Part shown: positions 1 to 64,000 of the stretch, in pieces
Layout of the letters: every line of letters starts with the position of its first letter
Numbering within the stretch: position 1 is the first letter of the stretch
Assembly: GCA_965225985.1 (NCBI GenBank)
Contig: OZ245330.1
Coordinates: 971,509 to 1,035,508, forward strand
DNA length: 64,000 bases
Reading direction: 5' to 3'
DNA from: a bacterium
Lineage (GTDB): Bacteria; UBA8248
Program-made: the position numbers and the translations under genes
Notes under the pieces: generated by a model
What the model was told of the DNA's origin: nothing
The model's input: only the letters and a program-made list of their open reading frames with translations
The model's database searches: none

Positions 1-941
1 CCCGCCGCGCAGGCCATCAGGACCGGGAGCAGGTCCCCCTCCATCCGCATCAGGAGGGGCTGGCATTCGGGATCGCCGAAGCGGCAATTGAACTCGAGCG
101 CCTGGAGGTCGTTTCCCCGCACCATGAGGCCGGCGTACAACACCCCCCGGTAGGGCGTGCCCCGCGCGGCGAGCGCCCGCACCGCGGGCAGGACGATCTC
201 TTCGAGGGCCTTTTTCTCAAGGGCGGCCGTCATCACCGGGGCGGGCGTGTAGGCTCCCATCCCCCCTGTATTGGGGCCCGTATCGCCCTCGCCCACCGCC
301 TTGTGGTCCTGGGAGGAGGCCAGGGGGAGCGCCCTCTCTCCGTCCACGAAGGCGAGAAAGCTCGCCTCCTCCCCCTCGAGGAGCTCTTCCACCACGCAGC
401 GCCCCCCCGCCTCCCCGAAGGCCCGCTTTTCCATGACCTCGCCGATGGCGGCCTCGGCCGCGGGGGGGTCCGGACAAAGGATCACCCCTTTTCCCGCCGC
501 GAGGCCGTCCGCCTTCACCGCCCAGGCGCCCCCCCCTTCGCGCACGTGGGCGCGCGCCGCCTCCGGGTTGTCGAAGGTCCCGAAGGCCGCCGTCGGGATT
601 CCCGCCTCTTTCATCAACGCCTTCGCGAAAGCCTTGCTCGCCTCGATCCGCCCCCCCGCCTTCTTCGGGCCGAAGACGGGGATGCCTTCCTCTTCCAGCC
701 GGTCGGCGAGCCCGGCCGCGAGGGGCGCCTCGGGCCCCACCACCACGAGGCCCGGCCGCTCCCGCCGCGCGAGAGCCGTCAGGCCCGCGATGTCCTCCGC
801 GCCCACTCCCTCGTTCCGGCCCACGAGGGCGGTGCCCGCGTTGCCCGGCGCGGAGACCACCTCCTCCACCTCGGGGCTCTGCGCCAGCTTCCAGGCCAGG
901 GTGTGCTCCCGCCCGCCTCCTCCGACGATGAGGATTTTCAC
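1..941 (-). CDS. purD: phosphoribosylamine--glycine ligase PurD, N-terminal ~313 codons (C-terminus lies beyond window start)
   Basis: Reverse translation from GTG at 941..939 reads MKILIVGGGGREHTLAWKLAQSPEVEEVVSAPGNAG..., with the ATP-grasp region (GVLYAGLMV...LEFNCRFGDPE) near position 1-150. The true frame is absent from the ORF track because the ORF runs off the window edge. Confidence 0.85.
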   Translation of the reverse strand, partial: MKILIVGGGGREHTLAWKLAQSPEVEEVVSAPGNAGTALVGRNEGVGAEDIAGLTALARRERPGLVVVGPEAPLAAGLADRLEEEGIPVFGPKKAGGRIEASKAFAKALMKEAGIPTAAFGTFDNPEAARAHVREGGGAWAVKADGLAAGKGVILCPDPPAAEAAIGEVMEKRAFGEAGGRCVVEELLEGEEASFLAFVDGERALPLASSQDHKAVGEGDTGPNTGGMGAYTPAPVMTAALEKKALEEIVLPAVRALAARGTPYRGVLYAGLMVRGNDLQALEFNCRFGDPECQPLLMRMEGDLLPVLMACAA

Positions 942-1136
942 GAAGCCTTCCTTCGAATGAACGGAAACGGAATTTCAATGAATGGGGCACAACCATGCCG
1001 CGTCGGAAGGGAGCGCGTCAAACCGGCTTTTTTCCGCCGGGCGCGCCCGGGGAGCGGGCGGGGCGGGGTCCCCGCGGCTTGGGCGTTTCCGCCACCCTCC
1101 GGGGGAGCGTTTGGGGGAGAAGGCGAAATTCTCCTT

Positions 1137-1622
1137 TCAGACCAGGAGTTTCTCCACCTTCTCGATGAGGAGTTCGGGGGTGAACGGTTTGAGGAGATAG
1201 TCGTTCGCGCCCGCCATGATGCACTTCGAGACGCAACGGCGGTCGCCCATGGAGCTGACCATGAGAATGGGGATTTGTTTCTCCAAATTCACATTCGCCC
1301 GCAAATACTTGCATGTCGTGATGCCGTCAATGCCGGGCATTTGTATATCCAGCAGAACCAGGTTGATCGGTTGCCGCGCGGCCGTCCGGAGCGCCGCTTT
1401 GCCGTTGACTTCTTCCATCACCCGGATTTGCTTCGCTTCCAGAAGCTTGCGAATGAGTTTCCGCATTTCTGCATCATCGTCGACCACGAGAACGGTCTTG
1501 CGGCTGACAAGAGAGAATTTATCATTCTGCTCTTGCGCGAGGCGCCTCGATTTGGCCATGGGGTCCAAGGCGGCCGCCGAATCCTCCGCGCCGGTTTCGG
1601 AAGGCAAGGCTTTTGTTTCCAT
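1137..1622 (-). CDS. single-domain CheY-like response regulator receiver protein
   Basis: 161-aa ORF; VLVVDDD...LVLLDIQMPGIDGITT...KPF receiver-domain signature with conserved Asp pocket. Confidence 0.85.
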   Translation of the reverse strand: METKALPSETGAEDSAAALDPMAKSRRLAQEQNDKFSLVSRKTVLVVDDDAEMRKLIRKLLEAKQIRVMEEVNGKAALRTAARQPINLVLLDIQMPGIDGITTCKYLRANVNLEKQIPILMVSSMGDRRCVSKCIMAGANDYLLKPFTPELLIEKVEKLLV

Positions 1623-1748
1623 GATTTATTCCTTTGCGAATCCCCTGGTGTCTGCCCTTCTAGGAACTTGACGCCGATGCGTTTTTTGCGGAAATCCCGG
1701 ATGGGCGAATTCAGCTCGCATTGCGCGGGAATGCCAGTTCCGGGGGGG

Positions 1749-1777
1749 ATTATACGTAATAATATTTATTAAATCAA
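1749..1777 (-). promoter_or_regulatory. sigma70-type promoter (-35 TTGATT / 17 nt / -10 TATAAT) in an AT-rich island, oriented toward the receiver gene
   Basis: Reverse complement of 1749..1777 is TTGATT-N17-TATAAT. The surrounding ~80 bp is very AT-rich in an otherwise 65% GC context. Confidence 0.4.
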
Positions 1778-2583
1778 TATAATTTTTATAATTTCAGGAA
1801 ATAATTGACCAATATCTACCAAAAAACCTTGGAGAATCGCCATCAGGGCGAGGGGGGCGGTGTCGGCTCGGAGAACCCGCGGGCCGAGGTCGGAGGGGGG
1901 GAGGGGGGGGGAGAAAGCCCGCCACCCGGGCGGCCCCGGCCCCCTCCGGGGCGAGGTCTCCTTCGGGGCCGAAGAGGGCAGCGGTGCGCAGGGGAAAGGG
2001 GCCGGTCCGGCCTTTTTCGATCGCCTCTTTGGGCCGCATTCTCCCCTCGCCCAGCCAGAGGAGGAGTTTGAGAGGAAAATCTTTTGTCGCAGAGAGGAAG
2101 TCATCGAGTGGGGAAACCGGGTGCAGGGCCGGCGGGGGAACGCGGCCGCGCTGCTTGGCGGCCTCGAGGCAGATTCGGCGCCAGCGCCGCTCTCGCGCTT
2201 CGCGGGCGGAAGGCCCGCCTCGCAGCGGGCGAGGGGGAGGGCGAGGGGGAGGGAAAAAAAGCGTCCGCCCCGAGCTCGGTCCCTTTTTGCAGGACGAAGT
2301 TGAACCGCTCCCCTTTCAGAAGGGACAGGCCGAGGGAGATCGACAGGGGGGAGGGTTTTCGGGGCGGCAGGATTCGAGGATCCGCCCTTCGGAGGTATTC
2401 GGGGAAACGAATGTGAGCTCGACGGCGTACTCCGCTCCTGCCCCGGTGGCGACGCGGCACCTTTCCCCCGCCTTCATCTGGAGGACGCGCGCGCGGTGGA
2501 CCGCCTCCGCCTCCTCGATGCGGACGGTTCCGTCCCCGATGAGAGATGCGTCCGTATAAGGAAGAGGCGGGGTCTGTCGCTCA
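1769..2583 (-). pseudogene. rsmE: 16S rRNA (uracil1498-N3)-methyltransferase RsmE, disrupted by at least 3-4 frameshifts
   Basis: RsmE-like segments lie in three reading frames: (V)SDRPRLFL... then ...SLIGDGTVRIEEAEAVHRARVLQMKAGERCRV...RILESCRPENPPP in frame A; ISLGLSLLKGERFNFVLQKGTELGADAFFP in frame B; ...AREARERRWRRICLEAAKQRGRVPPP...ARVAGF back in another frame; and ...DLGPRVLRADTAPLALMAILQ in a third frame. Frame switches coincide with C/G homopolymers (C6 at ~2400, CT-rich repeat ~2230-2260, C8/C7 near 1890-1915). Position immediately downstream of prmA matches the conserved prmA-rsmE order. Confidence 0.6.
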
Positions 2584-3459
2584 CGGCTTTTCGATCTCCA
2601 AACCCACCCACTCTTCGAGTTGTCTGCGGCCGCGCAGGGAAAGCCCGGCGTCCTCGACTGCCCGGACCAGGGCCTGCTCCTGCTCATAACCGACCCCGCT
2701 GAGGACCCCCCTTCCGGCCGGGGCGAGGGCCGCCGCCATCCGGGGGGCGAGAAGGATCAGCGGTTCGAGAAAAATGTTCGCGGCGAGAAAATCCACCACC
2801 CCCCACCATTCTCCGATGCAGGCGGGCTCCAGCGTTCCCGCCTCCACGCGCATGCGCCCTTCCAGGCCGTTCCTGCGGGCGAGCTCGCGGGCGCTGGAAA
2901 CGGCGTCCGGGTCGAGATCCAGGGCGATCACCTCTCCCGCGCCCATCTTGAGGGCCGCCGCGCCGAGGATTCCCGAGCCGCAGCCCAGATCCAGGAAGCG
3001 GTGGGGAGGGCTTTCCGCGCACATTCTGTCGATGGCCCGAAGGCAGAGCTCCGTGGTGGGGTGGCGCCCCGTGCCGAAGGCGAGGCCGGGGTCGAGAACG
3101 ATCACGGCCCTTCCTTCAGGCGGCGGCGCTTCCTCCCAAGGGGGCCGGACCCAAAGGCGCTCCCCGTAGGCCCTCGCGGTGAAGTGTCCCCGGGAGAGGG
3201 TGGTCCAATCCTGCTCTTCCAGGGTGCGGATGGTGATTGCGCTTCGGGGAACGCCGAGTTCCGCCAGGGCGCTTTCGGCGGCCCGGTACTTTTCCGCCGC
3301 CCCGGGCTCGAGCAGAAAGTGGGTGACAAGGATGGCGCAGGAGGGGGGGGCGTCGCGCTCCTCCACGGCGGCGGCCCCCGCCTCGATGAGGCAGCAGGAA
3401 ACTTCCCCGGCGCGGTCACCGGCCACCTGGACGAGCAGCTCCATCCACTTGCGGGCCAT
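2581..3459 (-). CDS. prmA: ribosomal protein L11 methyltransferase
   Basis: 292-aa ORF with PrmA motifs (LDLGCGSGILGAAALKMGA, ALDLDPDAV, ANI) and the characteristic N-terminal domain. Confidence 0.9.
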   Translation of the reverse strand: MARKWMELLVQVAGDRAGEVSCCLIEAGAAAVEERDAPPSCAILVTHFLLEPGAAEKYRAAESALAELGVPRSAITIRTLEEQDWTTLSRGHFTARAYGERLWVRPPWEEAPPPEGRAVIVLDPGLAFGTGRHPTTELCLRAIDRMCAESPPHRFLDLGCGSGILGAAALKMGAGEVIALDLDPDAVSSARELARRNGLEGRMRVEAGTLEPACIGEWWGVVDFLAANIFLEPLILLAPRMAAALAPAGRGVLSGVGYEQEQALVRAVEDAGLSLRGRRQLEEWVGLEIEKP

Positions 3460-3538
3460 GGTGAGCCCCCGATCTTTTTGTTCTAAGTGTTATCCCGCGC
3501 GGGGAGGCGTCCCCCCCCTCCTGCGCCGGCCTGGATCG

Positions 3539-4654
3539 TTACGCGTTCCGGAGAGGCAGGATCACCTCGGCCGCTCCGGTGGAGGCGACCTCGCCGCTCT
3601 GGTTCGTTCCGGTGAATTCCACCTTCACGATGGCGTCCCCGCCCTCCCGGGTTTTCTCCGTCACCTTCCCCGCGTAGCGGAAGATATCGCCGTAGATTCC
3701 GGGTTTGCGGACCTGAACGGCGCACTTTTTGAGGAAACCGTCGTCCCCCATCCAGTTCGTCACGAAGGGGCAGGCCCAGGCGAAGCGCATGACGCCGTTG
3801 TCGAAGGGCCCCGGCATCCCCCGGCCCGCGGCGATGTTCACGTCCTCGTGCTGTTGGGAGTTTTTCACCGGAAAACCGAGCTGGGGGATGGTCACGGCGT
3901 TATGGGGCGCCTTGAGGAGGTCGAGATAGCCGAGGCGGCCGGCCTTGTAGGAGGGTCCGAGGGCCGCGTTCCAGGCCACCATGTCCCCGATGGTTAGGGG
4001 GCCGCGAGTTATGGGCGGCAACTCCTCGTCCACCGAGACGTCCTCCCAGTGGCGGGTCTCGGCGCCGGTGATCTTTTCCGCCCGGTACGCCGCCTCCACC
4101 CCTTTCAGCTCTTCATCGCCTAACTTGTGAACGGGCCGGTCCAGCATGAGCTGATCGCCGGTCTGGGTCGCCCGGATCATGGTTCCGGTGGCTTTGGCGA
4201 CCACCTCGTCATTTTGGTTCCAGTAGGCGCATTCTGAAATCACGAATATGAGGCGCCGCCCGCCGCCCTTGCTTTTCTTCTCGAAGGTGCTCTTCTGGAC
4301 CGAGGCGGCGCGGAGCTTGTCCCCGGCCAGAATGGGCTTGTGCCACTCGCACTCGACTCCGCCGATGAGCGAAGAGAGCGGCGCCTCCATGGGAGCGCCG
4401 TGGAGGATGGGGTAGAGGACGGAAACGAAGAATGCCGGAGGAGCGGCGATGGTTTTGTACCGGCTCTTGGCGGCATATTCCGGATCGGTCCAGAGGGGAT
4501 TCGCGTCGTCGGTGCCGTAGGCGAAATGGCGGATGGCGTCCTCCGAGGCCTCGGTGTTCCAGGGGACGCGCTCCCGGACTTCCTTTCCGTCCATTTCGAG
4601 TGTTTTCGCGAGAAATTCATCGATTCGTGCGTTCACGTCATCGGACAACGTCAA
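3539..4654 (-). CDS. double hotdog-fold MaoC-like dehydratase/(R)-specific enoyl-CoA hydratase (mesaconyl-CoA hydratase-like architecture)
   Basis: 371-aa ORF with an N-terminal MaoC_dehydrat_N-like half and a C-terminal MaoC dehydratase half. TTG start at 4654 preceded by GAGGAGG. Confidence 0.75.
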   Translation of the reverse strand: MTLSDDVNARIDEFLAKTLEMDGKEVRERVPWNTEASEDAIRHFAYGTDDANPLWTDPEYAAKSRYKTIAAPPAFFVSVLYPILHGAPMEAPLSSLIGGVECEWHKPILAGDKLRAASVQKSTFEKKSKGGGRRLIFVISECAYWNQNDEVVAKATGTMIRATQTGDQLMLDRPVHKLGDEELKGVEAAYRAEKITGAETRHWEDVSVDEELPPITRGPLTIGDMVAWNAALGPSYKAGRLGYLDLLKAPHNAVTIPQLGFPVKNSQQHEDVNIAAGRGMPGPFDNGVMRFAWACPFVTNWMGDDGFLKKCAVQVRKPGIYGDIFRYAGKVTEKTREGGDAIVKVEFTGTNQSGEVASTGAAEVILPLRNA

Positions 4655-4804
4655 ATTCCTCCTCTGGCCAAAGGTTGCGCGCGGGAAAATGGGGCCGCCG
4701 CCTTTCGGGGCCGCGGCGGGCGCCCATTCAGAATGTTTTGGCTCCTCATAGCAGCAAAAACGCTCTCCCGCAATGATTCGGAGCCGGAAGCGCCCCGGTT
4801 GTTC

Positions 4805-5815
4805 CTACCCGGTGAGGGATATCCACTTTTCGTGAAGCCGCCGCAAGAGGGCGGGAGCCAAAACGGAGATCTTCACGTGCTGGTCCCCGCCCCCGCCCCC
4901 GCCGGGGGGAGAGAGGCCCTTGCCGCGCAGCCGGAAGACGGTCCCCGAGCGGGTGGCGATGGGGAGGCGCATCATGACGTTCCCCTCCAGGGTGGGGACG
5001 AGCGTTTTTCCTCCGATGATTGACCTGGCGAAGCGAATGGGCAGCTCGAGGTGAATGTCGTTTCCCTCTCGACGGAAGACCTCGTGCGGGCGGACGCTTA
5101 CCGCAATGTAAAGGTCTCCCGGCTCCCCGAAATCGAGCCCTTCGTCCCCCTTTCCGCGCTGCTTGATTTGGGCCCCGTCCGCCGTGGCGGGGGGAAGCAC
5201 GGCCGGGACGATTTCCTCTCTCTGCCGGCGGCCCTCCCCGCTGCAGGCGGGACACGGGTCAAGGAAGCGAACCCCTTCGCCGCGGCAGGAGCTGCAAGGA
5301 ATCGAAAGGGCTGCGCTTCCGCGCCGGAAGGACAGCTCGCCGCCGCCGCCGCAGTGGGGGCAGCGCTCGCTCCGGCCGTGTGGATACCCTCCTCCCCCGC
5401 GGCACACATCGCAGCTCACGCGGCGCCGGAGGCGGAGCTCCCGTTCGGCGCCGAGGGCGGCCTCCTCGAAGGTGAGCTCGAGGGATGCCGTGAGATCGTT
5501 TCCGCGAACGGGCCGGCGCTCCGTTTTGTTGCGGGCGTTCCGGAAAATTTCGGAAATGATTTCTTCCAGGTCGGGGTCGATGGGCCGGTCCATATCTTTT
5601 TCGGCGGACGCCGTGCTCGGGGAGGGCCGGGCCGGGAGGTTTTTGATTTTTTCGTAGGAGACGACGAGTTCCTTGAATTTTTTCTCGGCGTTGGGATCGT
5701 CCGGGTTCCTGTCAGGATGGTAGCGAAGCGCGAGCCGGCGGTAGGCGCGGCGGATTTCCTCCGGGGCGGCCTCTCGCGTCAAGCCGAGAACTTCAAAGGC
5801 CGCCGGTGGTTTCAT
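4805..5815 (-). CDS. DnaJ-like J-domain protein with four CxxCxGxG zinc-finger repeats, lacking a G/F-rich region
   Basis: N-terminal J domain with HPD ([16 protein letters not shown]); [32 protein letters not shown] repeats; DnaJ C-terminal beta domains; 336 aa. Sits where dnaJ lies in the hrcA-grpE-dnaK-dnaJ-prmA cluster, but grpE and dnaK are absent here. Confidence 0.8.
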
Positions 5816-6022
5816 GCGGCGGTTCTCACGATGTTCTTCCCGGCGTTCCGGGGGCGGGCCCGAAGGCGGGCAAACGGGATGCGGGGTTACCGTTTCCGTT
5901 AACGGTTTGATGTTCTGGAGAAGAAGGAGAACCGGTTCCCCGGCCGGAGCGCATCCCGGTGCCTGAGAGCGAATGGAGCCTTGGCGGTGGGGGATGCGCG
6001 ACGATTCCCGTCGGTTCGTCCC

Positions 6023-7084
6023 TTAGAAGGATTTTTCGGAGGAGATAAAGCGGGAGACCGAATCGGCGGCCAAGTCCACGAGAGAAACAACGCGCGGGTA
6101 GTCCATGCGTTTCGGCCCGATGAGCCCGATCGTGCCGAGAGAGCGGCTGTCCATGTAGTAATTCTGCGCGACGATGCTGCACTCCTCCATGCCCGCGATT
6201 TGGCTTTCGGTCCCGATGAGGATGCAGAGGCTCTCGGATTCCATGCATTGATCGAGAAGGTGAATGAGCTTCTCTTTTTCTTCGAAGGCTCGGTAGAGGT
6301 TTTTCAGTTTTTCGGTGTCTTCGGCGAAATCCGGCTGTGAGTAAACCCGCGAGCTTCCCTCAACGAAGACGGAATCCTCGTCCACCCCGCTTTCTTCCTC
6401 CGGGAAGGCGTGCAGGCTGAGCATCCGCGCCTGGCGGTAGAGATCGTCGGATTGGGCCCTTTCCCGGTTCATCTGCTGGAGCACTCTCTTCCGGATCTCG
6501 CGCAGCGATAGGCCCGCGAACTCCTCATTCAGGAACCGGGAGATGCGCTCAAGCTCTTCCCTTTGGATGTCTTCATCAATTTGAACGATGCGGTGCTGCA
6601 CCAACCCGCTTTCTGCCACGATGACGACGAGAACCTTGCGCACAGCCATCCGGATGAATTCGATGTGCCGGAACTGGAGCTTTTCCGCGCTGGGGAGGAG
6701 AATGACCCCGGCTTGATTCGTCAGGTCGGAGAGCACCCGGGAGACTTGGGAAAGGACCTGTTCGAGCTGGGCCGAGCGTATTCCGTATCCCGAATGGATG
6801 GTCTCCCGCTCTCCTTCGGTCACCAAGTGGGTTCCCATCAAGTCATCCACGAAGACCCGGTACCCCAGGTCCGTGGGGAGTCTTCCGGCCGAGACATGGG
6901 GTTGGGTGAGATAGCCCATATCCGAAAGGTCGCTCATGATGTTTCGAATGGTCGAAGGACTCATGGGATGCGAGGTTTTGCCCGAAACGGTTCGGCTCCC
7001 TACGGGCTCGGCCGTTTCAATGAAGGTGTTGACCACCTCGCGGAGAACTTCTTTCTTTCGATTGGGAAGGGTCTGGACGCTCAT
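6023..7084 (-). CDS. hrcA: heat-inducible transcription repressor HrcA
   Basis: MSVQTLPNRKKEVLREVVNTFIETAEPVGSRTVS... winged-helix N-terminus and HrcA C-domain, ~354 aa. The ORF-track start at 7237 gives an unlikely 51-aa extension; ATG at 7084 preferred. Confidence 0.85.
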   Translation of the reverse strand: MSVQTLPNRKKEVLREVVNTFIETAEPVGSRTVSGKTSHPMSPSTIRNIMSDLSDMGYLTQPHVSAGRLPTDLGYRVFVDDLMGTHLVTEGERETIHSGYGIRSAQLEQVLSQVSRVLSDLTNQAGVILLPSAEKLQFRHIEFIRMAVRKVLVVIVAESGLVQHRIVQIDEDIQREELERISRFLNEEFAGLSLREIRKRVLQQMNRERAQSDDLYRQARMLSLHAFPEEESGVDEDSVFVEGSSRVYSQPDFAEDTEKLKNLYRAFEEKEKLIHLLDQCMESESLCILIGTESQIAGMEECSIVAQNYYMDSRSLGTIGLIGPKRMDYPRVVSLVDLAADSVSRFISSEKSF

Positions 7085-7142
7085 AGATGGCCCTTTGGCA
7101 GACGGTATTTCGGTTGGCACCCGCTCCTGCGCGTGCGGAAAC

Positions 7143-7171
7143 AAGATATTTTGGGCCTGTTTCCGTGTCAA
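7143..7171 (-). promoter_or_regulatory. candidate sigma70 promoter for hrcA (-35 TTGACA / 17 / -10 TATCTT), overlapped by inverted repeat GAAACA-N14-TGTTTC (7138..7163)
   Basis: Reverse complement of 7143..7171 is TTGACA-N17-TATCTT. No good CIRCE match is seen in the hrcA upstream region. Confidence 0.3.
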
Positions 7172-7273
7172 GGCGCCCTTTTCCGGCGTTTTCAGGGATG
7201 CCCCTTTTTCCGCCGGAGGAATCCTTAGACAAGGCATATGTTATATTAAATGGTTTAATGCTGGACCCTACCC

Positions 7274-9472
7274 TTGGGGGAGGGCGAGAAATTGTTGGAT
7301 TTTCCTTCGAATGGAAAAACGCCCGAAGACGATTACCCGGCCGGCGATCCCCTCGCTTCGGCGGAGAGGGAGGGGCGCAGGGGTACGGGTACGCCCGCTG
7401 GCCTGACCGAATCCCGCCGGTCAAACCGCCGCTTCAAGTACCAGACCGTCGCGATTACGGCGTTCATTTTGGCCGTTCTCGTCGGGTTTTCTTACCAAAT
7501 ATACGTTGAAGCGAAGGGGGACATTGAAAAGCAGTTCAACCGGCAGCAACTTTTTCTCGCCGACCAGGCGAGCGGGCGGATCGAGTCCTTCCTGGACAAA
7601 CTCACCTCCAGTCTCCTTTACAGCGCCAGCTTTCTCCGGACGGTCGGTCCGAATCATCCGGGCCGCATGAGCGCGATCGCGGGTCTTTACGAACACATCG
7701 GCGACGGGGTTCGGGTGAGCGAGGTGGGATACATCCGGGAGGGAAGGGAAACGGAGCCGCAGGTCCCGGCCGAGTATTTGACGGCCCTTCGCCGGTGCGG
7801 CGCCGACCGCGGGGCCTGCCTCCTTCCCGTCAATTACAAAGGAATGACGGACTACATCCTGGGGTTCGCCCCGGTGAGCGAGAAGGATTGGCTCTACGCC
7901 AAGGTCACCGTGGAAGATTTGAACCGGGCGTTTGTCGAGCCGGTCCAATCGGGCTTGCGGGGGCGGGCCTGGCTGTTGGACGGGGAGGGGCGAATTCTCA
8001 TCGGGCCGGGTGCCAGCGGGAGAGAGGGGACAGAATTGGGCTCCCTCGCTGAGCAGTCCGGCGATGATCGCTTGAAGAGGATCTTCCGGCGGATGCGCCG
8101 GGGAGAGCGCGGCTACGACTGGCATTTCGATTTCGGCGCGGAAAATTTTGGCAAGCGGAAAAGAACCCTGACGGCGTTCTCGCCCTTGCGGGTGGAGTCC
8201 GTGAGGTGGTCTTTGGCGGTCACGGCCCCTTCGTCCGAGGTGGTCCGCCTTGTGCGCCGGACGTTCCGGAAGGAGCTCATCATCACCAGTTTTGGGATCA
8301 TCGTCGTCATCTCGGCGGCGCTTCTCATCTTTGACAGGGACCGGCGCCGCATTCGAGCGGAGGAGAATCTTCTTTGGTCGGCCCAGGTGGTGGAGAGCAA
8401 ACGGCGCCTCGAAGCCCTCTTCGACGGCATCCCCGACAGCATCTGCATCCTCGACAAGGATAATCGAATCCGTATGCTCAATTGGGGATTGGCCCGATTG
8501 GTCGGCCGGGATTTGGCGGAGCTTGTGAACCAACCCTTGGGAGGAGGAAAGGATTCGCCGATGCCGGAATCTCTGGCCGAGCGGGCCCTGGTTGCGGAGT
8601 GCTTCCAGAGCGGCCGCGGCGGCTACGCCGAAAGGTCGGTTCAGTTGCCGGGCAGGAAGCGGACCGAGCTGGAGATATACACCTACCCCATCCTGGATGC
8701 CGACGGAGAGACGGTTCAGGTGATTTTGTATCTGAGAGATGTCACCGACAGGCGCGAGCTTCAGCGTCAGCTTCTCCAGAGGGACCGGCTCACCATTGTC
8801 GGGAAGATGAGCGCCCAGGTGGCGCACGAGATCCGGAACCCGCTCTCCTCCATCAATCTCAACGCCGAGCTCTTGGAGGATGAGCTGCGCCGCTTCAAAG
8901 GAATGGATACCGCGGAGGCGTGGTCCCTTCTCGATTCCGTCAAGACAGAGGTGGATATTCTGCGTCAGGTGACTGACGATTATCTGAAGTTCGTCCGGAT
9001 GCCGCGTGAAGACCACCGGCCCGGGGATGTGAACAGCGTCATCGAGGAACTGCTGGTCCTGCACGGCGAAGAGGCGGCAAGCCGTAGGATCGAGATCGAG
9101 CGCGGCCTCGATGAAAACACGCCGGACGTGGATATGGATGAAACGCAGCTGCACGTCGCGCTCCAGAATCTGGTTCTCAACGCATTCGATGCCATGGAGG
9201 ATGGCGGGAAACTTACGGTTCGCACGAGTTTCGTGGAAAGGGGAGTAGAGATTACGTTGATCGACAACGGTGCCGGCATACGCCCCGAAGATCAGGCCTC
9301 TCTCTTCACCCCCTTTTTCACGACGAAGGCGAACGGTACCGGCCTCGGCCTCGCCCTCGCGCAGCAAATCATCCATGAGCATCGAGGTACCATCCGGTTC
9401 GCCAGCCAAGAGGGCGAGGGGACCACGTTCCGCATTTTTTTGCCGGCGGCGCGCCAGGAGGCGAGAGTATGA
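7274..9472 (+). CDS. sensor histidine kinase (N-terminal TM/periplasmic sensor, PAS, HisKA, HATPase_c)
   Basis: 732-aa ORF; PAS-like LEALFDGIPDSICILDKDNRI; H-box AHEIRNPLSSI; G-boxes IDNGAGI and GTGLGLAL. Confidence 0.85.
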   Translation: MGEGEKLLDFPSNGKTPEDDYPAGDPLASAEREGRRGTGTPAGLTESRRSNRRFKYQTVAITAFILAVLVGFSYQIYVEAKGDIEKQFNRQQLFLADQASGRIESFLDKLTSSLLYSASFLRTVGPNHPGRMSAIAGLYEHIGDGVRVSEVGYIREGRETEPQVPAEYLTALRRCGADRGACLLPVNYKGMTDYILGFAPVSEKDWLYAKVTVEDLNRAFVEPVQSGLRGRAWLLDGEGRILIGPGASGREGTELGSLAEQSGDDRLKRIFRRMRRGERGYDWHFDFGAENFGKRKRTLTAFSPLRVESVRWSLAVTAPSSEVVRLVRRTFRKELIITSFGIIVVISAALLIFDRDRRRIRAEENLLWSAQVVESKRRLEALFDGIPDSICILDKDNRIRMLNWGLARLVGRDLAELVNQPLGGGKDSPMPESLAERALVAECFQSGRGGYAERSVQLPGRKRTELEIYTYPILDADGETVQVILYLRDVTDRRELQRQLLQRDRLTIVGKMSAQVAHEIRNPLSSINLNAELLEDELRRFKGMDTAEAWSLLDSVKTEVDILRQVTDDYLKFVRMPREDHRPGDVNSVIEELLVLHGEEAASRRIEIERGLDENTPDVDMDETQLHVALQNLVLNAFDAMEDGGKLTVRTSFVERGVEITLIDNGAGIRPEDQASLFTPFFTTKANGTGLGLALAQQIIHEHRGTIRFASQEGEGTTFRIFLPAARQEARV

Positions 9473-10866
9473 GGCCGTCTGGCGAAATTCATATCCTGGT
9501 GGTGGACGACAAGAGGGGAAGCCGCGAGGCGCTGCAAAAAATGATTGCCAAGGAGGGATTCCGGGTGTCGCCCGCCCACGATGCGGAGTCCGCTGTCCAG
9601 CTCTTCGAAAAGGATCCCGCGGATGTCGTGATCACAGACCTGCGAATGCCCGGGATGGACGGAATCACCCTTCTGAAAGAGCTCAAGCGCCGGATCCCCG
9701 AGACCGAGGTGCTCCTGATATCGGGGTTCGGCACGGTGGAGGCCGCCGTCGAGGCGATGCGCGAGGGCGCCACCGATTTCATCCCCAAGCCGCTCGAACG
9801 GGTGGTCGTTCTCAAGGCGATCTACAAGGCGGTGGAAAAGCAAGAGCTGCTCCGCGAAAATGCGGATCTTCGCGCCCAGCTTCAAAATTTGCGGGACGGC
9901 ACGGGGCTCATCGGCAACAGCCCACCCATGCGCCAGGTCAACGAGCTGATTCGCCAAGCGGCCCCCACCGCGGCGACCGTGCTCATCATCGGGGAAAGCG
10001 GGACGGGAAAAGAGCTTGTCGCGGACGCGCTCCACAAAATGGGCGGCCGCGCCGACAAACCCATGATCAAGGTCAATTGTGCGGCCCTTCCCGAAAATCT
10101 TCTTGAGAGCGAGCTGTTCGGGTATGAGCGCGGTGCGTTTACGGGCGCCGTCTCCCGGAAAGAGGGGCGATTTCGTTTGGCGGATGGCGGGACCATGTTC
10201 CTCGATGAAATCGGGGACATGCCCCTTTCCCTTCAGGCAAAAATTTTGCGCGTTCTCCAAGAGGGGGAGTTCGAGCGCCTGGGGGGAACCGAGTGCCTCA
10301 AGGTGGACGTGCGAATCATCGCTGCGACGAACCAGGACCTCCAAAGGGCCATCGCGGAGAAGCAGTTCCGGGAAGATTTGTACTACCGGCTCAACGTGAT
10401 CAATATTGTGGTTCCTCCTCTTCGCGAAAGGCGAAGCGACATCCCGCTTCTCGTCGAGCACTTCCTTCAGCGATTTTCGGCGAAAAACAATCGGGGGCTT
10501 CAGGGTTTTTCCCGGGACGCCGTCGAGTTGCTCTCAAACTACGACTGGCCGGGAAACATCCGGGAGCTGGAGAACACCATCGAGCGCGCGGTGGTGCTGA
10601 GCCGGGGGGGTATCCTCACGGCGGACGATCTTTCTCAGCACATCACCCTGGGCCGGAAGCCGGACGGGGAGGAGCCCGTCGAGGCGGACGCGCCGGTCAT
10701 CAGCATCCCGATCGGGACGCCTCTCGCCGAGATCGAACGGCGCGTCATCCTCGAAACCCTCCATCACACGGGAGGAGACAAGAGCGCCGCCGCCCGCCAG
10801 CTGGGAATCGCGACCCGTACGATTTACCGGAAGCTCGACCAGGAGGAGAGCACGCGCACGGCCTGA
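9469..10866 (+). CDS. sigma54-dependent response regulator (NtrC family: receiver + AAA+ sigma54-interaction + Fis-type HTH)
   Basis: Receiver VVDD...DLRMPGMDG; Walker A GESGTGKE; GAFTGA motif (ERGAFTGA); C-terminal HTH. 4-nt overlap (ATGA) with the kinase gene. Confidence 0.9.
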   Translation: MRPSGEIHILVVDDKRGSREALQKMIAKEGFRVSPAHDAESAVQLFEKDPADVVITDLRMPGMDGITLLKELKRRIPETEVLLISGFGTVEAAVEAMREGATDFIPKPLERVVVLKAIYKAVEKQELLRENADLRAQLQNLRDGTGLIGNSPPMRQVNELIRQAAPTAATVLIIGESGTGKELVADALHKMGGRADKPMIKVNCAALPENLLESELFGYERGAFTGAVSRKEGRFRLADGGTMFLDEIGDMPLSLQAKILRVLQEGEFERLGGTECLKVDVRIIAATNQDLQRAIAEKQFREDLYYRLNVINIVVPPLRERRSDIPLLVEHFLQRFSAKNNRGLQGFSRDAVELLSNYDWPGNIRELENTIERAVVLSRGGILTADDLSQHITLGRKPDGEEPVEADAPVISIPIGTPLAEIERRVILETLHHTGGDKSAAARQLGIATRTIYRKLDQEESTRTA

Positions 10867-11116
10867 CCCTCGGCCGGGCCCGAGCAGATCATTGATACGC
10901 CGCCCCATCACCCCGAAGGAATCTGTTTTCGAGGCATCACATGTTTATCGAACCCCTGGCGGCTTTGCCCTGCCGCATGCCGGCCGCCGTACGGTGTGCG
11001 GCCAAGGGCGTTTTGCTTTTTTGAATCGTATTTCCATATCCAGCGCATCAAATGGCGGCTCGGTACCGTTGCCGGGTGCCGGACGATAAATATTTTCATC
11101 CCCAGGAGGATCGGCA

Positions 11117-12616
11117 ATGAGAATGGAAGGCCGGAACTTAATTGGTGGAAAATGGGTGGCGGCGGCGGGCGGAGAGGAATTCGATTGCACCAATCCGGCC
11201 CAGACGGACGAGGTTATCGGGCGGTTTCCCCGCTCCGGGGCGCAGGACGTTGAGCGGGCGGTGGCGGCGGCGAAAGAGGCCTTTCCCGCCTGGCGGGCTA
11301 TGTCCTGCATCCGGCGGGCGGAGTTTTTTGATGATTTCGTCCAGATCGTCAAAGCGGAAAAGAAGTCACTCGCCGAGCTGGTCACGCGCGAGTGCGGCAA
11401 GCAGATAAATGAGGCGCTCGCCGACGTCGTGGAAGGAATCCACATGGCCCAGTACGTGTTTGGCACCTCCCGCATGAGCCAGGGCAGTATGGTCAGCAGC
11501 GAGATCGCCGCCAAAGACGCTTTTGTGGTTCGCAAGCCCAAAGGGGTCATGGCCGTCATCACGCCCTGGAATTTTCCCTTCGCCATCCCCCTCTGGCTCA
11601 TGGGTCCCTCCCTCGTTGAGGGGAACACGGTGGTTTTCAAGCCCTCCGAGGAAACCCCCGGTGTGGGGCAGCGAATCGTCGAGATCATGCTGGAGGCCGG
11701 GTTTCCGGCGGGGGTGGTGAACCTGGTCCAGGGGATCGGCGAGGAGGCGGGCCCTCCCCTTGTTGCCCATCCGGACGTTGAGGTTGTCCTGTTCACAGGC
11801 TCGTTCGAGGTGGGCTCCCTCATCCGCCAGGAGTGCGGAAGGAGCGATCACCGGATGGCGGTGTGCGAGTTGGGGGGCAAGAACGCGCTCATCGTGCTCG
11901 CCGACGCGGATCTGGACCTCGCAGTGAACGCCGGGGTCCTCAGTGCGTTCAAGACGACAGGCCAGCGCTGCGTGAGCGCCGGCCGGATCTTGATCGAAGA
12001 GCCCGTCTACGAAGAATACTGCAAGCGGTTCAATGAGCTGGCGTGCCGCATCAAAGTGGGCGATCCGCTGCTCGAGAGCACCTTCATGGGCCCGCTCGTG
12101 AACGAAGCGGGGGTCGAGAAGGTAAAGCGCTACAACGCCCTTGCCAAAGAGGAGGGAGGGGAAGTTCTTTTGGACAACAGCCAGCTCGAGGGGCCGGAAC
12201 TCGCCCGCGGCCACTTCATGGGACCGTTCGTGTACAAGATGAAGCACAAGGCGGACTCCCGCGTTCTTCGCGAGGAGGTGTTCGGGCCGCACGTCGCCCT
12301 CGTGCCCGTCCGGGATGTCGGCGACGCCATCAAGGTATACAACGACACCCCCTATGGCCTTTCTTGCTCGGTGGTTTCAGAGGATTTCCGGAAGATTCGC
12401 CGGATCCAACAGGAGTGCGAATTCGGCCTGGGGTATGTAAACCTTCCCACCATCGGCGCCGAGGTGCACCTTCCCTTCGGCGGCGTAAAGCGGAGCGGGA
12501 CCGGCATGCCCTCGGCGGCCGCGCTGGTCGATGCGGTGACGCACAAGGTGGCCTGGACGGTGAACCACGCCGAGAAGATCGAGATGGCGCAGGGCCTCTC
12601 CACCAGCGTCGAATAG
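11117..12616 (+). CDS. NAD(P)-dependent aldehyde dehydrogenase
   Basis: 499-aa ORF with ALDH family motifs (ITPWNFP, FKPSEETP, ELGGKNA, catalytic Cys in GQRCVS, EEVFGP). Confidence 0.9.
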   Translation: MRMEGRNLIGGKWVAAAGGEEFDCTNPAQTDEVIGRFPRSGAQDVERAVAAAKEAFPAWRAMSCIRRAEFFDDFVQIVKAEKKSLAELVTRECGKQINEALADVVEGIHMAQYVFGTSRMSQGSMVSSEIAAKDAFVVRKPKGVMAVITPWNFPFAIPLWLMGPSLVEGNTVVFKPSEETPGVGQRIVEIMLEAGFPAGVVNLVQGIGEEAGPPLVAHPDVEVVLFTGSFEVGSLIRQECGRSDHRMAVCELGGKNALIVLADADLDLAVNAGVLSAFKTTGQRCVSAGRILIEEPVYEEYCKRFNELACRIKVGDPLLESTFMGPLVNEAGVEKVKRYNALAKEEGGEVLLDNSQLEGPELARGHFMGPFVYKMKHKADSRVLREEVFGPHVALVPVRDVGDAIKVYNDTPYGLSCSVVSEDFRKIRRIQQECEFGLGYVNLPTIGAEVHLPFGGVKRSGTGMPSAAALVDAVTHKVAWTVNHAEKIEMAQGLSTSVE

Positions 12617-12625
12617 GTGCGCGGG

Positions 12626-12655
12626 CGCAGGAGAAGGCGGGTTTTTCTCCGCCTC
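12626..12655 (+). terminator. possible intrinsic terminator after the aldehyde dehydrogenase gene
   Basis: GGAGAAGGCGGG-UUUUUCU-CCGCCUCC hairpin with U-rich loop/tail 10-40 nt past the stop. Confidence 0.3.
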
Positions 12656-12743
12656 CCGGAAATTTCCCACGGGCCCTCCCCTACTGCCTTTGTGGTAAGG
12701 TTCCCTCCGCGCATCGGGGGCGGCAAGAAAGGAGAGCCGGTCG

Positions 12744-13439
12744 GTGTCCGTCCGGCTCTTGCTCCAGCCCGCAGGGAGTGGACGGTTGCGAGGCAAATTC
12801 ATCACATTCGAAGGCCCGGAAGGGAGCGGAAAGTCCACCCAGGTGGCCTTACTGGGCGATTGGCTGCAAGCGGAGGGCCTCCCTTATTTGATCACCCGCG
12901 AACCGGGGGGAACCGGCATCGGCGGCGAGATCCGCTCGGTCCTGCTCTCGGTGCGCGATGAAAAAATGGCGCCGGAGGCCGAGTTGTTTCTTTACGAAGC
13001 CGACCGGGCCCAGCACATCGCCGAGGTGATTCGCCCCGCCCTCGATGCGGGCACGCATATCCTCTGCGATCGGTTCACCGACTCCACCCTCGCCTACCAG
13101 GCCTTCGGGCGGGGTCTGCCCGAAGAGCGCGTGCGCGAGCTCAACGCGCAGGCGAGCGGCGGGCTCGTCCCGGACCTCACCCTTCTCTTCGAGGGTTCCC
13201 CGGAAGAAAACCTCCAGCGGGCCCGGGGCGGCACCGGGGGCGACCGCCTGGAGGGGGAGGATTTGAATTTTCACGAGCGCGTGTGGAACGGTTTTTTGCA
13301 ATTGCAACGCGGCGACCCGGCCCGGATACGCCTCGTTCCGAAGGGAAGCGTCGAGGAGGTTTGCGATCGGGTGCGGTGCGTGGTGGCGGGCGAGTTCGGG
13401 TGGGCTGGGAAACCCTCCGCGGCCAAGACGCAGCGGTAG
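12744..13439 (+). CDS. tmk: thymidylate kinase
   Basis: KFITFEGPEGSGKSTQ P-loop; DRF/lid region. True start probably a TTG/GTG slightly downstream of 12744. Confidence 0.85.
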   Translation: MSVRLLLQPAGSGRLRGKFITFEGPEGSGKSTQVALLGDWLQAEGLPYLITREPGGTGIGGEIRSVLLSVRDEKMAPEAELFLYEADRAQHIAEVIRPALDAGTHILCDRFTDSTLAYQAFGRGLPEERVRELNAQASGGLVPDLTLLFEGSPEENLQRARGGTGGDRLEGEDLNFHERVWNGFLQLQRGDPARIRLVPKGSVEEVCDRVRCVVAGEFGWAGKPSAAKTQR

Positions 13440-14425
13440 GCGGGCTGCGGGGCGACCTGTCCTCGGGCCAAGTCGCGCACGCCTATTTGTTTTTCGGTCC
13501 CCAGGGGGTGGGGAAGGCAACGGCGGCTTCCCTGCTCGCCCAGGCGCTTCAGTGCGAGGGGAGCGCGCCCCCCTGTGATGCCTGCCGCGCCTGTGAAAAA
13601 GTGAAGCGGGGCGTCCACCCGGATGTCATCACATTGCGCCGGGCCGAGGATCGCCAAAGCATCGGGACGGAGGCAGTCCGGGAGCAGGTTCTTCGCAGGG
13701 CTTACCTGCGCCCCCAGGAAGGGCGCTGGCAAGTGTTCGTCATCGACGATGTTCAGTTGGTAACGGTGAATGCGCTCAACGCGCTTTTGAAAACCCTGGA
13801 AGAGCCTCCCCCGGACACGGTCCTCATCCTGGTTACGCCCAACCTGCACGCGCTTCCCGCCACCGTGGTCTCGCGCTGCCGGCGCGTTCGGTTCAACGGC
13901 CTGAGCAGGTCCGACTTGACCGCCATCCTCGCGGAGAAACAGGGCGGCGAAGAGGCGGACCTCCACCGGCTCGTTTCCTTGAGCATGGGCCGGTTGGATC
14001 GGGTGCTGGGGCCGGAGGCGGCCGACCTGGCCGGGAGGCGCGAAGCCGTGCTGGAGCTGTTGAACGGCCTGGCCGTTCCGCCGGGAAAAGCGGACGAGGC
14101 GGGGCTATTATCGATGGCGGCCGACCTCGCGGGGGCCGGGAAAACCGCCCGGCAGGATGTTTTCCAGCTCCTGGAAATGCTTCGGGGGCTTTTTCGCGAT
14201 ATAATCATTCTTCAGGTGGCTCCGGGCGACCTGGAGCCGTGGAGCGTGGACGTGGAAGAGGAGCTGTCGGAGGTGGGTCGCAGTTGGGGACTCAGCGGAC
14301 TTATCCGAGCTCTCGAGAAGGTGGAATCGGCAGGCCGTGACGTTTCGGCCGGAAATACCAATCCCGCCCTTACCTTGGAGGAGTTGATCATTGCGCTGCG
14401 GTCCACCGTGGCTGCGGGCGTTTGA
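13397..14425 (+). CDS. holB: DNA polymerase III subunit delta'
   Basis: AHAYLFFGPQGVGKATAA Walker A, zinc module CEGSAPPCDACRAC, SRC motif (VVSRCRRVRF). GTG start near 13397 overlapping the tmk stop, tmk-holB order as in Bacillus. Confidence 0.75.
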   Translation, partial: RVGWETLRGQDAAVGGLRGDLSSGQVAHAYLFFGPQGVGKATAASLLAQALQCEGSAPPCDACRACEKVKRGVHPDVITLRRAEDRQSIGTEAVREQVLRRAYLRPQEGRWQVFVIDDVQLVTVNALNALLKTLEEPPPDTVLILVTPNLHALPATVVSRCRRVRFNGLSRSDLTAILAEKQGGEEADLHRLVSLSMGRLDRVLGPEAADLAGRREAVLELLNGLAVPPGKADEAGLLSMAADLAGAGKTARQDVFQLLEMLRGLFRDIIILQVAPGDLEPWSVDVEEELSEVGRSWGLSGLIRALEKVESAGRDVSAGNTNPALTLEELIIALRSTVAAGV

Positions 14426-15357
14426 GGATGAGTATGAACGAATTTTCAGGTTTCGATCAGGCCGCGGTGACCACCGCGCCAGAAGACACGGCGGAAGAGT
14501 CGTCCGAGAAAATCCGCATCGCCGGGGTCCGCCTCCGGTTCGGGGCGCGGCCGATTTTCCACCTGGCTGGCGAAATCCCCTTGCGGGTCGGCGATAAGGT
14601 TGTGGTGGAGACCGAGGGCGGGGAGGAGGAGTTCGGAGAAATTTCCGAGAGCACGCGCATTTTCCCGGCCCGTTATCACAAAAAACCGTTGCAGCAGATC
14701 CGTCGCCGCGCGGGAGCGGACGACCTCAAAAAGATCGAGAAGTCGGCGAGGCTGGAAGCGGACGCGCTGGGATATTGCCGCAAAAAGATCAAAGAGATGA
14801 AATTGCCCATGCACCTCCTCGATGTGAAGTACACGTTTTCCCAACGCAATGCGACCTTCTTTTTCTCGGCGGATGGGCGGGTTGATTTCCGCCGTCTCGT
14901 TCGCGCCCTCACGGAGCGGTTCTCGGTCCGCGTCGAGATGCGCCAGCTCGGGGCGCGCGATGAGGCAAAAATAAAGGGCGGCTGTGGACCTTGCGGCCGA
15001 ACCCTTTGCTGCAGCAGTTTTCTGCTCGCATTTGACCCCATCTCGGTCCGGATGGCGAAGGACCAAAACCTGAGCCTGAACCCGTCCAAGCTTTCGGGAG
15101 CGTGCGGGCGGCTGAAGTGCTGCCTCCGGTTTGAGCACTCTCATTACGTGTCGGTGAAAAAAAAGCTTCCCGCTTGCAAGAAAAAAGTGGGCGGGTGCAA
15201 CTGTGGGGCCAGTGTGATTCGTCAGGATATTCTCAAGGAGGAGGTGACTCTCAGCCTCGAGAACGGAGAGCGCATGGTGGTCCATGCCGATGAACTCGAG
15301 CGGATGCCGAACGGGCAGTACGCGCTGAAGAATCCCTTGGGCGAAAACCAAAATTGA
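14422..15357 (+). CDS. PSP1 C-terminal domain protein (stage 0 sporulation YaaT/RicT-like)
   Basis: 311-aa ORF with the PSP1 domain and Cys-rich C-terminus (GGCGPCGRTLCCSSF...GACGRLKCCLRFEH). Follows holB as yaaT does in Bacillus. Confidence 0.8.
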   Translation: MRMSMNEFSGFDQAAVTTAPEDTAEESSEKIRIAGVRLRFGARPIFHLAGEIPLRVGDKVVVETEGGEEEFGEISESTRIFPARYHKKPLQQIRRRAGADDLKKIEKSARLEADALGYCRKKIKEMKLPMHLLDVKYTFSQRNATFFFSADGRVDFRRLVRALTERFSVRVEMRQLGARDEAKIKGGCGPCGRTLCCSSFLLAFDPISVRMAKDQNLSLNPSKLSGACGRLKCCLRFEHSHYVSVKKKLPACKKKVGGCNCGASVIRQDILKEEVTLSLENGERMVVHADELERMPNGQYALKNPLGENQN

Positions 15358-15383
15358 GATCCGCCGGGAGGCGGTTTGAACGG

Positions 15384-17372
15384 ATGGCGAGCAAACCTTT
15401 TTATATCACCACACCCATTTATTACGTAAACGATAAGCCCCACCTCGGCCACGCTTATACCACTATCGCGGCTGACGTGAAGGCGCGCTTCCACCGCTTG
15501 CGGGGAGAGGAAGTCCGCTTTCTCACCGGAACGGACGAGCACGGCCAAAAGCTTGCGCGGGCCGCCGAGGAGGCCGGAATGGCGCCAAAGCCGTTCACCG
15601 ACCTCAACTGCGCCAAGTTCCGCGGGCTCTGGGAAAAGCTGAATATCAGCTACGACGACTTCATCCGGACAACCGAAGACCGGCACAAGAAGGGCGTCGC
15701 GGAGCTCTGGCGCCGGGTTTTTGCCGCGGGCGATATCTACAAGGGCGAATACGAGGGCAAGTACTGCGTCTCGTGCGAGACCTACTTTACCGATCTTCAG
15801 CTCTTGGACGGCAATTGCCCCGATTGCGGAAGACCCGCCGAGTTGGTGAGCGAGGACAGCTACTTTTTCCGGCTGGGCAAGTACGAAAAGCCCCTCCTCG
15901 ATCACTACGAGCGCCACCCCGGGTTCATCATGCCCGAATCCCGGCGGAACGAGATCATTAGCTTCGTGCGGGGAGGGCTGCGCGATTTATCGGTAAGCCG
16001 GACTTCCCTCAAGTGGGGAATATCCGTGCCGGACGACCCGTCGCACGTCATTTACGTTTGGTTCGACGCCCTCAGCAACTATATGACCGCGGCGGGCTTC
16101 GGGCCCGGTGGCGGGGAAGGAGGGTTTGCGGAGGCCACCGCCTGGCCCGCCGATCAGCATTTTATTGGAAAGGACATCCTCCGTTTCCACGCGGTCTACT
16201 GGCCCGCTTTTCTCCTCTCGGCGGGAATCCCGCTTCCGGAGCAGGTGTACAGCCACGGCTGGTGGACGATCGAGGGGCAAAAGATGTCCAAGAGCCTGGG
16301 CAATGCGGTGGACCCCCACTGGCTCATCGAAGAGTACGGGGTGGATGCCATACGGTATTTCGTTTTGCGCGAGATTCCTTTCGGCCTGGACGGGGATTTT
16401 TCCCACAGCCATCTCATCTCCCGGATCAACAGCGATCTGGCCAACGACCTGGGAAATCTGCTCCACCGCACCCTCAACATGGTCAAGCGGTACAGAAAGG
16501 GCCGCCTTCTCCGCGCGCCGGGGGGGGAGGGCCAGGCCGAGAAGGACTTGTGCAGCCTGGTTGAAAGCGCCGCGAAGACCTATGAACGGGAAATGGAGGC
16601 GACGAATTTCCAGGAGGGTCTCAAAGCGGCCTGGACCGTTGTTTCCGCAGCCAACAAGTACATCGATTCGAGCGCGCCCTGGGAGCTTGCCAAGAAAAAG
16701 GAAAGCGATCGGCTGGACGCTGTTCTGTACCACGCGGGCGCCTCATTGCGCGTGGTGGCGGCTCTGGTTCTGCCGTTTATGCCCGAGGCGGCGGGAAAGA
16801 TTTGCGCCCAGCTCGGGCTTCCCGCTGAATCTCTCTCGGCGCCCTTCCGGGAGTTGACCGCGCTGCGGGCCTTTCCCGAGTCGGTGGAGACCCGTCTCGG
16901 AAAGCCGATTTTCCCCCGAATTGAAGAAGAGGCGCGGGCCGAGATTGAAAAGAAGGTCGCCGCCCGCATTGCAGCCGGCGATGCGGCAGACGCTCCGGCG
17001 GCGGAGCCGGGGGGGGAGGGCGTTTTGCGGAACGGGAGGGAGGGTGTCCCGCAAATCACCTTCGATGAGTTCCAGCGGCTGGACCTGCGCGTGGTGAAGG
17101 TGGTTGCCGCCGCTCCTGTCCCCAAATCGAAAAACTTGATAAAGTTGGAGGTAGAGCTTTCCGGCGAGCGGCGGACCGTTGTGGCCGGAATTGCCAAACA
17201 TTACGCGCCCGACCAGCTGGTGGGACGAAGGCTCGTTCTGGTGGCCAACCTCGAGCCCACCACCCTCATGGGGGTGGAGTCACAGGGGATGATACTCGCG
17301 GCGGTGGACGGGGATCGGATCCGGGTTCTCGGGGTGGATGGCGAGGTCGAACCCGGCGCGCGTGTTCGTTGA
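15384..17372 (+). CDS. metG: methionine--tRNA ligase with C-terminal tRNA-binding (EMAP/Trbp111) domain
   Basis: MASKPFYITTPIYYVNDKPHLGHAYTT (HIGH), zinc knuckle CVSCETYF...CPDCG, KMSKS, C-terminal DLRVVKV...tRNA-binding domain. Confidence 0.9.
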   Translation: MASKPFYITTPIYYVNDKPHLGHAYTTIAADVKARFHRLRGEEVRFLTGTDEHGQKLARAAEEAGMAPKPFTDLNCAKFRGLWEKLNISYDDFIRTTEDRHKKGVAELWRRVFAAGDIYKGEYEGKYCVSCETYFTDLQLLDGNCPDCGRPAELVSEDSYFFRLGKYEKPLLDHYERHPGFIMPESRRNEIISFVRGGLRDLSVSRTSLKWGISVPDDPSHVIYVWFDALSNYMTAAGFGPGGGEGGFAEATAWPADQHFIGKDILRFHAVYWPAFLLSAGIPLPEQVYSHGWWTIEGQKMSKSLGNAVDPHWLIEEYGVDAIRYFVLREIPFGLDGDFSHSHLISRINSDLANDLGNLLHRTLNMVKRYRKGRLLRAPGGEGQAEKDLCSLVESAAKTYEREMEATNFQEGLKAAWTVVSAANKYIDSSAPWELAKKKESDRLDAVLYHAGASLRVVAALVLPFMPEAAGKICAQLGLPAESLSAPFRELTALRAFPESVETRLGKPIFPRIEEEARAEIEKKVAARIAAGDAADAPAAEPGGEGVLRNGREGVPQITFDEFQRLDLRVVKVVAAAPVPKSKNLIKLEVELSGERRTVVAGIAKHYAPDQLVGRRLVLVANLEPTTLMGVESQGMILAAVDGDRIRVLGVDGEVEPGARVR

Positions 17373-17418
17373 GCCGTATTCGAAATGAAGCTCCCCCCGG
17401 GGGGCTGGAGAATTCCAA

Positions 17419-19137
17419 ATGATAAATCCCCGGAGGGGGGGCCGTCCGCGGAGACGGTCGCCTGGCTCTAATTCTCCGGCGGGAAAGCCTGCCGGTCCGG
17501 AGTCCTTGTCGGATTCGAACCCCTCGTCGCAGGAAATCGAAGCGAATAGCCCGCACGACCCGTCTCAGGCGCCGAATCCAGGCGGCCCGGACAAGCCTTC
17601 CGACGGGAAGAGGCGCCGGAACCGCAGGCGCCGCCCCCGCCGCTCCCCCCGGAACCGGGACCCGAAAAACGGAAACGGGCGGGCCGTCGGTGACGAAGGG
17701 CCGGGTACGCAGAACGATTCAGGGGTGAAATTCCCCGCAATCGAGGGTGTTCCCCTTCTTGTCGATACGCATGCCCATCTCGAGGCCTCCGAATTCGACC
17801 CCGACCGCAGGAGTGTCCTCGACCGCGCCAACTCACAAGGCGTTCGGCATGTCATCGCTGTCGGGTCGGACGTTAAATCCAGCCGGAAATCATTGGAAAT
17901 CGCGGCCGCATATGCGGATATCTATGCCGCGGTGGGCGTTCATCCGCACGAGGTGAAAAGCGCCGGGAAAAGAACGCTTGCCACCATCGCCTCCTTATCG
18001 GAGAGCCCGAAAGCCGTCGCCATCGGTGAAATCGGACTCGATTACTTCCGGAACAACAGCCCCCAAAAGCTTCAGCGGCACTGGTTTCGGGATCAACTCC
18101 AGCTGGCCATCAAGGTTCAAAAGCCCGTAATCGTTCACTGCCGGGACGCGGACGAGGATTTGTATAACATTCTTAATGAAGAGCGGGTTTGGCGGGCTGG
18201 AGGTGTCCTCCATTGTTTTACCGGCGACGGGGAGTTCGCCAAAAAACTGCTCGGCCTGGACCTCTACCTCGGCGCGGCGGGACCTTTGACATTCGAAAAG
18301 TCCGCCGACCTCAGAAAAGTGTTCGAGGGGATCCCCGTTGAGCGCATTCTTGTCGAAACCGATAGTCCCTACCTTTCCCCGCCGCCCGACCGCGGAAAAC
18401 GGAACGAACCGGCCCATGTGGTCCGGGTCTCCCAGGCGCTGGCCGATGTTTTCGACCTTACGGTGGAGGAGGTGGCTCGAATCACAACGCACAACGCGCG
18501 TCGCCTTTTTGGGCTTGAAGTTGAAAAGAGCGGGCCGGTCATCGCCTATCGGATTGAAGAAAAACTCTATCTGAACATCTCGGGGCAATGCTCCAATTCC
18601 TGTATTTTCTGTGCCCGGCTCACCGATTTTCATTACAAAGGCTTCGACTTGTTTTTGAAAGAGGAAGAGCCGAATGTCGATGCGATACTCGAGGCGGCGG
18701 GCGATCCAAGCCGCTACGAGGAGGTTGTCTTCAGCGGGTTCGGCGAGCCCACCCTCCGGCTGGACATCCTCAAAGAAGTGGCGAGGGGGCTGCGGGAGCG
18801 TGGCGCGAGGCGGATCCGCCTGGTGACGAACGGATTGGGGAACAAGACGAACGGGCGGAACATTTTTCCTGAGTTGCAGGGCCTCGTTGACGCCATTTCG
18901 GTGAGCCTCCAGGCCGATAGCGCGGAGGCCTATATGAAAGTGTGCAAAACCGAAGGCATCGAGGAGCCCTTTTCGGTTGTCAAGGATTTCGTCCGGCGGG
19001 CGAGGGCTTATTATCCGGATGTCGAGGCCACCGCCGTAGACATGCCGGGCATCATCAACATCGATTCCTGCGAGCGGGTCGCCCGCGAGGAGCTGGGCGT
19101 CAGTTTCCGGAGGCGGGCGTATACCCTCGTGGATTGA
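17419..19137 (+). CDS. fusion protein: low-complexity Arg/Pro/Ser-rich N-terminus + TatD-family metal-dependent hydrolase + C-terminal radical-SAM domain (TatD-associated radical SAM type)
   Basis: TatD motifs (LVDTHAHL, GEIGLDY, HCRDA, ETDSPYL); one continuous frame then carries a CSNSCIFC (Cx3Cx2C) radical-SAM cluster motif and ~190 further residues. Start ambiguous: ATG 17419 (GGAG 9 nt upstream) or GTG ~17724. Confidence 0.8.
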   Translation: MINPRRGGRPRRRSPGSNSPAGKPAGPESLSDSNPSSQEIEANSPHDPSQAPNPGGPDKPSDGKRRRNRRRRPRRSPRNRDPKNGNGRAVGDEGPGTQNDSGVKFPAIEGVPLLVDTHAHLEASEFDPDRRSVLDRANSQGVRHVIAVGSDVKSSRKSLEIAAAYADIYAAVGVHPHEVKSAGKRTLATIASLSESPKAVAIGEIGLDYFRNNSPQKLQRHWFRDQLQLAIKVQKPVIVHCRDADEDLYNILNEERVWRAGGVLHCFTGDGEFAKKLLGLDLYLGAAGPLTFEKSADLRKVFEGIPVERILVETDSPYLSPPPDRGKRNEPAHVVRVSQALADVFDLTVEEVARITTHNARRLFGLEVEKSGPVIAYRIEEKLYLNISGQCSNSCIFCARLTDFHYKGFDLFLKEEEPNVDAILEAAGDPSRYEEVVFSGFGEPTLRLDILKEVARGLRERGARRIRLVTNGLGNKTNGRNIFPELQGLVDAISVSLQADSAEAYMKVCKTEGIEEPFSVVKDFVRRARAYYPDVEATAVDMPGIINIDSCERVAREELGVSFRRRAYTLVD

Positions 19138-19239
19138 TCAAACGGGCAAAATTATGATGAAAACAGTGTAACCTTTTTTAATGCGGTATCCTTCCGATTC
19201 GGGCCAGTAAAACCAATAAAAATCAGTCAAATCATCGTT

Positions 19240-19266
19240 TCAGCACTCTCCCCCTTAGAGTGATAA
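19240..19266 (+). promoter_or_regulatory. CIRCE operator (HrcA binding site) upstream of groES
   Basis: TCAGCACTC-N9-GAGTGATAA, 16/18 match to TTAGCACTC-N9-GAGTGCTAA. Confidence 0.6.
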
Positions 19267-19272
19267 ATCTTG

Positions 19273-19301
19273 TTGACAGCACCAAAAGGGTGTTGTATAA
19301 A
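19273..19301 (+). promoter_or_regulatory. sigma70-type promoter for groESL (-35 TTGACA / 17 / -10 TATAAA)
   Basis: TTGACA at 19273..19278, 17-nt spacer, TATAAA at 19296..19301, immediately downstream of the CIRCE element. Confidence 0.45.
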
Positions 19302-19494
19302 TATCGCCGTACATTATCTCCCGGCTAATTAAATATGAGTCCAGATGGCTAAGATTTGATTTTGCCAAATATCAGGCCAAACCTTTGATAGTTATGCTAA
19401 TAGCTGTGCGGATCGGGAAATTTTGACTTTATTGGGAAGAGCTTGAGGACCGGAAGAAATAAACCAGCAGGGAAAAAAAGGAGGAGATGAGGAG

Positions 19495-19803
19495 ATGGCG
19501 AAGGTGAAGGTGGCAGCGAAAGTTCAACCCCTTCAGGATCGGATCCTGGTACGCCGCCTGGATGCGGAAGAGGAGGAAGTTGGAGGCATCATCATCCCGG
19601 ATACGGCCAAGGAAAAGCCCCAAGAAGGAGCGGTAATGGCCGTGGGACCGGGAAAGGTCACCGACGACGGCAAACGTCAGGCCGTGGAGGTGGAAAAGGG
19701 TGACCGAATCCTGTTTGCGAAGTATGCGGGCACGGAGGTGAAAGTCGAAGGAGAAGAGCTTTTGATCATGCGTGAGGACGATGTCCTCGCCGTATTGCGC
19801 TAA
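19495..19803 (+). CDS. groES: co-chaperonin GroES
   Basis: 102-aa [13 protein letters not shown]...[16 protein letters not shown]...; GGAGG RBS upstream. Confidence 0.95.
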
Positions 19804-19876
19804 GGGGACTTCCCGCCGTCCGCGTTGAAAGCGGAGCGGCATACAGAAACACGTTCAGGAGGAGAAGGAGCACGTT

Positions 19877-21505
19877 ATGGCAAAATTGCTTTTGTTCGAT
19901 GAGGAGGCCCGCAACAAGATTAAAAGCGGGGTGGATCAGCTCGCCGAGGCGGTCAAGGTGACGCTGGGGCCGCGGGGGCGCAACGTCGTTATCGACAAGA
20001 AGTTCGGCTCGCCGACCTCGACGAAGGACGGCGTGACGGTGGCCAAGGAAATCGAGCTGGAAGATCAATTCGAGAACATGGGCGCCCAGTTGTTGAACGA
20101 GGTGGCCAGCAAGACCTCCGATGTAGCCGGAGACGGCACCACCACCGCCACCGTTCTGGCCCAAGCCATTTACCATGAAGGCATGAAAAACGTCACGTCG
20201 GGCGCCAATCCGATTGACCTCAAGCGGGGTATCGACAAGGCGGTGGAGGAGGTGGTCGCGGAGCTTGTCAGGCTCTCCAAGCCCGTCAAGGACAAGCGCG
20301 AGATTTCCCAGGTGGGTTCGATTTCGGCGAACAACGACCCCACCATCGGCTCTCTCATTTCCGAGGCCATGGACAAGGTGGGCAAGGACGGCGTCATCAC
20401 GGTCGAGGAAGCCAAGTCGATGGAGACATCCCTTGATATCGTGGAGGGGATGCAGTTCGACCGTGGTTATCTGAGCCCCTATTTCGTCACGAATCCGGAT
20501 CGGATGGAGTCGGTTCTCGAGGAGCCGTATATCCTCCTGAATGAGAAGAAGATCAGCAACATGCGGGATCTGCTTCCCGTCCTCGAAAAAATCGCCAAGA
20601 TGGGCAAGCCCCTTCTTATTATCGCAGAGGACATCGAGGGCGAGGCGCTCGCGACGCTGGTGGTGAACAAGCTGCGCGGCACGCTCCAGGTAAGCGCGGT
20701 GAAGGCGCCCGGCTTCGGCGACCGGCGGAAGGCCATGCTCGAGGACATCGCGATCCTCATCGGCGGAAAAATGCTGAGCGAGGATTTGGGCATCAAGCTG
20801 GAGAATATCTCGGTTGACGATCTGGGGCAGTGCAAGCGGATCGCCATCGACAAGGAAAACACGACCATCGTAGAGGGCAAGGGAAAGGCCAAGGATATCG
20901 AGGGCCGCGTGAAGCAGATCCGCAACCAGATTGAGGAAACCACGAGCGATTACGACCGTGAGAAGCTTCAGGAGCGCCTCGCGAAGCTGGTGGGCGGCGT
21001 TGCCGTCATCAATGTGGGCGCGGCCACAGAGGCCGAGATGAAGGAGAAAAAGGCGCGCGTGGAGGACGCCCTGAACGCCACGCGCGCGGCCGTGGAAGAA
21101 GGCGTCGTGGTCGGCGGCGGGGTGGCGCTGATTCGCTGCCTCAAAGCGCTCGAAAACCTCAGGTACAAGGGCGACCAGCAGATCGGGATCAAGATTCTCG
21201 CCCGGGCGATGGAAGAGCCGCTTCGCCAGATTGCCAACAACGCGGGCGCCGAAGGCTCCATCGCTGTGCAAAATGTAAAGGCCGAGAAAGGAAATACGGG
21301 CTATAACGCCGCAACGGATAAGTATGAAGATTTGGTGAAGGCGGGCATCATTGACCCCACCAAAGTGGTGCGCTACGCACTGCAGAATGCGGCGAGCGTG
21401 GCCGGACTGATGCTGACCACCGAGTGCATCATCTCCGATAAACCCGAAGAGACACCCTCCATGCCTGCAATGCCTCCGGGCGGTGGCATGGGCGGCATGA
21501 TGTAG
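19877..21505 (+). CDS. groEL: chaperonin GroEL
   Basis: 542-aa [39 protein letters not shown]..., [12 protein letters not shown]-terminal GGM repeats. Confidence 0.95.
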
Positions 21506-21661
21506 AAGCGCGAATTCAGCTGGGCGGAGGGGGGAGCCCTTTGGGGCCCCCCCTTTTCGCTTGGCGCGCAAGCGGATTTTCCCGCCTTGATGCCCGCCGA
21601 ACCCTTTCCTATGATCCTGCCAACGGGATGAGAAATCCCCTCCGCCGCCGTTCCACGGGAA

Positions 21662-23038
21662 ATGGGGATGATGACGAAGGCAAACGGTATGAATATACGT
21701 CAAAGTCCTGTTCTCATTTCCTTTTTCATATCCCTCCTCGTTCATTTATTTTTGTTCGGCGCCTTCAGTCTGGAAATCTTCTGGCCCAAAACCGTTTCCG
21801 CGAAGCGGCCCATCTCGGTTCGTATCGTTCCCATCGCGCAGCCCCCGCCCGAGGAGCCGCAATCGCCCAATCCCGAGAGCCGCAATCTTTCCGATGCGAA
21901 CCGGAAAGAGAGCGGAGCGGGTGAGCCGAGCGAGAACCCGAAACTTCGAAGCGAGGAGGAAGAAGGCCTGGCTTCAAAGCAAGGCTCCGGCGTGGAGGAC
22001 GTACCCGTCCAGGTGGCGGCGCTTCCTCCGTCACCGCCCCCCGCTCCGAAGGCCCCCTTGGAACCTGAACCTGCTCCCCCGTTGCGGGTTGTGGAGCCGC
22101 CTCTTGCTTCCGAGCCGCGGGAGGAGGCCCCGGCCGCCTCGGTGGTGCTTGAGCCGGACCCGCCGAAGCGGGTGGAAGCGCCGCCTTCCGCCCCCGCACC
22201 CCAGGAGGAAACTCGGGTCCCCTTGCCGGAGCCGCCCGTGCCCGAAAAGGTGGAGGCGCCGCCTCTTCCGGCGCCTGATAGGCCGGAACCCGAGAATATC
22301 GTGGTGGAATCGGTTAAGCCCGAGTCCGCAAAGCGGAAGGAGGAACCCCCCAAGCCGGTAGCGCCGAGCGGGATTGAAGCGGTGCGGGAGGCGCCCGTGG
22401 AAAAGACGGTTCCCGCAAAAAAAGCCGAAACCGAAAAAGTGAAGCGGGAGGAGATTCAGCCGGTCCCCCCCAAGTTGCCGGAACCGAAGGAGCCGATCGA
22501 AGTTGCCGCCCTGCCTCCCCTCCAGGCTGAGCCCCCTCTCCCGCAGGCGGCCCCCCGGCCGGATAGGCCCGTCCAGGCGGACCCTCTCGCCATGTTCCGC
22601 CTCAATCCGGAAAAGAGGGGAAGGCCGGACGCGCCCGACCTCGATCTTTCTGATGATGAAGTGGCGCGAATCGCCAAGGCGGCCCGCGAGCGGGAGGCGG
22701 AAGAGGGAGAAGCGGTCTCCCTCGAAACGCGCGACTTCCGCTATGTATCTTATTTCGCGCACATCAAGCGCAGGATTCAGGGGGCCTGGAGGTGGCCGCG
22801 CGAGGCGAAAAATTACGAGGGAAAGGTGCAGATGCGGTTCGTCCTCAACGAGGACGGCTCGCTTGCACGTGTGAAGCTCATACATTCATCGGGCTACCGG
22901 ATTTTGGATGACGAGGCGGTCGCCGCCGTTACAAAGGCTGCTCCCTTCAATCCTTTCCCGCCTGATTTCAAAAGAAAGGTTTTGCCCATTCAAGCTTCTT
23001 TTTTGTACGAGCGGCGCCGGGGGCTATTTTCGCAATAA
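21662..23038 (+). CDS. TonB-family energy transducer (N-terminal TM anchor, very long Pro/Glu/Ala-rich spacer, TonB C-terminal domain)
   Basis: TM helix VLISFFISLLVHLFLFGAF; ~250-aa proline-rich region; C-terminal KVQMRFVLNEDGSLARVKLIHSSGYRILDDEAVAAVTKAAPFNPFP TonB_C fold. Confidence 0.7.
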   Translation: MGMMTKANGMNIRQSPVLISFFISLLVHLFLFGAFSLEIFWPKTVSAKRPISVRIVPIAQPPPEEPQSPNPESRNLSDANRKESGAGEPSENPKLRSEEEEGLASKQGSGVEDVPVQVAALPPSPPPAPKAPLEPEPAPPLRVVEPPLASEPREEAPAASVVLEPDPPKRVEAPPSAPAPQEETRVPLPEPPVPEKVEAPPLPAPDRPEPENIVVESVKPESAKRKEEPPKPVAPSGIEAVREAPVEKTVPAKKAETEKVKREEIQPVPPKLPEPKEPIEVAALPPLQAEPPLPQAAPRPDRPVQADPLAMFRLNPEKRGRPDAPDLDLSDDEVARIAKAAREREAEEGEAVSLETRDFRYVSYFAHIKRRIQGAWRWPREAKNYEGKVQMRFVLNEDGSLARVKLIHSSGYRILDDEAVAAVTKAAPFNPFPPDFKRKVLPIQASFLYERRRGLFSQ

Positions 23039-23054
23039 TGGCGATTTTTTCCGG

Positions 23055-23083
23055 TTGACACACTTCGCAAGCCTTCTTAATCT
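23055..23083 (+). promoter_or_regulatory. sigma70-type promoter (-35 TTGACA / 17 / -10 TAATCT) for the DtxR-family regulator
   Basis: TTGACA 23055..23060, 17-nt spacer, TAATCT 23078..23083. Confidence 0.4.
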
Positions 23084-23136
23084 GATTTTCCCTTGATGGG
23101 GGGAATGGCCGTTTCCCGGGCGAAAGGGACCGCCGC

Positions 23137-23805
23137 TTGAAACATTCTCGAACTTTAAGCAAACAAATGGAGGATTACCTGAAGAATATCTTCAAGCTCG
23201 AAAAAAAATCCTCTCCTGTCACGACGAAGGCCATCGCCGAAAAGGTGGAGGTTTCGGCGGCGTCGGTAACGAACATGATCCAAAAATTGGATCAGATTCA
23301 GTTGCTCGCCTACACCCCCTACAGAGGCGTTACCCTCACCCCCCGTGGAAGCAAGGTCGCCCTCGAAGTTATCCGGCATCATCGGCTTCTCGAGCTCTAT
23401 CTGAATCAGAAGGTGGGGATCGAGTGGCACAAGGTGGATGCGGAAGCGGAAGAGCTCGAACACGTTCTCAGCGACGAGGTCGAGGCCGCGATGGACAAGG
23501 CCCTGGGTTTTCCGACTATCGATCCCCACGGGGACCCGATTCCGGCCGAGGACGGAACCATGATCAGCCCGGATGAAACGGTGCTCACCGACCTTGAGCC
23601 GGCGAGCCCCTCCATCGTTTCCCGGGTGGTACAGGACAATATGGATGTCCTTCATTACCTCGGTGAGCTGGGGATATTTCCCGAGGTGGCCATTGAAGTA
23701 AAGGAACACGCCCCCTTTAACGGTCCGGTTACGATAATGATCGACGGGAAAAACATTGCCTTGGGGCAAGAGGTCGCGTCTCGGATTTACGTTTCAAAGA
23801 ATTAG
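23137..23805 (+). CDS. DtxR/IdeR-family metal-dependent transcriptional repressor with C-terminal FeoA/SH3-like domain
   Basis: N-terminal winged HTH (QMEDYLKNIFKL...ASVTNMIQKL), metal-binding helix region, C-terminal FeoA-like domain. Confidence 0.85.
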   Translation: MKHSRTLSKQMEDYLKNIFKLEKKSSPVTTKAIAEKVEVSAASVTNMIQKLDQIQLLAYTPYRGVTLTPRGSKVALEVIRHHRLLELYLNQKVGIEWHKVDAEAEELEHVLSDEVEAAMDKALGFPTIDPHGDPIPAEDGTMISPDETVLTDLEPASPSIVSRVVQDNMDVLHYLGELGIFPEVAIEVKEHAPFNGPVTIMIDGKNIALGQEVASRIYVSKN

Positions 23806-23904
23806 ATTTCTTTTCGCTCGAAAACGCTTTTCCTCTCCCCAAAAAATAGATCTCCGGTGGCCCTTCCTTGCAATGTGCCGGATGGTGTAATCTGAATTTC
23901 CGAT

Positions 23905-24306
23905 TTGATTTCAGGTCATCGGGGAGGAGGAAGATTGAGCCGGATTGCGGCCGTCTCACTGGCCCTTGCCCTCATCGCCGCTCCCTGTGCGGTGCTCGCC
24001 CAGGAGAAGCCGGGATACCCCGGGAGATACGCCAGAACGCCGAAATACGATGCCCTTTCGCCGGGAGGAAAGCTCTGGGCCCAGGCGGGTGCCGTGGCCC
24101 TTTCCTTCGTTACCGTACCCCTCCGGATTGCAACGACCGTTCTTCTTACGCCCCCCTACCTGATCCTCAAAACATCCCGGAGCAAAGAGGGACAGAGCGA
24201 GGCCGAGGCGTTTGCGAATAAATATCTCCACGGAGAGTACGCCGTCCGGCCCGAACATGTTTCCGGCGATGTGAAGTACAGATTTTTCGGAATCGGAACT
24301 GAATAA
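23905..24306 (+). CDS. small hypothetical secreted protein (signal peptide)
   Basis: IAAVSLALALIAAPCAVLAQE signal peptide; no recognisable family. Start codon uncertain. Confidence 0.35.
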   Translation: MISGHRGGGRLSRIAAVSLALALIAAPCAVLAQEKPGYPGRYARTPKYDALSPGGKLWAQAGAVALSFVTVPLRIATTVLLTPPYLILKTSRSKEGQSEAEAFANKYLHGEYAVRPEHVSGDVKYRFFGIGTE

Positions 24307-24343
24307 GCGGTCCGGCGGCTTTTCCTCCCCAGGAGAATCCATT

Positions 24344-24898
24344 TTGACCCCGAAAAAGAGATCGCCCAAGAAGCCCAACCACACCTTCCGCGCCATTCAC
24401 GACAAGGAAGTGGAGTGGGAAGAAGGGGTGGTGAATGAGTTGCTCACGCTTCCAAAGGGGATAAAAGTAAAGATATTCAACCACGATCCCGTCATGAAGC
24501 GGATCGATATGAAGGTGAAGTTTCCGAAGGGATACGTCGAGCCGAAACACACCCACAAAAGTTGGCACTCCATTCTGGTTATCAAGGGCAGAATGTGCGT
24601 GGCGGGAAAAGATTTGCGGCCGGGAGATTATGTTTTCGGCTGGGAGCTTCCGCACGGCCCTTACGAGTACCCGGACGGTTGCGAGGTCTTTGTCGTATTC
24701 ATGGGCGAAGGCACCCAACATAAATGGGAAGAGAATTCATACCTCCGCCACCGCGCGAAGTGGAAGGCGAAGACCGCCGCCGGGAAAAAGGCCGTAAAAA
24801 AAGGAGAGGTTGCCAGGGAGGGTGCGCTTGCCAAGAAAAAAGCGGCGTCGAAAAATACCGCGAAAAGGAAATCCAGCCGGAAAAGTACGAGCCGATAG
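24344..24898 (+). CDS. cupin-domain protein (ChrR-like cupin) with C-terminal Lys/Ala-rich histone-H1-like tail
   Basis: Cupin beta-barrel core (KHTHKSWHSILVIKGRMCVAGK...GDYVFGWELPHG) followed by ~55 aa KAKTAAGKKAVKKGE...AKKKAASKNTAKRKSSRKSTSR. Confidence 0.6.
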   Translation: MTPKKRSPKKPNHTFRAIHDKEVEWEEGVVNELLTLPKGIKVKIFNHDPVMKRIDMKVKFPKGYVEPKHTHKSWHSILVIKGRMCVAGKDLRPGDYVFGWELPHGPYEYPDGCEVFVVFMGEGTQHKWEENSYLRHRAKWKAKTAAGKKAVKKGEVAREGALAKKKAASKNTAKRKSSRKSTSR

Positions 24899-24976
24899 CC
24901 GGCCGCCGGCCACCCGGCGAGCGGAAACGCACCTTCTTCCTCCCGGCGGCGATGCCCGCCGGCCTTCTGGAGCCAT

Positions 24977-25996
24977 ATGATCCCCTTGCGCATCGCAGTC
25001 ATCGGGGCCGGCGCCTGGGGGACCTCCCTGGCCGACTTTTTGGCCGAAGCGGGACACGAAGTCACCCTCTGGGTGTATGAAGCGGACCTTTGCGGCCGGA
25101 TGACGAAGAGCCGGGAAAATGATTTGTATCTTTCCGGTGTCACCCTTCATCCCGAGCTCCGCCTTACGTCGGATTTGGCCGAGGCCGCCTCGGCGGGCCA
25201 GGATTTTGTTCTCAGCGCCATGCCGAGCCATGTGGTTCGAAGCGTTTGGGAGAAGCTGGCCGCTTTTTTTCATGAGGGAACCTGTCTCATCAGCGCCACG
25301 AAAGGCATCGAAGCCGAGTCGCTCCTCCTGCCCACCCAGATCATCGCCGAAACGCTGAAGGCTACCACAAGGGAGCCGCCGCCTTTGGTTTGCATCTCGG
25401 GCCCCACCTTTGCCCGGGAGCTCGCCGAGCGGAGGCCCACCGCCGTCATCGCGGCCAGCGAAAGTGAAGAGACGGCGAAGAAGGTGCAGGAGGCGATATC
25501 GTCGTCCTGCTTGCGGGTCTACACCGGGACCGATCCGGTGGGCACGCAGCTGGGCGGAGCGATCAAGAACGTCATCGCCCTCGCCGCCGGAATCACGGAC
25601 GGGCTTGGGCTCGGGTACAACGCGCGGGCCGCGCTCATCGTGAGGGGCCTTGCCGAGATGAGCCGCCTGGGGGCCGCCATGGGCGGTCAGGCGGAAACGC
25701 TATCCGGCCTCGCCGGGATGGGGGACCTTGTTCTCACCTGCACGGGGGACCTGAGCCGGAACCGGACGGTGGGCTACCGCCTGGGCAAGGGGGAGAAATT
25801 GGACGCCATCCTGGGTGAGATGACGGCGGTGGCCGAAGGGGTGACGACCGCACCCGCGGCCGTCTCGCTCGCGGAGAAATTTGGGGTGGAGATGCCTATC
25901 TGCACCCAAATTCACGCGGTTCTTCTCGGCGGAAAAGATCCGAAAAAGGCGGCTGGGGAACTCATGTCCCGGCCCCTCAAGGCGGAACGGATATGA
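24977..25996 (+). CDS. gpsA: NAD(P)H-dependent glycerol-3-phosphate dehydrogenase
   Basis: IAVIGAGAWGTSLA Rossmann motif, GpsA catalytic region (KGIE...GPTFAREL, GLGLGYNARAALI). Confidence 0.9.
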   Translation: MIPLRIAVIGAGAWGTSLADFLAEAGHEVTLWVYEADLCGRMTKSRENDLYLSGVTLHPELRLTSDLAEAASAGQDFVLSAMPSHVVRSVWEKLAAFFHEGTCLISATKGIEAESLLLPTQIIAETLKATTREPPPLVCISGPTFARELAERRPTAVIAASESEETAKKVQEAISSSCLRVYTGTDPVGTQLGGAIKNVIALAAGITDGLGLGYNARAALIVRGLAEMSRLGAAMGGQAETLSGLAGMGDLVLTCTGDLSRNRTVGYRLGKGEKLDAILGEMTAVAEGVTTAPAAVSLAEKFGVEMPICTQIHAVLLGGKDPKKAAGELMSRPLKAERI

Positions 25997-26061
25997 AAAT
26001 CTCGAAGCAGCGAGAATAGGAATTTTCCGAGGGTGGAGGAAAAGAAAATGTTTGCCGGGAA

Positions 26062-27264
26062 TCACCCGGCGAAGCGCATGCAAAAGATTGGGGGAAAATG
26101 CCCCGAGATTTGCTGCCACGAGGTTCCCCCATCGTCCGAGATCCAGAGGGAGCCCGTTGTGGAACCCAGGGCAAGGCAGTTCCCCGTAGCGTCTACGTCC
26201 AATCCATGGCGATACACGAGGTTGTAAGCAGGGCTTTGGGGAAAACCGTTCCGCAGGATTTCAAAGGTTTCGCCCCCGTCGGATGTCCGCGCAACTACGA
26301 GTTTTCCGTCGACTGGAACCCGGCGCTCATCGCTGATGGCGGGCACGAACCAGGCGGTCTCGGGATCGCTGGGATGGGCGGCAACGGCGAACCCGAAAGA
26401 TGACGGCCGTATGGCGGTGACCTCGTTCCAGTTCGCCATTCCATCGGTGGTTCGGAAGACCGCGTTGTGATGACTCGCCCACAATGTGTCCGGCGATGAG
26501 AGGCACCGCGCGATTCGGTGGGGGTCCTGGATGAGGGGATCATCCCGGCGTTCGGGCGGCATATAGTTTGCCCACATCCCTTTGGCCCTGCATTCCCAAT
26601 TTTCGCCCCCGTCGTGCGTCACCCAAACTCCGCCGCAGGAAACCCCGACCGTGATGTTCCGGCTGTCCCGCGGGTCCAGGGATATCGAATGAATTCCGGG
26701 GTGTTCGTATCCGCCTCCGAACCATTCGTTGCGTTCGGGCCGATCCCATAGAGACCGGACTAAATCCCAGGAATTTCCGCTATCCCCGGATCGGAACAGT
26801 CCGCCCGGGATGGTTCCCGCCCACAAGCGCCCGGGTTCGTTTGAGCCGCCTGCCTCCAGCGACCAAATCAGTTCCACCGAGGGGGGAGGCGTTTCCCCAT
26901 TTTGAGATTCCGCACCTCTCGGCGCCTCGGGCATATGAGGATAGGCGGGCGCCGAGACCTCTTCCCATTCGTTTCCGTCTGCCGAGCGGTGCAATTTGGC
27001 CCCAAAATGATCCAATGAGAGTGCGGCGTAGACGAAACCATCCCTCGGATCGGGCAGGACCATGGGTACCTGATCTCCAAGAAAAGCCGGCTTGGAGATC
27101 GACCAAGGGCCCGTTTCGGAGGCGCTGGCGCGGGTCAGGGTGAAAAGCCCTTTTCGGGTGCCGACGTAAAGGCGGTTGCTCATCGGCGTGTTTCTTTTTT
27201 CTCGAATGGCGGTTCTGGCGATGGAATTGTGTCTGGCGCAAGATTTCCCGATCGGGATACGCAT
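26062..27264 (-). CDS. BNR/Asp-box repeat beta-propeller protein (sialidase/glycosyl-hydrolase-like or Ycf48-like)
   Basis: Six Asp-box motifs (SADGNEW, SGDSGNSW, THDGGENW, TTDGMANW, TSDGGETF, SDDGGTSW). Start may be the internal ATG near 27183. Confidence 0.7.
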   Translation of the reverse strand: MRIPIGKSCARHNSIARTAIREKRNTPMSNRLYVGTRKGLFTLTRASASETGPWSISKPAFLGDQVPMVLPDPRDGFVYAALSLDHFGAKLHRSADGNEWEEVSAPAYPHMPEAPRGAESQNGETPPPSVELIWSLEAGGSNEPGRLWAGTIPGGLFRSGDSGNSWDLVRSLWDRPERNEWFGGGYEHPGIHSISLDPRDSRNITVGVSCGGVWVTHDGGENWECRAKGMWANYMPPERRDDPLIQDPHRIARCLSSPDTLWASHHNAVFRTTDGMANWNEVTAIRPSSFGFAVAAHPSDPETAWFVPAISDERRVPVDGKLVVARTSDGGETFEILRNGFPQSPAYNLVYRHGLDVDATGNCLALGSTTGSLWISDDGGTSWQQISGHFPPIFCMRFAG

Positions 27265-27603
27265 CCTCCCGAGAGCGCCTGGGAGACAAAGACCTCGTCC
27301 GCATCCGCAACCGAGTCCGTGAGCCCGTGGCGGTCCGAAATTTGTATGTCGTTCACGAATATCACCACATGCTTTCTGAGCCGTTCCTTACAGCGGATTT
27401 TCCTCAAATATCCCCGAGGGCGGCCCGGACGGTGGATCCGGAAACCGTCTTGGGAGGAGAGGAAAGATGCCGTTCCAGATTCGGGGTAAAGACAACGCGC
27501 GGCATAATGCCTCCGGCTTCGGTCCGTGCAGGGATGAGGCCCTGCGTGGTTTTCCGCGTAAGAGCGCAAAACGGCGGGACAGGTTTCCCTTTTGGATTCT
27601 CCT

Positions 27604-28068
27604 TTAAGACAGGGCCTCCGCCAAGCAATCAAACGAGCTCTCCCAGCCCTTGTTGTGGTCGTCGCGCGCATTCGCGTCGGGGAAGAGTTCGTGCACGAGG
27701 ACGAGCTCGGTAGCGTCCCCTTTCTCGTGAAACTCGAGGGTGACGAGCGTTTCTTCTTTCATTCCCGCCCCCTCCCACTGAAAGGTGTAGACGAGCCTCT
27801 CGGGGGGCTTGATCTCCCGGTAGGTGCCCTTCACGTAGAAGACGTCCCCCTCCGGGGGCTTCATCGCTATCCGGTACTTCCCGCCCACCTTGAGGTCGAT
27901 CTCGGCGGTCGGGCAGGTGAACTCTTCCGGGCCCCACCATTTTTTCATTATCTCGGCTTCCGTGAACGCTTGAAATACTTTCTCCCGCGGGGCCGCGAAG
28001 GTCCGCCGGAGGTTGAGGGTGGTCTCGGTGGAAGTTTGCGGATCGACCATGGGTTTCCTCCGTTTCAT
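27604..28068 (-). CDS. SRPBCC-superfamily AHSA1 (Aha1-like) domain protein, copy 1
   Basis: 154-aa ORF, ...REKVFQAFTEAEIMKKWWGPEEF...GGKYRIAMKPPEGDVFYVKGTYREIKPPERLVYTFQWEG...ELVLVHELFPD... Confidence 0.8.
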   Translation of the reverse strand: MKRRKPMVDPQTSTETTLNLRRTFAAPREKVFQAFTEAEIMKKWWGPEEFTCPTAEIDLKVGGKYRIAMKPPEGDVFYVKGTYREIKPPERLVYTFQWEGAGMKEETLVTLEFHEKGDATELVLVHELFPDANARDDHNKGWESSFDCLAEALS

Positions 28069-28221
28069 GTGTCCCGGTCAAGTAATCTGCGGGTGCGTCG
28101 AAGCGCTTTTCCCTCAATCGGCGGAAATCGTCCTGCCGATCTTCGCACCGGGCAGGGACGAGGCCCTTTTCGTTTGCCGTGAACCGGCGCGAAGATGGGA
28201 AAACCGGCTTTCCTCTTCGGA

Positions 28222-28674
28222 CTATCCCCTCGAAAGGGTCTCCGCCAGCGAATCAAACAAACCATTCCAACCCTGGCTGTGGTTGTCGCGCGCCTCCGCG
28301 TCGGGGAAGAGTTCATGCACGAGGACGAGCTCGGTAGCGTCCCCCTTCTCGTGAAACTCGAGGGTCACGAGCATCTCCTCTTTCAACCCCTTCCCTTCCC
28401 ACTGGAAAGTGAAGACGACCCTCTCGGGGGGCTTGATCTCCCGGTAGGTGCCCTTCAGGTGGAAGACGTCCCCCTCCGGGGGCTTCATCGCTATCCGGTA
28501 CTTCCCGCCCACCTTGAGGTCGATCTCGGCGGCCGGGCAGGTGATTCCGTGATGACCTCACCACTTTTTCAGCATTTCCGCTTCCGTGAACGCTCGGAAG
28601 ACTTTCTCCCGCGGGGCCATGAAGGTCCGCCGCAGGTTGAGGGTGGTTTCGGTGGAGGTTTGCAGAGTGGCCAT
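28222..28674 (-). pseudogene. AHSA1-domain paralog, copy 2, interrupted by TGA at the conserved Trp codon (28558..28560); first ATG out of frame because of a 1-nt A-run difference
   Basis: Copy 2 reads MATLQTSTETTLNLRRTFMAPREKVFRAFTEAEMLKKW-stop-GHHGITCPAAEIDLKVGGKYRIAMKPPEGDVFHLKGTYREIKPPERVVFTFQWEGKG... It is ~85% identical to copy 1, including ~100 bp of shared upstream sequence. Confidence 0.55.
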
Positions 28675-28955
28675 GGGTTTTTCTCCTTTTCATGAGTCCC
28701 GTTCAAGAAATCTGCGAGTGCGTCGAAGCGCTTTTCCCAGAACCGGCGGAAAGAGCCGTACCAATCCTCGGCCTCTTTCATCGGTCCGGCCGTCGGTGGA
28801 AAGGAATGAATCCGGCCGCCCCTTTGGTGAACGAGGATCCCCCCGCCCCCGCACGCAGGTTGCGGGATGGGGGGAGGAAAAGCGTCAAGGATACAGCCAT
28901 TTTGTATCTCCGGACCCACCGGGCGCCGGCCGGGTGAGTGCCTCGGGCCTGCCGC

Positions 28956-29516
28956 CTACATGGGGAACCATCCGAATCCCTTATAATGTCCGCGCAGGTA
29001 GCAGATCTGCCCACTGTGCTGGGAGTTGTCCATTGTGAGCCCAGCGAGAAAATCCCCGACCTTTATGGTTCCGCCGGCGAAGAAGGGCACCTCGCGTTCG
29101 AGGTCGGCCGGGGAGAGCTTTTCCAGGCAGGCCGAGGTCTTCTTCCGCACCGCGGCGGAATAATCCAGAAGATCCTTCTTGGCCGCCTTGAAGTTCCCCG
29201 TCTGATCGGGGGTTTGCCCGGTTCCCGTGTTTTTGAGATCGGAATCCGTTCCGAACTTCTTGGCCAATTGGCCGTCGGACCACACCTGCTCCTCTCCCGT
29301 GACGGAGGAGAGCACCATGTCTTCCCCACGCGACTGGTGCCAGACGAGCCAGCCGATGGGGTTCGAATGGTCGCTGGGCCGCTTCATGAGGTCAGCCTCC
29401 GAGAGGCCGTCCAGTGCCTTTTGTACGAAATCCGCGTTGTATTCGAGTGTCTTGCCGATGACCGCCGTTGCGTCCATGCCGCTCTCCTTTCTGTGAGAAT
29501 GGGGCCAAGAAACCAC
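28956..29516 (-). CDS. DinB/YfiT-family (DinB_2) metal-dependent hydrolase-like protein
   Basis: 186-aa ORF; DinB_2 helices with conserved His positions (IGWLVWHQSRGED...; NSQHSGQICYLRG). Start may be the internal ATG at ~29477. Confidence 0.75.
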   Translation of the reverse strand: MVSWPHSHRKESGMDATAVIGKTLEYNADFVQKALDGLSEADLMKRPSDHSNPIGWLVWHQSRGEDMVLSSVTGEEQVWSDGQLAKKFGTDSDLKNTGTGQTPDQTGNFKAAKKDLLDYSAAVRKKTSACLEKLSPADLEREVPFFAGGTIKVGDFLAGLTMDNSQHSGQICYLRGHYKGFGWFPM

Positions 29517-29541
29517 CCGCCCGGTTGCGCTTTGGGCCGGA

Positions 29542-29571
29542 GCTATATTTAACCTATTGGTTAAATATAGC
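29542..29571. promoter_or_regulatory. perfect 13-bp inverted repeat GCTATATTTAACC-N4-GGTTAAATATAGC, candidate operator/promoter upstream of the DinB gene
   Basis: Read directly from sequence. AT-rich palindrome 26-65 nt upstream of the DinB start in 65% GC DNA; it contains TATATT/TAAATA -10-like hexamers. Confidence 0.4.
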
Positions 29572-29712
29572 GGAGAGCGCCTTCCTCGTCAAGTGAAAAT
29601 TCGAGCGGCCCTTTTTTCGTAAAGATGGGAAGGGAAAATGGGAGGGAGATGGGCGCGATCCGGGAAAGGGGGGCGGAAGGAGCCGCCCCGGCGGGGATAT
29701 CCCCTTCATTAA

Positions 29713-29752
29713 AAGGGGGCTAGGTGTTGGAAAGGGGGCTAGGTGTTGGAAA
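29713..29752. repeat. 19-bp tandem direct repeat (GGGGGCTAGGTGTTGGAAA x ~2.2) spanning the stop codon of the pentapeptide-repeat gene
   Basis: aagggggctaggtgttggaaagggggctaggtgttggaaagctgg, with the minus-strand TAG stop lying inside the repeat unit. Confidence 0.5.
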
Positions 29753-30125
29753 GCTGGCCTGGAGTGAGCCCGCTCACATCGGAAAGATTGACTTCAGAGA
29801 GGTTCGCTCCTTCGAGGAGGGCGCCGCTGAGGTTGGTGTTCAAAAGGTTTGCTCCCCGAAGGTTCGCTCCTTTCATATTGGCCTCCCGCAGGTTGGCCTC
29901 AGAGAGGTCGGCCCCTTCGAGGTTGGCGTTCACAAGAACGGCCCGGAAGAGGTTGGCCTTTTTCAGGTTGGCGCCCGCGAGGTTGGCCTCGCGCAGATTT
30001 GCCCCCCGCAGATTGGCCTCCGCGAGTATGGAGCCCGCGAGATTTTCCTTCATGAGGTAGGCAGTGGGAAGGTCGGCCCCGCGCATGTCTTTCGGTTTAT
30101 CGCTCATGGCTTCCTCCTCCCGCAT
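29739..30125 (-). CDS. pentapeptide-repeat protein
   Basis: 128-aa ORF made of A(N/D)LxxANLxGANL pentapeptide repeats. Confidence 0.85.
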   Translation of the reverse strand: MREEEAMSDKPKDMRGADLPTAYLMKENLAGSILAEANLRGANLREANLAGANLKKANLFRAVLVNANLEGADLSEANLREANMKGANLRGANLLNTNLSGALLEGANLSEVNLSDVSGLTPGQLSNT

Positions 30126-30273
30126 CGGGGTCTGCCGCTACAAAGGGCCGATGCGAGTGAATCGCCCTTCGCGCGCCTCCGGCGCTTCCATTGCGTGAGA
30201 GTCGGCGGATTGGAACGGGCACCTGAAGGGTTTATCCTTTCTTCATGTTAGTGGCGGGAGAGAGCGGGGGCAA

Positions 30274-31023
30274 GTGGAAAGGGCCCGGTGGATGAGAAAA
30301 GCCTTTTCTCGCCTTCTCGCCTGGTTTATTGCCCTACTCCTGCTGCCCGCATGTTGGGCGGCCACAGTCGCTCTTTGGCGAACCCTGCAGGCCGCGCTCG
30401 TGGACTCCGCCTTCGGGGGTCAAGTTTCCCTTCACTGGTGGGCATTGATCGGAGGAGCGGCGGCCTATGCGCTCTGGCACATGCTCCGGCCGCCCGAGTT
30501 TCTCTATACCTTCGGTCACGAGATGACTCACCTTCTCTTCGCCTTCCTGATGGGAAAGCGGGTGGGCCGCCTAGAGGTATCGAAGCGGGGAGGGGCGGTT
30601 TCCCTGAGCGGGACGAACCCCTTCATCACGCTGGCCCCTTATTTTTTCCCCCTCGTGACGGCCATCGTCCTCGCAGGAGGGGAATTCATCACCTGGGTGG
30701 CCGGGGATGGGCGGTTCCGCCCGTATGTTGCGTTTTTGGTGGGAGCCACCCTCGCCTTCCACGGCGGCATGACTTGGAGAACGCTCCGCACGGCCCAGCC
30801 CGACATCGCGCGGAGCGGTTGGCTTTTCTCCTGCGTTTTGATCTACCTCATGGGGGTTCTCGCAGTGGGAGGAGCGATCGTCACGGCCGCAAATGGCCCG
30901 ACCGCTTTGGTCCGGCTTGCCCGTGCGGTGGGAGTGGAGGCGCTCCGAACCTACTATTGGAGCGGGGGAGTGCTCATCGAAGTCACCGGAAGGGCGATTT
31001 CGGTGATTGGCGATAAGCCGTGA
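30274..31023 (+). CDS. polytopic membrane protein with HExxH motif (putative M50/M48-like intramembrane zinc metalloprotease)
   Basis: 249-aa ORF; 5-6 predicted TM helices; FGHEMTHLLFAFLMG HExxH within a helix. Confidence 0.55.
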   Translation: MERARWMRKAFSRLLAWFIALLLLPACWAATVALWRTLQAALVDSAFGGQVSLHWWALIGGAAAYALWHMLRPPEFLYTFGHEMTHLLFAFLMGKRVGRLEVSKRGGAVSLSGTNPFITLAPYFFPLVTAIVLAGGEFITWVAGDGRFRPYVAFLVGATLAFHGGMTWRTLRTAQPDIARSGWLFSCVLIYLMGVLAVGGAIVTAANGPTALVRLARAVGVEALRTYYWSGGVLIEVTGRAISVIGDKP

Positions 31024-31667
31024 GGAGCGATTCTTTCCGGGTTTGGGCGGCCGCCCCGATTCTTCTCCTCGCGGTTGGGGCGGCAGGATGCGCCTATCAG
31101 GTTCGCCATAGCGCCGAGGCGCTGGCACCGCAAGACCTTGGCCGGGTGCGCCGGATCGCGGTGGTCCCGTTCATGTATCTTCATGACTGGACGGGGTATT
31201 TCCGCGACGTTTACGCGCGCGCCGGGGTTCCGCCTCGGCCGGAGCGCAAAGTCGACCGGAAAGAGGCCACCTTCCTCCCAGAAGTCGCCCTCGCCGAAAA
31301 GGATTACGAAGTCATCCCATGGCCCAGGGAAATATCCGTTCCCTTCTCGAATGTCATGGAAGAAACGCCGAAAGGCGGCGGGAATTCGAAAATGACGGTC
31401 CTCATCGGGCATGTTCGTGCCGCGCTTCCCCGGCTTCAAAATGCCGGCGCCCAAGCGGTGCTTCTCACCGAGGGGGAGAGCCAATGCGAGTCCATCGACC
31501 TATGCAATGCCCGGGTGAGTATGCTCCTCATCGATGCCCGCGATGGCCGGCCGCTCTGGCGGGCAAGGGCAGGGGGGACCACATTTTTTTCACTGGGAGA
31601 TGAGATGCGGGCCGCCGTTGAGCGGGCGGTGGCGGCCCTTCCCGGCCCGCCACCCGCCGCCCCCTAG
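31020..31667 (+). CDS. hypothetical lipoprotein/secreted protein, translationally coupled to the preceding gene
   Basis: Start overlaps upstream stop (ATGA); signal peptide + lipobox-like LLLAVGAAGC; no known family recognised. Confidence 0.5.
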   Translation: MRSDSFRVWAAAPILLLAVGAAGCAYQVRHSAEALAPQDLGRVRRIAVVPFMYLHDWTGYFRDVYARAGVPPRPERKVDRKEATFLPEVALAEKDYEVIPWPREISVPFSNVMEETPKGGGNSKMTVLIGHVRAALPRLQNAGAQAVLLTEGESQCESIDLCNARVSMLLIDARDGRPLWRARAGGTTFFSLGDEMRAAVERAVAALPGPPPAAP

Positions 31668-31935
31668 CCATTTGGGCTTTTGCGCTCCCATGAATACCCG
31701 GATCCGGGGCGAGTGACCTTTTGTCTTTCCAGGAGTGGGGGGGGGGTGACAATTTGTCAACTTCTTGAGGCCAGATCTTCCCGAAAATCAAATACTTAGC
31801 CACAATTTTTTTGGTACGGGCTTTGCTTAAATAAAGTATACGTTTGTTAGGGCGTTCTAGGCGGCACGCCTTAACAGGCGGGCAGAGGGGTTGTCGATTG
31901 GGTCGGCGCTCCTCCGCCACGGACTCATTCTCTCT

Positions 31936-31975
31936 CTCTGTGGGACCCCTTCCCGTTTTCGGGAAGGGGATTTTT
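31936..31975 (+). terminator. Rho-independent terminator (stem CCCCTTCCCG / loop TTTT / CGGGAAGGGG followed by ATTTTTCTTATT)
   Basis: Perfect 10-bp GC-rich stem plus T-tract on the plus strand, ~270 nt downstream of the lipoprotein gene and ~290 nt upstream of the next gene. Confidence 0.6.
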
Positions 31976-32262
31976 CTTATTCGGACCTTTTTCCATTGGC
32001 GCCGGAATGATTGTGCGCGGATGGATCGGATACTTCGAAATATTATGTGTAACAATCGCGAACAGGCGCTCGGGGGCCTCTTTGCCTTTTCCGGGGAATG
32101 GGGGCCCCGATGTTTGTGCGATCTTGCGGCATGAATTAGGTTGGTCCTTTGTTTTTCCGTTACATGTTGCCGGGCGGTGCGCGCCGCCTCGGGGGAGGTT
32201 CCCCGCTCGTTCCCTCGCTCGGGGCGGGCGGGATTATGGAATAAAATCGCGGGGAGGTGGGA

Positions 32263-33257
32263 CGGTGGAAAAAGTTGGTCTGGGAAGCGTGGGCCTGGGA
32301 TGGTGGGGAGGAGAGCTCGCCGAGGCGGCGAACCGCAGCGGCGCGGGGCAAATCGTGAGCTGCTTCGCCCGCAAAGAGGAAGGGCGAAAAGCCTTCGCCG
32401 AAAAATACGGATGCCGCCAAGCGGCGAGTCTGGACGATCTCCTTCAGGACAGCGAAGTGGAGGGTCTCCTCATCGCGACGCCCCATTCCACCCACGCCGA
32501 CCTCGTCTGCGAAGCCGCTTCCGCCGGCAAGCACGTCTTCGTCGAAAAGCCCCTGACCCTTACCGTGGCCGAGGCCCAGCGGGCCGTCGACGCAGCTTCC
32601 AAGGCCGGGATCGTCCTCATGGTGGGCCATCACCGCCGAAGGCAGGGCGCAACGCGCCGCCTCCGCGAGATGCTCGACAAGGGGGAGCTTGGGATGGTCC
32701 ACCATCTCGAGGCGAATCTTTCCTCCCCCATAGGGCTGAAACCGCGGGGAGGCTGGCGCAGCGATCCGGCCGAGTGCCCCGCCGGGGGGATGACCGGCCT
32801 CGGCGTCCACATGATTGACAACCTCCACTACCTTGCCGGTCCGATGAAGCGCGTGAGCGCCTTCAGCAAAAAGCTCCTCGGGGCGGGAAACCTCGACGAA
32901 ATCACGACCGCCGCAATCGAGTTCGAGTGCGGCGCGCTGGGCTACCTCGAAACTTCTACCGTGATCCCCAAGGTGTGCCTGACCGCCGCCTACGGAACCG
33001 AGGGCGCCGCCTGGAGCGAGGAGGAGGGGGGGAAGCTCTATATCCAGAAGACCGGGGAAGACACGCGGACCAGCCTTCCCGTCGAGGCCGGGGACGCCCT
33101 CGCCGAGGAGTTGGCCGAGTTCGCCAAGTGCACCCGCGACGGCGGAACGCCCGAGACGGGCGGCCCCGAGGCGATGGAGGTTGTCGCCGTCGTGGAGGCC
33201 ATCATCGAGAGCGCAGGAACCGGGGTGACGGTCGAGGTGGGCCGGTTCCGGTCCTAA
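32263..33257 (+). CDS. Gfo/Idh/MocA-family NAD(P)-dependent oxidoreductase
   Basis: VGLGSVGLGWWGGELAEA Rossmann N-terminus, EKPLTLTVAEA motif, C-terminal alpha/beta domain. The ORF-track start 32007 is an unlikely extension; GTG ~32263 preferred. Confidence 0.8.
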
Positions 33258-33637
33258 AACCCAAGGGCGGAGGACTTCCCCGGAACCGATATCGGAATTC
33301 TTGTTTCGCATAGCAATTCCCGTCCGGATTGAATGGGTGGGCATCCCTCTCCCGGTGGCCCTTCACGCAAACCGATCTCGCATCCGTGGAACCGAAAGCC
33401 GGTAAGACCCGGCTTTGTGCGTCTCGCCGGGATCGGCGGCTCCCCCGCGGCTGGGCGCATTCGGCTGCCGCTGTGTCATGCTGGGCTTGCCGCCTGGAAT
33501 ACGAATTCGGGCGGGTGAAGACCTCCGGTTGGTGCCCCCTATTGTTCACGCCGCACGGGCTGTGCGAAAATGGGTTTTCGTCGAATATCCTATCAATGGC
33601 TCTCCCTTCGGAGATGAAATAACACCTGGAGTGAAAT

Positions 33638-35881
33638 ATGGCGCGAATGAAATACGTCGGCATGTCACCGACGAAAGAAGACGCCCTCGCAAAGGCTGTG
33701 GGGGACACGGTTTTCGGCGACGATTTTCATTTGCCGAATGAGATCTATGGAGCGGTGATACGGACGGAAATGGCTCCCGCCCGAATCAAGAAGATAGACG
33801 GGCGCCGGGCGCTCGCCCTTCCCGGGGTGCACTGCGTCCTCACATCGGATGACATTCCCGGGGCCAACGCGGGGCGGTATCCCTACTATCCCGTCTTGGT
33901 CGAGGGCGTGGTCCGGGGCATCGGGGACGCGATTGCCCTCGTCGCCGCGGAAACACATGACCTTGCCCGGGAGGCGGCCCGGCGCGTTCAGGTGACCTAC
34001 GAGCCCCTCCCGGGAGATTACGACTTCACCCATCCGGCGGGGGAGGTTCTCTGCGACTGGCAGACCGAGAAGGGGGATGTCGAGGCCGGCTTCCGCGAGG
34101 CGGATGTCGTCGTCGAGAATGTCTTCTATTCGGCCTGTCTCGACCACGGCTTCATCGAGCCCGAAGGCGGAGTCGCCTGGGTGGACGAGCGCGGGGTGGT
34201 GAACGTGCGCGTTCCGACCCAGGACATCGAAAATTATCAAAACGTGGCCGCCACCCTCGGTCTGCCCGCCAGCCGGGTCCGGTACCACAGCCCCATGGTG
34301 GGGGGTGCCTTCGGGGGAAAGGAACATCCCCTCCTCGGCGCCTTCCTGGCGCTTCTCGCCACCCGGACGGGGCGTCCCGTGCGGATGGCCTACACCCGCG
34401 AGGAAACCATCAATTCGGGAAGCAAGCGCCACCCCTTCCTCATGAAATACAAAACCGGCGCCACGCGCGAGGGAAAACTTACCGCCGTCGAAGTGGACAT
34501 CCTCGCGGATTCGGGCGCCTACCCCACGATGAGCAGTAACCTTGTCATGAGTGCCCTTTGCATCAGCGGGGGTCCCTACAAGATTCCGAACGCGAGGGGG
34601 CGCGCCCGGGCCATTGCGACGAACAACCCCTTCACCGAGGCGATGCGCGGGGTCGGGGCGAATCAGGTTTGTTTCGCTTATGAGTGCCAGATGGACGAGG
34701 TGGCGCGCCGGATCGGGATGGACCCGCTCGAATTCCGGCGGCGCAATTTCATCAAAAAGGGCGAGACCCTGATGCAAAAGCAGCCCGTTCCGACGACGGT
34801 GCTCCTGCCCGAGTTGTTGGCGAAGGTGCGCGCTTCCGCCGGCCGGGGCGCGGGGCCCGTTTCGGAGGCGGGAAACGGGGCTTGGCGGCGGGGGGTGGGC
34901 TATGCGGCGAATATCGCCGGCTACACCCGGCCCGACACCAAAGGCGAAGGCTACCTTTCCCTCGAAGATGACGGGAGCGTGCAGGTGCGCGCCGGCGTCA
35001 CCGATGTGGGCGCGGGCCAGGCCCAAACCTGCCGGCAGATCGCGGCGGAGGTTTTGGGAATTCCCATCGAAAAAATCACGGTGGTCGTATCGGACTCCGC
35101 CGTCACCCCCCTCGCCGGCATCACGGCGGGCAGCCGCCAGACCCTCGTCTCGGGCGGCGCCATCTACCATGCCGGGCGCGAGGTACGCGACAACCTCCTG
35201 ATCGGTGCGGCGGAGCTGCTCGAGGCGGCCCCGGAGGACCTGGAGGTCGGAGAGGGAAAAATATTCGTGCGCGGCGCCGAGGACCGCTCGGTCGGGATCA
35301 CGGCGGCCATCGGCAAGTGCAAGGAGTTGAACCTTTTGCTCCACGCGACCGGCCAGGTGAAGCTCGGCGGATTCGATTATGAAGGAAACGAGAAGTACGG
35401 AAAGGGAGGCGGCTGGATGGATTACGTTTTCGGGATCCACACCGCCGAGGTGGAGGTGAACGTCGAGACGGGCGAGATCCGGATGATCAATTTCTGGTCC
35501 TCCCACGACGTGGGCCAGGCCGTCAACGTCCAGCACGTCGAAGGGCAGTTCGAAGGGGGTGCCATGATGGGGGTGGGCCACGCCCTCACCGAGGAGGTCA
35601 TCTCCGAAAAGGGCGTGCCCCTCACCAACCACCTGGAGAGCTATCTCATCCCGACCGCGATGGAAACCCCCGAGTGGGAATCCATCATCCTCGAGTCGGG
35701 CGAAGGCCTCGGCCCCTACGGGGCGAAGGGGATCGGCGAGCCCCCCTGCACGGCCGCCGCCGCCGCCGTCGCCAGCGCCGTGGGCCAGGCGATCGGGGCC
35801 TGCATCACCCGGATTCCGATCACCCCGGACCACGTCCTCGAGGTCCTAGGTAAGCTCAAGGGCAAAGGGAATCGCCGCTGA
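33638..35881 (+). CDS. xanthine dehydrogenase/aldehyde oxidase-family molybdopterin-binding subunit (no adjacent FAD or [2Fe-2S] subunit genes)
   Basis: 747-aa ORF with Ald_Xan_dh_C and C2 domain signatures (GGAFGGKE, ...GVGANQV..., GEPP near C-terminus). Confidence 0.85.
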   Translation: MARMKYVGMSPTKEDALAKAVGDTVFGDDFHLPNEIYGAVIRTEMAPARIKKIDGRRALALPGVHCVLTSDDIPGANAGRYPYYPVLVEGVVRGIGDAIALVAAETHDLAREAARRVQVTYEPLPGDYDFTHPAGEVLCDWQTEKGDVEAGFREADVVVENVFYSACLDHGFIEPEGGVAWVDERGVVNVRVPTQDIENYQNVAATLGLPASRVRYHSPMVGGAFGGKEHPLLGAFLALLATRTGRPVRMAYTREETINSGSKRHPFLMKYKTGATREGKLTAVEVDILADSGAYPTMSSNLVMSALCISGGPYKIPNARGRARAIATNNPFTEAMRGVGANQVCFAYECQMDEVARRIGMDPLEFRRRNFIKKGETLMQKQPVPTTVLLPELLAKVRASAGRGAGPVSEAGNGAWRRGVGYAANIAGYTRPDTKGEGYLSLEDDGSVQVRAGVTDVGAGQAQTCRQIAAEVLGIPIEKITVVVSDSAVTPLAGITAGSRQTLVSGGAIYHAGREVRDNLLIGAAELLEAAPEDLEVGEGKIFVRGAEDRSVGITAAIGKCKELNLLLHATGQVKLGGFDYEGNEKYGKGGGWMDYVFGIHTAEVEVNVETGEIRMINFWSSHDVGQAVNVQHVEGQFEGGAMMGVGHALTEEVISEKGVPLTNHLESYLIPTAMETPEWESIILESGEGLGPYGAKGIGEPPCTAAAAAVASAVGQAIGACITRIPITPDHVLEVLGKLKGKGNRR

Positions 35882-36036
35882 TTCAAATCGAGGGCAAGAA
35901 AACCGCGCCCCGCCGTGATGGCGGGGCGTTTTTGGGGCGTCATCCCTCGGGTGTGTGAGGGACCGCCCGGGCGGTTTTTTCGCCGGGTCCGCGAAACGGC
36001 TTCGGCCTGGCTCTCTTCCCCTTGCGGTCCCGCCGC

Positions 36037-36507
36037 CTAGACCTCTTCGAAGTCGGCGGAATACTCGATCTGGATCCCGCGCTGAACGCTCTGGCTGGCG
36101 GGGCAGCCCTTATCGTGGACGCCCAGGGCGCGCTCGGCCTCGGGGCGCTTCCCCTTGGGGATTTTGGCCTTGTAGTGGACGCAGATTTTGGTGACGAGGG
36201 CCGTGCCGTCCACGTTCTCGATGAATCCTTCGACCTCGGCTTCGAGGAGGTCGGGTGCGCTCGGAATTTGACGCGCCTCCAGCGCGCCTCCCATGTTTCC
36301 AGTCATTCACCCGGCCACGGCGGCCACGAGATGATCCAGCGTGGCGGGCCGTTCCACCTCGGGGTTCGCCTTGTAGAATTCCTTGATCCCTCCGTGGATG
36401 CCGTAGAGGACGGGCTCGTCCGGGAAGGCCTCCAGGACGGCCCGCTTCATCCCCCTTCCCGGCTCGTTGATGATGCGCAGCTTGCTGACGTGGATTACCT
36501 CTCCCAT
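36037..36507 (-). CDS. OsmC/Ohr-family peroxiredoxin-like protein with in-frame TGA (36307..36309) at the peroxidatic cysteine position; candidate selenoprotein
   Basis: ATG 36507 (AGGAGG 7 nt upstream) then MGEVIHVSKL...NPEVERPATLDHLVAAVAG-TGA-MTGNMGG...HDKGCPASQSVQRGIQIEYSADFEEV. The two ORF-track ORFs (36307..37029 tail and 36037..36306) are in the same frame and directly abut across the TGA; the second conserved Cys (GCPAS) is present; a hairpin GGCGCGC-UGGAG-GCGCGUC starts 19 nt after UGA. Confidence 0.55.
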
Positions 36508-36614
36508 ACGGATTCCTCCTTGATGTGGGTGAGAACGGCGATTGAGAGTGCACCCCGAGACTATCACCCGCGCCGGGGCCGGCAAAAGGGAGAAAGCGAT
36601 ATCGGGCGCGCCGG

Positions 36615-37526
36615 CTAAATGATGATGAGGATGGTCCCCCCCACCGTGAGCAGGGCGCCGAGGATGAGGCGGGGGGTGATGTTTTCCCGCCCCCGCTGAA
36701 ACAGCCAGCCCATGAAGAGCGCGAAAATGGGAACCAGGGCGACGATGGCCACCACCCGGACCGCGAGGGTCCCGGAAAAGGCGGCGGTGTAGGAAGGGAA
36801 GGCGATGGCTTGCAAGAGGACGGCGAAGAGGATCCACTTCACGTTGCGGCGCGGGATGGCTTTGGCGGACTCTTTTCTGCCCAAGGTGAGCGCGAGGAGC
36901 CAGGTCGTCATTGCGCCCACCCACAGCGCCACGCTCGCGGCCGCGAACGGGTTGAAGTCGGGAGCGGCTTTTTTGAAGAAAACGCCCGCCAACCCCCAAA
37001 GGAGAGAACTCATCCCCGCGGCGAACCAACCGGACGCCCGCCCCGGCCGCTTTCCCGCCTGCCCTCCCGGAGTGTCCCTCCCCGGCTGGGTGCCGACGAC
37101 GAAGAAGATGCCGAAAATGAGGAGGCCGAGGCCGATGAGGATGAAAGCCGTCAGCGGCTCTTCGAGCCAGAAAGCCGCCAGGAAGGCGGTGACGAACGGG
37201 TAGGTGAGGGCCAACGGGACGGCGCGGCTGGGCCCGATCCGCTGGAGGGCGAAGGAGTAAAAAGTCCGCGAGAGGCCGATGTGAAGAATTCCGGCCAGGA
37301 CGAGAAAGAAGAGCGCCTCCCTTTTGGCGGGGAGGAAAGATGCGGCCGGGACCGAGAAGGCGGCGATCATGGTGACGCAGAGGGCGTCCAGGGTGGTCGC
37401 TATCGCGGTGGTCTTAATGACGGGCGCGTTTTGCAGGGCGTTCCGGATTACCAACGCGAAGGCCGCCCAGGAGATCGAAGCGAGGGTGGCGAAGAGAAGG
37501 CCCGGGATCTGGGAGGCGGGGCTCAT
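36615..37526 (-). CDS. EamA/DMT-superfamily transporter (10 TM)
   Basis: 303-aa hydrophobic ORF with duplicated EamA halves. Confidence 0.85.
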   Translation of the reverse strand: MSPASQIPGLLFATLASISWAAFALVIRNALQNAPVIKTTAIATTLDALCVTMIAAFSVPAASFLPAKREALFFLVLAGILHIGLSRTFYSFALQRIGPSRAVPLALTYPFVTAFLAAFWLEEPLTAFILIGLGLLIFGIFFVVGTQPGRDTPGGQAGKRPGRASGWFAAGMSSLLWGLAGVFFKKAAPDFNPFAAASVALWVGAMTTWLLALTLGRKESAKAIPRRNVKWILFAVLLQAIAFPSYTAAFSGTLAVRVVAIVALVPIFALFMGWLFQRGRENITPRLILGALLTVGGTILIII

Positions 37527-37686
37527 TTTCCTGTCCCGTCTCCGGCCGGCCGGATTTTCTCAAGTTCCAAGGTGAACGCTGCCCACGCTTTGGATTTCAA
37601 AGTCGGCCATGGCTGATGGAGGAGGAGAAACCGGTTTGGCGCGGAACGCACTGGAGGCCAGGGCCCGGACCGGGGACAAGCGGATG

Positions 37687-38304
37687 CTAGACGTTATGGC
37701 AGAGGACGGCCCACCAGTAATCGAAAAGGTTGACCCTTTCCTGCGCGCTCGGGATCAGCTTGTTCCTTTCGAGAAGCGCTTCGAGGTCCAGGGTGGTTTC
37801 CCAGCCGAAATTTTTGCACACCCCGTTGGTGAGCTCTTCGAAGATGGCCAGGATTCTGTTCTGGCTTTTGAAGTGGTTGATGAAGACGATACGCCCGCCG
37901 GGCTTGCACACCCGGCATATCTCGGCGACGACCTTGTTGGGGTCGGGAGCGGCGCTCATAACGTAGCACGCGGTCACACAGTCGAAGCTGTTGTCGGGAA
38001 ACTCCATCGACTGGGCGTCCATGACCCGCAGCTGAATATTGCGGAGACCGGACTCGGTCACTTTTTTTCTGGCCTTTTCGAGCATCTTCGAGGAGATGTC
38101 GATCCCCGTGATCTCTGCGTGCCGGGGGTAGAGGGGAAGCGAAAGGCCCGTACCCACGCCCACCTCCAGAAGGTGCTCACCCGGCTTGAGGTTCAGCATC
38201 TGGACCCCGACGCCGCGCCCTTCTTCGAAAATGCGCTTGAAGATAATATCGTAGATACTGCCCCATCTGTCATAAATTTTGACGACGGATTCTTCGGTCG
38301 GCAC
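37687..38304 (-). CDS. class I SAM-dependent methyltransferase (Methyltransf_11/UbiE-like)
   Basis: LEVGVGTGLSL motif I, post-I acidic residue, motif II/III. GTG at ~38304 with AAGGGG RBS preferred over the track start 38421. Confidence 0.8.
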   Translation of the reverse strand: MPTEESVVKIYDRWGSIYDIIFKRIFEEGRGVGVQMLNLKPGEHLLEVGVGTGLSLPLYPRHAEITGIDISSKMLEKARKKVTESGLRNIQLRVMDAQSMEFPDNSFDCVTACYVMSAAPDPNKVVAEICRVCKPGGRIVFINHFKSQNRILAIFEELTNGVCKNFGWETTLDLEALLERNKLIPSAQERVNLFDYWWAVLCHNV

Positions 38305-38875
38305 CTTTTTTCCCCTTAGAAGGTTTCTTGTGCGAATATTGTCTTCTAGCCGAAAATTCTCTCCTTCTTCACCCCTCCTGCCCCACCCTGTGAGAATGAG
38401 GCCTTGCCACCAATCCGGCAATTAATTCGGATTCATTATCAGTACATTCGGGCGAAGTCAATCCTCAGCCTGTGCCTAGCGCAATCCTCTTCAACATGAA
38501 ATTCTTATCCCAAATCATTATATCGTCAATTCAAGTGAATGGCAGAAATTGTATCATGTAATTTCTGATTGAAAAGCGGAGTCAACTGAAAGGATTGAAG
38601 TTATTCACCCGAGCTAAAAACCTGGACACAATCGCGCCTGCGAGAGAATTTGCGCGTTGTTGAGAAGGCCCCCTTTTTGCGGGACGGATATGTCACAGCA
38701 ATTCATCGTGGCAAAAGCGTTCTTTCCCGCTGTTGGCCGCCGGGCTCGATCCGGCGGCCGGCCGGGGGAATCCGCGATGAGAAGGTTCATCTCCCGATGC
38801 TCCGCTTCGGGGCGAGGCGGGAAGGAAAGAATTTTTCTTTGGTGAGTTTTATTATTTTTCAGGATACCTAGCCGG

Positions 38876-39850
38876 ATGGAGCTTTTTTTTCAGGGGCTTC
38901 CTCCCTGGGTGAACTTCGCTCTTTTTCTGTTTGGCGTTTTCGTCGTGACGAAGGGCGCCGGGTGGTTCACCGACGGGGCGGTGGAAATCGCCGATCACAC
39001 GGGAATTCCCAAGCTCGTGATCGGGGCCACCGTGGTCAGCGTGGCCACGACCTTCCCGGAATTTTTGGTTTCCTCCCTCGCCGCCGTATTTGAACATCCG
39101 GGGACTGCGGTCGGAAATGCAGTGGGCTCGACCATATGCAACATCGGCCTCATCATAGCCGTCGCTACGCTCATTCGGCCGATGAAATTGGATCGGAAAA
39201 ATTTATGGGCGCAGGGGTCCATGATGTGGGCGGCCGGCGCCCTGCTTATTTTTCTGGTGTGGGACGGTGTGCTGGACCGTGCCGAGGGCGCTCTCCTTCT
39301 GGCGGGCATGGCCCTTTACATGGTTTTCTCCTGGTATTTGGGACGCAGCGAGAATCGTGATATTCCCGGCTCGGCGAACGCGGGGACGTTCGCCTGGGGC
39401 CGCACCACCCTCCATTTTTCCGTCGGCGCGGCGGGGGTCCTCTCGGGGAGTTTCCTCGTCGTGCAAACCGCCGTCCCGCTCGCCCGGGCGCTCGGGGTCT
39501 CGGACCTGGTTATCGGCCTTTCCCTGGTGGCGGTGGGCACATCGCTGCCCGAGTTGGTGACGGCCATCGTTTCCTCTTTGCGCGGGCACGGGGCGCTCTC
39601 GGCCGGAAACGTCCTGGGGGCGAACGTATTAAACATCCTGTTCGTGCTGGGGGGAGCGTCGTCGATCTCCCCCCTGGCCATTGAGCAACAGACGTATCGC
39701 CTCGATTTTCCGGTCATGGTGTTTTTCATGGTGCTGGTCGTGTTGATTGGAGGGAGCCGGGGACGGCTCGGCAGAGGCGTCGCCGCTATTTTCCTCACCA
39801 TCTATGCCGTTTATCTGGTGGGAGTTTTCTCTTTGTTTTCAGCCGCCTAG
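38876..39850 (+). CDS. CaCA-family sodium/calcium exchanger (YrbG-like)
   Basis: Two alpha-repeat signatures (GIPKLVIGATVVSVATTFPE and GLSLVAVGTSLPELVTAIVS), 10 TM, 324 aa. Confidence 0.85.
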   Translation: MELFFQGLPPWVNFALFLFGVFVVTKGAGWFTDGAVEIADHTGIPKLVIGATVVSVATTFPEFLVSSLAAVFEHPGTAVGNAVGSTICNIGLIIAVATLIRPMKLDRKNLWAQGSMMWAAGALLIFLVWDGVLDRAEGALLLAGMALYMVFSWYLGRSENRDIPGSANAGTFAWGRTTLHFSVGAAGVLSGSFLVVQTAVPLARALGVSDLVIGLSLVAVGTSLPELVTAIVSSLRGHGALSAGNVLGANVLNILFVLGGASSISPLAIEQQTYRLDFPVMVFFMVLVVLIGGSRGRLGRGVAAIFLTIYAVYLVGVFSLFSAA

Positions 39851-39851
39851 C

Positions 39852-39885
39852 CGACCCGCCCGGGGGGAGGGGCGGGTTCCTTTCC
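39852..39885 (+). terminator. probable intrinsic terminator after the antiporter gene
   Basis: CCCGCCC-GGGGGGAG-GGGCGGG stem-loop followed by TTCCTTTCC. Confidence 0.4.
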
Positions 39886-39997
39886 GGCCGCCGGGAGCCG
39901 GTTCCCTTGGAATAGGATGAAAATCTTTCCCGTTTACTTGATATGGGGGATTCATTATCATGGTGATCCTCGCCCGCCGCCGGGAGGGTGACGCACG

Positions 39998-40525
39998 ATG
40001 GAGGGAATCTCCCCAGAGAAAGTCATTCCGGAAGCCCATCCCCTGGGCCGGCTCCTGAGAAAAACGACGGAGTCGGCTTTTGACACCATCGGGTTCAAAG
40101 ACGGAGAAGTGATCGAGTACGTCTGGAGGCTGCTCCTTCGCTTCGCCCATATCGACAACCTTTTCCGCAGAAGCCGGAAGACCAACAACCGCCTCGCCCA
40201 GGCGATGGATTTTTTGATCGAGGCGGAGGGGATGGACGGCTCTGTCCTGCGGGAGACAAAGCAACAAATGGGGGACGTTTGCCTTTTTTTCACTGGCCTT
40301 TATCCGGAAAACCTATCCCGGCGGAAGCTCAATCCCCGATTCTATGTGGCCCAGGGGAAGGCCGCCTATGCCCATGTCGCAGAGATTGACGCCCTGCGGC
40401 CCACCGCGAAGTTTTTCCGGAAACTCCATCACGAGTTCGAATCCTGTGTGATGGCGTTGCATTTGGAGCGGGAATTTTTGCAAGATCCGGCCTATCAGTA
40501 CATTGGTCGCCAGTTCAAAATTTAA
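39998..40525 (+). CDS. hypothetical protein (175 aa, no recognisable domain)
   Basis: Clean ORF with plausible codon usage; no motif recognised. Confidence 0.45.
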   Translation: MEGISPEKVIPEAHPLGRLLRKTTESAFDTIGFKDGEVIEYVWRLLLRFAHIDNLFRRSRKTNNRLAQAMDFLIEAEGMDGSVLRETKQQMGDVCLFFTGLYPENLSRRKLNPRFYVAQGKAAYAHVAEIDALRPTAKFFRKLHHEFESCVMALHLEREFLQDPAYQYIGRQFKI

Positions 40526-40560
40526 TCCGGGGCGTTCACCCGAAACACCAGGGGGGATTC

Positions 40561-41421
40561 ATGCACATTCGAGTAGCGGTCCGCCTATTCGCCGCCTATC
40601 TCTTCCTCTCGCTGGCGTGGGCGGCGGCGGTCACCGCGCAGGGTAAGGGCGCACGGCCGGATCCGTCCAAAGTGGTTCTGGCCGTCGTGAAAGGAAAAGA
40701 GATTACCCTCGCCGATCTCGAGGCGGAGATTAAGACTTTCCCGCCCGCCGCTCAAATTCAAATCCGGAAGAGAATGAATTCTTTCCTCGATAGCATCGTG
40801 GACACGGAGGTCCTATTTCAAGAGGCGGTCAAGAAGAAATACGACAGCCTCCCCGCCGTTCGGGAACGCCTCGGCCGGGCGAGGCGGCGGATCATTCTCG
40901 ATGAGATCATCCGCAAGGACGTGAACGAAAGAATCAAATTGACCGATACGGATCTGAAAAATTTTTTCGAACGGAATAAGGAAAAATTTGACCAGAAGGA
41001 GTCGGTCACGTTGAGCCACATCGTCGTGAAGACCGAGGAAGAGGCGAAGGCGGTTCTCGCCCAGCTACGAGTGGGCGCTCCCTTTTCCGAATTGGCCAAA
41101 AAACATTCCGTCATTGCGTCCACCCGGGAAAGCGGCGGGGTAATGGGGACCGTTGAACGGGGCGTGTTAGACAAAAATCTCGAAGAGGTGGCGTTCAGTA
41201 TGCCCATCGGCCCGGCCAGTGATCCGGTTTCCACCCCCCAGGGTTGGCAAATTATTCGGATCACAGAGAAAACCAGCGCCTCGGAAGCCAAGTTGGAAGA
41301 CGTGAAGGACGATGTCGGGCAGTTCCTCACCGAGGCGCTCCGGCGCGAGCGGTACCGGGCGCTTCTCGAAAATTTACGGAAAAGGGAAGGGGTTAAGGTC
41401 TTTCCGGAGCGAATTCCCTGA
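40561..41421 (+). CDS. parvulin-type peptidyl-prolyl cis-trans isomerase (SurA/PrsA-like), secreted
   Basis: Signal peptide; SurA_N-like helical region; PpiC domain (TLSHIVVKTEEEAKAV...GGVMGTVERG...GWQIIRI). Confidence 0.8.
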   Translation: MHIRVAVRLFAAYLFLSLAWAAAVTAQGKGARPDPSKVVLAVVKGKEITLADLEAEIKTFPPAAQIQIRKRMNSFLDSIVDTEVLFQEAVKKKYDSLPAVRERLGRARRRIILDEIIRKDVNERIKLTDTDLKNFFERNKEKFDQKESVTLSHIVVKTEEEAKAVLAQLRVGAPFSELAKKHSVIASTRESGGVMGTVERGVLDKNLEEVAFSMPIGPASDPVSTPQGWQIIRITEKTSASEAKLEDVKDDVGQFLTEALRRERYRALLENLRKREGVKVFPERIP

Positions 41422-41961
41422 CGCCTCCCCCCTGATGATCGGGAGAGCGCCCATTTTTCGGCCCCCTTTCCCTTATCGATGCTGTCTCATCCTGCAAAAA
41501 CGGCGGATGGTCGAACAATCGCAATATTAACAATTCTGTTTCGATTCCTTTCCCCAGCGGTTTCCGTGTTATCCACAATTCTTCCCAAGGATACGAACGG
41601 CCCTTTCACGGATTGTACACAACAAATTGTATTGTAGGGGCCGAAAATTTTTGACAATCCACTATATGTTGTGTTGAAATCCCCACACACGAGTGAAGAA
41701 ATTCGTAAGGGAATTCGTAAAAGTGACTACCTCTGCCATCGGGCGGGCAGGGGTAACTAGTCCGGGGACGGGGGGATCGGATCTCCCCGCCCCCGGGCGA
41801 AACTTCCGCGTCCTCCGCGAAGTGTTTCCTTATCCCCAGATTGACCCGCGAACTGCCGGGTGATGGCAAAAGCTCCCCCTCTGCCGGATGGCGCGAGATC
41901 GGCCAGGGCAGTCTCTAGGGCCCGGGTTCACATGCGGGCGGAATAACCCCCAGGAGAAGGA

Positions 41962-42516
41962 ATGAGCATCAAGTCGGACCGCTGGATCGCCCAAATGGCC
42001 AAAGACCACCGAATGATTGAGCCTTTTGCGGACAAACAGGTTCGGGACGGAACCATATCCTATGGGCTCTCCTCCTACGGGTACGATATCCGGGTGGCCG
42101 ACGAATTCATGATTTTCACCAATGTGAACAACTCCATCGTGGACCCGAAAAACTTCGACCACCGCTCCTTGGTGAAGGTCAACGGGGATGCCTGCGTGAT
42201 ACCTCCGAATTCTTTCGCCCTGGCCAAAACAGTGGAGTATTTCCGCATTCCCCGGAATGTGCTGACGATTTGCGTCGGGAAGAGCACCTACGCCCGGTGC
42301 GGAATCATCGTAAATGTGACCCCTTTCGAACCGGAATGGGAGGGATTCGCCACCCTCGAGGTCTCGAATACCACCCCCCTTCCCGCCAAGATTTATGCGA
42401 ACGAGGGCATCGCCCAGGTGCTTTTTTTCGAGAGCGATGAGGTCTGCCAGGTTTCCTACGCGGACAAAAAGGGCAAATACCAGAGCCAGACCGGCCTCAC
42501 CCTGCCCCGGCTTTAA
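41962..42516 (+). CDS. dcd: dCTP deaminase
   Basis: 184-aa ORF; ...YGYDIRV...[10 protein letters not shown]...EGF... dUTPase-fold Dcd signatures. Confidence 0.9.
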
Positions 42517-42789
42517 ATCGGCCCCGAAGTCCACGTCCCGCCCCTCCCGGGCCACTCTCTGATTTCCCCCGGAAAACCTCTTTTTTTTCCTCGTTCCAGC
42601 GAGCCGGAGGAGGCGCCGGCGCAATATCCTTCCAAGCCAAAGGAACTTCTCTCCAATTTTCGTTGTTACCCTATTATGGGGAGAAAAGGCTTTCCTCCTA
42701 AAAAAGGAAAGTCGGTGTATAATATTGGCGGTTTGTGGTGCATTAGATTTTTTCGTCAAAGGAATGAAATCGTTTGAGTTGGAGGAAAC

Positions 42790-43275
42790 GTGCCGAAAGG
42801 TCTCAGTCACCTGGACGAAAGAGGGCAGGCCCGGATGGTCGATGTGGGCGAAAAGCCGGAAACCGCCCGGGAGGCGATCGCCCGCGGGCGGATCGAGATG
42901 CGCCCCGAAACGCTCCGGCTGGTATTGGAGGGAGGTCTTCCGAAGGGTGACGTTTTCTCCACCGCCCGCATCGCAGGGGTGATGGGTGCGAAGCGGACCG
43001 CGGACCTCATCCCGATGTGTCATCCCGTCCGGTTGACGAGCGTGGAGATGCATTTCGAGGAGACCGCCTCGGGAGACGGTTTGGAGGTTGTGGCGACTGC
43101 TAGTGCCCGGGATCGAACCGGGGTGGAGATGGAAGCGCTGACCGCAGTTACTGTGGCTGCGCTCACCGTTTATGACATGTGCAAGGCAGTGGACAGGGAA
43201 ATTGTGATCTCCGATGTCTGTCTGGTGAAAAAAACGGGCGGGAAGAGCGGAACCTTCATCCGCCCGGAAGCTTGA
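42790..43275 (+). CDS. moaC: cyclic pyranopterin monophosphate synthase accessory protein MoaC
   Basis: 161-aa ORF; MVDVGEKPETAREA, IPMCHP, TGVEMEALTAV motifs. Confidence 0.9.
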   Translation: MPKGLSHLDERGQARMVDVGEKPETAREAIARGRIEMRPETLRLVLEGGLPKGDVFSTARIAGVMGAKRTADLIPMCHPVRLTSVEMHFEETASGDGLEVVATASARDRTGVEMEALTAVTVAALTVYDMCKAVDREIVISDVCLVKKTGGKSGTFIRPEA

Positions 43276-43335
43276 GGGATTTTTTGGGCCGCCATTATTT
43301 CATTAATTCGGCTTTGTATTCGATAGAGGTGGATC

Positions 43336-44421
43336 ATGGATCAAATGAACGGAAAACCCGTAAAGGGGCCGCCGCCCGAGGGTCTCAGCGCAGATTCCAT
43401 GGAAAGGGGAATCGGCCCCTGGGTCTGGCGAATCGGCATCGTTGCGCTTGCGGCGCTCTTCGGCGTCCAGGTCGGGGGGAAATTCCTTCCCGATAGGGCG
43501 GGCCTCGTTTTCGCCGGGGCCGCGGGGACCCTGGTCGGCTTGTTGGCCGTTATGTCGGAAGTGCGGATGGGCCGCGCGAGTCCGGGCTCCATCCTGGGGG
43601 GCACGCTGGGGTTTTTTGTGGGCCTCGCCATCTCGGTTGCCCTCTTGGCCGTGGCGGGGGCGGCAATTCCCGGGCCGGTGCGCTTGGCGGCCGGGTTGTT
43701 CTCCGGTCTGATTTTCACTTACATCGGGACGGCGGTGGGTTCGGTCCAAGGGGGCCGTATCGTTGGGAAAGGCCGGGAGGCGGAGCGCGTCTCCACCTCC
43801 CCGTGCACCAAGATTCTCGACACGAGCGTCATCATCGACGGGCGGGTGGCCGATATCTGCGAGTCGGGCTTCCTCGAAGGCACCCTTGTTCTTCCCCAGT
43901 TCGTCCTCAAGGAATTGCAGCAGATCGCCGATTCATCAGACTCGCTCAAGCGGAATCGGGGGCGGCGCGGACTGGACATACTCCGCCGGATCCAGCAAAA
44001 CCCCGATTTGGATATCCGGATAGTGGACACCGATTATCCCCGCGTCCGGGAGGTGGACACCAAGCTCGTCCTCCTGGCGAAGGAAATAGGCGCCAAGGTG
44101 ATGACGAACGACTTCAATCTCAACAAAGTGGCCGAGCTGCAGGGCGTGACAGTCCTGAACATCAACGAGCTGGCCAACGCCGTGAAGCTCGTTGTGCTCC
44201 CCGGTGAAGAGATGAACGTTTTCGTCATCAAGGAAGGGAAAGAATACGGCCAGGGCGTGGGCTATCTGGACGACGGGACAATGGTGGTTGTCGATCACGC
44301 CAAGAACCTGATCGGCCAGAATGTGGAAGTCTCCGTGACGAGCGTATTGCAGACCACCGCGGGAAGGATGATCTTCACGAAGATCAAGGACGAGGGTGAA
44401 TCGCAGCGGAACGGCAATTGA
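43336..44421 (+). CDS. PIN-domain/TRAM-domain membrane-anchored protein (YacL-like)
   Basis: N-terminal TM helices, PIN core ([12 protein letters not shown]...[14 protein letters not shown]), C-terminal TRAM-like beta domain. Precedes ispD-ispF as yacL does in Bacillus. Confidence 0.8.
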
Positions 44422-44446
44422 CGCCCAAAGCCACGGTGGATTTTTC

Positions 44447-45175
44447 GTGACGCGGATTCCTCCCGCGGAAAAGGTGGGAGCGGTCGTCCCCGCCGCCGGC
44501 ACCGGAGAGCGGTTGCCCGGCCCGGTCCCCAAACAATTTCGGCATCTGGCCGGCTCACCCATGATCTGGCATACCCTGCGCCGGCTCCGCCGGGCCGAGT
44601 TGCTCCGCCTGATTGTCCTGGTGCTTCCTCCATCCGAGACGCCGAACACCGAGCTGCCCTCCGATCTGGTGGGCGTCGTGCGGGTGGCCGGGGGCGGCTC
44701 CCGCCGGCAGGATTCGGTGGCCCGCGGCCTCGCGGCCCTCCCCCCGGAGGTGGAGTGGGTGGTGGTTCATGACGGCGCGCGCCCCTTGCTTCCGCCGCCC
44801 CTCGTGGGCGCGTGCCTTCTCGCCGCCCAGGAGACCGGCGCCGCCATCGCCGCCCTGCCGGTTTCGGATACCCTGAAGCGGGCCGATGCGGAAGGCTTCT
44901 CCGAAGGGACGCTTCCCCGGGAGAAGGCCTGGCTCGCCCAGACCCCCCAGGTGGCCCGCCGCGACCTCCTCTGCCGGGCCATCGAGGCGGGCGGGCGGGC
45001 GGCATGGACGGACGAGTCGGCCATGCTCGAGTCCATCGGCGTTCGGGTAAAGCTCGTCATGGGGGCGAAGGAGAACCTGAAGATCACCACGCCCGAAGAC
45101 TTTGCGCTGGCCGAGGCGTATCTGGCGCGGGCCCCTTCGGAGGGGTTCGCCCCCCTTCCGGGAGAACCCCGGTGA
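44447..45175 (+). CDS. ispD: 2-C-methyl-D-erythritol 4-phosphate cytidylyltransferase
   Basis: AVVPAAGTGERL P-loop-like motif, ...VVVHDGARPL..., KITTPEDFALAE; probable GTG start inside the ORF-track frame 44396..45175. Confidence 0.85.
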   Translation: MTRIPPAEKVGAVVPAAGTGERLPGPVPKQFRHLAGSPMIWHTLRRLRRAELLRLIVLVLPPSETPNTELPSDLVGVVRVAGGGSRRQDSVARGLAALPPEVEWVVVHDGARPLLPPPLVGACLLAAQETGAAIAALPVSDTLKRADAEGFSEGTLPREKAWLAQTPQVARRDLLCRAIEAGGRAAWTDESAMLESIGVRVKLVMGAKENLKITTPEDFALAEAYLARAPSEGFAPLPGEPR

Positions 45176-45654
45176 TTCGGGTCGGCGTGGGGTACGACGT
45201 CCACCGCTTCGAGGGGGGGCGCCCGCTGATCCTGGGCGGGGTGCGCGTTCCCCATCATGAGGGTCTGGCCGGCCATTCGGACGCCGACGTGTTGACCCAC
45301 GCCGTTTGTGACGCGGTGCTCGGGGCGGCCGCCCTCGGCGACATCGGCGCGGTGTTTCCCGACACGGATGAGCAGTACAAAGGGGCGGATAGCCTTCGCC
45401 TGCTCGAAGAAGTGGTGGCCATGGCGGCCGCGAAGGGGCTCCGCCCCCACAACGTGGACGCGGTCGTGGTGGCCGAGCAGCCGCGGCTGGCCCCCTACCT
45501 CGGAGAAATGCGGGAGCGCCTCGCGCCGGTGCTCGGGCTTCCGACCGAGGTGGTCAGCGTCAAGGCGACGACGAGCGAAGGGCTGGGATTCACCGGCCGG
45601 GAGGAGGGGATCGCCGCCCAGGCCGTATGCACCCTCCGGGAAGGGGCGCCTTGA
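45172..45654 (+). CDS. ispF: 2-C-methyl-D-erythritol 2,4-cyclodiphosphate synthase
   Basis: MIRVGVGYDVHRF...HSDADVLTHA...GDIG... GTG start overlapping the ispD stop by 4 nt. Confidence 0.9.
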   Translation: MIRVGVGYDVHRFEGGRPLILGGVRVPHHEGLAGHSDADVLTHAVCDAVLGAAALGDIGAVFPDTDEQYKGADSLRLLEEVVAMAAAKGLRPHNVDAVVVAEQPRLAPYLGEMRERLAPVLGLPTEVVSVKATTSEGLGFTGREEGIAAQAVCTLREGAP

Positions 45655-45761
45655 CGCCGTTTTGACCGGCGTGACAAAGTCGACGATCGAGAATCTGCGA
45701 TTCAAAACCGTGTTTCCGCCAGCCTGATCAGACCCCGCATTCCCTTGCTGGAGAAAATGGC

Positions 45762-47255
45762 GTGGCCGTTCAGATCTACAACACCCTCGCGCGGCGGAAG
45801 GAGCCCCTCGAAACGCGGGAGCCGGGCCACGTCCGCATGTACGTGTGCGGGGTAACGGTTTACGACCACTGCCACCTCGGCCATGCCCGGGCCGCCATCG
45901 CCTTCGACGTGATTCGCCGGTACCTGGAATACTCCAAGTTCAAGGTGACTTTCGTCGTGAACTTCACCGACGTGGACGACAAGATCATCGCCCGGGCGAG
46001 GCGCCTGAAGGTCCCGATTGGCGAGCTGACGGAGAAATTCATCCAGGAGTACTACAACGACATGAGCGCCCTCGGGGTGCGGCGGGCCGATGTCGAGCCC
46101 CGCGCCACCCGGCACATCCCCGAGATGCTCGAGATGATCCAAGAGCTTTTTGAGAAAGGGATCGCTTACCAGGCGGGGGGGAATGTTTACTACGACATCT
46201 CGAAGTTTTCCGGCTACGGAAAGCTCTCCCACCGCAATATCGACGAGCTCGAGGCGGGGACCCGCATCGAGCCCGGCGAGGGGAAGCAGAATCCGCTGGA
46301 CTTCGCCCTCTGGAAGGCGGCGAAGGAGAACGAGCCGGAGTGGGGAAGCCCCTGGGGGCCGGGCCGCCCCGGCTGGCACATCGAGTGCTCGGCCATGTCG
46401 AGCCGCTACCTCGGCCGGCAGTTCGACATTCACGCCGGGGGGGAGGACCTCATCTTCCCCCACCACGAAAACGAGATCGCCCAAAGCGAGGGCTGCTTCG
46501 GGCACGATTGGGTCCGCTACTGGATGCACAACGGCTTCGTGCGCATCAACCACGAGAAGATGAGCAAGTCGAAGGGGAATTTTTTCACCATCAAGGCCAT
46601 CCTCGCGGACCACCCCGCCGAGGTGGTGCGGTACTTTCTTTTGGGTACGCATTACCGCCACCCCGTTGATTTTTCAGACATGGTGATTAGGGAAGCCCGG
46701 AAGGGCCTCGATCGCCTCTACAACGCGCGGCTGCGCCTGGAGATGACCCGGCCGGGGGATGACGCGGGGCTGCGGGGGGAGATGGAGGCCGCGGCCGAGG
46801 CGTACCGCCGGGCCTTCGCCGAGGCGATGGACGACGATTTCAACACCGCGAAGGCGATGGGCCATCTGTTCGACTTCGCCCGGCGGGCCAACGCGGTCTG
46901 CCTGAAAGCGGGGGGGCCGCTTCCCGAGCGGGCGGCCCGCCCGGCCCGGGAGGTTTTCGGGGAGACGGCCGGTGTGCTGGGGCTCTTTCAACTCGCGCCG
47001 GAGGAATGGTTCCGCCTTCCGCAGGCAGGGCCGCCGCCCGCGCGCCCGGAGGATGGGCCCGCCGGGGGGGCGGACGCCGCCGGCCTCGACGGGGCGTTTT
47101 CCGGGGAGCAGGTCGAAAAACTCATCGCGAAGCGGGGCGAGGCCCGCAGGCGGAAGGATTTCGATGAGGCCGACCGCATCCGCAACGATCTGGCCGAGGC
47201 GGGCATCCTCCTCGAGGACGGACCCTCGGGCACAATCTGGAAGCGAAAGGCTTAA
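45762..47255 (+). CDS. cysS: cysteine--tRNA ligase
   Basis: CGVTVYDHCHLGHAR (HIGH), zinc-binding Cys, KMSKS. Confidence 0.9.
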   Translation: MAVQIYNTLARRKEPLETREPGHVRMYVCGVTVYDHCHLGHARAAIAFDVIRRYLEYSKFKVTFVVNFTDVDDKIIARARRLKVPIGELTEKFIQEYYNDMSALGVRRADVEPRATRHIPEMLEMIQELFEKGIAYQAGGNVYYDISKFSGYGKLSHRNIDELEAGTRIEPGEGKQNPLDFALWKAAKENEPEWGSPWGPGRPGWHIECSAMSSRYLGRQFDIHAGGEDLIFPHHENEIAQSEGCFGHDWVRYWMHNGFVRINHEKMSKSKGNFFTIKAILADHPAEVVRYFLLGTHYRHPVDFSDMVIREARKGLDRLYNARLRLEMTRPGDDAGLRGEMEAAAEAYRRAFAEAMDDDFNTAKAMGHLFDFARRANAVCLKAGGPLPERAARPAREVFGETAGVLGLFQLAPEEWFRLPQAGPPPARPEDGPAGGADAAGLDGAFSGEQVEKLIAKRGEARRRKDFDEADRIRNDLAEAGILLEDGPSGTIWKRKA

Positions 47256-47256
47256 G

Positions 47257-48003
47257 TTGGCAAAGGGCGAGGAATTCGTCTGCGGCGTCCACGCGGTGCT
47301 CGCGGCCCTTGCGCGGGGGAAGGAGCGGTCCCTCCGCCTCATCGTCGCCAGCGGGCGCGGGGGGGAGGCCGCCCGGCGCGCCCGGGCTCTGGCGGAAAGC
47401 GCCGGGGTATCCATCGAGACGCTGCCGCCCGCGCGCCTGAGCGAATTGGTCGCCACCTCGAATCATCAGGGAATGGTCCTCCGGGTCTGCCCAACCCCGG
47501 TGCTCGACCTGGAGGCCCTCCTGGCGCGCCAGCCGCCGGGGAGGCCTCCCCTCCTGCTTCTGGACGGGATCCAGGATCCGCGGAATCTCGGCGCCCTTTT
47601 GCGGACGGCCGCGGCCCTCGGGGCGGGCGGGGCGGTTTGGCCAAAGGACAGGGCGTCCGGCCTGACGCCCACCGTGGCCAAGGCAGCGGCGGGGGCGCTT
47701 GAGAGCCTCCCCCTCGCCAGGGTGACGAACATGGCCCGGGCGGTCTCGGCGGTGAAAGACCGCGGATATTGGGCTGTTGCAGGCGATCCCGAAGGGGAAA
47801 CCATCCTGGGGGAGACCCCCCTTCCCGCCCCGGCGGCCCTTGTTCTCGGAGCCGAGGGGCGGGGAATTCGGCGGCTGGTGAGGGAGAGATGCGATGTGGG
47901 GGTGCGGATCGCGCTTTCGGGGAGTATAGTGAGTTCGTTGAATGTGGTTGTGGCGGCGGCCATCTTCCTTTTCGCGACGGGAGCCTGTGGCGAGTCGCCC
48001 TGA
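47257..48003 (+). CDS. rlmB: TrmH/SpoU-family 23S rRNA (guanosine-2'-O)-methyltransferase RlmB
   Basis: SpoU_sub_bind N-terminus, SpoU motifs (LLLDGIQDPRNLGALLRTA, LVLGAEGRG, IPMSGSIVSLNV-like). Probable TTG start directly after the cysS stop. Confidence 0.8.
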   Translation: MAKGEEFVCGVHAVLAALARGKERSLRLIVASGRGGEAARRARALAESAGVSIETLPPARLSELVATSNHQGMVLRVCPTPVLDLEALLARQPPGRPPLLLLDGIQDPRNLGALLRTAAALGAGGAVWPKDRASGLTPTVAKAAAGALESLPLARVTNMARAVSAVKDRGYWAVAGDPEGETILGETPLPAPAALVLGAEGRGIRRLVRERCDVGVRIALSGSIVSSLNVVVAAAIFLFATGACGESP

Positions 48004-48090
48004 AAGGGCCTGGGTTTTTTGCCGTATCGCCCGATGCGGCGGGACTTGACAAAGGTGGTTTCGGTCCCTAAATTTGCCCGTTCTTCGCTG

Positions 48091-48166
48091 GCTGGCGTAG
48101 CTCAGCTGGTAGAGCAGCTGATTTGTAATCAGCCGGTCGGAGGTTCGAATCCTCTCGCCAGCTCCA
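48091..48166 (+). tRNA. tRNA-Thr (anticodon TGT)
   Basis: Cloverleaf folded by hand: acceptor GCUGGCG/CGCCAGC, D GCUC/GAGC, anticodon loop UUUGUAA, T loop UUCGAAU, 3' CCA encoded. Confidence 0.85.
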
Positions 48167-48215
48167 AGGGCGGGCGGCCCTCGGAGCTCCCGATATTCCT
48201 TGATCCGTTTTCCAA

Positions 48216-48301
48216 GGGGAGGTTCCCGAGCGGTCAAAGGGATCAGACTGTAAATCTGACGGCGTACGCCTTCGGAGGTTCGAATCCTCCCCTCCCCACC
48301 A
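48216..48301 (+). tRNA. tRNA-Tyr (anticodon GTA), long variable arm
   Basis: Acceptor GGGGAGG/CCUCCCC, anticodon loop CUGUAAA, variable stem-loop, T loop UUCGAAU, CCA encoded. Confidence 0.85.
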
Positions 48302-48373
48302 ACTCTGAAAACAAAAGCATGGCCTCGGCAAGGGGTTTGCGCTCGCGCGTGGGCAGTCCGGGAAAAGGGAAGT

Positions 48374-48449
48374 GCGGGAATAGCTCAGTTGGTAGAGCAT
48401 CAGCCTTCCAAGCTGAGGGTCGCGGGTTCGAGTCCCGTTTCCCGCTCCA
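48374..48449 (+). tRNA. tRNA-Gly (anticodon TCC)
   Basis: Acceptor GCGGGAA/UUCCCGC, anticodon loop CUUCCAA, T loop UUCGAGU, CCA encoded. Confidence 0.85.
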
Positions 48450-48641
48450 TACAGCTTTTAGGGGTTTGTACGGATTGGGTATAAACGCAAGCGGGGGGAC
48501 GGTCCCGTTGGCCGCGTCGTTCCGGCGGCCCGAATATAAGAAGCGGCAAGGGGGTTCTGCCTGTCCGGCGCGGGACCTTCCGTAAGGGGAAGACCAAAGG
48601 GGTGATGCGATCCTAGGGCCGAACGAGGTTTGGGTCGGCGG

Positions 48642-48717
48642 GCCCACGTAGCTCAGCCGGCAGAGCACTTCCTTGGTAAGGAAGAGGTCACCGGTTCAAG
48701 TCCGGTCGTGGGCTCCA
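48642..48717 (+). tRNA. tRNA-Thr (anticodon GGT)
   Basis: Acceptor GCCCACG/CGUGGGC, anticodon loop UUGGUAA, T loop UUCAAGU, CCA encoded. Confidence 0.85.
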
Positions 48718-48778
48718 TCTGATTGAATGGGGGAAGGTCGGAGTATTTTTTTCGTTTTTTTTGTGGAGACATTTTGCC

Positions 48779-49957
<1,179 letters not shown>

Positions 49958-49992
49958 CCGGGGGAGGTCGCCAGGGGGGAGGTGCCCCTTGA

Positions 49993-50068
49993 AGGCCAGT
50001 GGCTCAATTGGTAGAGCACCGGACTCCAAATCCGGCGGTTGGGGGTTCGAGTCCCTCCTGGCCTGCCA
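49993..50068 (+). tRNA. tRNA-Trp (anticodon CCA)
   Basis: Acceptor AGGCCAG/CUGGCCU, anticodon loop CUCCAAA, T loop UUCGAGU, CCA encoded. Confidence 0.85.
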
Positions 50069-50163
50069 CCTCGTTTCATCCTCCGCCTGAGCCGAGAGTC
50101 TGGGCAAAGGGGGAAGGGCGCCGCGCCGAAACGGCCGGAGGCGGAAAGGAAGACGGGGAGAAG

Positions 50164-50379
50164 ATGGCGGCGAGGGTGTTCGATTGGTTCAGGCAGGCAC
50201 GCTCGTTTCTCTCCGATGTCCAGGGCGAGGCGAAACGGGTAACCTGGCTGGGGTTGAAGCACACGGCCGCCCAGACCGCCATGACGCTCGTTTTCGTTTT
50301 TATCATCGCCATTTATCTCGGTTTGGTGGACCTGGGGCTTTCGCGGTTGATCAATTCCTTTCTGAACCTCGGGCTGTAA
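50164..50379 (+). CDS. secE: preprotein translocase subunit SecE
   Basis: 71-aa single-TM protein (FLSDVQGEAKRVTWLGLKHT...TM) between tRNA-Trp and nusG. Confidence 0.85.
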   Translation: MAARVFDWFRQARSFLSDVQGEAKRVTWLGLKHTAAQTAMTLVFVFIIAIYLGLVDLGLSRLINSFLNLGL

Positions 50380-50391
50380 GGGAGACCGTGC

Positions 50392-50919
50392 ATGGTGAAG
50401 GAGTGGTACGTGGTACACACCTACTCGGGCTTCGAAAACAAGGTGAAGCTCAGCGTGGCCGAGCAGTTCCGCAACGCCGGGCTCGAGAACAAGCTGGGCG
50501 ATATCGTTGTCCCGATCGAGCAGGTGGTTGAGGTAAGGGGCGGAAAGAAACGGACGAGTTCACAGAAATTCTTCCCCGGCTACATCCTCATCCAGATGGA
50601 TTGTGATGAAAACACCTGGTACCTGGTAAAGAACACCGCGAAGGTCACGGGATTTCTGGGCGGGACCTCGCCGACCCCCCTCACGCAGGCGGAAATCGAA
50701 AATGTCACCAAGCAGATGCGGGGGGAGGCGGAGAAGCCCAAGCGCAAGGTGGAGTTCGAGAAGGGCGAGAACATCAGGGTGGTCGACGGCCCCTTCGTCA
50801 ATTTTACAGGTGTCATCGACGAGGTGCATCCCGACCGGGGCAAGCTGAAGGTGTTGGTCAGCATTTTTGGCCGGACCACCCCGGTCGAGCTGGAAATGCT
50901 TCAGGTGGAAAAGGTCTGA
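50392..50919 (+). CDS. nusG: transcription termination/antitermination factor NusG
   Basis: [21 protein letters not shown] domain, C-terminal KOW ([18 protein letters not shown]). Confidence 0.95.
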
Positions 50920-50962
50920 GGGTTGCCCCCCTCCGGGGGCGTGCCCGCATCAAGGTGGCGGG

Positions 50963-51388
50963 ATGGCGAAGAAAGACGTGATGACCAAAATCAAGCTTCA
51001 GATTGCCGCCGGCCAGGCGAATCCGGCCCCTCCCGTGGGCCCGGCCCTCGGCCAGCACGGCGTGAACATTATGGGGTTTTGCAAGTCGTTCAACGCCCAG
51101 ACCCAGGGGCGCGAGGGTACGATTATTCCGGTCGTGCTCACGGTTTACGCCGACCGGACCTTTTCCTTCATCATGAAGAGCCCGCCGGCGGCCATCCTTT
51201 TGAAGAAGGCCGCCGGCCTTGCCAAAGGGTCGGGCGAGACGGGCCGCGAGAAGGTAGGCTCGGTGAACCGGAAACAGCTCGAGGAAATCGCCGAGATCAA
51301 AAAAGATGATTTGAACGCCCATGACGTGGACGCGGCGGTGCGCATCCTTGAGGGTACCGCAAGGAGCATGGGCATCGAGGTGGAATAG
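50963..51388 (+). CDS. rplK: 50S ribosomal protein L11
   Basis: [37 protein letters not shown]... Confidence 0.95.
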
Positions 51389-51460
51389 CGAAACGGTGTG
51401 GGAGGCGTCCTCGCGGTTTGTGCGTGGGGCGCCGCCGGAACCACGAAGGAGGGGAGAAGA

Positions 51461-52165
51461 GTGCCCAGGCACGGAAAAAATTACCGAAACGCTCGAGAGA
51501 AGATCGACAGTTCCCGGCTTTATCCCCTGGAGGAGGCCGTCACCCTCGTCAAGGAATTCGCCTCGGGCAAATTCGACGAGACGTTGGAAGTGGCCGCCAA
51601 TCTGGGGGTGGATCCAAGGCACGCCGACCAGATGGTCCGGGGCAGCGTCGTGCTTCCCAACGGGATAGGGAAATCGCAAGTCGTCGTCGCCCTCGCCAAG
51701 GGCGACAAGGCGGCCGAGGCCAAAGAGGCCGGGGCCGATTTCGTGGGCGCGGAGGATTTGGCGGAGAAGATCCAGGGGGGCTGGCTTGAGTTCGACCGGG
51801 TGGTCGCCACCCCGGACGTTATGAGCGTGGCGGGCCGCCTGGGAAAGATCCTGGGGCCGCGCGGCATGATGCCCAATCCCAAGTCGGGCTCGGTTTCGTT
51901 CGATATGGCCCGGATGGTCAAGGAGATCAAGGCGGGAAAAGTGGAATACCGCGTCGAGAAGGCGGGCATCGTCCATGCCCCGGTGGGAAAAGCCAGTTTC
52001 GAGGTGATGGCCCTGGCGGAAAACATCCTGGCCATTGTGGAATCTCTCCTTCGGGCCAAGCCCGCTTCCAGCAAGGGGGTGTATTTCCGCGGCATGAGCA
52101 TTTCCAGCACGATGGGCCCCGGGGTCAAGCTGGATCACCAAAGCCTGGTCAGTGCTCTCAAGTGA
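51461..52165 (+). CDS. rplA: 50S ribosomal protein L1
   Basis: GTG start with AAGGAGGGG RBS; (V)[15 protein letters not shown]...[16 protein letters not shown]... Confidence 0.9.
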
Positions 52166-52175
52166 GGCGTCAACC

Positions 52176-52742
52176 ATGAGCGCGCAAGTCTTGGAAAAGG
52201 GAAGAAGGGCGAAGGGCCTGGAGCCCCTGCCCGTTAAGGTGCGAGCGGTCGAGACGCTCCGGGAGAAGCTCTCCGCTTCCTCTTCGGTCGTTTTATTCAA
52301 CTTCCGGGGACTTGACGTCTCCCAGATGACCAAATTGCGCCGCCAGACGTGGGAGGCGGGCGTAGACCTCTTTGTGGTGAAAAACTCCTTGTTCGAAAGG
52401 GCAATCGAGGGTACGCCCTACGAGGTGATTCGGGAATCCGTAGAGGGGCCCATCTCTATCGCCACCACATCCGGGGACCCGTCCGCCCCGGCCAAGGTGC
52501 TGAGCGATTTTCTCAAGGAGGCCGATTCCGGCAAGATCCTGGGAGGGGCGCTGGACGGAAGGTTCCTGGAAGATTCTGAAGTTAAAGAACTTGCGAGCCT
52601 CCCCCCCCGCGAGGTTCTGCTTTCCCGGCTCGTCGGCGCCCTCCAGGCGCCCGTGGCGGGCCTTCCGCGCGTACTGAACGGCGTTCTCGTTTCGCTGCTC
52701 AACGTTCTCCAGGCAGTTGCAAAAAATAAGGAAGAATCATAA
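52176..52742 (+). CDS. rplJ: 50S ribosomal protein L10
   Basis: ...VVLFNFRGLDVSQMTKLRRQTWEAGVDLFVVKNSL... Start codon choice uncertain (52152 vs 52176). Confidence 0.85.
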   Translation: MSAQVLEKGRRAKGLEPLPVKVRAVETLREKLSASSSVVLFNFRGLDVSQMTKLRRQTWEAGVDLFVVKNSLFERAIEGTPYEVIRESVEGPISIATTSGDPSAPAKVLSDFLKEADSGKILGGALDGRFLEDSEVKELASLPPREVLLSRLVGALQAPVAGLPRVLNGVLVSLLNVLQAVAKNKEES

Positions 52743-52843
52743 AGTAGCTCGTTTGTCCCGAAAGGGCCCTTATCCGAAATTTTTTAGATATTGCAGAGTT
52801 TTTAGAGCGGATTCAAAACCTGAGCCTGGGAAAGGGGTAAAAG

Positions 52844-53230
52844 GTGGCCACTAAAGAAGACATGGTTTCCTTCATCGAGAACATGACGGTCATGGAACTC
52901 AGCGATTTCGTCAAGGAACTCGAAGAGAAATTCGGCGTTTCCGCGGCTGCTCCGATGATGATGGCGGGGGTGATGCCCGCCGCGGGCGGCGGGGACGGAG
53001 GTGCACCCGCCGAGGAGAAGACGAGTTTTACCGTCACCTTGAAAGCGCCGGGAGGGGAGAAGATCAAGGTCATTAAAACCATTCGGGAGATTACGAGTTT
53101 GGGACTCAAAGAGGCCAAAGATTTTGTGGATGGGGCGCCGAACGCGGTGCGTGAGAGCGTGAGCAAAGAAGAGGCCGACTCCATTGCGGATAAGCTCAAA
53201 GGGGTCGGCGCGGAGGTGGAAATTACATAA
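52844..53230 (+). CDS. rplL: 50S ribosomal protein L7/L12
   Basis: [37 protein letters not shown]...[12 protein letters not shown]. Confidence 0.95.
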
Positions 53231-53329
53231 GACTCACCGAAAGGAATCGGCCTGCGGAAGCTGGCCAGTGTTTCAGCCGCCTTGGGCCGAACGTTGAACA
53301 TCGCCCCCATCCCTTTCGAGGTGAGTCAA

Positions 53330-57376
<4,047 letters not shown>

Positions 57377-57455
57377 AGCGCCCCGGCGGGACCGCCGCGC
57401 AGGGACGCCGCAAGTGTCGCCCGGGAATTTTCAACCCAAGTTTCCCTGAGGAGGG

Positions 57456-61655
<4,200 letters not shown>

Positions 61656-61691
61656 CGGCCAAAATTGGCCGAATCCTACCTTCCTGCGGGC

Positions 61692-61719
61692 TTGACAGGG
61701 TAGCAATAACGTATACAAT
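61692..61719 (+). promoter_or_regulatory. candidate sigma70 promoter for the rpsL-rpsG-fusA (str) operon (-35 TTGACA / 16 / -10 TACAAT)
   Basis: TTGACA 61692..61697, 16-nt spacer, TACAAT 61714..61719, ~200 nt upstream of rpsL with hairpins in the leader. Confidence 0.4.
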
Positions 61720-61923
61720 TAATCGTTTTCTTTTCGGGGACAGAGGATTTCTGAGGCCCGAATGGTAGCTGTATCATGTTGAAATAAAAAGGGTACAGCA
61801 AGATCCGCAGGAGTTTTTCGCAGACTCCAGCCCGTCGGATTTTGGCCGTCGGAGGCCCAGGGAAACAACCTGGGCACATTTTTTCGGTTTTTTTGGATTT
61901 TCTCATTTTTGCTGGGGGCATTG

Positions 61924-62295
61924 TTGCCGACTATCAATCAGCTCATCCGCAAGGGCCGCGAGCGGATCCGGAAGAAAACGGACAGTCCCGCCCTGAAGAG
62001 CTGTCCCCAGAAGAGAGGGGTTTGCGTTCGCGTCTACACCACCACGCCTAAGAAGCCCAACTCCGCCCTCCGGAAAGTGGCGCGGGTGAGGCTGACGAAC
62101 GGGATGGAAGTGACAACCTACATTCCGGGCGAGGGGCACAACCTGCAGGAGCACTCCATTGTCCTCATTCGCGGAGGACGGGTGAAGGATCTGCCGGGCA
62201 TCCGCTACCACGTCGTGCGCGGGACGCTCGACAGCGTCGGGGTGGAAGCCCGCAAGCAGGGAAGGTCCAAGTACGGGGCAAAAAGGCCCAAGTAA
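61924..62295 (+). CDS. rpsL: 30S ribosomal protein S12
   Basis: (TTG start) [12 protein letters not shown]...[18 protein letters not shown]... Confidence 0.9.
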
Positions 62296-62348
62296 GAGCG
62301 CCCTTTCCGGCTCCTGACGGAATGGGCGGGGAGAGGAAATCCCGCTCG

Positions 62349-62816
62349 ATGGCCAGGCGCAAGCGGTCAACCAAAAGACCCGTCCTTCCCGATCCGAAAT
62401 TCAAGGACCGGCTGGTGACCAAGTTCATCAACGGGATCATGCTCAAAGGGAAGAAGAATGTCGCGGAGCGAATTTTTTACGGCGCGATGGATATCGTGGA
62501 AGAAAAGATGAAAGAGGACCCGCTCAAGGTGTTCAAGCGCGCCATCGACAACGTGAAGCCCGCCCTGGAGGTCCGCTCCCGCCGGGTGGGCGGCTCTACC
62601 TACCAGATACCCGTTGAGGTCCGCCCGGAGCGCCGTACCGCCTTGAGCATCCGCTGGATCATCCAAAACGCGCGGAGCCGGGACCGGGTGGTCGTGAAGG
62701 GGCTCGCCGCCGAGATCGTCGATGCCGCGAACAGCACGGGCGGGGCCGTTCGCACCCGAGAGAACACACACCGCATGGCCGATGCGAATAAGGCATTCGC
62801 TCATTACCGCTGGTAA
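62349..62816 (+). CDS. rpsG: 30S ribosomal protein S7
   Basis: [36 protein letters not shown]...[10 protein letters not shown]. Confidence 0.95.
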
Positions 62817-62836
62817 ATAAGGAAAAGAGGCTCACC

Positions 62837-64000
62837 GTGTCCGACAGGAAAACGCCGCTCGGAAAGGTACGGAATATCGGCATCATGGCCCACATCGATG
62901 CCGGCAAGACGACCACCACCGAGCGGATCCTTTACTACTCGGGCCGCACCCATAAGATGGGAGAGGTCCATGAGGGCTCCGCCACCATGGACTGGATGGA
63001 GCTGGAACAGGAGCGCGGCATCACCATCACCTCCGCGGCCACGACCTGCGCCTGGAACGATCACACCATCAACATCATCGACACGCCGGGGCACGTCGAT
63101 TTTACCGCCGAGGTGGAGCGGAGCCTCCGCGTACTGGACGGCGCGGTTGCGGTATTCTGCTCGGTGGGCGGCGTGGAGCCCCAGAGCGAGACCGTCTGGC
63201 GCCAGGCCGAGAAGTACGGCGTCCCACGGATCGTGTTCATCAACAAAATGGACAGGACCGGCGCGGATTTTCACGGTGTCGTCGGTCAAATCGAAACCCG
63301 GCTCGCCTCCCACCCCCTGGTGGTGCAGCTGCCCCTCGGCGAGGAGGAGTCCTTCCGGGGGATGATCGACCTCGTCACCGGGACGGCCCGGGTCTTCACC
63401 GACCCGATGGGCGCTGACTACGAAACGGTGGAGATACCCCGGGAGATGGCGGAGGAGGCAGCCTCCAGGCGCGAGAAGCTCATCGAGGCCCTCGCCATGA
63501 CCGACGAAGGCCTGATGGAGCGCTACCTGGAGGGAAATGAGATTCCCGCGGCGGACATCCGGGCCGCCATCCGGGCCGCCACCCTCGCGGGCAAGTGCGT
63601 GCCGGTTCTTTGCGGCGCCGCCTTCCGGAACAAGGGGATCCAGCTCCTCCTCGACGCCATCGTCGACTATCTTCCCTCCCCCCGGGATCTTCCTCCCGTA
63701 AAGGGGGTATTGGCCGCGGAGACCCGCGAGGCGGGCGGGGAGGCGCCCGAGCGCCCCGCCTCAGACGATGCCCCCTTCGCGGCCCTCGCCTTCAAGGTGA
63801 TGATGGATCCGTATGTGGGCCAACTCGTTTTCATCCGCGTCTATTCGGGGGTGCTCCGGCAGGGGGATTTCATGCTCAACGCCACGACCGGAAAGAAAGA
63901 GCGGGTCGGGCGCCTGCTGCGAATGCACGCGAACAAACGCGAGGAGATCAAGGAGGCGCGCGCGGGCGACATCGTAGCCGCCCTTGGTATCCGCGGCGCC
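62837..64000 (+). CDS. fusA: elongation factor G, N-terminal ~388 codons (continues past window end)
   Basis: GTG start; [36 protein letters not shown]..., G domain motifs. Confidence 0.95.

Follow-up and report, generated by a model that had tools for sequence, protein, structure and literature searches.

The window (the whole 64,000-nucleotide stretch of DNA that was analysed, from an uncultured Nitrospinota bacterium) contains a tatD::rSAM gene in which a TatD-family hydrolase is covalently fused to a radical-SAM (rSAM) domain. We consider it close to certain, at a probability of about 95%, that this is a genuine, selectively maintained single gene whose product combines an N-terminal tail, an intact TatD domain and a minimal rSAM domain. 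The fusion is already catalogued and common in its family, TIGR04038: NCBIfam types that family as 'subfamily_domain', and public annotation already holds many two-domain TatD-rSAM proteins. The lineage-specific Arg-rich tail is the sole, and mild, novelty of the present gene.

A single unbroken frame runs on the + strand from an ATG to a TGA and encodes 572 aa (Table 1). All the motifs quoted when the fusion was first proposed from the sequence were found in this one frame: HAHL (aa 118-121), GEIGLDY (203-209), HCRDA (240-244) and ETDSPYL (313-319) in the TatD half, and CSNSCIFC (391-398) and VVFSGFGEPT (436-445) in the rSAM half. In an AlphaFold model both domains have pLDDT above 90, with a pTM of 0.77 when 100 disordered residues are counted. 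In some Firmicutes tatD and rSAM are indeed separate, neighbouring genes, as at locus L077, where metG, tatD and rSAM are distinct ORFs and the boundary between the latter two coincides with the position of the interdomain linker (aa 367-374). It is nonetheless hardly conceivable that the frame is a pseudo-fusion, produced by an assembly or sequencing error or by the recent joining of two such genes. Three independent assemblies share the identical uninterrupted frame, and neither they nor hundreds of homologues have a stop or frameshift where the domains join; both PF01026 and PF04055 are present in every one of the best 120 matches to the full-length protein; and the domains are fused in 77 of the best 80 species-genome loci. 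In comparison with the three independent assemblies, the rSAM part shows a dN/dS of 0.22-0.27 and the TatD part one of 0.40-0.67; both halves evolve under purifying selection. The artificial read-through between two genes that the sequence-only reading had raised as an objection to itself is ruled out by the recurrence of the same frame in independent assemblies together with the abundance of fused homologues.

Table 1. Features of the tatD::rSAM locus, given as positions in the window
Feature	Position	Strand	Remarks
metG (methionyl-tRNA synthetase, C-terminal tRNA-binding domain)	15354..17372	+	upstream; Pfam domains from the L001 orthologue
Shine-Dalgarno-like GGAG	17407..17410	+	8 nt 5' of ATG 17419; conserved in L001 and L003
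Complete tatD::rSAM fusion ORF	17419..19137	+	572 aa plus stop; 572-codon frame also in assemblies L001, L002 and L003
Disordered Arg/Pro/Gly/Ser/Asn-rich N-terminal extension	17419..17748	+	aa 1-110; one Nitrospinota clade
Polybasic core of the extension	17608..17658	+	aa 64-80, KRRRNRRRRPRRSPRNR; aligned with the cores of relatives
Alternative in-frame GTG start	17725..17727	+	aa 103; would yield a canonical-length TatD N-terminus
TatD/YcfH/YabD-type TIM-barrel metal-dependent hydrolase domain	17758..18516	+	aa 114-366; HxH 'Group II' type
Short interdomain linker	18517..18540	+	aa 367-374; in the AlphaFold model the final TatD helix stops at aa 364 and the rSAM domain has its first strand at aa 376
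Minimal radical-SAM domain, family TIGR04038	18541..19122	+	aa 375-568
CX3CX2C [4Fe-4S]-binding motif, CSNSCIFC	18589..18612	+	C391, C395, C398
GFGEPT glycine-rich SAM-binding ('GGE-like') motif	18736..18753	+	aa 440-445

Both domains score well past chance level against Pfam and NCBIfam models. For the hydrolase, a TatD_DNase match spans the whole length of the Pfam model (aa 115-365, E 1.1e-83), and TIGR00010, the model of the YchF/TatD family of DNA exonucleases, scores 283.5 bits against a cutoff of 206 (aa 114-365 aligned to positions 1-252 of 253). The metal ligands H118, H120, E204, H240, H265 and D315 are invariant among 49 homologues, a conservation that predicts a catalytically intact domain and bears out the description of it as a complete TatD/YabD-type hydrolase. 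By its HxH motif it belongs to Group II in the sense of PMC10085689, and the PDB entries that it matches best in sequence are 1j6o, 6l25 (YcfH) and 2gzx, with 1yix also matched. The YcfH equivalog model (NF008075 / PRK10812) was not passed (201.4 bits against a cutoff of 438), and the domain would for this reason be a distant orthologue of YcfH at best; the conserved gene order after holB-PSP1-metG speaks for positional orthology with YcfH and nothing further. Nor was the E. coli TatD equivalog model NF007745 passed (183 bits against 395), the motif being HxH and not the (G/A)xN of Group I. With QatD of the Qat anti-phage system the domain shares generic TatD similarity (87.7 bits by NCBIfam against a cutoff of 230; 81.7 bits by PADLOC), and a role in anti-phage defence was rejected, the neighbouring genes being housekeeping genes (metG, groES/groEL) and not QatABC.

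The C-terminal domain matches Pfam Radical_SAM (PF04055; aa 386-544, E 1.9e-13) and passes the curated cutoff of TIGR04038, tatD_link_rSAM (217 bits against 129.7), with aa 375-568 aligned to positions 2-191 of the 192 in the model. It was thus correctly recognized as a TatD-associated rSAM domain, and it has the characters of the radical SAM superfamily, namely a CX3CX2C motif, a glycine-rich SAM motif and a partial TIM-barrel fold; the association with a TatD gene that defines TIGR04038 here takes the form of fusion in one ORF. The cluster cysteines C391, C395 and C398 show no variation among 49 homologues and a conservation of at least 90% in a set of 150 representatives, and G440, G442, E443 and P444 of the SAM motif are invariant or nearly so. 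The domain is predicted to be a SAM-cleaving enzyme of about 195 aa with a single CX3CX2C [4Fe-4S] site. No auxiliary-cluster cysteines common to the whole family were found in an alignment of the wider family, and a SPASM or twitch domain, or a second cluster, is not supported in the rSAM domain. C509 and C551 are invariant in the 49 close homologues but give way to M, N, S, V or K elsewhere in the family, and were rejected as ligands of an auxiliary Fe-S cluster or as an RlmN-like catalytic Cys. In this protein Ser439 takes the place of the Cys in the 'VVFCGYGEPT' motif, which at least 90% of family members keep.

The structural neighbours of the domain are generic and allow no rSAM subfamily to be assigned, with NifB and PflA joint first at the head of a set with identities of 16-21% that also includes viperin, MoaA, BlsE, DesII, TYW1 and RlmN. 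With PflA, the NifB core and viperin the domain shares a partial (beta/alpha)6 barrel, a single CX3CX2C cluster and a similar size, but the sequence identity is just 16-17%, and it differs from PflA in having no glycyl-radical enzyme partner, from NifB in lacking the K-cluster ligands and from viperin in lacking its C-terminal extension. None of the curated NCBIfam models of PflA, NifB and viperin was passed; MoaA and a tungsten-cofactor maturase gave weak NCBIfam matches. The nearest other curated rSAM family, TIGR04100 ('rSAM_pair_X'), aligns end to end (aa 375-568 to positions 2-196 of 197) but at 150.2 bits against a cutoff of 262, and the domain is not a member of it.

We counted architectures with local HMMs among the 149 nearest 50%-identity cluster representatives of the rSAM domain. 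These comprise 79 full fusions, 24 truncated fusions and 46 rSAM-only proteins; fusion is the majority architecture of the TIGR04038 family. The fusion is not unusual; the fused form also predominates at the 80 loci examined. Relatives are present in at least 597 species-representative genomes, and fused homologues in at least several hundred species; the fused loci include those of cultured Trichlorobacter, Geobacter and Geomonas, anammox Planctomycetes, Nitrospirota and Omnitrophota. In a crude neighbour-joining tree of 107 rSAM domains, which is unreliable given the shortness of the domain, fused and split states appear interleaved, with about 16 changes between them. The fusion either dates far back or has arisen repeatedly, and selection favours it. 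Stand-alone members in Margulisbacteria and WOR-1 are not adjacent to tatD, and the rSAM enzyme can therefore work without a covalent or genomic link to TatD.

A typical fused member of TIGR04038 (IPR023821) is the 462-aa 'TatD DNase family protein' of Malonomonas rubra DSM 5091 (P0118), which has the same order of N-terminal TatD and C-terminal rSAM domains, a short linker, the CX3CX2C and GxGEPT motifs and metG upstream. The present protein differs from the usual fused form in its polybasic N-terminus of about 110 aa, which is confined to one Nitrospinota clade, and from the family in the Ser439 substitution. In the literature searched we found no experimental or functional study of any TIGR04038 member; the family appears in one paper solely as an example in a clustering method, and a paper on C. 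thermocellum concerns unrelated genes only, none of them from this family.

The gene lies 46 nt downstream of metG and occupies the housekeeping slot tmk-holB-PSP1(ricT-like)-metG-tatD. The expectation that the metG-tatD order is conserved proved right, metG being immediately upstream of the fusion here and in most of the 80 related loci. On the + strand of the metG-tatD gap no promoter-like or terminator-like site was found, and the predicted fold of the spacer was no better than that of shuffled sequences (z = -0.8), which lends no support to a regulatory RNA structure hiding the Shine-Dalgarno site; metG and tatD::rSAM are probably co-transcribed. The genes downstream vary between lineages: in an all-versus-all comparison of ORFs within 3.5 kb at the 80 loci, no family was present in more than seven, and no conserved downstream partner was found. 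The same tatD slot is filled without an rSAM partner in Bacillus (metS-yabD) and in E. coli (holB-ycfH). E. coli YcfH and B. subtilis YabD resemble the TatD half of the fusion in this placement downstream of holB or metS, in the TIM-barrel fold, in all metal ligands and in the HxH motif, but they are single-domain proteins.

The N-terminus was described from the outset as basic and Arg-rich, and the first 110 aa (18 R, 18 P, 15 G, 13 S and 10 N) indeed have a net charge of +11, with a cluster of +11 at aa 61-80, and are mostly disordered in the model (pLDDT below 50 over most of aa 1-99). Nitrospinota homologues carry extensions of 63-120 aa, whereas the fusions of about 460 aa from other phyla have none. 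Could the extension instead be a 5' leader of 306 nt, untranslated or translated only at times, with the true start of a fusion of about 470 aa at the GTG? That codon, which the sequence-only reading had placed at about 17724, is located in frame at 17725; fusions of other phyla, and of several other Nitrospinota lineages, begin 3-30 residues before the DxHxH motif; and the dN/dS of the extension against the three closest relatives is 0.48-1.2, near neutral. We regard the leader as improbable, however. No properly spaced Shine-Dalgarno site precedes the GTG, whereas both the ATG and its GGAG are conserved, and in relatives at 88-89% identity the 115 codons before DxHxH are open, equal in length and without frame-breaking differences. 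The polybasic core aligns with RxxRWRxRRRxGK and KGRxSxWRSKWNxNKKK in relatives at 46-62% identity, including low-GC lineages in which Lys replaces Arg and the core is kept. The third position is also the highest-GC codon position of the extension frame, as in neighbouring genes, with a GC3 of 0.74 that resembles the remainder of the gene. The tail is probably translated, judging from the conserved start codon and Shine-Dalgarno site, the unbroken frame and the persistence of the core across differing GC. As it is restricted to one Nitrospinota clade, it lies outside the core mechanism of the family. A twin-arginine or other signal peptide was rejected on inspection, there being no hydrophobic h-region after the arginines.

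The basic tail may bind nucleic acid. In human TATDN2, too, an HxH TatD-family nuclease domain follows a long disordered N-terminal region, which mediates R-loop binding (PMC10711561). The two tails are unrelated in sequence, that of the present protein is far shorter, and TATDN2 lacks an rSAM domain; the similarity is one of analogy and not of homology between the extensions.

What the fusion does is suggested in part by what is documented for single-domain relatives. Mg2+-dependent 3'-5' exonuclease and AP-endonuclease activities are documented only for two E. coli proteins, TatD and YcfH, with YcfH (HxH, Group II) acting as a 3'-exonuclease on ssDNA and as an AP-endonuclease, and TatD acting on ssDNA and RNA (PMC4176340, PMC10085689). 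The Rosetta-stone argument, by which covalent fusion points to a common substrate, is valid but not new, and we infer the shared substrate from it. We tentatively favour a two-active-site enzyme working on one polynucleotide. The rSAM domain would cleave SAM reductively to produce a 5'-deoxyadenosyl radical, which would abstract hydrogen from single-stranded RNA or DNA, at either a sugar or a base, and so remove, convert or install a group beyond the reach of hydrolysis alone, and the TatD site would perform metal-dependent phosphodiester chemistry (3'->5' exonuclease action on single strands, AP-site incision). Recognition of the substrate would fall to the TatD domain, since no accessory module for binding a substrate is present in the rSAM domain; in the Nitrospinota clade the polybasic tail may add non-specific affinity for polyanions, in the manner of the TATDN2 N-terminus. 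A more specific version of this model, which we hold to be possible though on the unlikely side, is an rSAM-dependent nuclease for repair or processing of nucleic acid, widespread among anaerobes and their descendants, in which a radical reaction at a damaged or modified nucleotide of RNA or DNA is mechanically coupled to the TatD exonuclease/AP-endonuclease and the Nitrospinota tail brings the enzyme to RNA, ribosomes or the nucleoid. The generic structural neighbours of the rSAM domain and the stand-alone members away from tatD count against the shared polynucleotide.

The main rival, a role in tRNA and translation quality control, is one that we judge unlikely. Under it the TatD domain would be a D-aminoacyl-tRNA deacylase of DTD3/YcfH type (or one acting on other mischarged tRNA) or a tRNA 3'-end nuclease, the rSAM domain would modify the same tRNA or aminoacyl group, and co-expression with metG would reflect a (Met-)tRNA substrate. 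In the account given in PMC10711561, as it cites Wydau et al. (2009), YcfH has a D-aminoacyl-tRNA-hydrolysing activity that E. coli TatD does not have, and Synechocystis DTD3 is closest to YcfH. The TatD domain of the fusion is of YcfH type by its HxH motif and its matches to 6l25 and 1yix; two rSAM enzymes of tRNA and rRNA, TYW1 and RlmN, are among the structural neighbours; and a metG with a tRNA-binding domain lies directly upstream in most related loci across phyla, here across a gap without + strand signals. The deacylase report and the metG linkage fit a tRNA-centred role as well as they fit the polynucleotide model. However, the holB...metG-tatD order is a general housekeeping one that also occurs without an rSAM partner, for which reason the linkage says little on the rSAM half, and a Pfam scan found no TRAM, PUA or other tRNA-binding accessory domain in the protein. 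Small-molecule nucleotide metabolism is quite unlikely: the rSAM domain would act on a free nucleotide or nucleoside, as viperin, MoaA or BlsE do, and the TatD fold would be no nuclease but a phosphatase or esterase that handles the product or precursor. Viperin, MoaA, BlsE and DesII, which act on free nucleotides or nucleotide-sugars, do rank among the best structural matches, the weak NCBIfam matches point the same way, and the bare core of about 195 aa is as in enzymes with small substrates. Set against these are the score of the TatD domain above its nuclease-family cutoff, the retention of every nuclease-type metal ligand, the absence of conserved biosynthetic neighbours (the downstream genes differ by lineage) and the polybasic tail, which makes little sense for such an enzyme.

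The contribution of the window itself is just a clade-specific basic tail, a modest discovery with some value as a pointer to an understudied enzyme. The dominance of the covalent fusion is a strong hint that the rSAM reaction and TatD hydrolysis share a substrate, and the relatives in TIGR04038 span tractable Geobacter and Trichlorobacter as well as environmentally important nitrite oxidisers and anammox bacteria. Were the repair or processing reading true, such nucleases would be the sole class of their kind besides spore photoproduct lyase. Solving the substrate of the fusion would give a function to a conserved orphan rSAM family, and could clarify what YcfH/YabD-type TatD proteins do in the cell, where DNA repair, RNA processing and aminoacyl-tRNA proofreading are still under debate.

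We found that the window protein is a single polypeptide joining an arginine-rich N-terminal tail, a TatD domain and a radical-SAM (rSAM) domain. This architecture, proposed in the sequence-only reading, is confirmed in full by the open frame, by the quoted motifs (HAHL, GEIGLDY, HCRDA, ETDSPYL, CSNSCIFC and VVFSGFGEPT, all present), by Pfam and NCBIfam matches, and by the composition and predicted disorder of the tail. Pfam places a full-length TatD_DNase domain at residues 115-365 (E = 1.1e-83) and Radical_SAM at residues 386-544 (E = 1.9e-13). Both parts also exceed curated NCBIfam cutoffs: the first domain matches TIGR00010, the YchF/TatD family (283.5 bits; cutoff 206), and the second matches TIGR04038, 'TatD family nuclease-associated radical SAM protein', end to end (217 bits; cutoff 129.7). 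On this similarity the protein is classed as a TIGR04038 (InterPro IPR023821) member fused to a TIGR00010 TatD domain. The TIGR04038 model is typed 'subfamily_domain', so its curators anticipated occurrence within larger proteins. Every cutoff for the YcfH and TatD equivalogs, QatD and TIGR04100 was missed (for YcfH in NCBIfam, the TatD half scores 201 vs 438 bits), and the protein is therefore none of these. The six TatD metal ligands (H118, H120, E204, H240, H265 and D315) and the three cluster cysteines (C391, C395 and C398) are invariant in an alignment of 49 homologues; two intact active sites sit in one polypeptide, kept by selection across phyla.

An artificial read-through between two genes is ruled out, as three independent assemblies (L001, L002 and L003, from relatives of 88-89% identity) carry the identical 572-codon frame, with no stop or frameshift at the domain junction, where the sequence-only reading had allowed for a sequencing error. 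These loci and the window share the gene order tmk-holB-PSP1-metG-tatD::rSAM-groES-groEL-tonB-like-dtxR-like. The dN/dS ratios among the closest relatives (TatD part, 0.40-0.67; rSAM part, 0.22-0.27) show that both halves are under purifying selection.

The full-length protein matched 2552 proteins at E <= 1e-10, and among the best 120 of these all (120/120) carry both PF01026 and PF04055. Searched against 1.84 billion 50%-identity cluster representatives, the rSAM domain alone gave 1147 matches at E <= 1e-3 and 142 at E <= 1e-30. Among the 149 nearest representatives, 79 have the rSAM domain behind a complete TatD domain and 46 are rSAM-only; in the other 24, which are truncated, the piece of TatD that is present leads directly into the rSAM domain. 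With each species represented by one genome, at least 597 genomes carry a relative. Among the best 80 loci 77 are fused, from Nitrospinota, Desulfuromonadales/Geobacteraceae, Scalindua/Brocadia-type Planctomycetes, Nitrospirota/Thermodesulfovibrionales, Omnitrophota, Zixibacteria, Myxococcota, Terriglobia and others, and including the cultured Trichlorobacter thiogenes, Geobacter argillaceus and Geomonas; the three split loci belong to Chlorobiaceae, Tepidanaerobacteraceae (metG-tatD-rSAM as adjacent ORFs) and Thermoanaerobacterales. By these counts fusion is the majority state, and public annotation already includes fused proteins. Fused and split forms are interleaved in a crude tree of rSAM domains, requiring about 16 state changes, although this tree is too unreliable for counting events. 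Stand-alone Margulisbacteria/WOR-1 genes already bear the TIGR04038 name at NCBI; in two such contexts (L084 and L086) tatD is not adjacent, one gene overlapping the start of a pyridine-nucleotide-disulfide oxidoreductase gene and the other lying between cmk and mfd, which encodes the transcription-repair coupling factor.

In most of the 80 loci the genes immediately preceding the fusion are PSP1 and metG, and a tmk-holB-PSP1-metG block precedes it in many phyla. The corresponding housekeeping position is holB-ycfH in E. coli and metS-yabD in Bacillus, so that the TatD half is the positional counterpart of YcfH/YabD. The metG-to-fusion gap in the window is 46 nt, and no promoter-like or terminator-like signal was found on its + strand. 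A C6/G6 palindrome there has a predicted fold no stabler than shuffled controls (z = -0.8), which leaves a regulatory hairpin without evidence. No downstream partner gene conserved across the 80 loci was found. In relatives, the gene after the TonB-like ORF encodes a DtxR-type iron-dependent repressor.

Coordinates of the fusion gene and of features observed around it and in related loci
Feature	Position	Strand	Remarks
holB, PSP1/RicT-like gene, metG	13283-17372	+	tight operon; metG has a C-terminal tRNA-binding domain
holB/PSP1 overlap	14422-14425		4-nt start/stop
PSP1/metG overlap	15354-15357		4-nt start/stop
C6/G6 palindrome CTCCCCCCGGGGGGCTGGAG	17391-17410	+	just upstream of fusion start codon; includes Shine-Dalgarno GGAG
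tatD::rSAM fusion ORF	17419 (ATG)-19137 (TGA)	+	single open frame, 572 aa
Ser439 codon	18733-18735		
CIRCE/HrcA-operator-like inverted repeat TCAGCACTC-N9-GAGTGATAA	19240-19266	+	2 mismatches to consensus; 0 matches expected by chance; in AT-rich (GC ~0.39) 357-nt spacer upstream of groES, groEL
groES	19495		
groEL	19877		
TonB-like ORF	21662-23038	+	458 aa; ~250-aa Pro/Glu/Ala/Lys-rich low-complexity linker
Stand-alone TIGR04038 gene, L084	4001-4606		
Stand-alone TIGR04038 gene, L086	4001-4630		

The first ~110 residues are rich in Arg, Pro, Gly, Ser and Asn (net charge +11), with a dense basic cluster at residues 61-80, and are predicted by AlphaFold to be disordered (pLDDT below 50). Extensions of 63-120 residues before the TatD domain occur in the Nitrospinota clade nearest the window, down to ~46% identity; the ~455-464-residue fusions of other phyla have none, and neither do several other Nitrospinota lineages, in which a stop codon lies within 9-31 codons of the TatD domain. 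The tail evolves fast among the closest relatives (dN/dS 0.48-1.2). The ATG at 17419 and the GGAG 8 nt upstream are conserved in these relatives, the frame stays open at an unchanged length, GC3 follows the pattern of coding sequence, and an alignable polybasic core recurs ~35-50 residues ahead of the TatD domain (KRRRNRRRRPRR in the window protein, RxxRWRxRRRxGK in some relatives, and KGRxSxWRSKWNxNKKK, with Lys for Arg, in low-GC ones). Together these argue for protein-level constraint and hence for translation from 17419; a second initiation at GTG 17725 is conceivable. A signal peptide is ruled out, as no hydrophobic segment follows the arginines. In the Nitrospinota loci L004, L006 and L007 the extended N-terminus apparently begins at GTG (VNES..., annotated MNES...) and its stop-to-stop frame overlaps the metG end, so automated pipelines may call starts inconsistently.

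The rSAM half, modelled alone with very high confidence (pLDDT 91.6, pTM 0.90), is predicted to be a bare partial TIM-barrel core. It probably has no auxiliary cluster, since the wider family does not retain its extra cysteines; C509 and C551 are invariant in the 49 close homologues only. Leading Foldseek matches are a mixture (BlsE, RlmN, TYW1, NifB, MoaA and viperin), and no solved structure matches by sequence at E <= 0.01. For these reasons the domain cannot be assigned to any characterised subfamily. The cysteine of 'VVFCGYGEPT', present in at least 90% of representatives, is Ser439 in the window protein and Ser in most of the 49 homologues (majority consensus VVFSGFGEPT).

Nucleotides, nucleosides or RNA are the substrates of many structural neighbours of the rSAM domain. 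In the literature, E. coli TatD is a 3'-5' exonuclease that depends on Mg2+ and degrades ssDNA and RNA (PMC4176340), YcfH, a Group II HxH protein like the window TatD domain, acts as a 3'-exonuclease and as an AP endonuclease (PMC10085689), and R-loop binding by human TATDN2 is mediated by its disordered N-terminus (PMC10711561). We tentatively infer (probability about 0.45) that the window protein acts on one polynucleotide: the rSAM site would abstract hydrogen from a sugar or base, the TatD site would cut or trim the strand, and the Nitrospinota tail would add polyanion affinity. A tRNA-centred quality-control role would accord with the metG linkage and with D-aminoacyl-tRNA hydrolysis, which a secondary account attributes to YcfH and not TatD (PMC10711561, citing Wydau et al. 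2009), and we consider it rather unlikely; a small-molecule nucleotide pathway seems more doubtful still.

The observation and interpretation of the sequence-only reading were correct; the fusion, however, is ordinary, being the commonest architecture of a catalogued, experimentally untouched family, of which the literature searched yielded mention only as a clustering example. The window protein shows minor variant features, namely the polybasic tail confined to its clade and the serine in place of the 'VVFCGYGEPT' cysteine. The window locus itself is unsurprising; TIGR04038, an orphan enzyme family of wide distribution, deserves biochemical study.

Follow-up and report, generated by a model that had tools for sequence, protein, structure and literature searches.

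Does the TGA that interrupts a minus-strand reading frame in this DNA end a gene, or does it encode selenocysteine (Sec) in the middle of one? The original prediction, made from the sequence of the 64-kb window (by which we mean the whole stretch of DNA analyzed), was that an OsmC/Ohr-like peroxiredoxin gene carries an in-frame UGA at its first catalytic cysteine, and that this UGA is decoded as Sec with the help of a downstream hairpin. The comparison of the locus with its relatives makes it very probable that 36507..36037 of the minus strand is one intact gene of OsmC-like type, with Sec decoded at the UGA in 36309..36307.

Organization of the locus

The coordinates and translations that had been given for the gene proved exact when verified from the sequence (Table 1). 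A minus-strand ATG with an AGGAGG ribosome-binding site opens a frame of 66 sense codons, which reaches the TGA and continues for 89 codons without a frameshift, and the second conserved Cys, expected in a GCPxS context, is found in GCPAS. Translation through the TGA yields a conceptual product of 156 residues including U67, whose junction peptide reads ...VAAVAGU MTGNMGGALEAR. The 89-aa piece (36037..36306) is the only part of this product that appears as an ORF of its own in a mechanical ORF listing.

Table 1. Features of the OsmC-like locus (window coordinates)
Feature	Position	Strand	Basis and remarks
Shine-Dalgarno AGGAGG	36515..36520	-	Direct sequence reading; 7 nt 5' of the start codon
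Complete CDS, predicted OsmC-like selenoprotein	36037..36507	-	ATG 36507..36505 to TAG 36039..36037; translation, Pfam, predicted fold, dN/dS
N-terminal 66 codons	36310..36507	-	Separate 66-aa "gene" without domain in the gene calls of public assemblies
In-frame TGA, predicted Sec codon (U67), first catalytic Cys column	36307..36309	-	Orthologue counts, Cys homologues, alignment to 1UKK
SECIS-like upper stem-loop, 8 bp (two G.U), GGA loop	36270..36288	-	bSECIS constraints, covariation, codon bias
TGC for Cys135 (GCPAS), second, resolving-type Cys	36103..36105	-	Invariant in orthologues; aligns with OsmC GCPVS
Terminator-like hairpin, 9 G-C pairs then CGGTTTTCTT	35906..35928	-	Consensus scan; 109 nt past the OsmC-like stop codon

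The terminator-like hairpin stands between the OsmC-like gene and a convergent gene for a 747-aa molybdopterin enzyme (33638..35881 of the plus strand, with a TGA stop). It is strong and resembles a shared, possibly bidirectional terminator. The consensus scan is weak evidence for a terminator, since it found one site where 0.9 are expected by chance.

Membership of the OsmC superfamily

With the TGA read as Cys, the product matches the Pfam OsmC profile (PF02566) at 40.2 bits, for a cutoff of 27.5, over residues 55-149; its N-terminal 54 residues lie outside the match. The AlphaFold model has a pLDDT of 76.7 and a pTM of 0.74, with low confidence at residues 39-53. Among the top 50 Foldseek matches of this model in the PDB, almost all are annotated as OsmC, Ohr, or OsmC-like, the E. 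coli and Thermus thermophilus OsmC proteins coming first (probability 0.99-1.00; TM-scores of 0.41-0.56 when normalized by the query and up to 0.61 when normalized by the target). Judging from the Pfam score and the predicted fold, the product is a protein of the OsmC superfamily. At that level the "OsmC/Ohr-like" label of the original prediction stands; it does not carry over to the curated families, as the models for OsmC and for OsmC-type selenoproteins both failed (see below).

A sequence search of the PDB aligns the product with the OsmC proteins of T. thermophilus (1UKK) and E. coli (1QWI, 1NYE). In these alignments the TGA column coincides with the first catalytic Cys in all three structures (AAHAGCFS in 1UKK), and C135 falls on the second Cys of the solved OsmC structures, with GCPAS placed on GCPVS. 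Other residues conserved in the family are R79, E93, E97, R126, and H131.

The state of the TGA column among relatives

The search of 5.8 billion proteins returned 259 matches. More than 100 of them are only 85-90 aa long and span just the part that follows the TGA, and a few full-length ones carry Cys in the TGA column (VAAVAGCMTGT). Scanning one genome per species and keeping the best 80 full-length matches gave metagenome-assembled genomes (MAGs) labelled as Nitrospinota/Nitrospinaceae or simply "bacterium," as Methylomirabilota/Rokubacteria/NC10, and as Acidobacteriota (Bryobacterales, Terriglobia, Blastocatellia). The in-register column is TGA in 75 of these 80 genomes and TGC in the remaining five, which are all Acidobacteriota; TAA and TAG are never found. 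Together with the window there are thus 76 Sec-type genes among 81 orthologues, all 76 with TGA, and in every one of them the codon for Cys135 (at +68) is invariant. Such uniformity of the TGA lies well outside chance.

A similar picture is given by an exhaustive library clustered at 50% identity, from which the best 149 cluster representatives were sorted by their state at the column. Cys is present in 66, within the motif G-C-[L/M]-T-G-T; 36 are fragments that begin past the column, 15 are fragments that end exactly at it, and two have Trp. That the TGA occupies exactly the first conserved Cys column, as had been proposed, is therefore confirmed in three ways: by the Cys of full-length homologues, by the TGC of the five genomes, and by the alignment with OsmC structures.

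A hairpin downstream of the UGA

Bacterial SECIS elements (bSECIS) are described by an apical loop of 3-9 nt with G in the first two loop positions, a stem of 4-16 bp, a UGA-to-loop spacing of 16-37 nt, and a free energy of at most -7.5 kcal/mol. We used our own implementation of these constraints, as quoted in PMC13188914. The predicted hairpin, GGCGCGC-UGGAG-GCGCGUC, is present at 36288..36270, 19-37 nt past the UGA, and an additional U.G closing pair extends it to 8 bp. With a GGA loop, a spacing of 26 nt, and a free energy of -11.8 kcal/mol, it agrees with the published geometry in every respect. The lower stem that had been proposed to extend it must be abandoned: the minimum-energy fold pairs UGGAA with UUCCG instead, and the stem is not conserved in relatives.

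A hairpin within the constraints is found in 76/76 Sec-type genes, with a median free energy of -10.4 kcal/mol. Three of the five Cys-type genes also pass, with weaker hairpins (about -8 kcal/mol) at other positions; the DNA that encodes the peptide G-A-L-E-A-R is partly self-complementary, which explains why some Cys-type genes form weak hairpins as well. Taken as a whole, the 73-nt stretch folds with an energy that is unremarkable for such a GC-rich sequence (z = -0.36 against dinucleotide shuffles) and hence uninformative, so a control by synonymous recoding was used in its place. Only 6.3% of the synonymous recodings of the window peptide produce any hairpin within the constraints, and 3.3% produce one as stable; across the peptides tested, 6-34% pass and 0.9-21% match the observed stability. 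The window hairpin is beyond chance once the protein sequence is fixed. A search of 36000-36560 with Rfam at a permissive threshold gave two chance-level matches only.

From one clade to the next the hairpin does not keep a homologous position, and three registers coexist within this one protein family. Counting the U of the UGA as 1, register H1 (stem 22-29/33-40, loop 30-32) is that of the window's clade and of many Acidobacteriota, H2 (stem 14-20/27-33, loop 21-26) that of Methylomirabilota, and H3 (stem 15-23/27-35, loop 24-26, GGC) that of a Bryobacterales group. Across 30 distinct sequences, pairing at the six core pairs of H1 is about 100%, and two of its pairs show compensatory changes: C-G to U-A at 26:36 in two sequences and G-C to A-U at 27:35 in six. 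Each compensation consists of an Ala-to-Val change in one codon and a synonymous change in the partner codon. The covariation score of H1 was reached by none of 500 shuffles, and slid registers collapse. H2 is 97% paired, with G.U wobble changes only and no double compensations. Codon usage agrees with a structural constraint on the stem: Ala is encoded by GCG in 60/74 genes at +8 and in 50/61 at +11, as compared with a preference for GCC elsewhere in the gene, and the Leu at +9 is encoded by CUG or CUA only.

The hairpin shares with the SECIS elements of the E. coli fdhF/fdnG type, and with the bSECISearch consensus, its place in the coding region directly past the UGA, a small apical loop that starts with GG, and a spacing within 16-37 nt. 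It differs in the three registers that the family uses according to clade, and a likeness in sequence is not expected.

Decoding of the UGA

TGA is the commonest ordinary stop codon of this organism, ending 15 of 31 called genes (TAG ends 10 and TAA six). On these counts UGA is not reassigned in its genetic code, and any decoding at this locus must be site-specific. Under the Sec interpretation, the hairpin at 36288..36270, with its apical loop GGA, would recruit SelB carrying Sec-tRNA(Sec) during translation, and the ribosome would insert Sec at the UGA rather than terminate. In the protein, U67 would reduce a hydroperoxide and be converted to a selenenic acid, which may condense with Cys135 into a selenenylsulfide; by analogy with OsmC and Ohr, the latter would be re-reduced by a thiol or lipoyl donor.

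The genes for the Sec machinery were sought in the window and in the loci fetched from relatives. ARAGORN and Rfam found five ordinary tRNAs in the 64-kb window and no tRNA-Sec, the fetched loci likewise having none, and tblastn with the E. coli queries found no SelA, SelB, or SelD in the window or in the fetched loci. The matches left over from the latter search are one SelB-like match at 48821-50005 and short matches to GTPase domains. The SelB-like match sits in a tRNA/tuf cluster and is presumably EF-Tu. A GTPase that adjoins the OsmC gene in two of the fetched loci (L081 and L082) was considered as a possible SelB and turned out to be EF-G-like. The gene calls at approximately 1-20 kb and 26-46 kb of the window consist of housekeeping genes only. 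ARAGORN also reports an 84-nt "tRNA-Pro (tgg)" at 51829..51912 of the minus strand, with its anticodon at position 32; it has no Rfam tRNA match at the gathering threshold, is not a tRNA-Sec, and is probably a false positive inside an opposite-strand ORF region of high GC3 (51398..52165, plus strand).

A scan based on the gene map found no second selenoprotein gene in the 64-kb window. The raw list of in-frame TGA codons, with 252 candidates, is useless at 62% GC. The gene-map scan itself retained two candidates. One has no hairpin, and the other proved to be the regular TGA stop of the gene for the 747-aa molybdopterin enzyme, with the terminator hairpin behind it. That the hairpin at 35906..35928 passes a naive SECIS test after this stop codon shows how easily such scans yield false positives. 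The scan is crude in any case, as it wrongly placed the OsmC locus in a shadow ORF.

Some genomes of these lineages are reported as rich in selenoproteins. In BSepDB, 48-54 selenoprotein genes are recorded for MAGs under the name "uncultured Nitrospinota/Nitrospinaceae bacterium" (GTDB UBA8248; PMC13326102), and for one Methylomirabilota MAG a number of 63 is quoted in a recent review (PMC13188914). Judging by the labels of its nearest relatives, the window may belong to a selenoprotein-rich lineage of this kind.

The alternative that survives best is that the UGA is read through without Sec, whether by a near-cognate tRNA that brings in Trp or Cys or by Cys carried on tRNA(Sec). Sec-decoding systems can insert Cys under selenium scarcity, and the failure to find the Sec machinery in the window or in the fetched loci is compatible with this alternative. 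We nevertheless consider it quite improbable. With UGA as the commonest normal stop, the decoding has to be specific for this site, and a hairpin that fits the SECIS of the SelB type lies at the right distance in all 76 genes and shows covariation. Moreover, Cys (TGC) is the sole sense alternative at the column among the best 80 genomes, which is the classic Cys/Sec pairing, and the lineages concerned are those reported as rich in selenoproteins. The interpretation of the UGA as a Sec codon is thus supported by the column that it occupies, its conservation, the selection acting on the gene (see below), the hairpin, and its covariation.

One chain or two

As had been anticipated, the gene is annotated as two fragments: every public call that we have seen consists of a 66-aa protein without domain and an 85-90-aa "OsmC family protein." Such calls would be correct if the UGA ended a chain of 66 residues and translation restarted at the adjacent AUG, the two chains then assembling an OsmC-like fold that lacks the first catalytic residue. 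In the window an ATG does follow the TGA directly. Among the 72 orthologues in which this codon was counted, however, it is ATG in 35, CTG in 34, CTA in two, and CTC in one, and in the orthologues without ATG a canonical start is not reached until 5 to 66 codons downstream. Only about one gene in two has ATG there, and hence no restart codon is conserved. In all 76 species the two parts share one frame and adjoin without spacing, and relatives with two genuinely separate genes were not seen among the orthologues. Furthermore, the junction coincides exactly with the column of the catalytic Cys, and the Cys-type homologues are single chains. A plain terminator would also permit TAA and TAG, and these are never found at the junction. 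Two separate chains are therefore very improbable, more so than read-through without Sec, and we retain a single chain with Sec at position 67.

A single chain makes a further expectation, namely that the protein sequence be maintained beyond the TGA. We compared dN/dS in the last 40 codons before the TGA and in the 84 codons after it. The values are, respectively, 0.088 and 0.140 in the window's clade, 0.097 and 0.102 in Methylomirabilota, and 0.163 and 0.156 in Acidobacteriota, which indicates that purifying selection is equally strong on both sides. No other in-frame stops were found in the orthologues. Independent assemblies of the same organism show the identical split into 66 aa and 89 aa (nine contigs indexed, four places shown), and a sister species shows the same split in the same methyltransferase-EamA-OsmC neighborhood. 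Hence, that a TGC or TGT codon, one base away from TGA, has undergone nonsense mutation or been miscalled is effectively refuted by the agreement of the assemblies, by the TGA at the same place in 75 other species, by selection after the TGA as strong as before it, and by the lack of other stops, even if GGA stands at the column in one short contig of a relative and one related protein looks frameshifted.

Relation to known OsmC-like selenoproteins

The curated model for Sec-containing members of the superfamily is NCBIfam NF041052, "OsmC-related (seleno)protein," which we take to be the same family as the OsmC-like selenoproteins of the Sargasso Sea and GOS surveys. With this model the window protein reaches 12.7 bits (E = 0.089), against a cutoff of 95 bits, and with the model of OsmC proper (TIGR03562) it reaches 22.4 bits, against a cutoff of 85.8.

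The survey family was predicted from the Sargasso Sea data on the basis of three sequences, assigned to COG1765, with the motif UxxT (PMC1088965). The GOS survey counted five Sec forms and 161 Cys forms (PMC2398784), and later reviews carry the family as COG1765/YhfA type, UxxT (PMC9312934, PMC13188914). The window protein resembles its members in belonging to the PF02566 superfamily, in the predicted Sec at the place of the first catalytic Cys, in a SECIS-type hairpin just past the UGA, and in the existence of Cys homologues; both are known from sequence alone. The differences are threefold. Where the survey family has UxxT, the window protein has U-M-T-G-N, and the consensus of its subfamily is G-U-[M/L]-T-G-[T/N]. 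Its best neighbors in both structure and sequence are OsmC proper (1QWI, 1UKK), YhfA (1ML8) ranking only 15th. Finally, Sec forms are rare in the published surveys, whereas in the subfamily of the window Sec is predicted in 75/80 best genome matches. With OsmC proper and Ohr the window protein has in common the predicted fold and two redox residues at equivalent positions, approximately 68 residues apart, in A-G-C and G-C-P-x-S contexts. Unlike in OsmC proper, with which identity is just 16-20%, the first of these residues is predicted to be Sec.

No concept is changed by this gene, as Sec in the place of the catalytic Cys has been predicted in thiol peroxidases, including OsmC-like ones, since 2005. 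What is new, as far as the sequences tell, is an OsmC-like Sec branch that NF041052 does not cover. Given its different motif, its failure with this model, and its mostly Sec state, the subfamily extends a known principle in a way that is useful for annotation and conceptually unsurprising. We would go further only tentatively, and with slightly less than even confidence, in proposing that these proteins form a distinct OsmC clade (G-U/C-[M/L]-T-G-T, with an atypical N-terminal third) outside the curated selenoprotein models, in which Sec prevails over at least three phylum-level groups and the SECIS has been rebuilt in three registers within one and the same peptide, itself conserved. On that reading, public entries of 66 aa or of 85-90 aa, hundreds in number, would be halves of one selenoprotein, and the clade would offer a natural case study of a coding-region SECIS that moves while the protein stays fixed. 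A profile for the subfamily would mend these entries and raise by one the number of selenoproteins counted in Nitrospinota-labelled, Methylomirabilota, and Acidobacteriota genomes, that is, a predicted Sec-dependent peroxidase of OsmC type in lineages already reported as selenium-rich. The 76 natural variants of a putative coding-region SECIS, in three structural registers, should also be useful for studies of recognition by SelB.

Errors and variants in public data

Splitting is not the only way in which these genes are mis-annotated. One of the two entries with Trp at the column (P0133, encoded at 211..669 of L092) has an in-frame TGA in its DNA, the source pipeline having used a code in which UGA is Trp. 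This entry illustrates a second route of mis-annotation and marks a more divergent branch that carries Sec.

Two further cases show that errors or variants of the OsmC-like gene do occur in public data. In L091, a short Methylomirabilota-like contig, codon 795..797 (protein P0002) is GGA for Gly where relatives have TGA or TGC, within the run GCGGGGGGAATG. An artefact of genetic code 25 is ruled out, the DNA being truly GGA; the codon may reflect a genuine inactivating change, or else a base-call error in the G run. The second case is P0001, a protein of 159 aa on a 16.9-kb contig that is 60% identical over its full length and has a frameshifted stretch (…ARHAGSPGRRRRRLTDGQYGRRAGC…) at the TGA site, probably an artefact due to an indel in the assembly.

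The surroundings of the gene vary in two respects. One sister-species strain carries an IS110-family transposase gene (DEDD_Tnp_IS110/Transposase_20; L003, 3555..4580) directly downstream of the OsmC-like gene, an insertion that is absent from the otherwise syntenic L004-L007. Elsewhere in the window, a gene of the DinB_2/MST family (approximately 28956..29516, minus strand; 16831..17352 in L001) has a single call of 173 aa in two assemblies. Two others, from this organism or one very close to it, give a protein of 70-72 aa instead, with a 64-aa piece following it in one case, and these split calls could be due to a frameshift, to strain variation, or to another recoding site.
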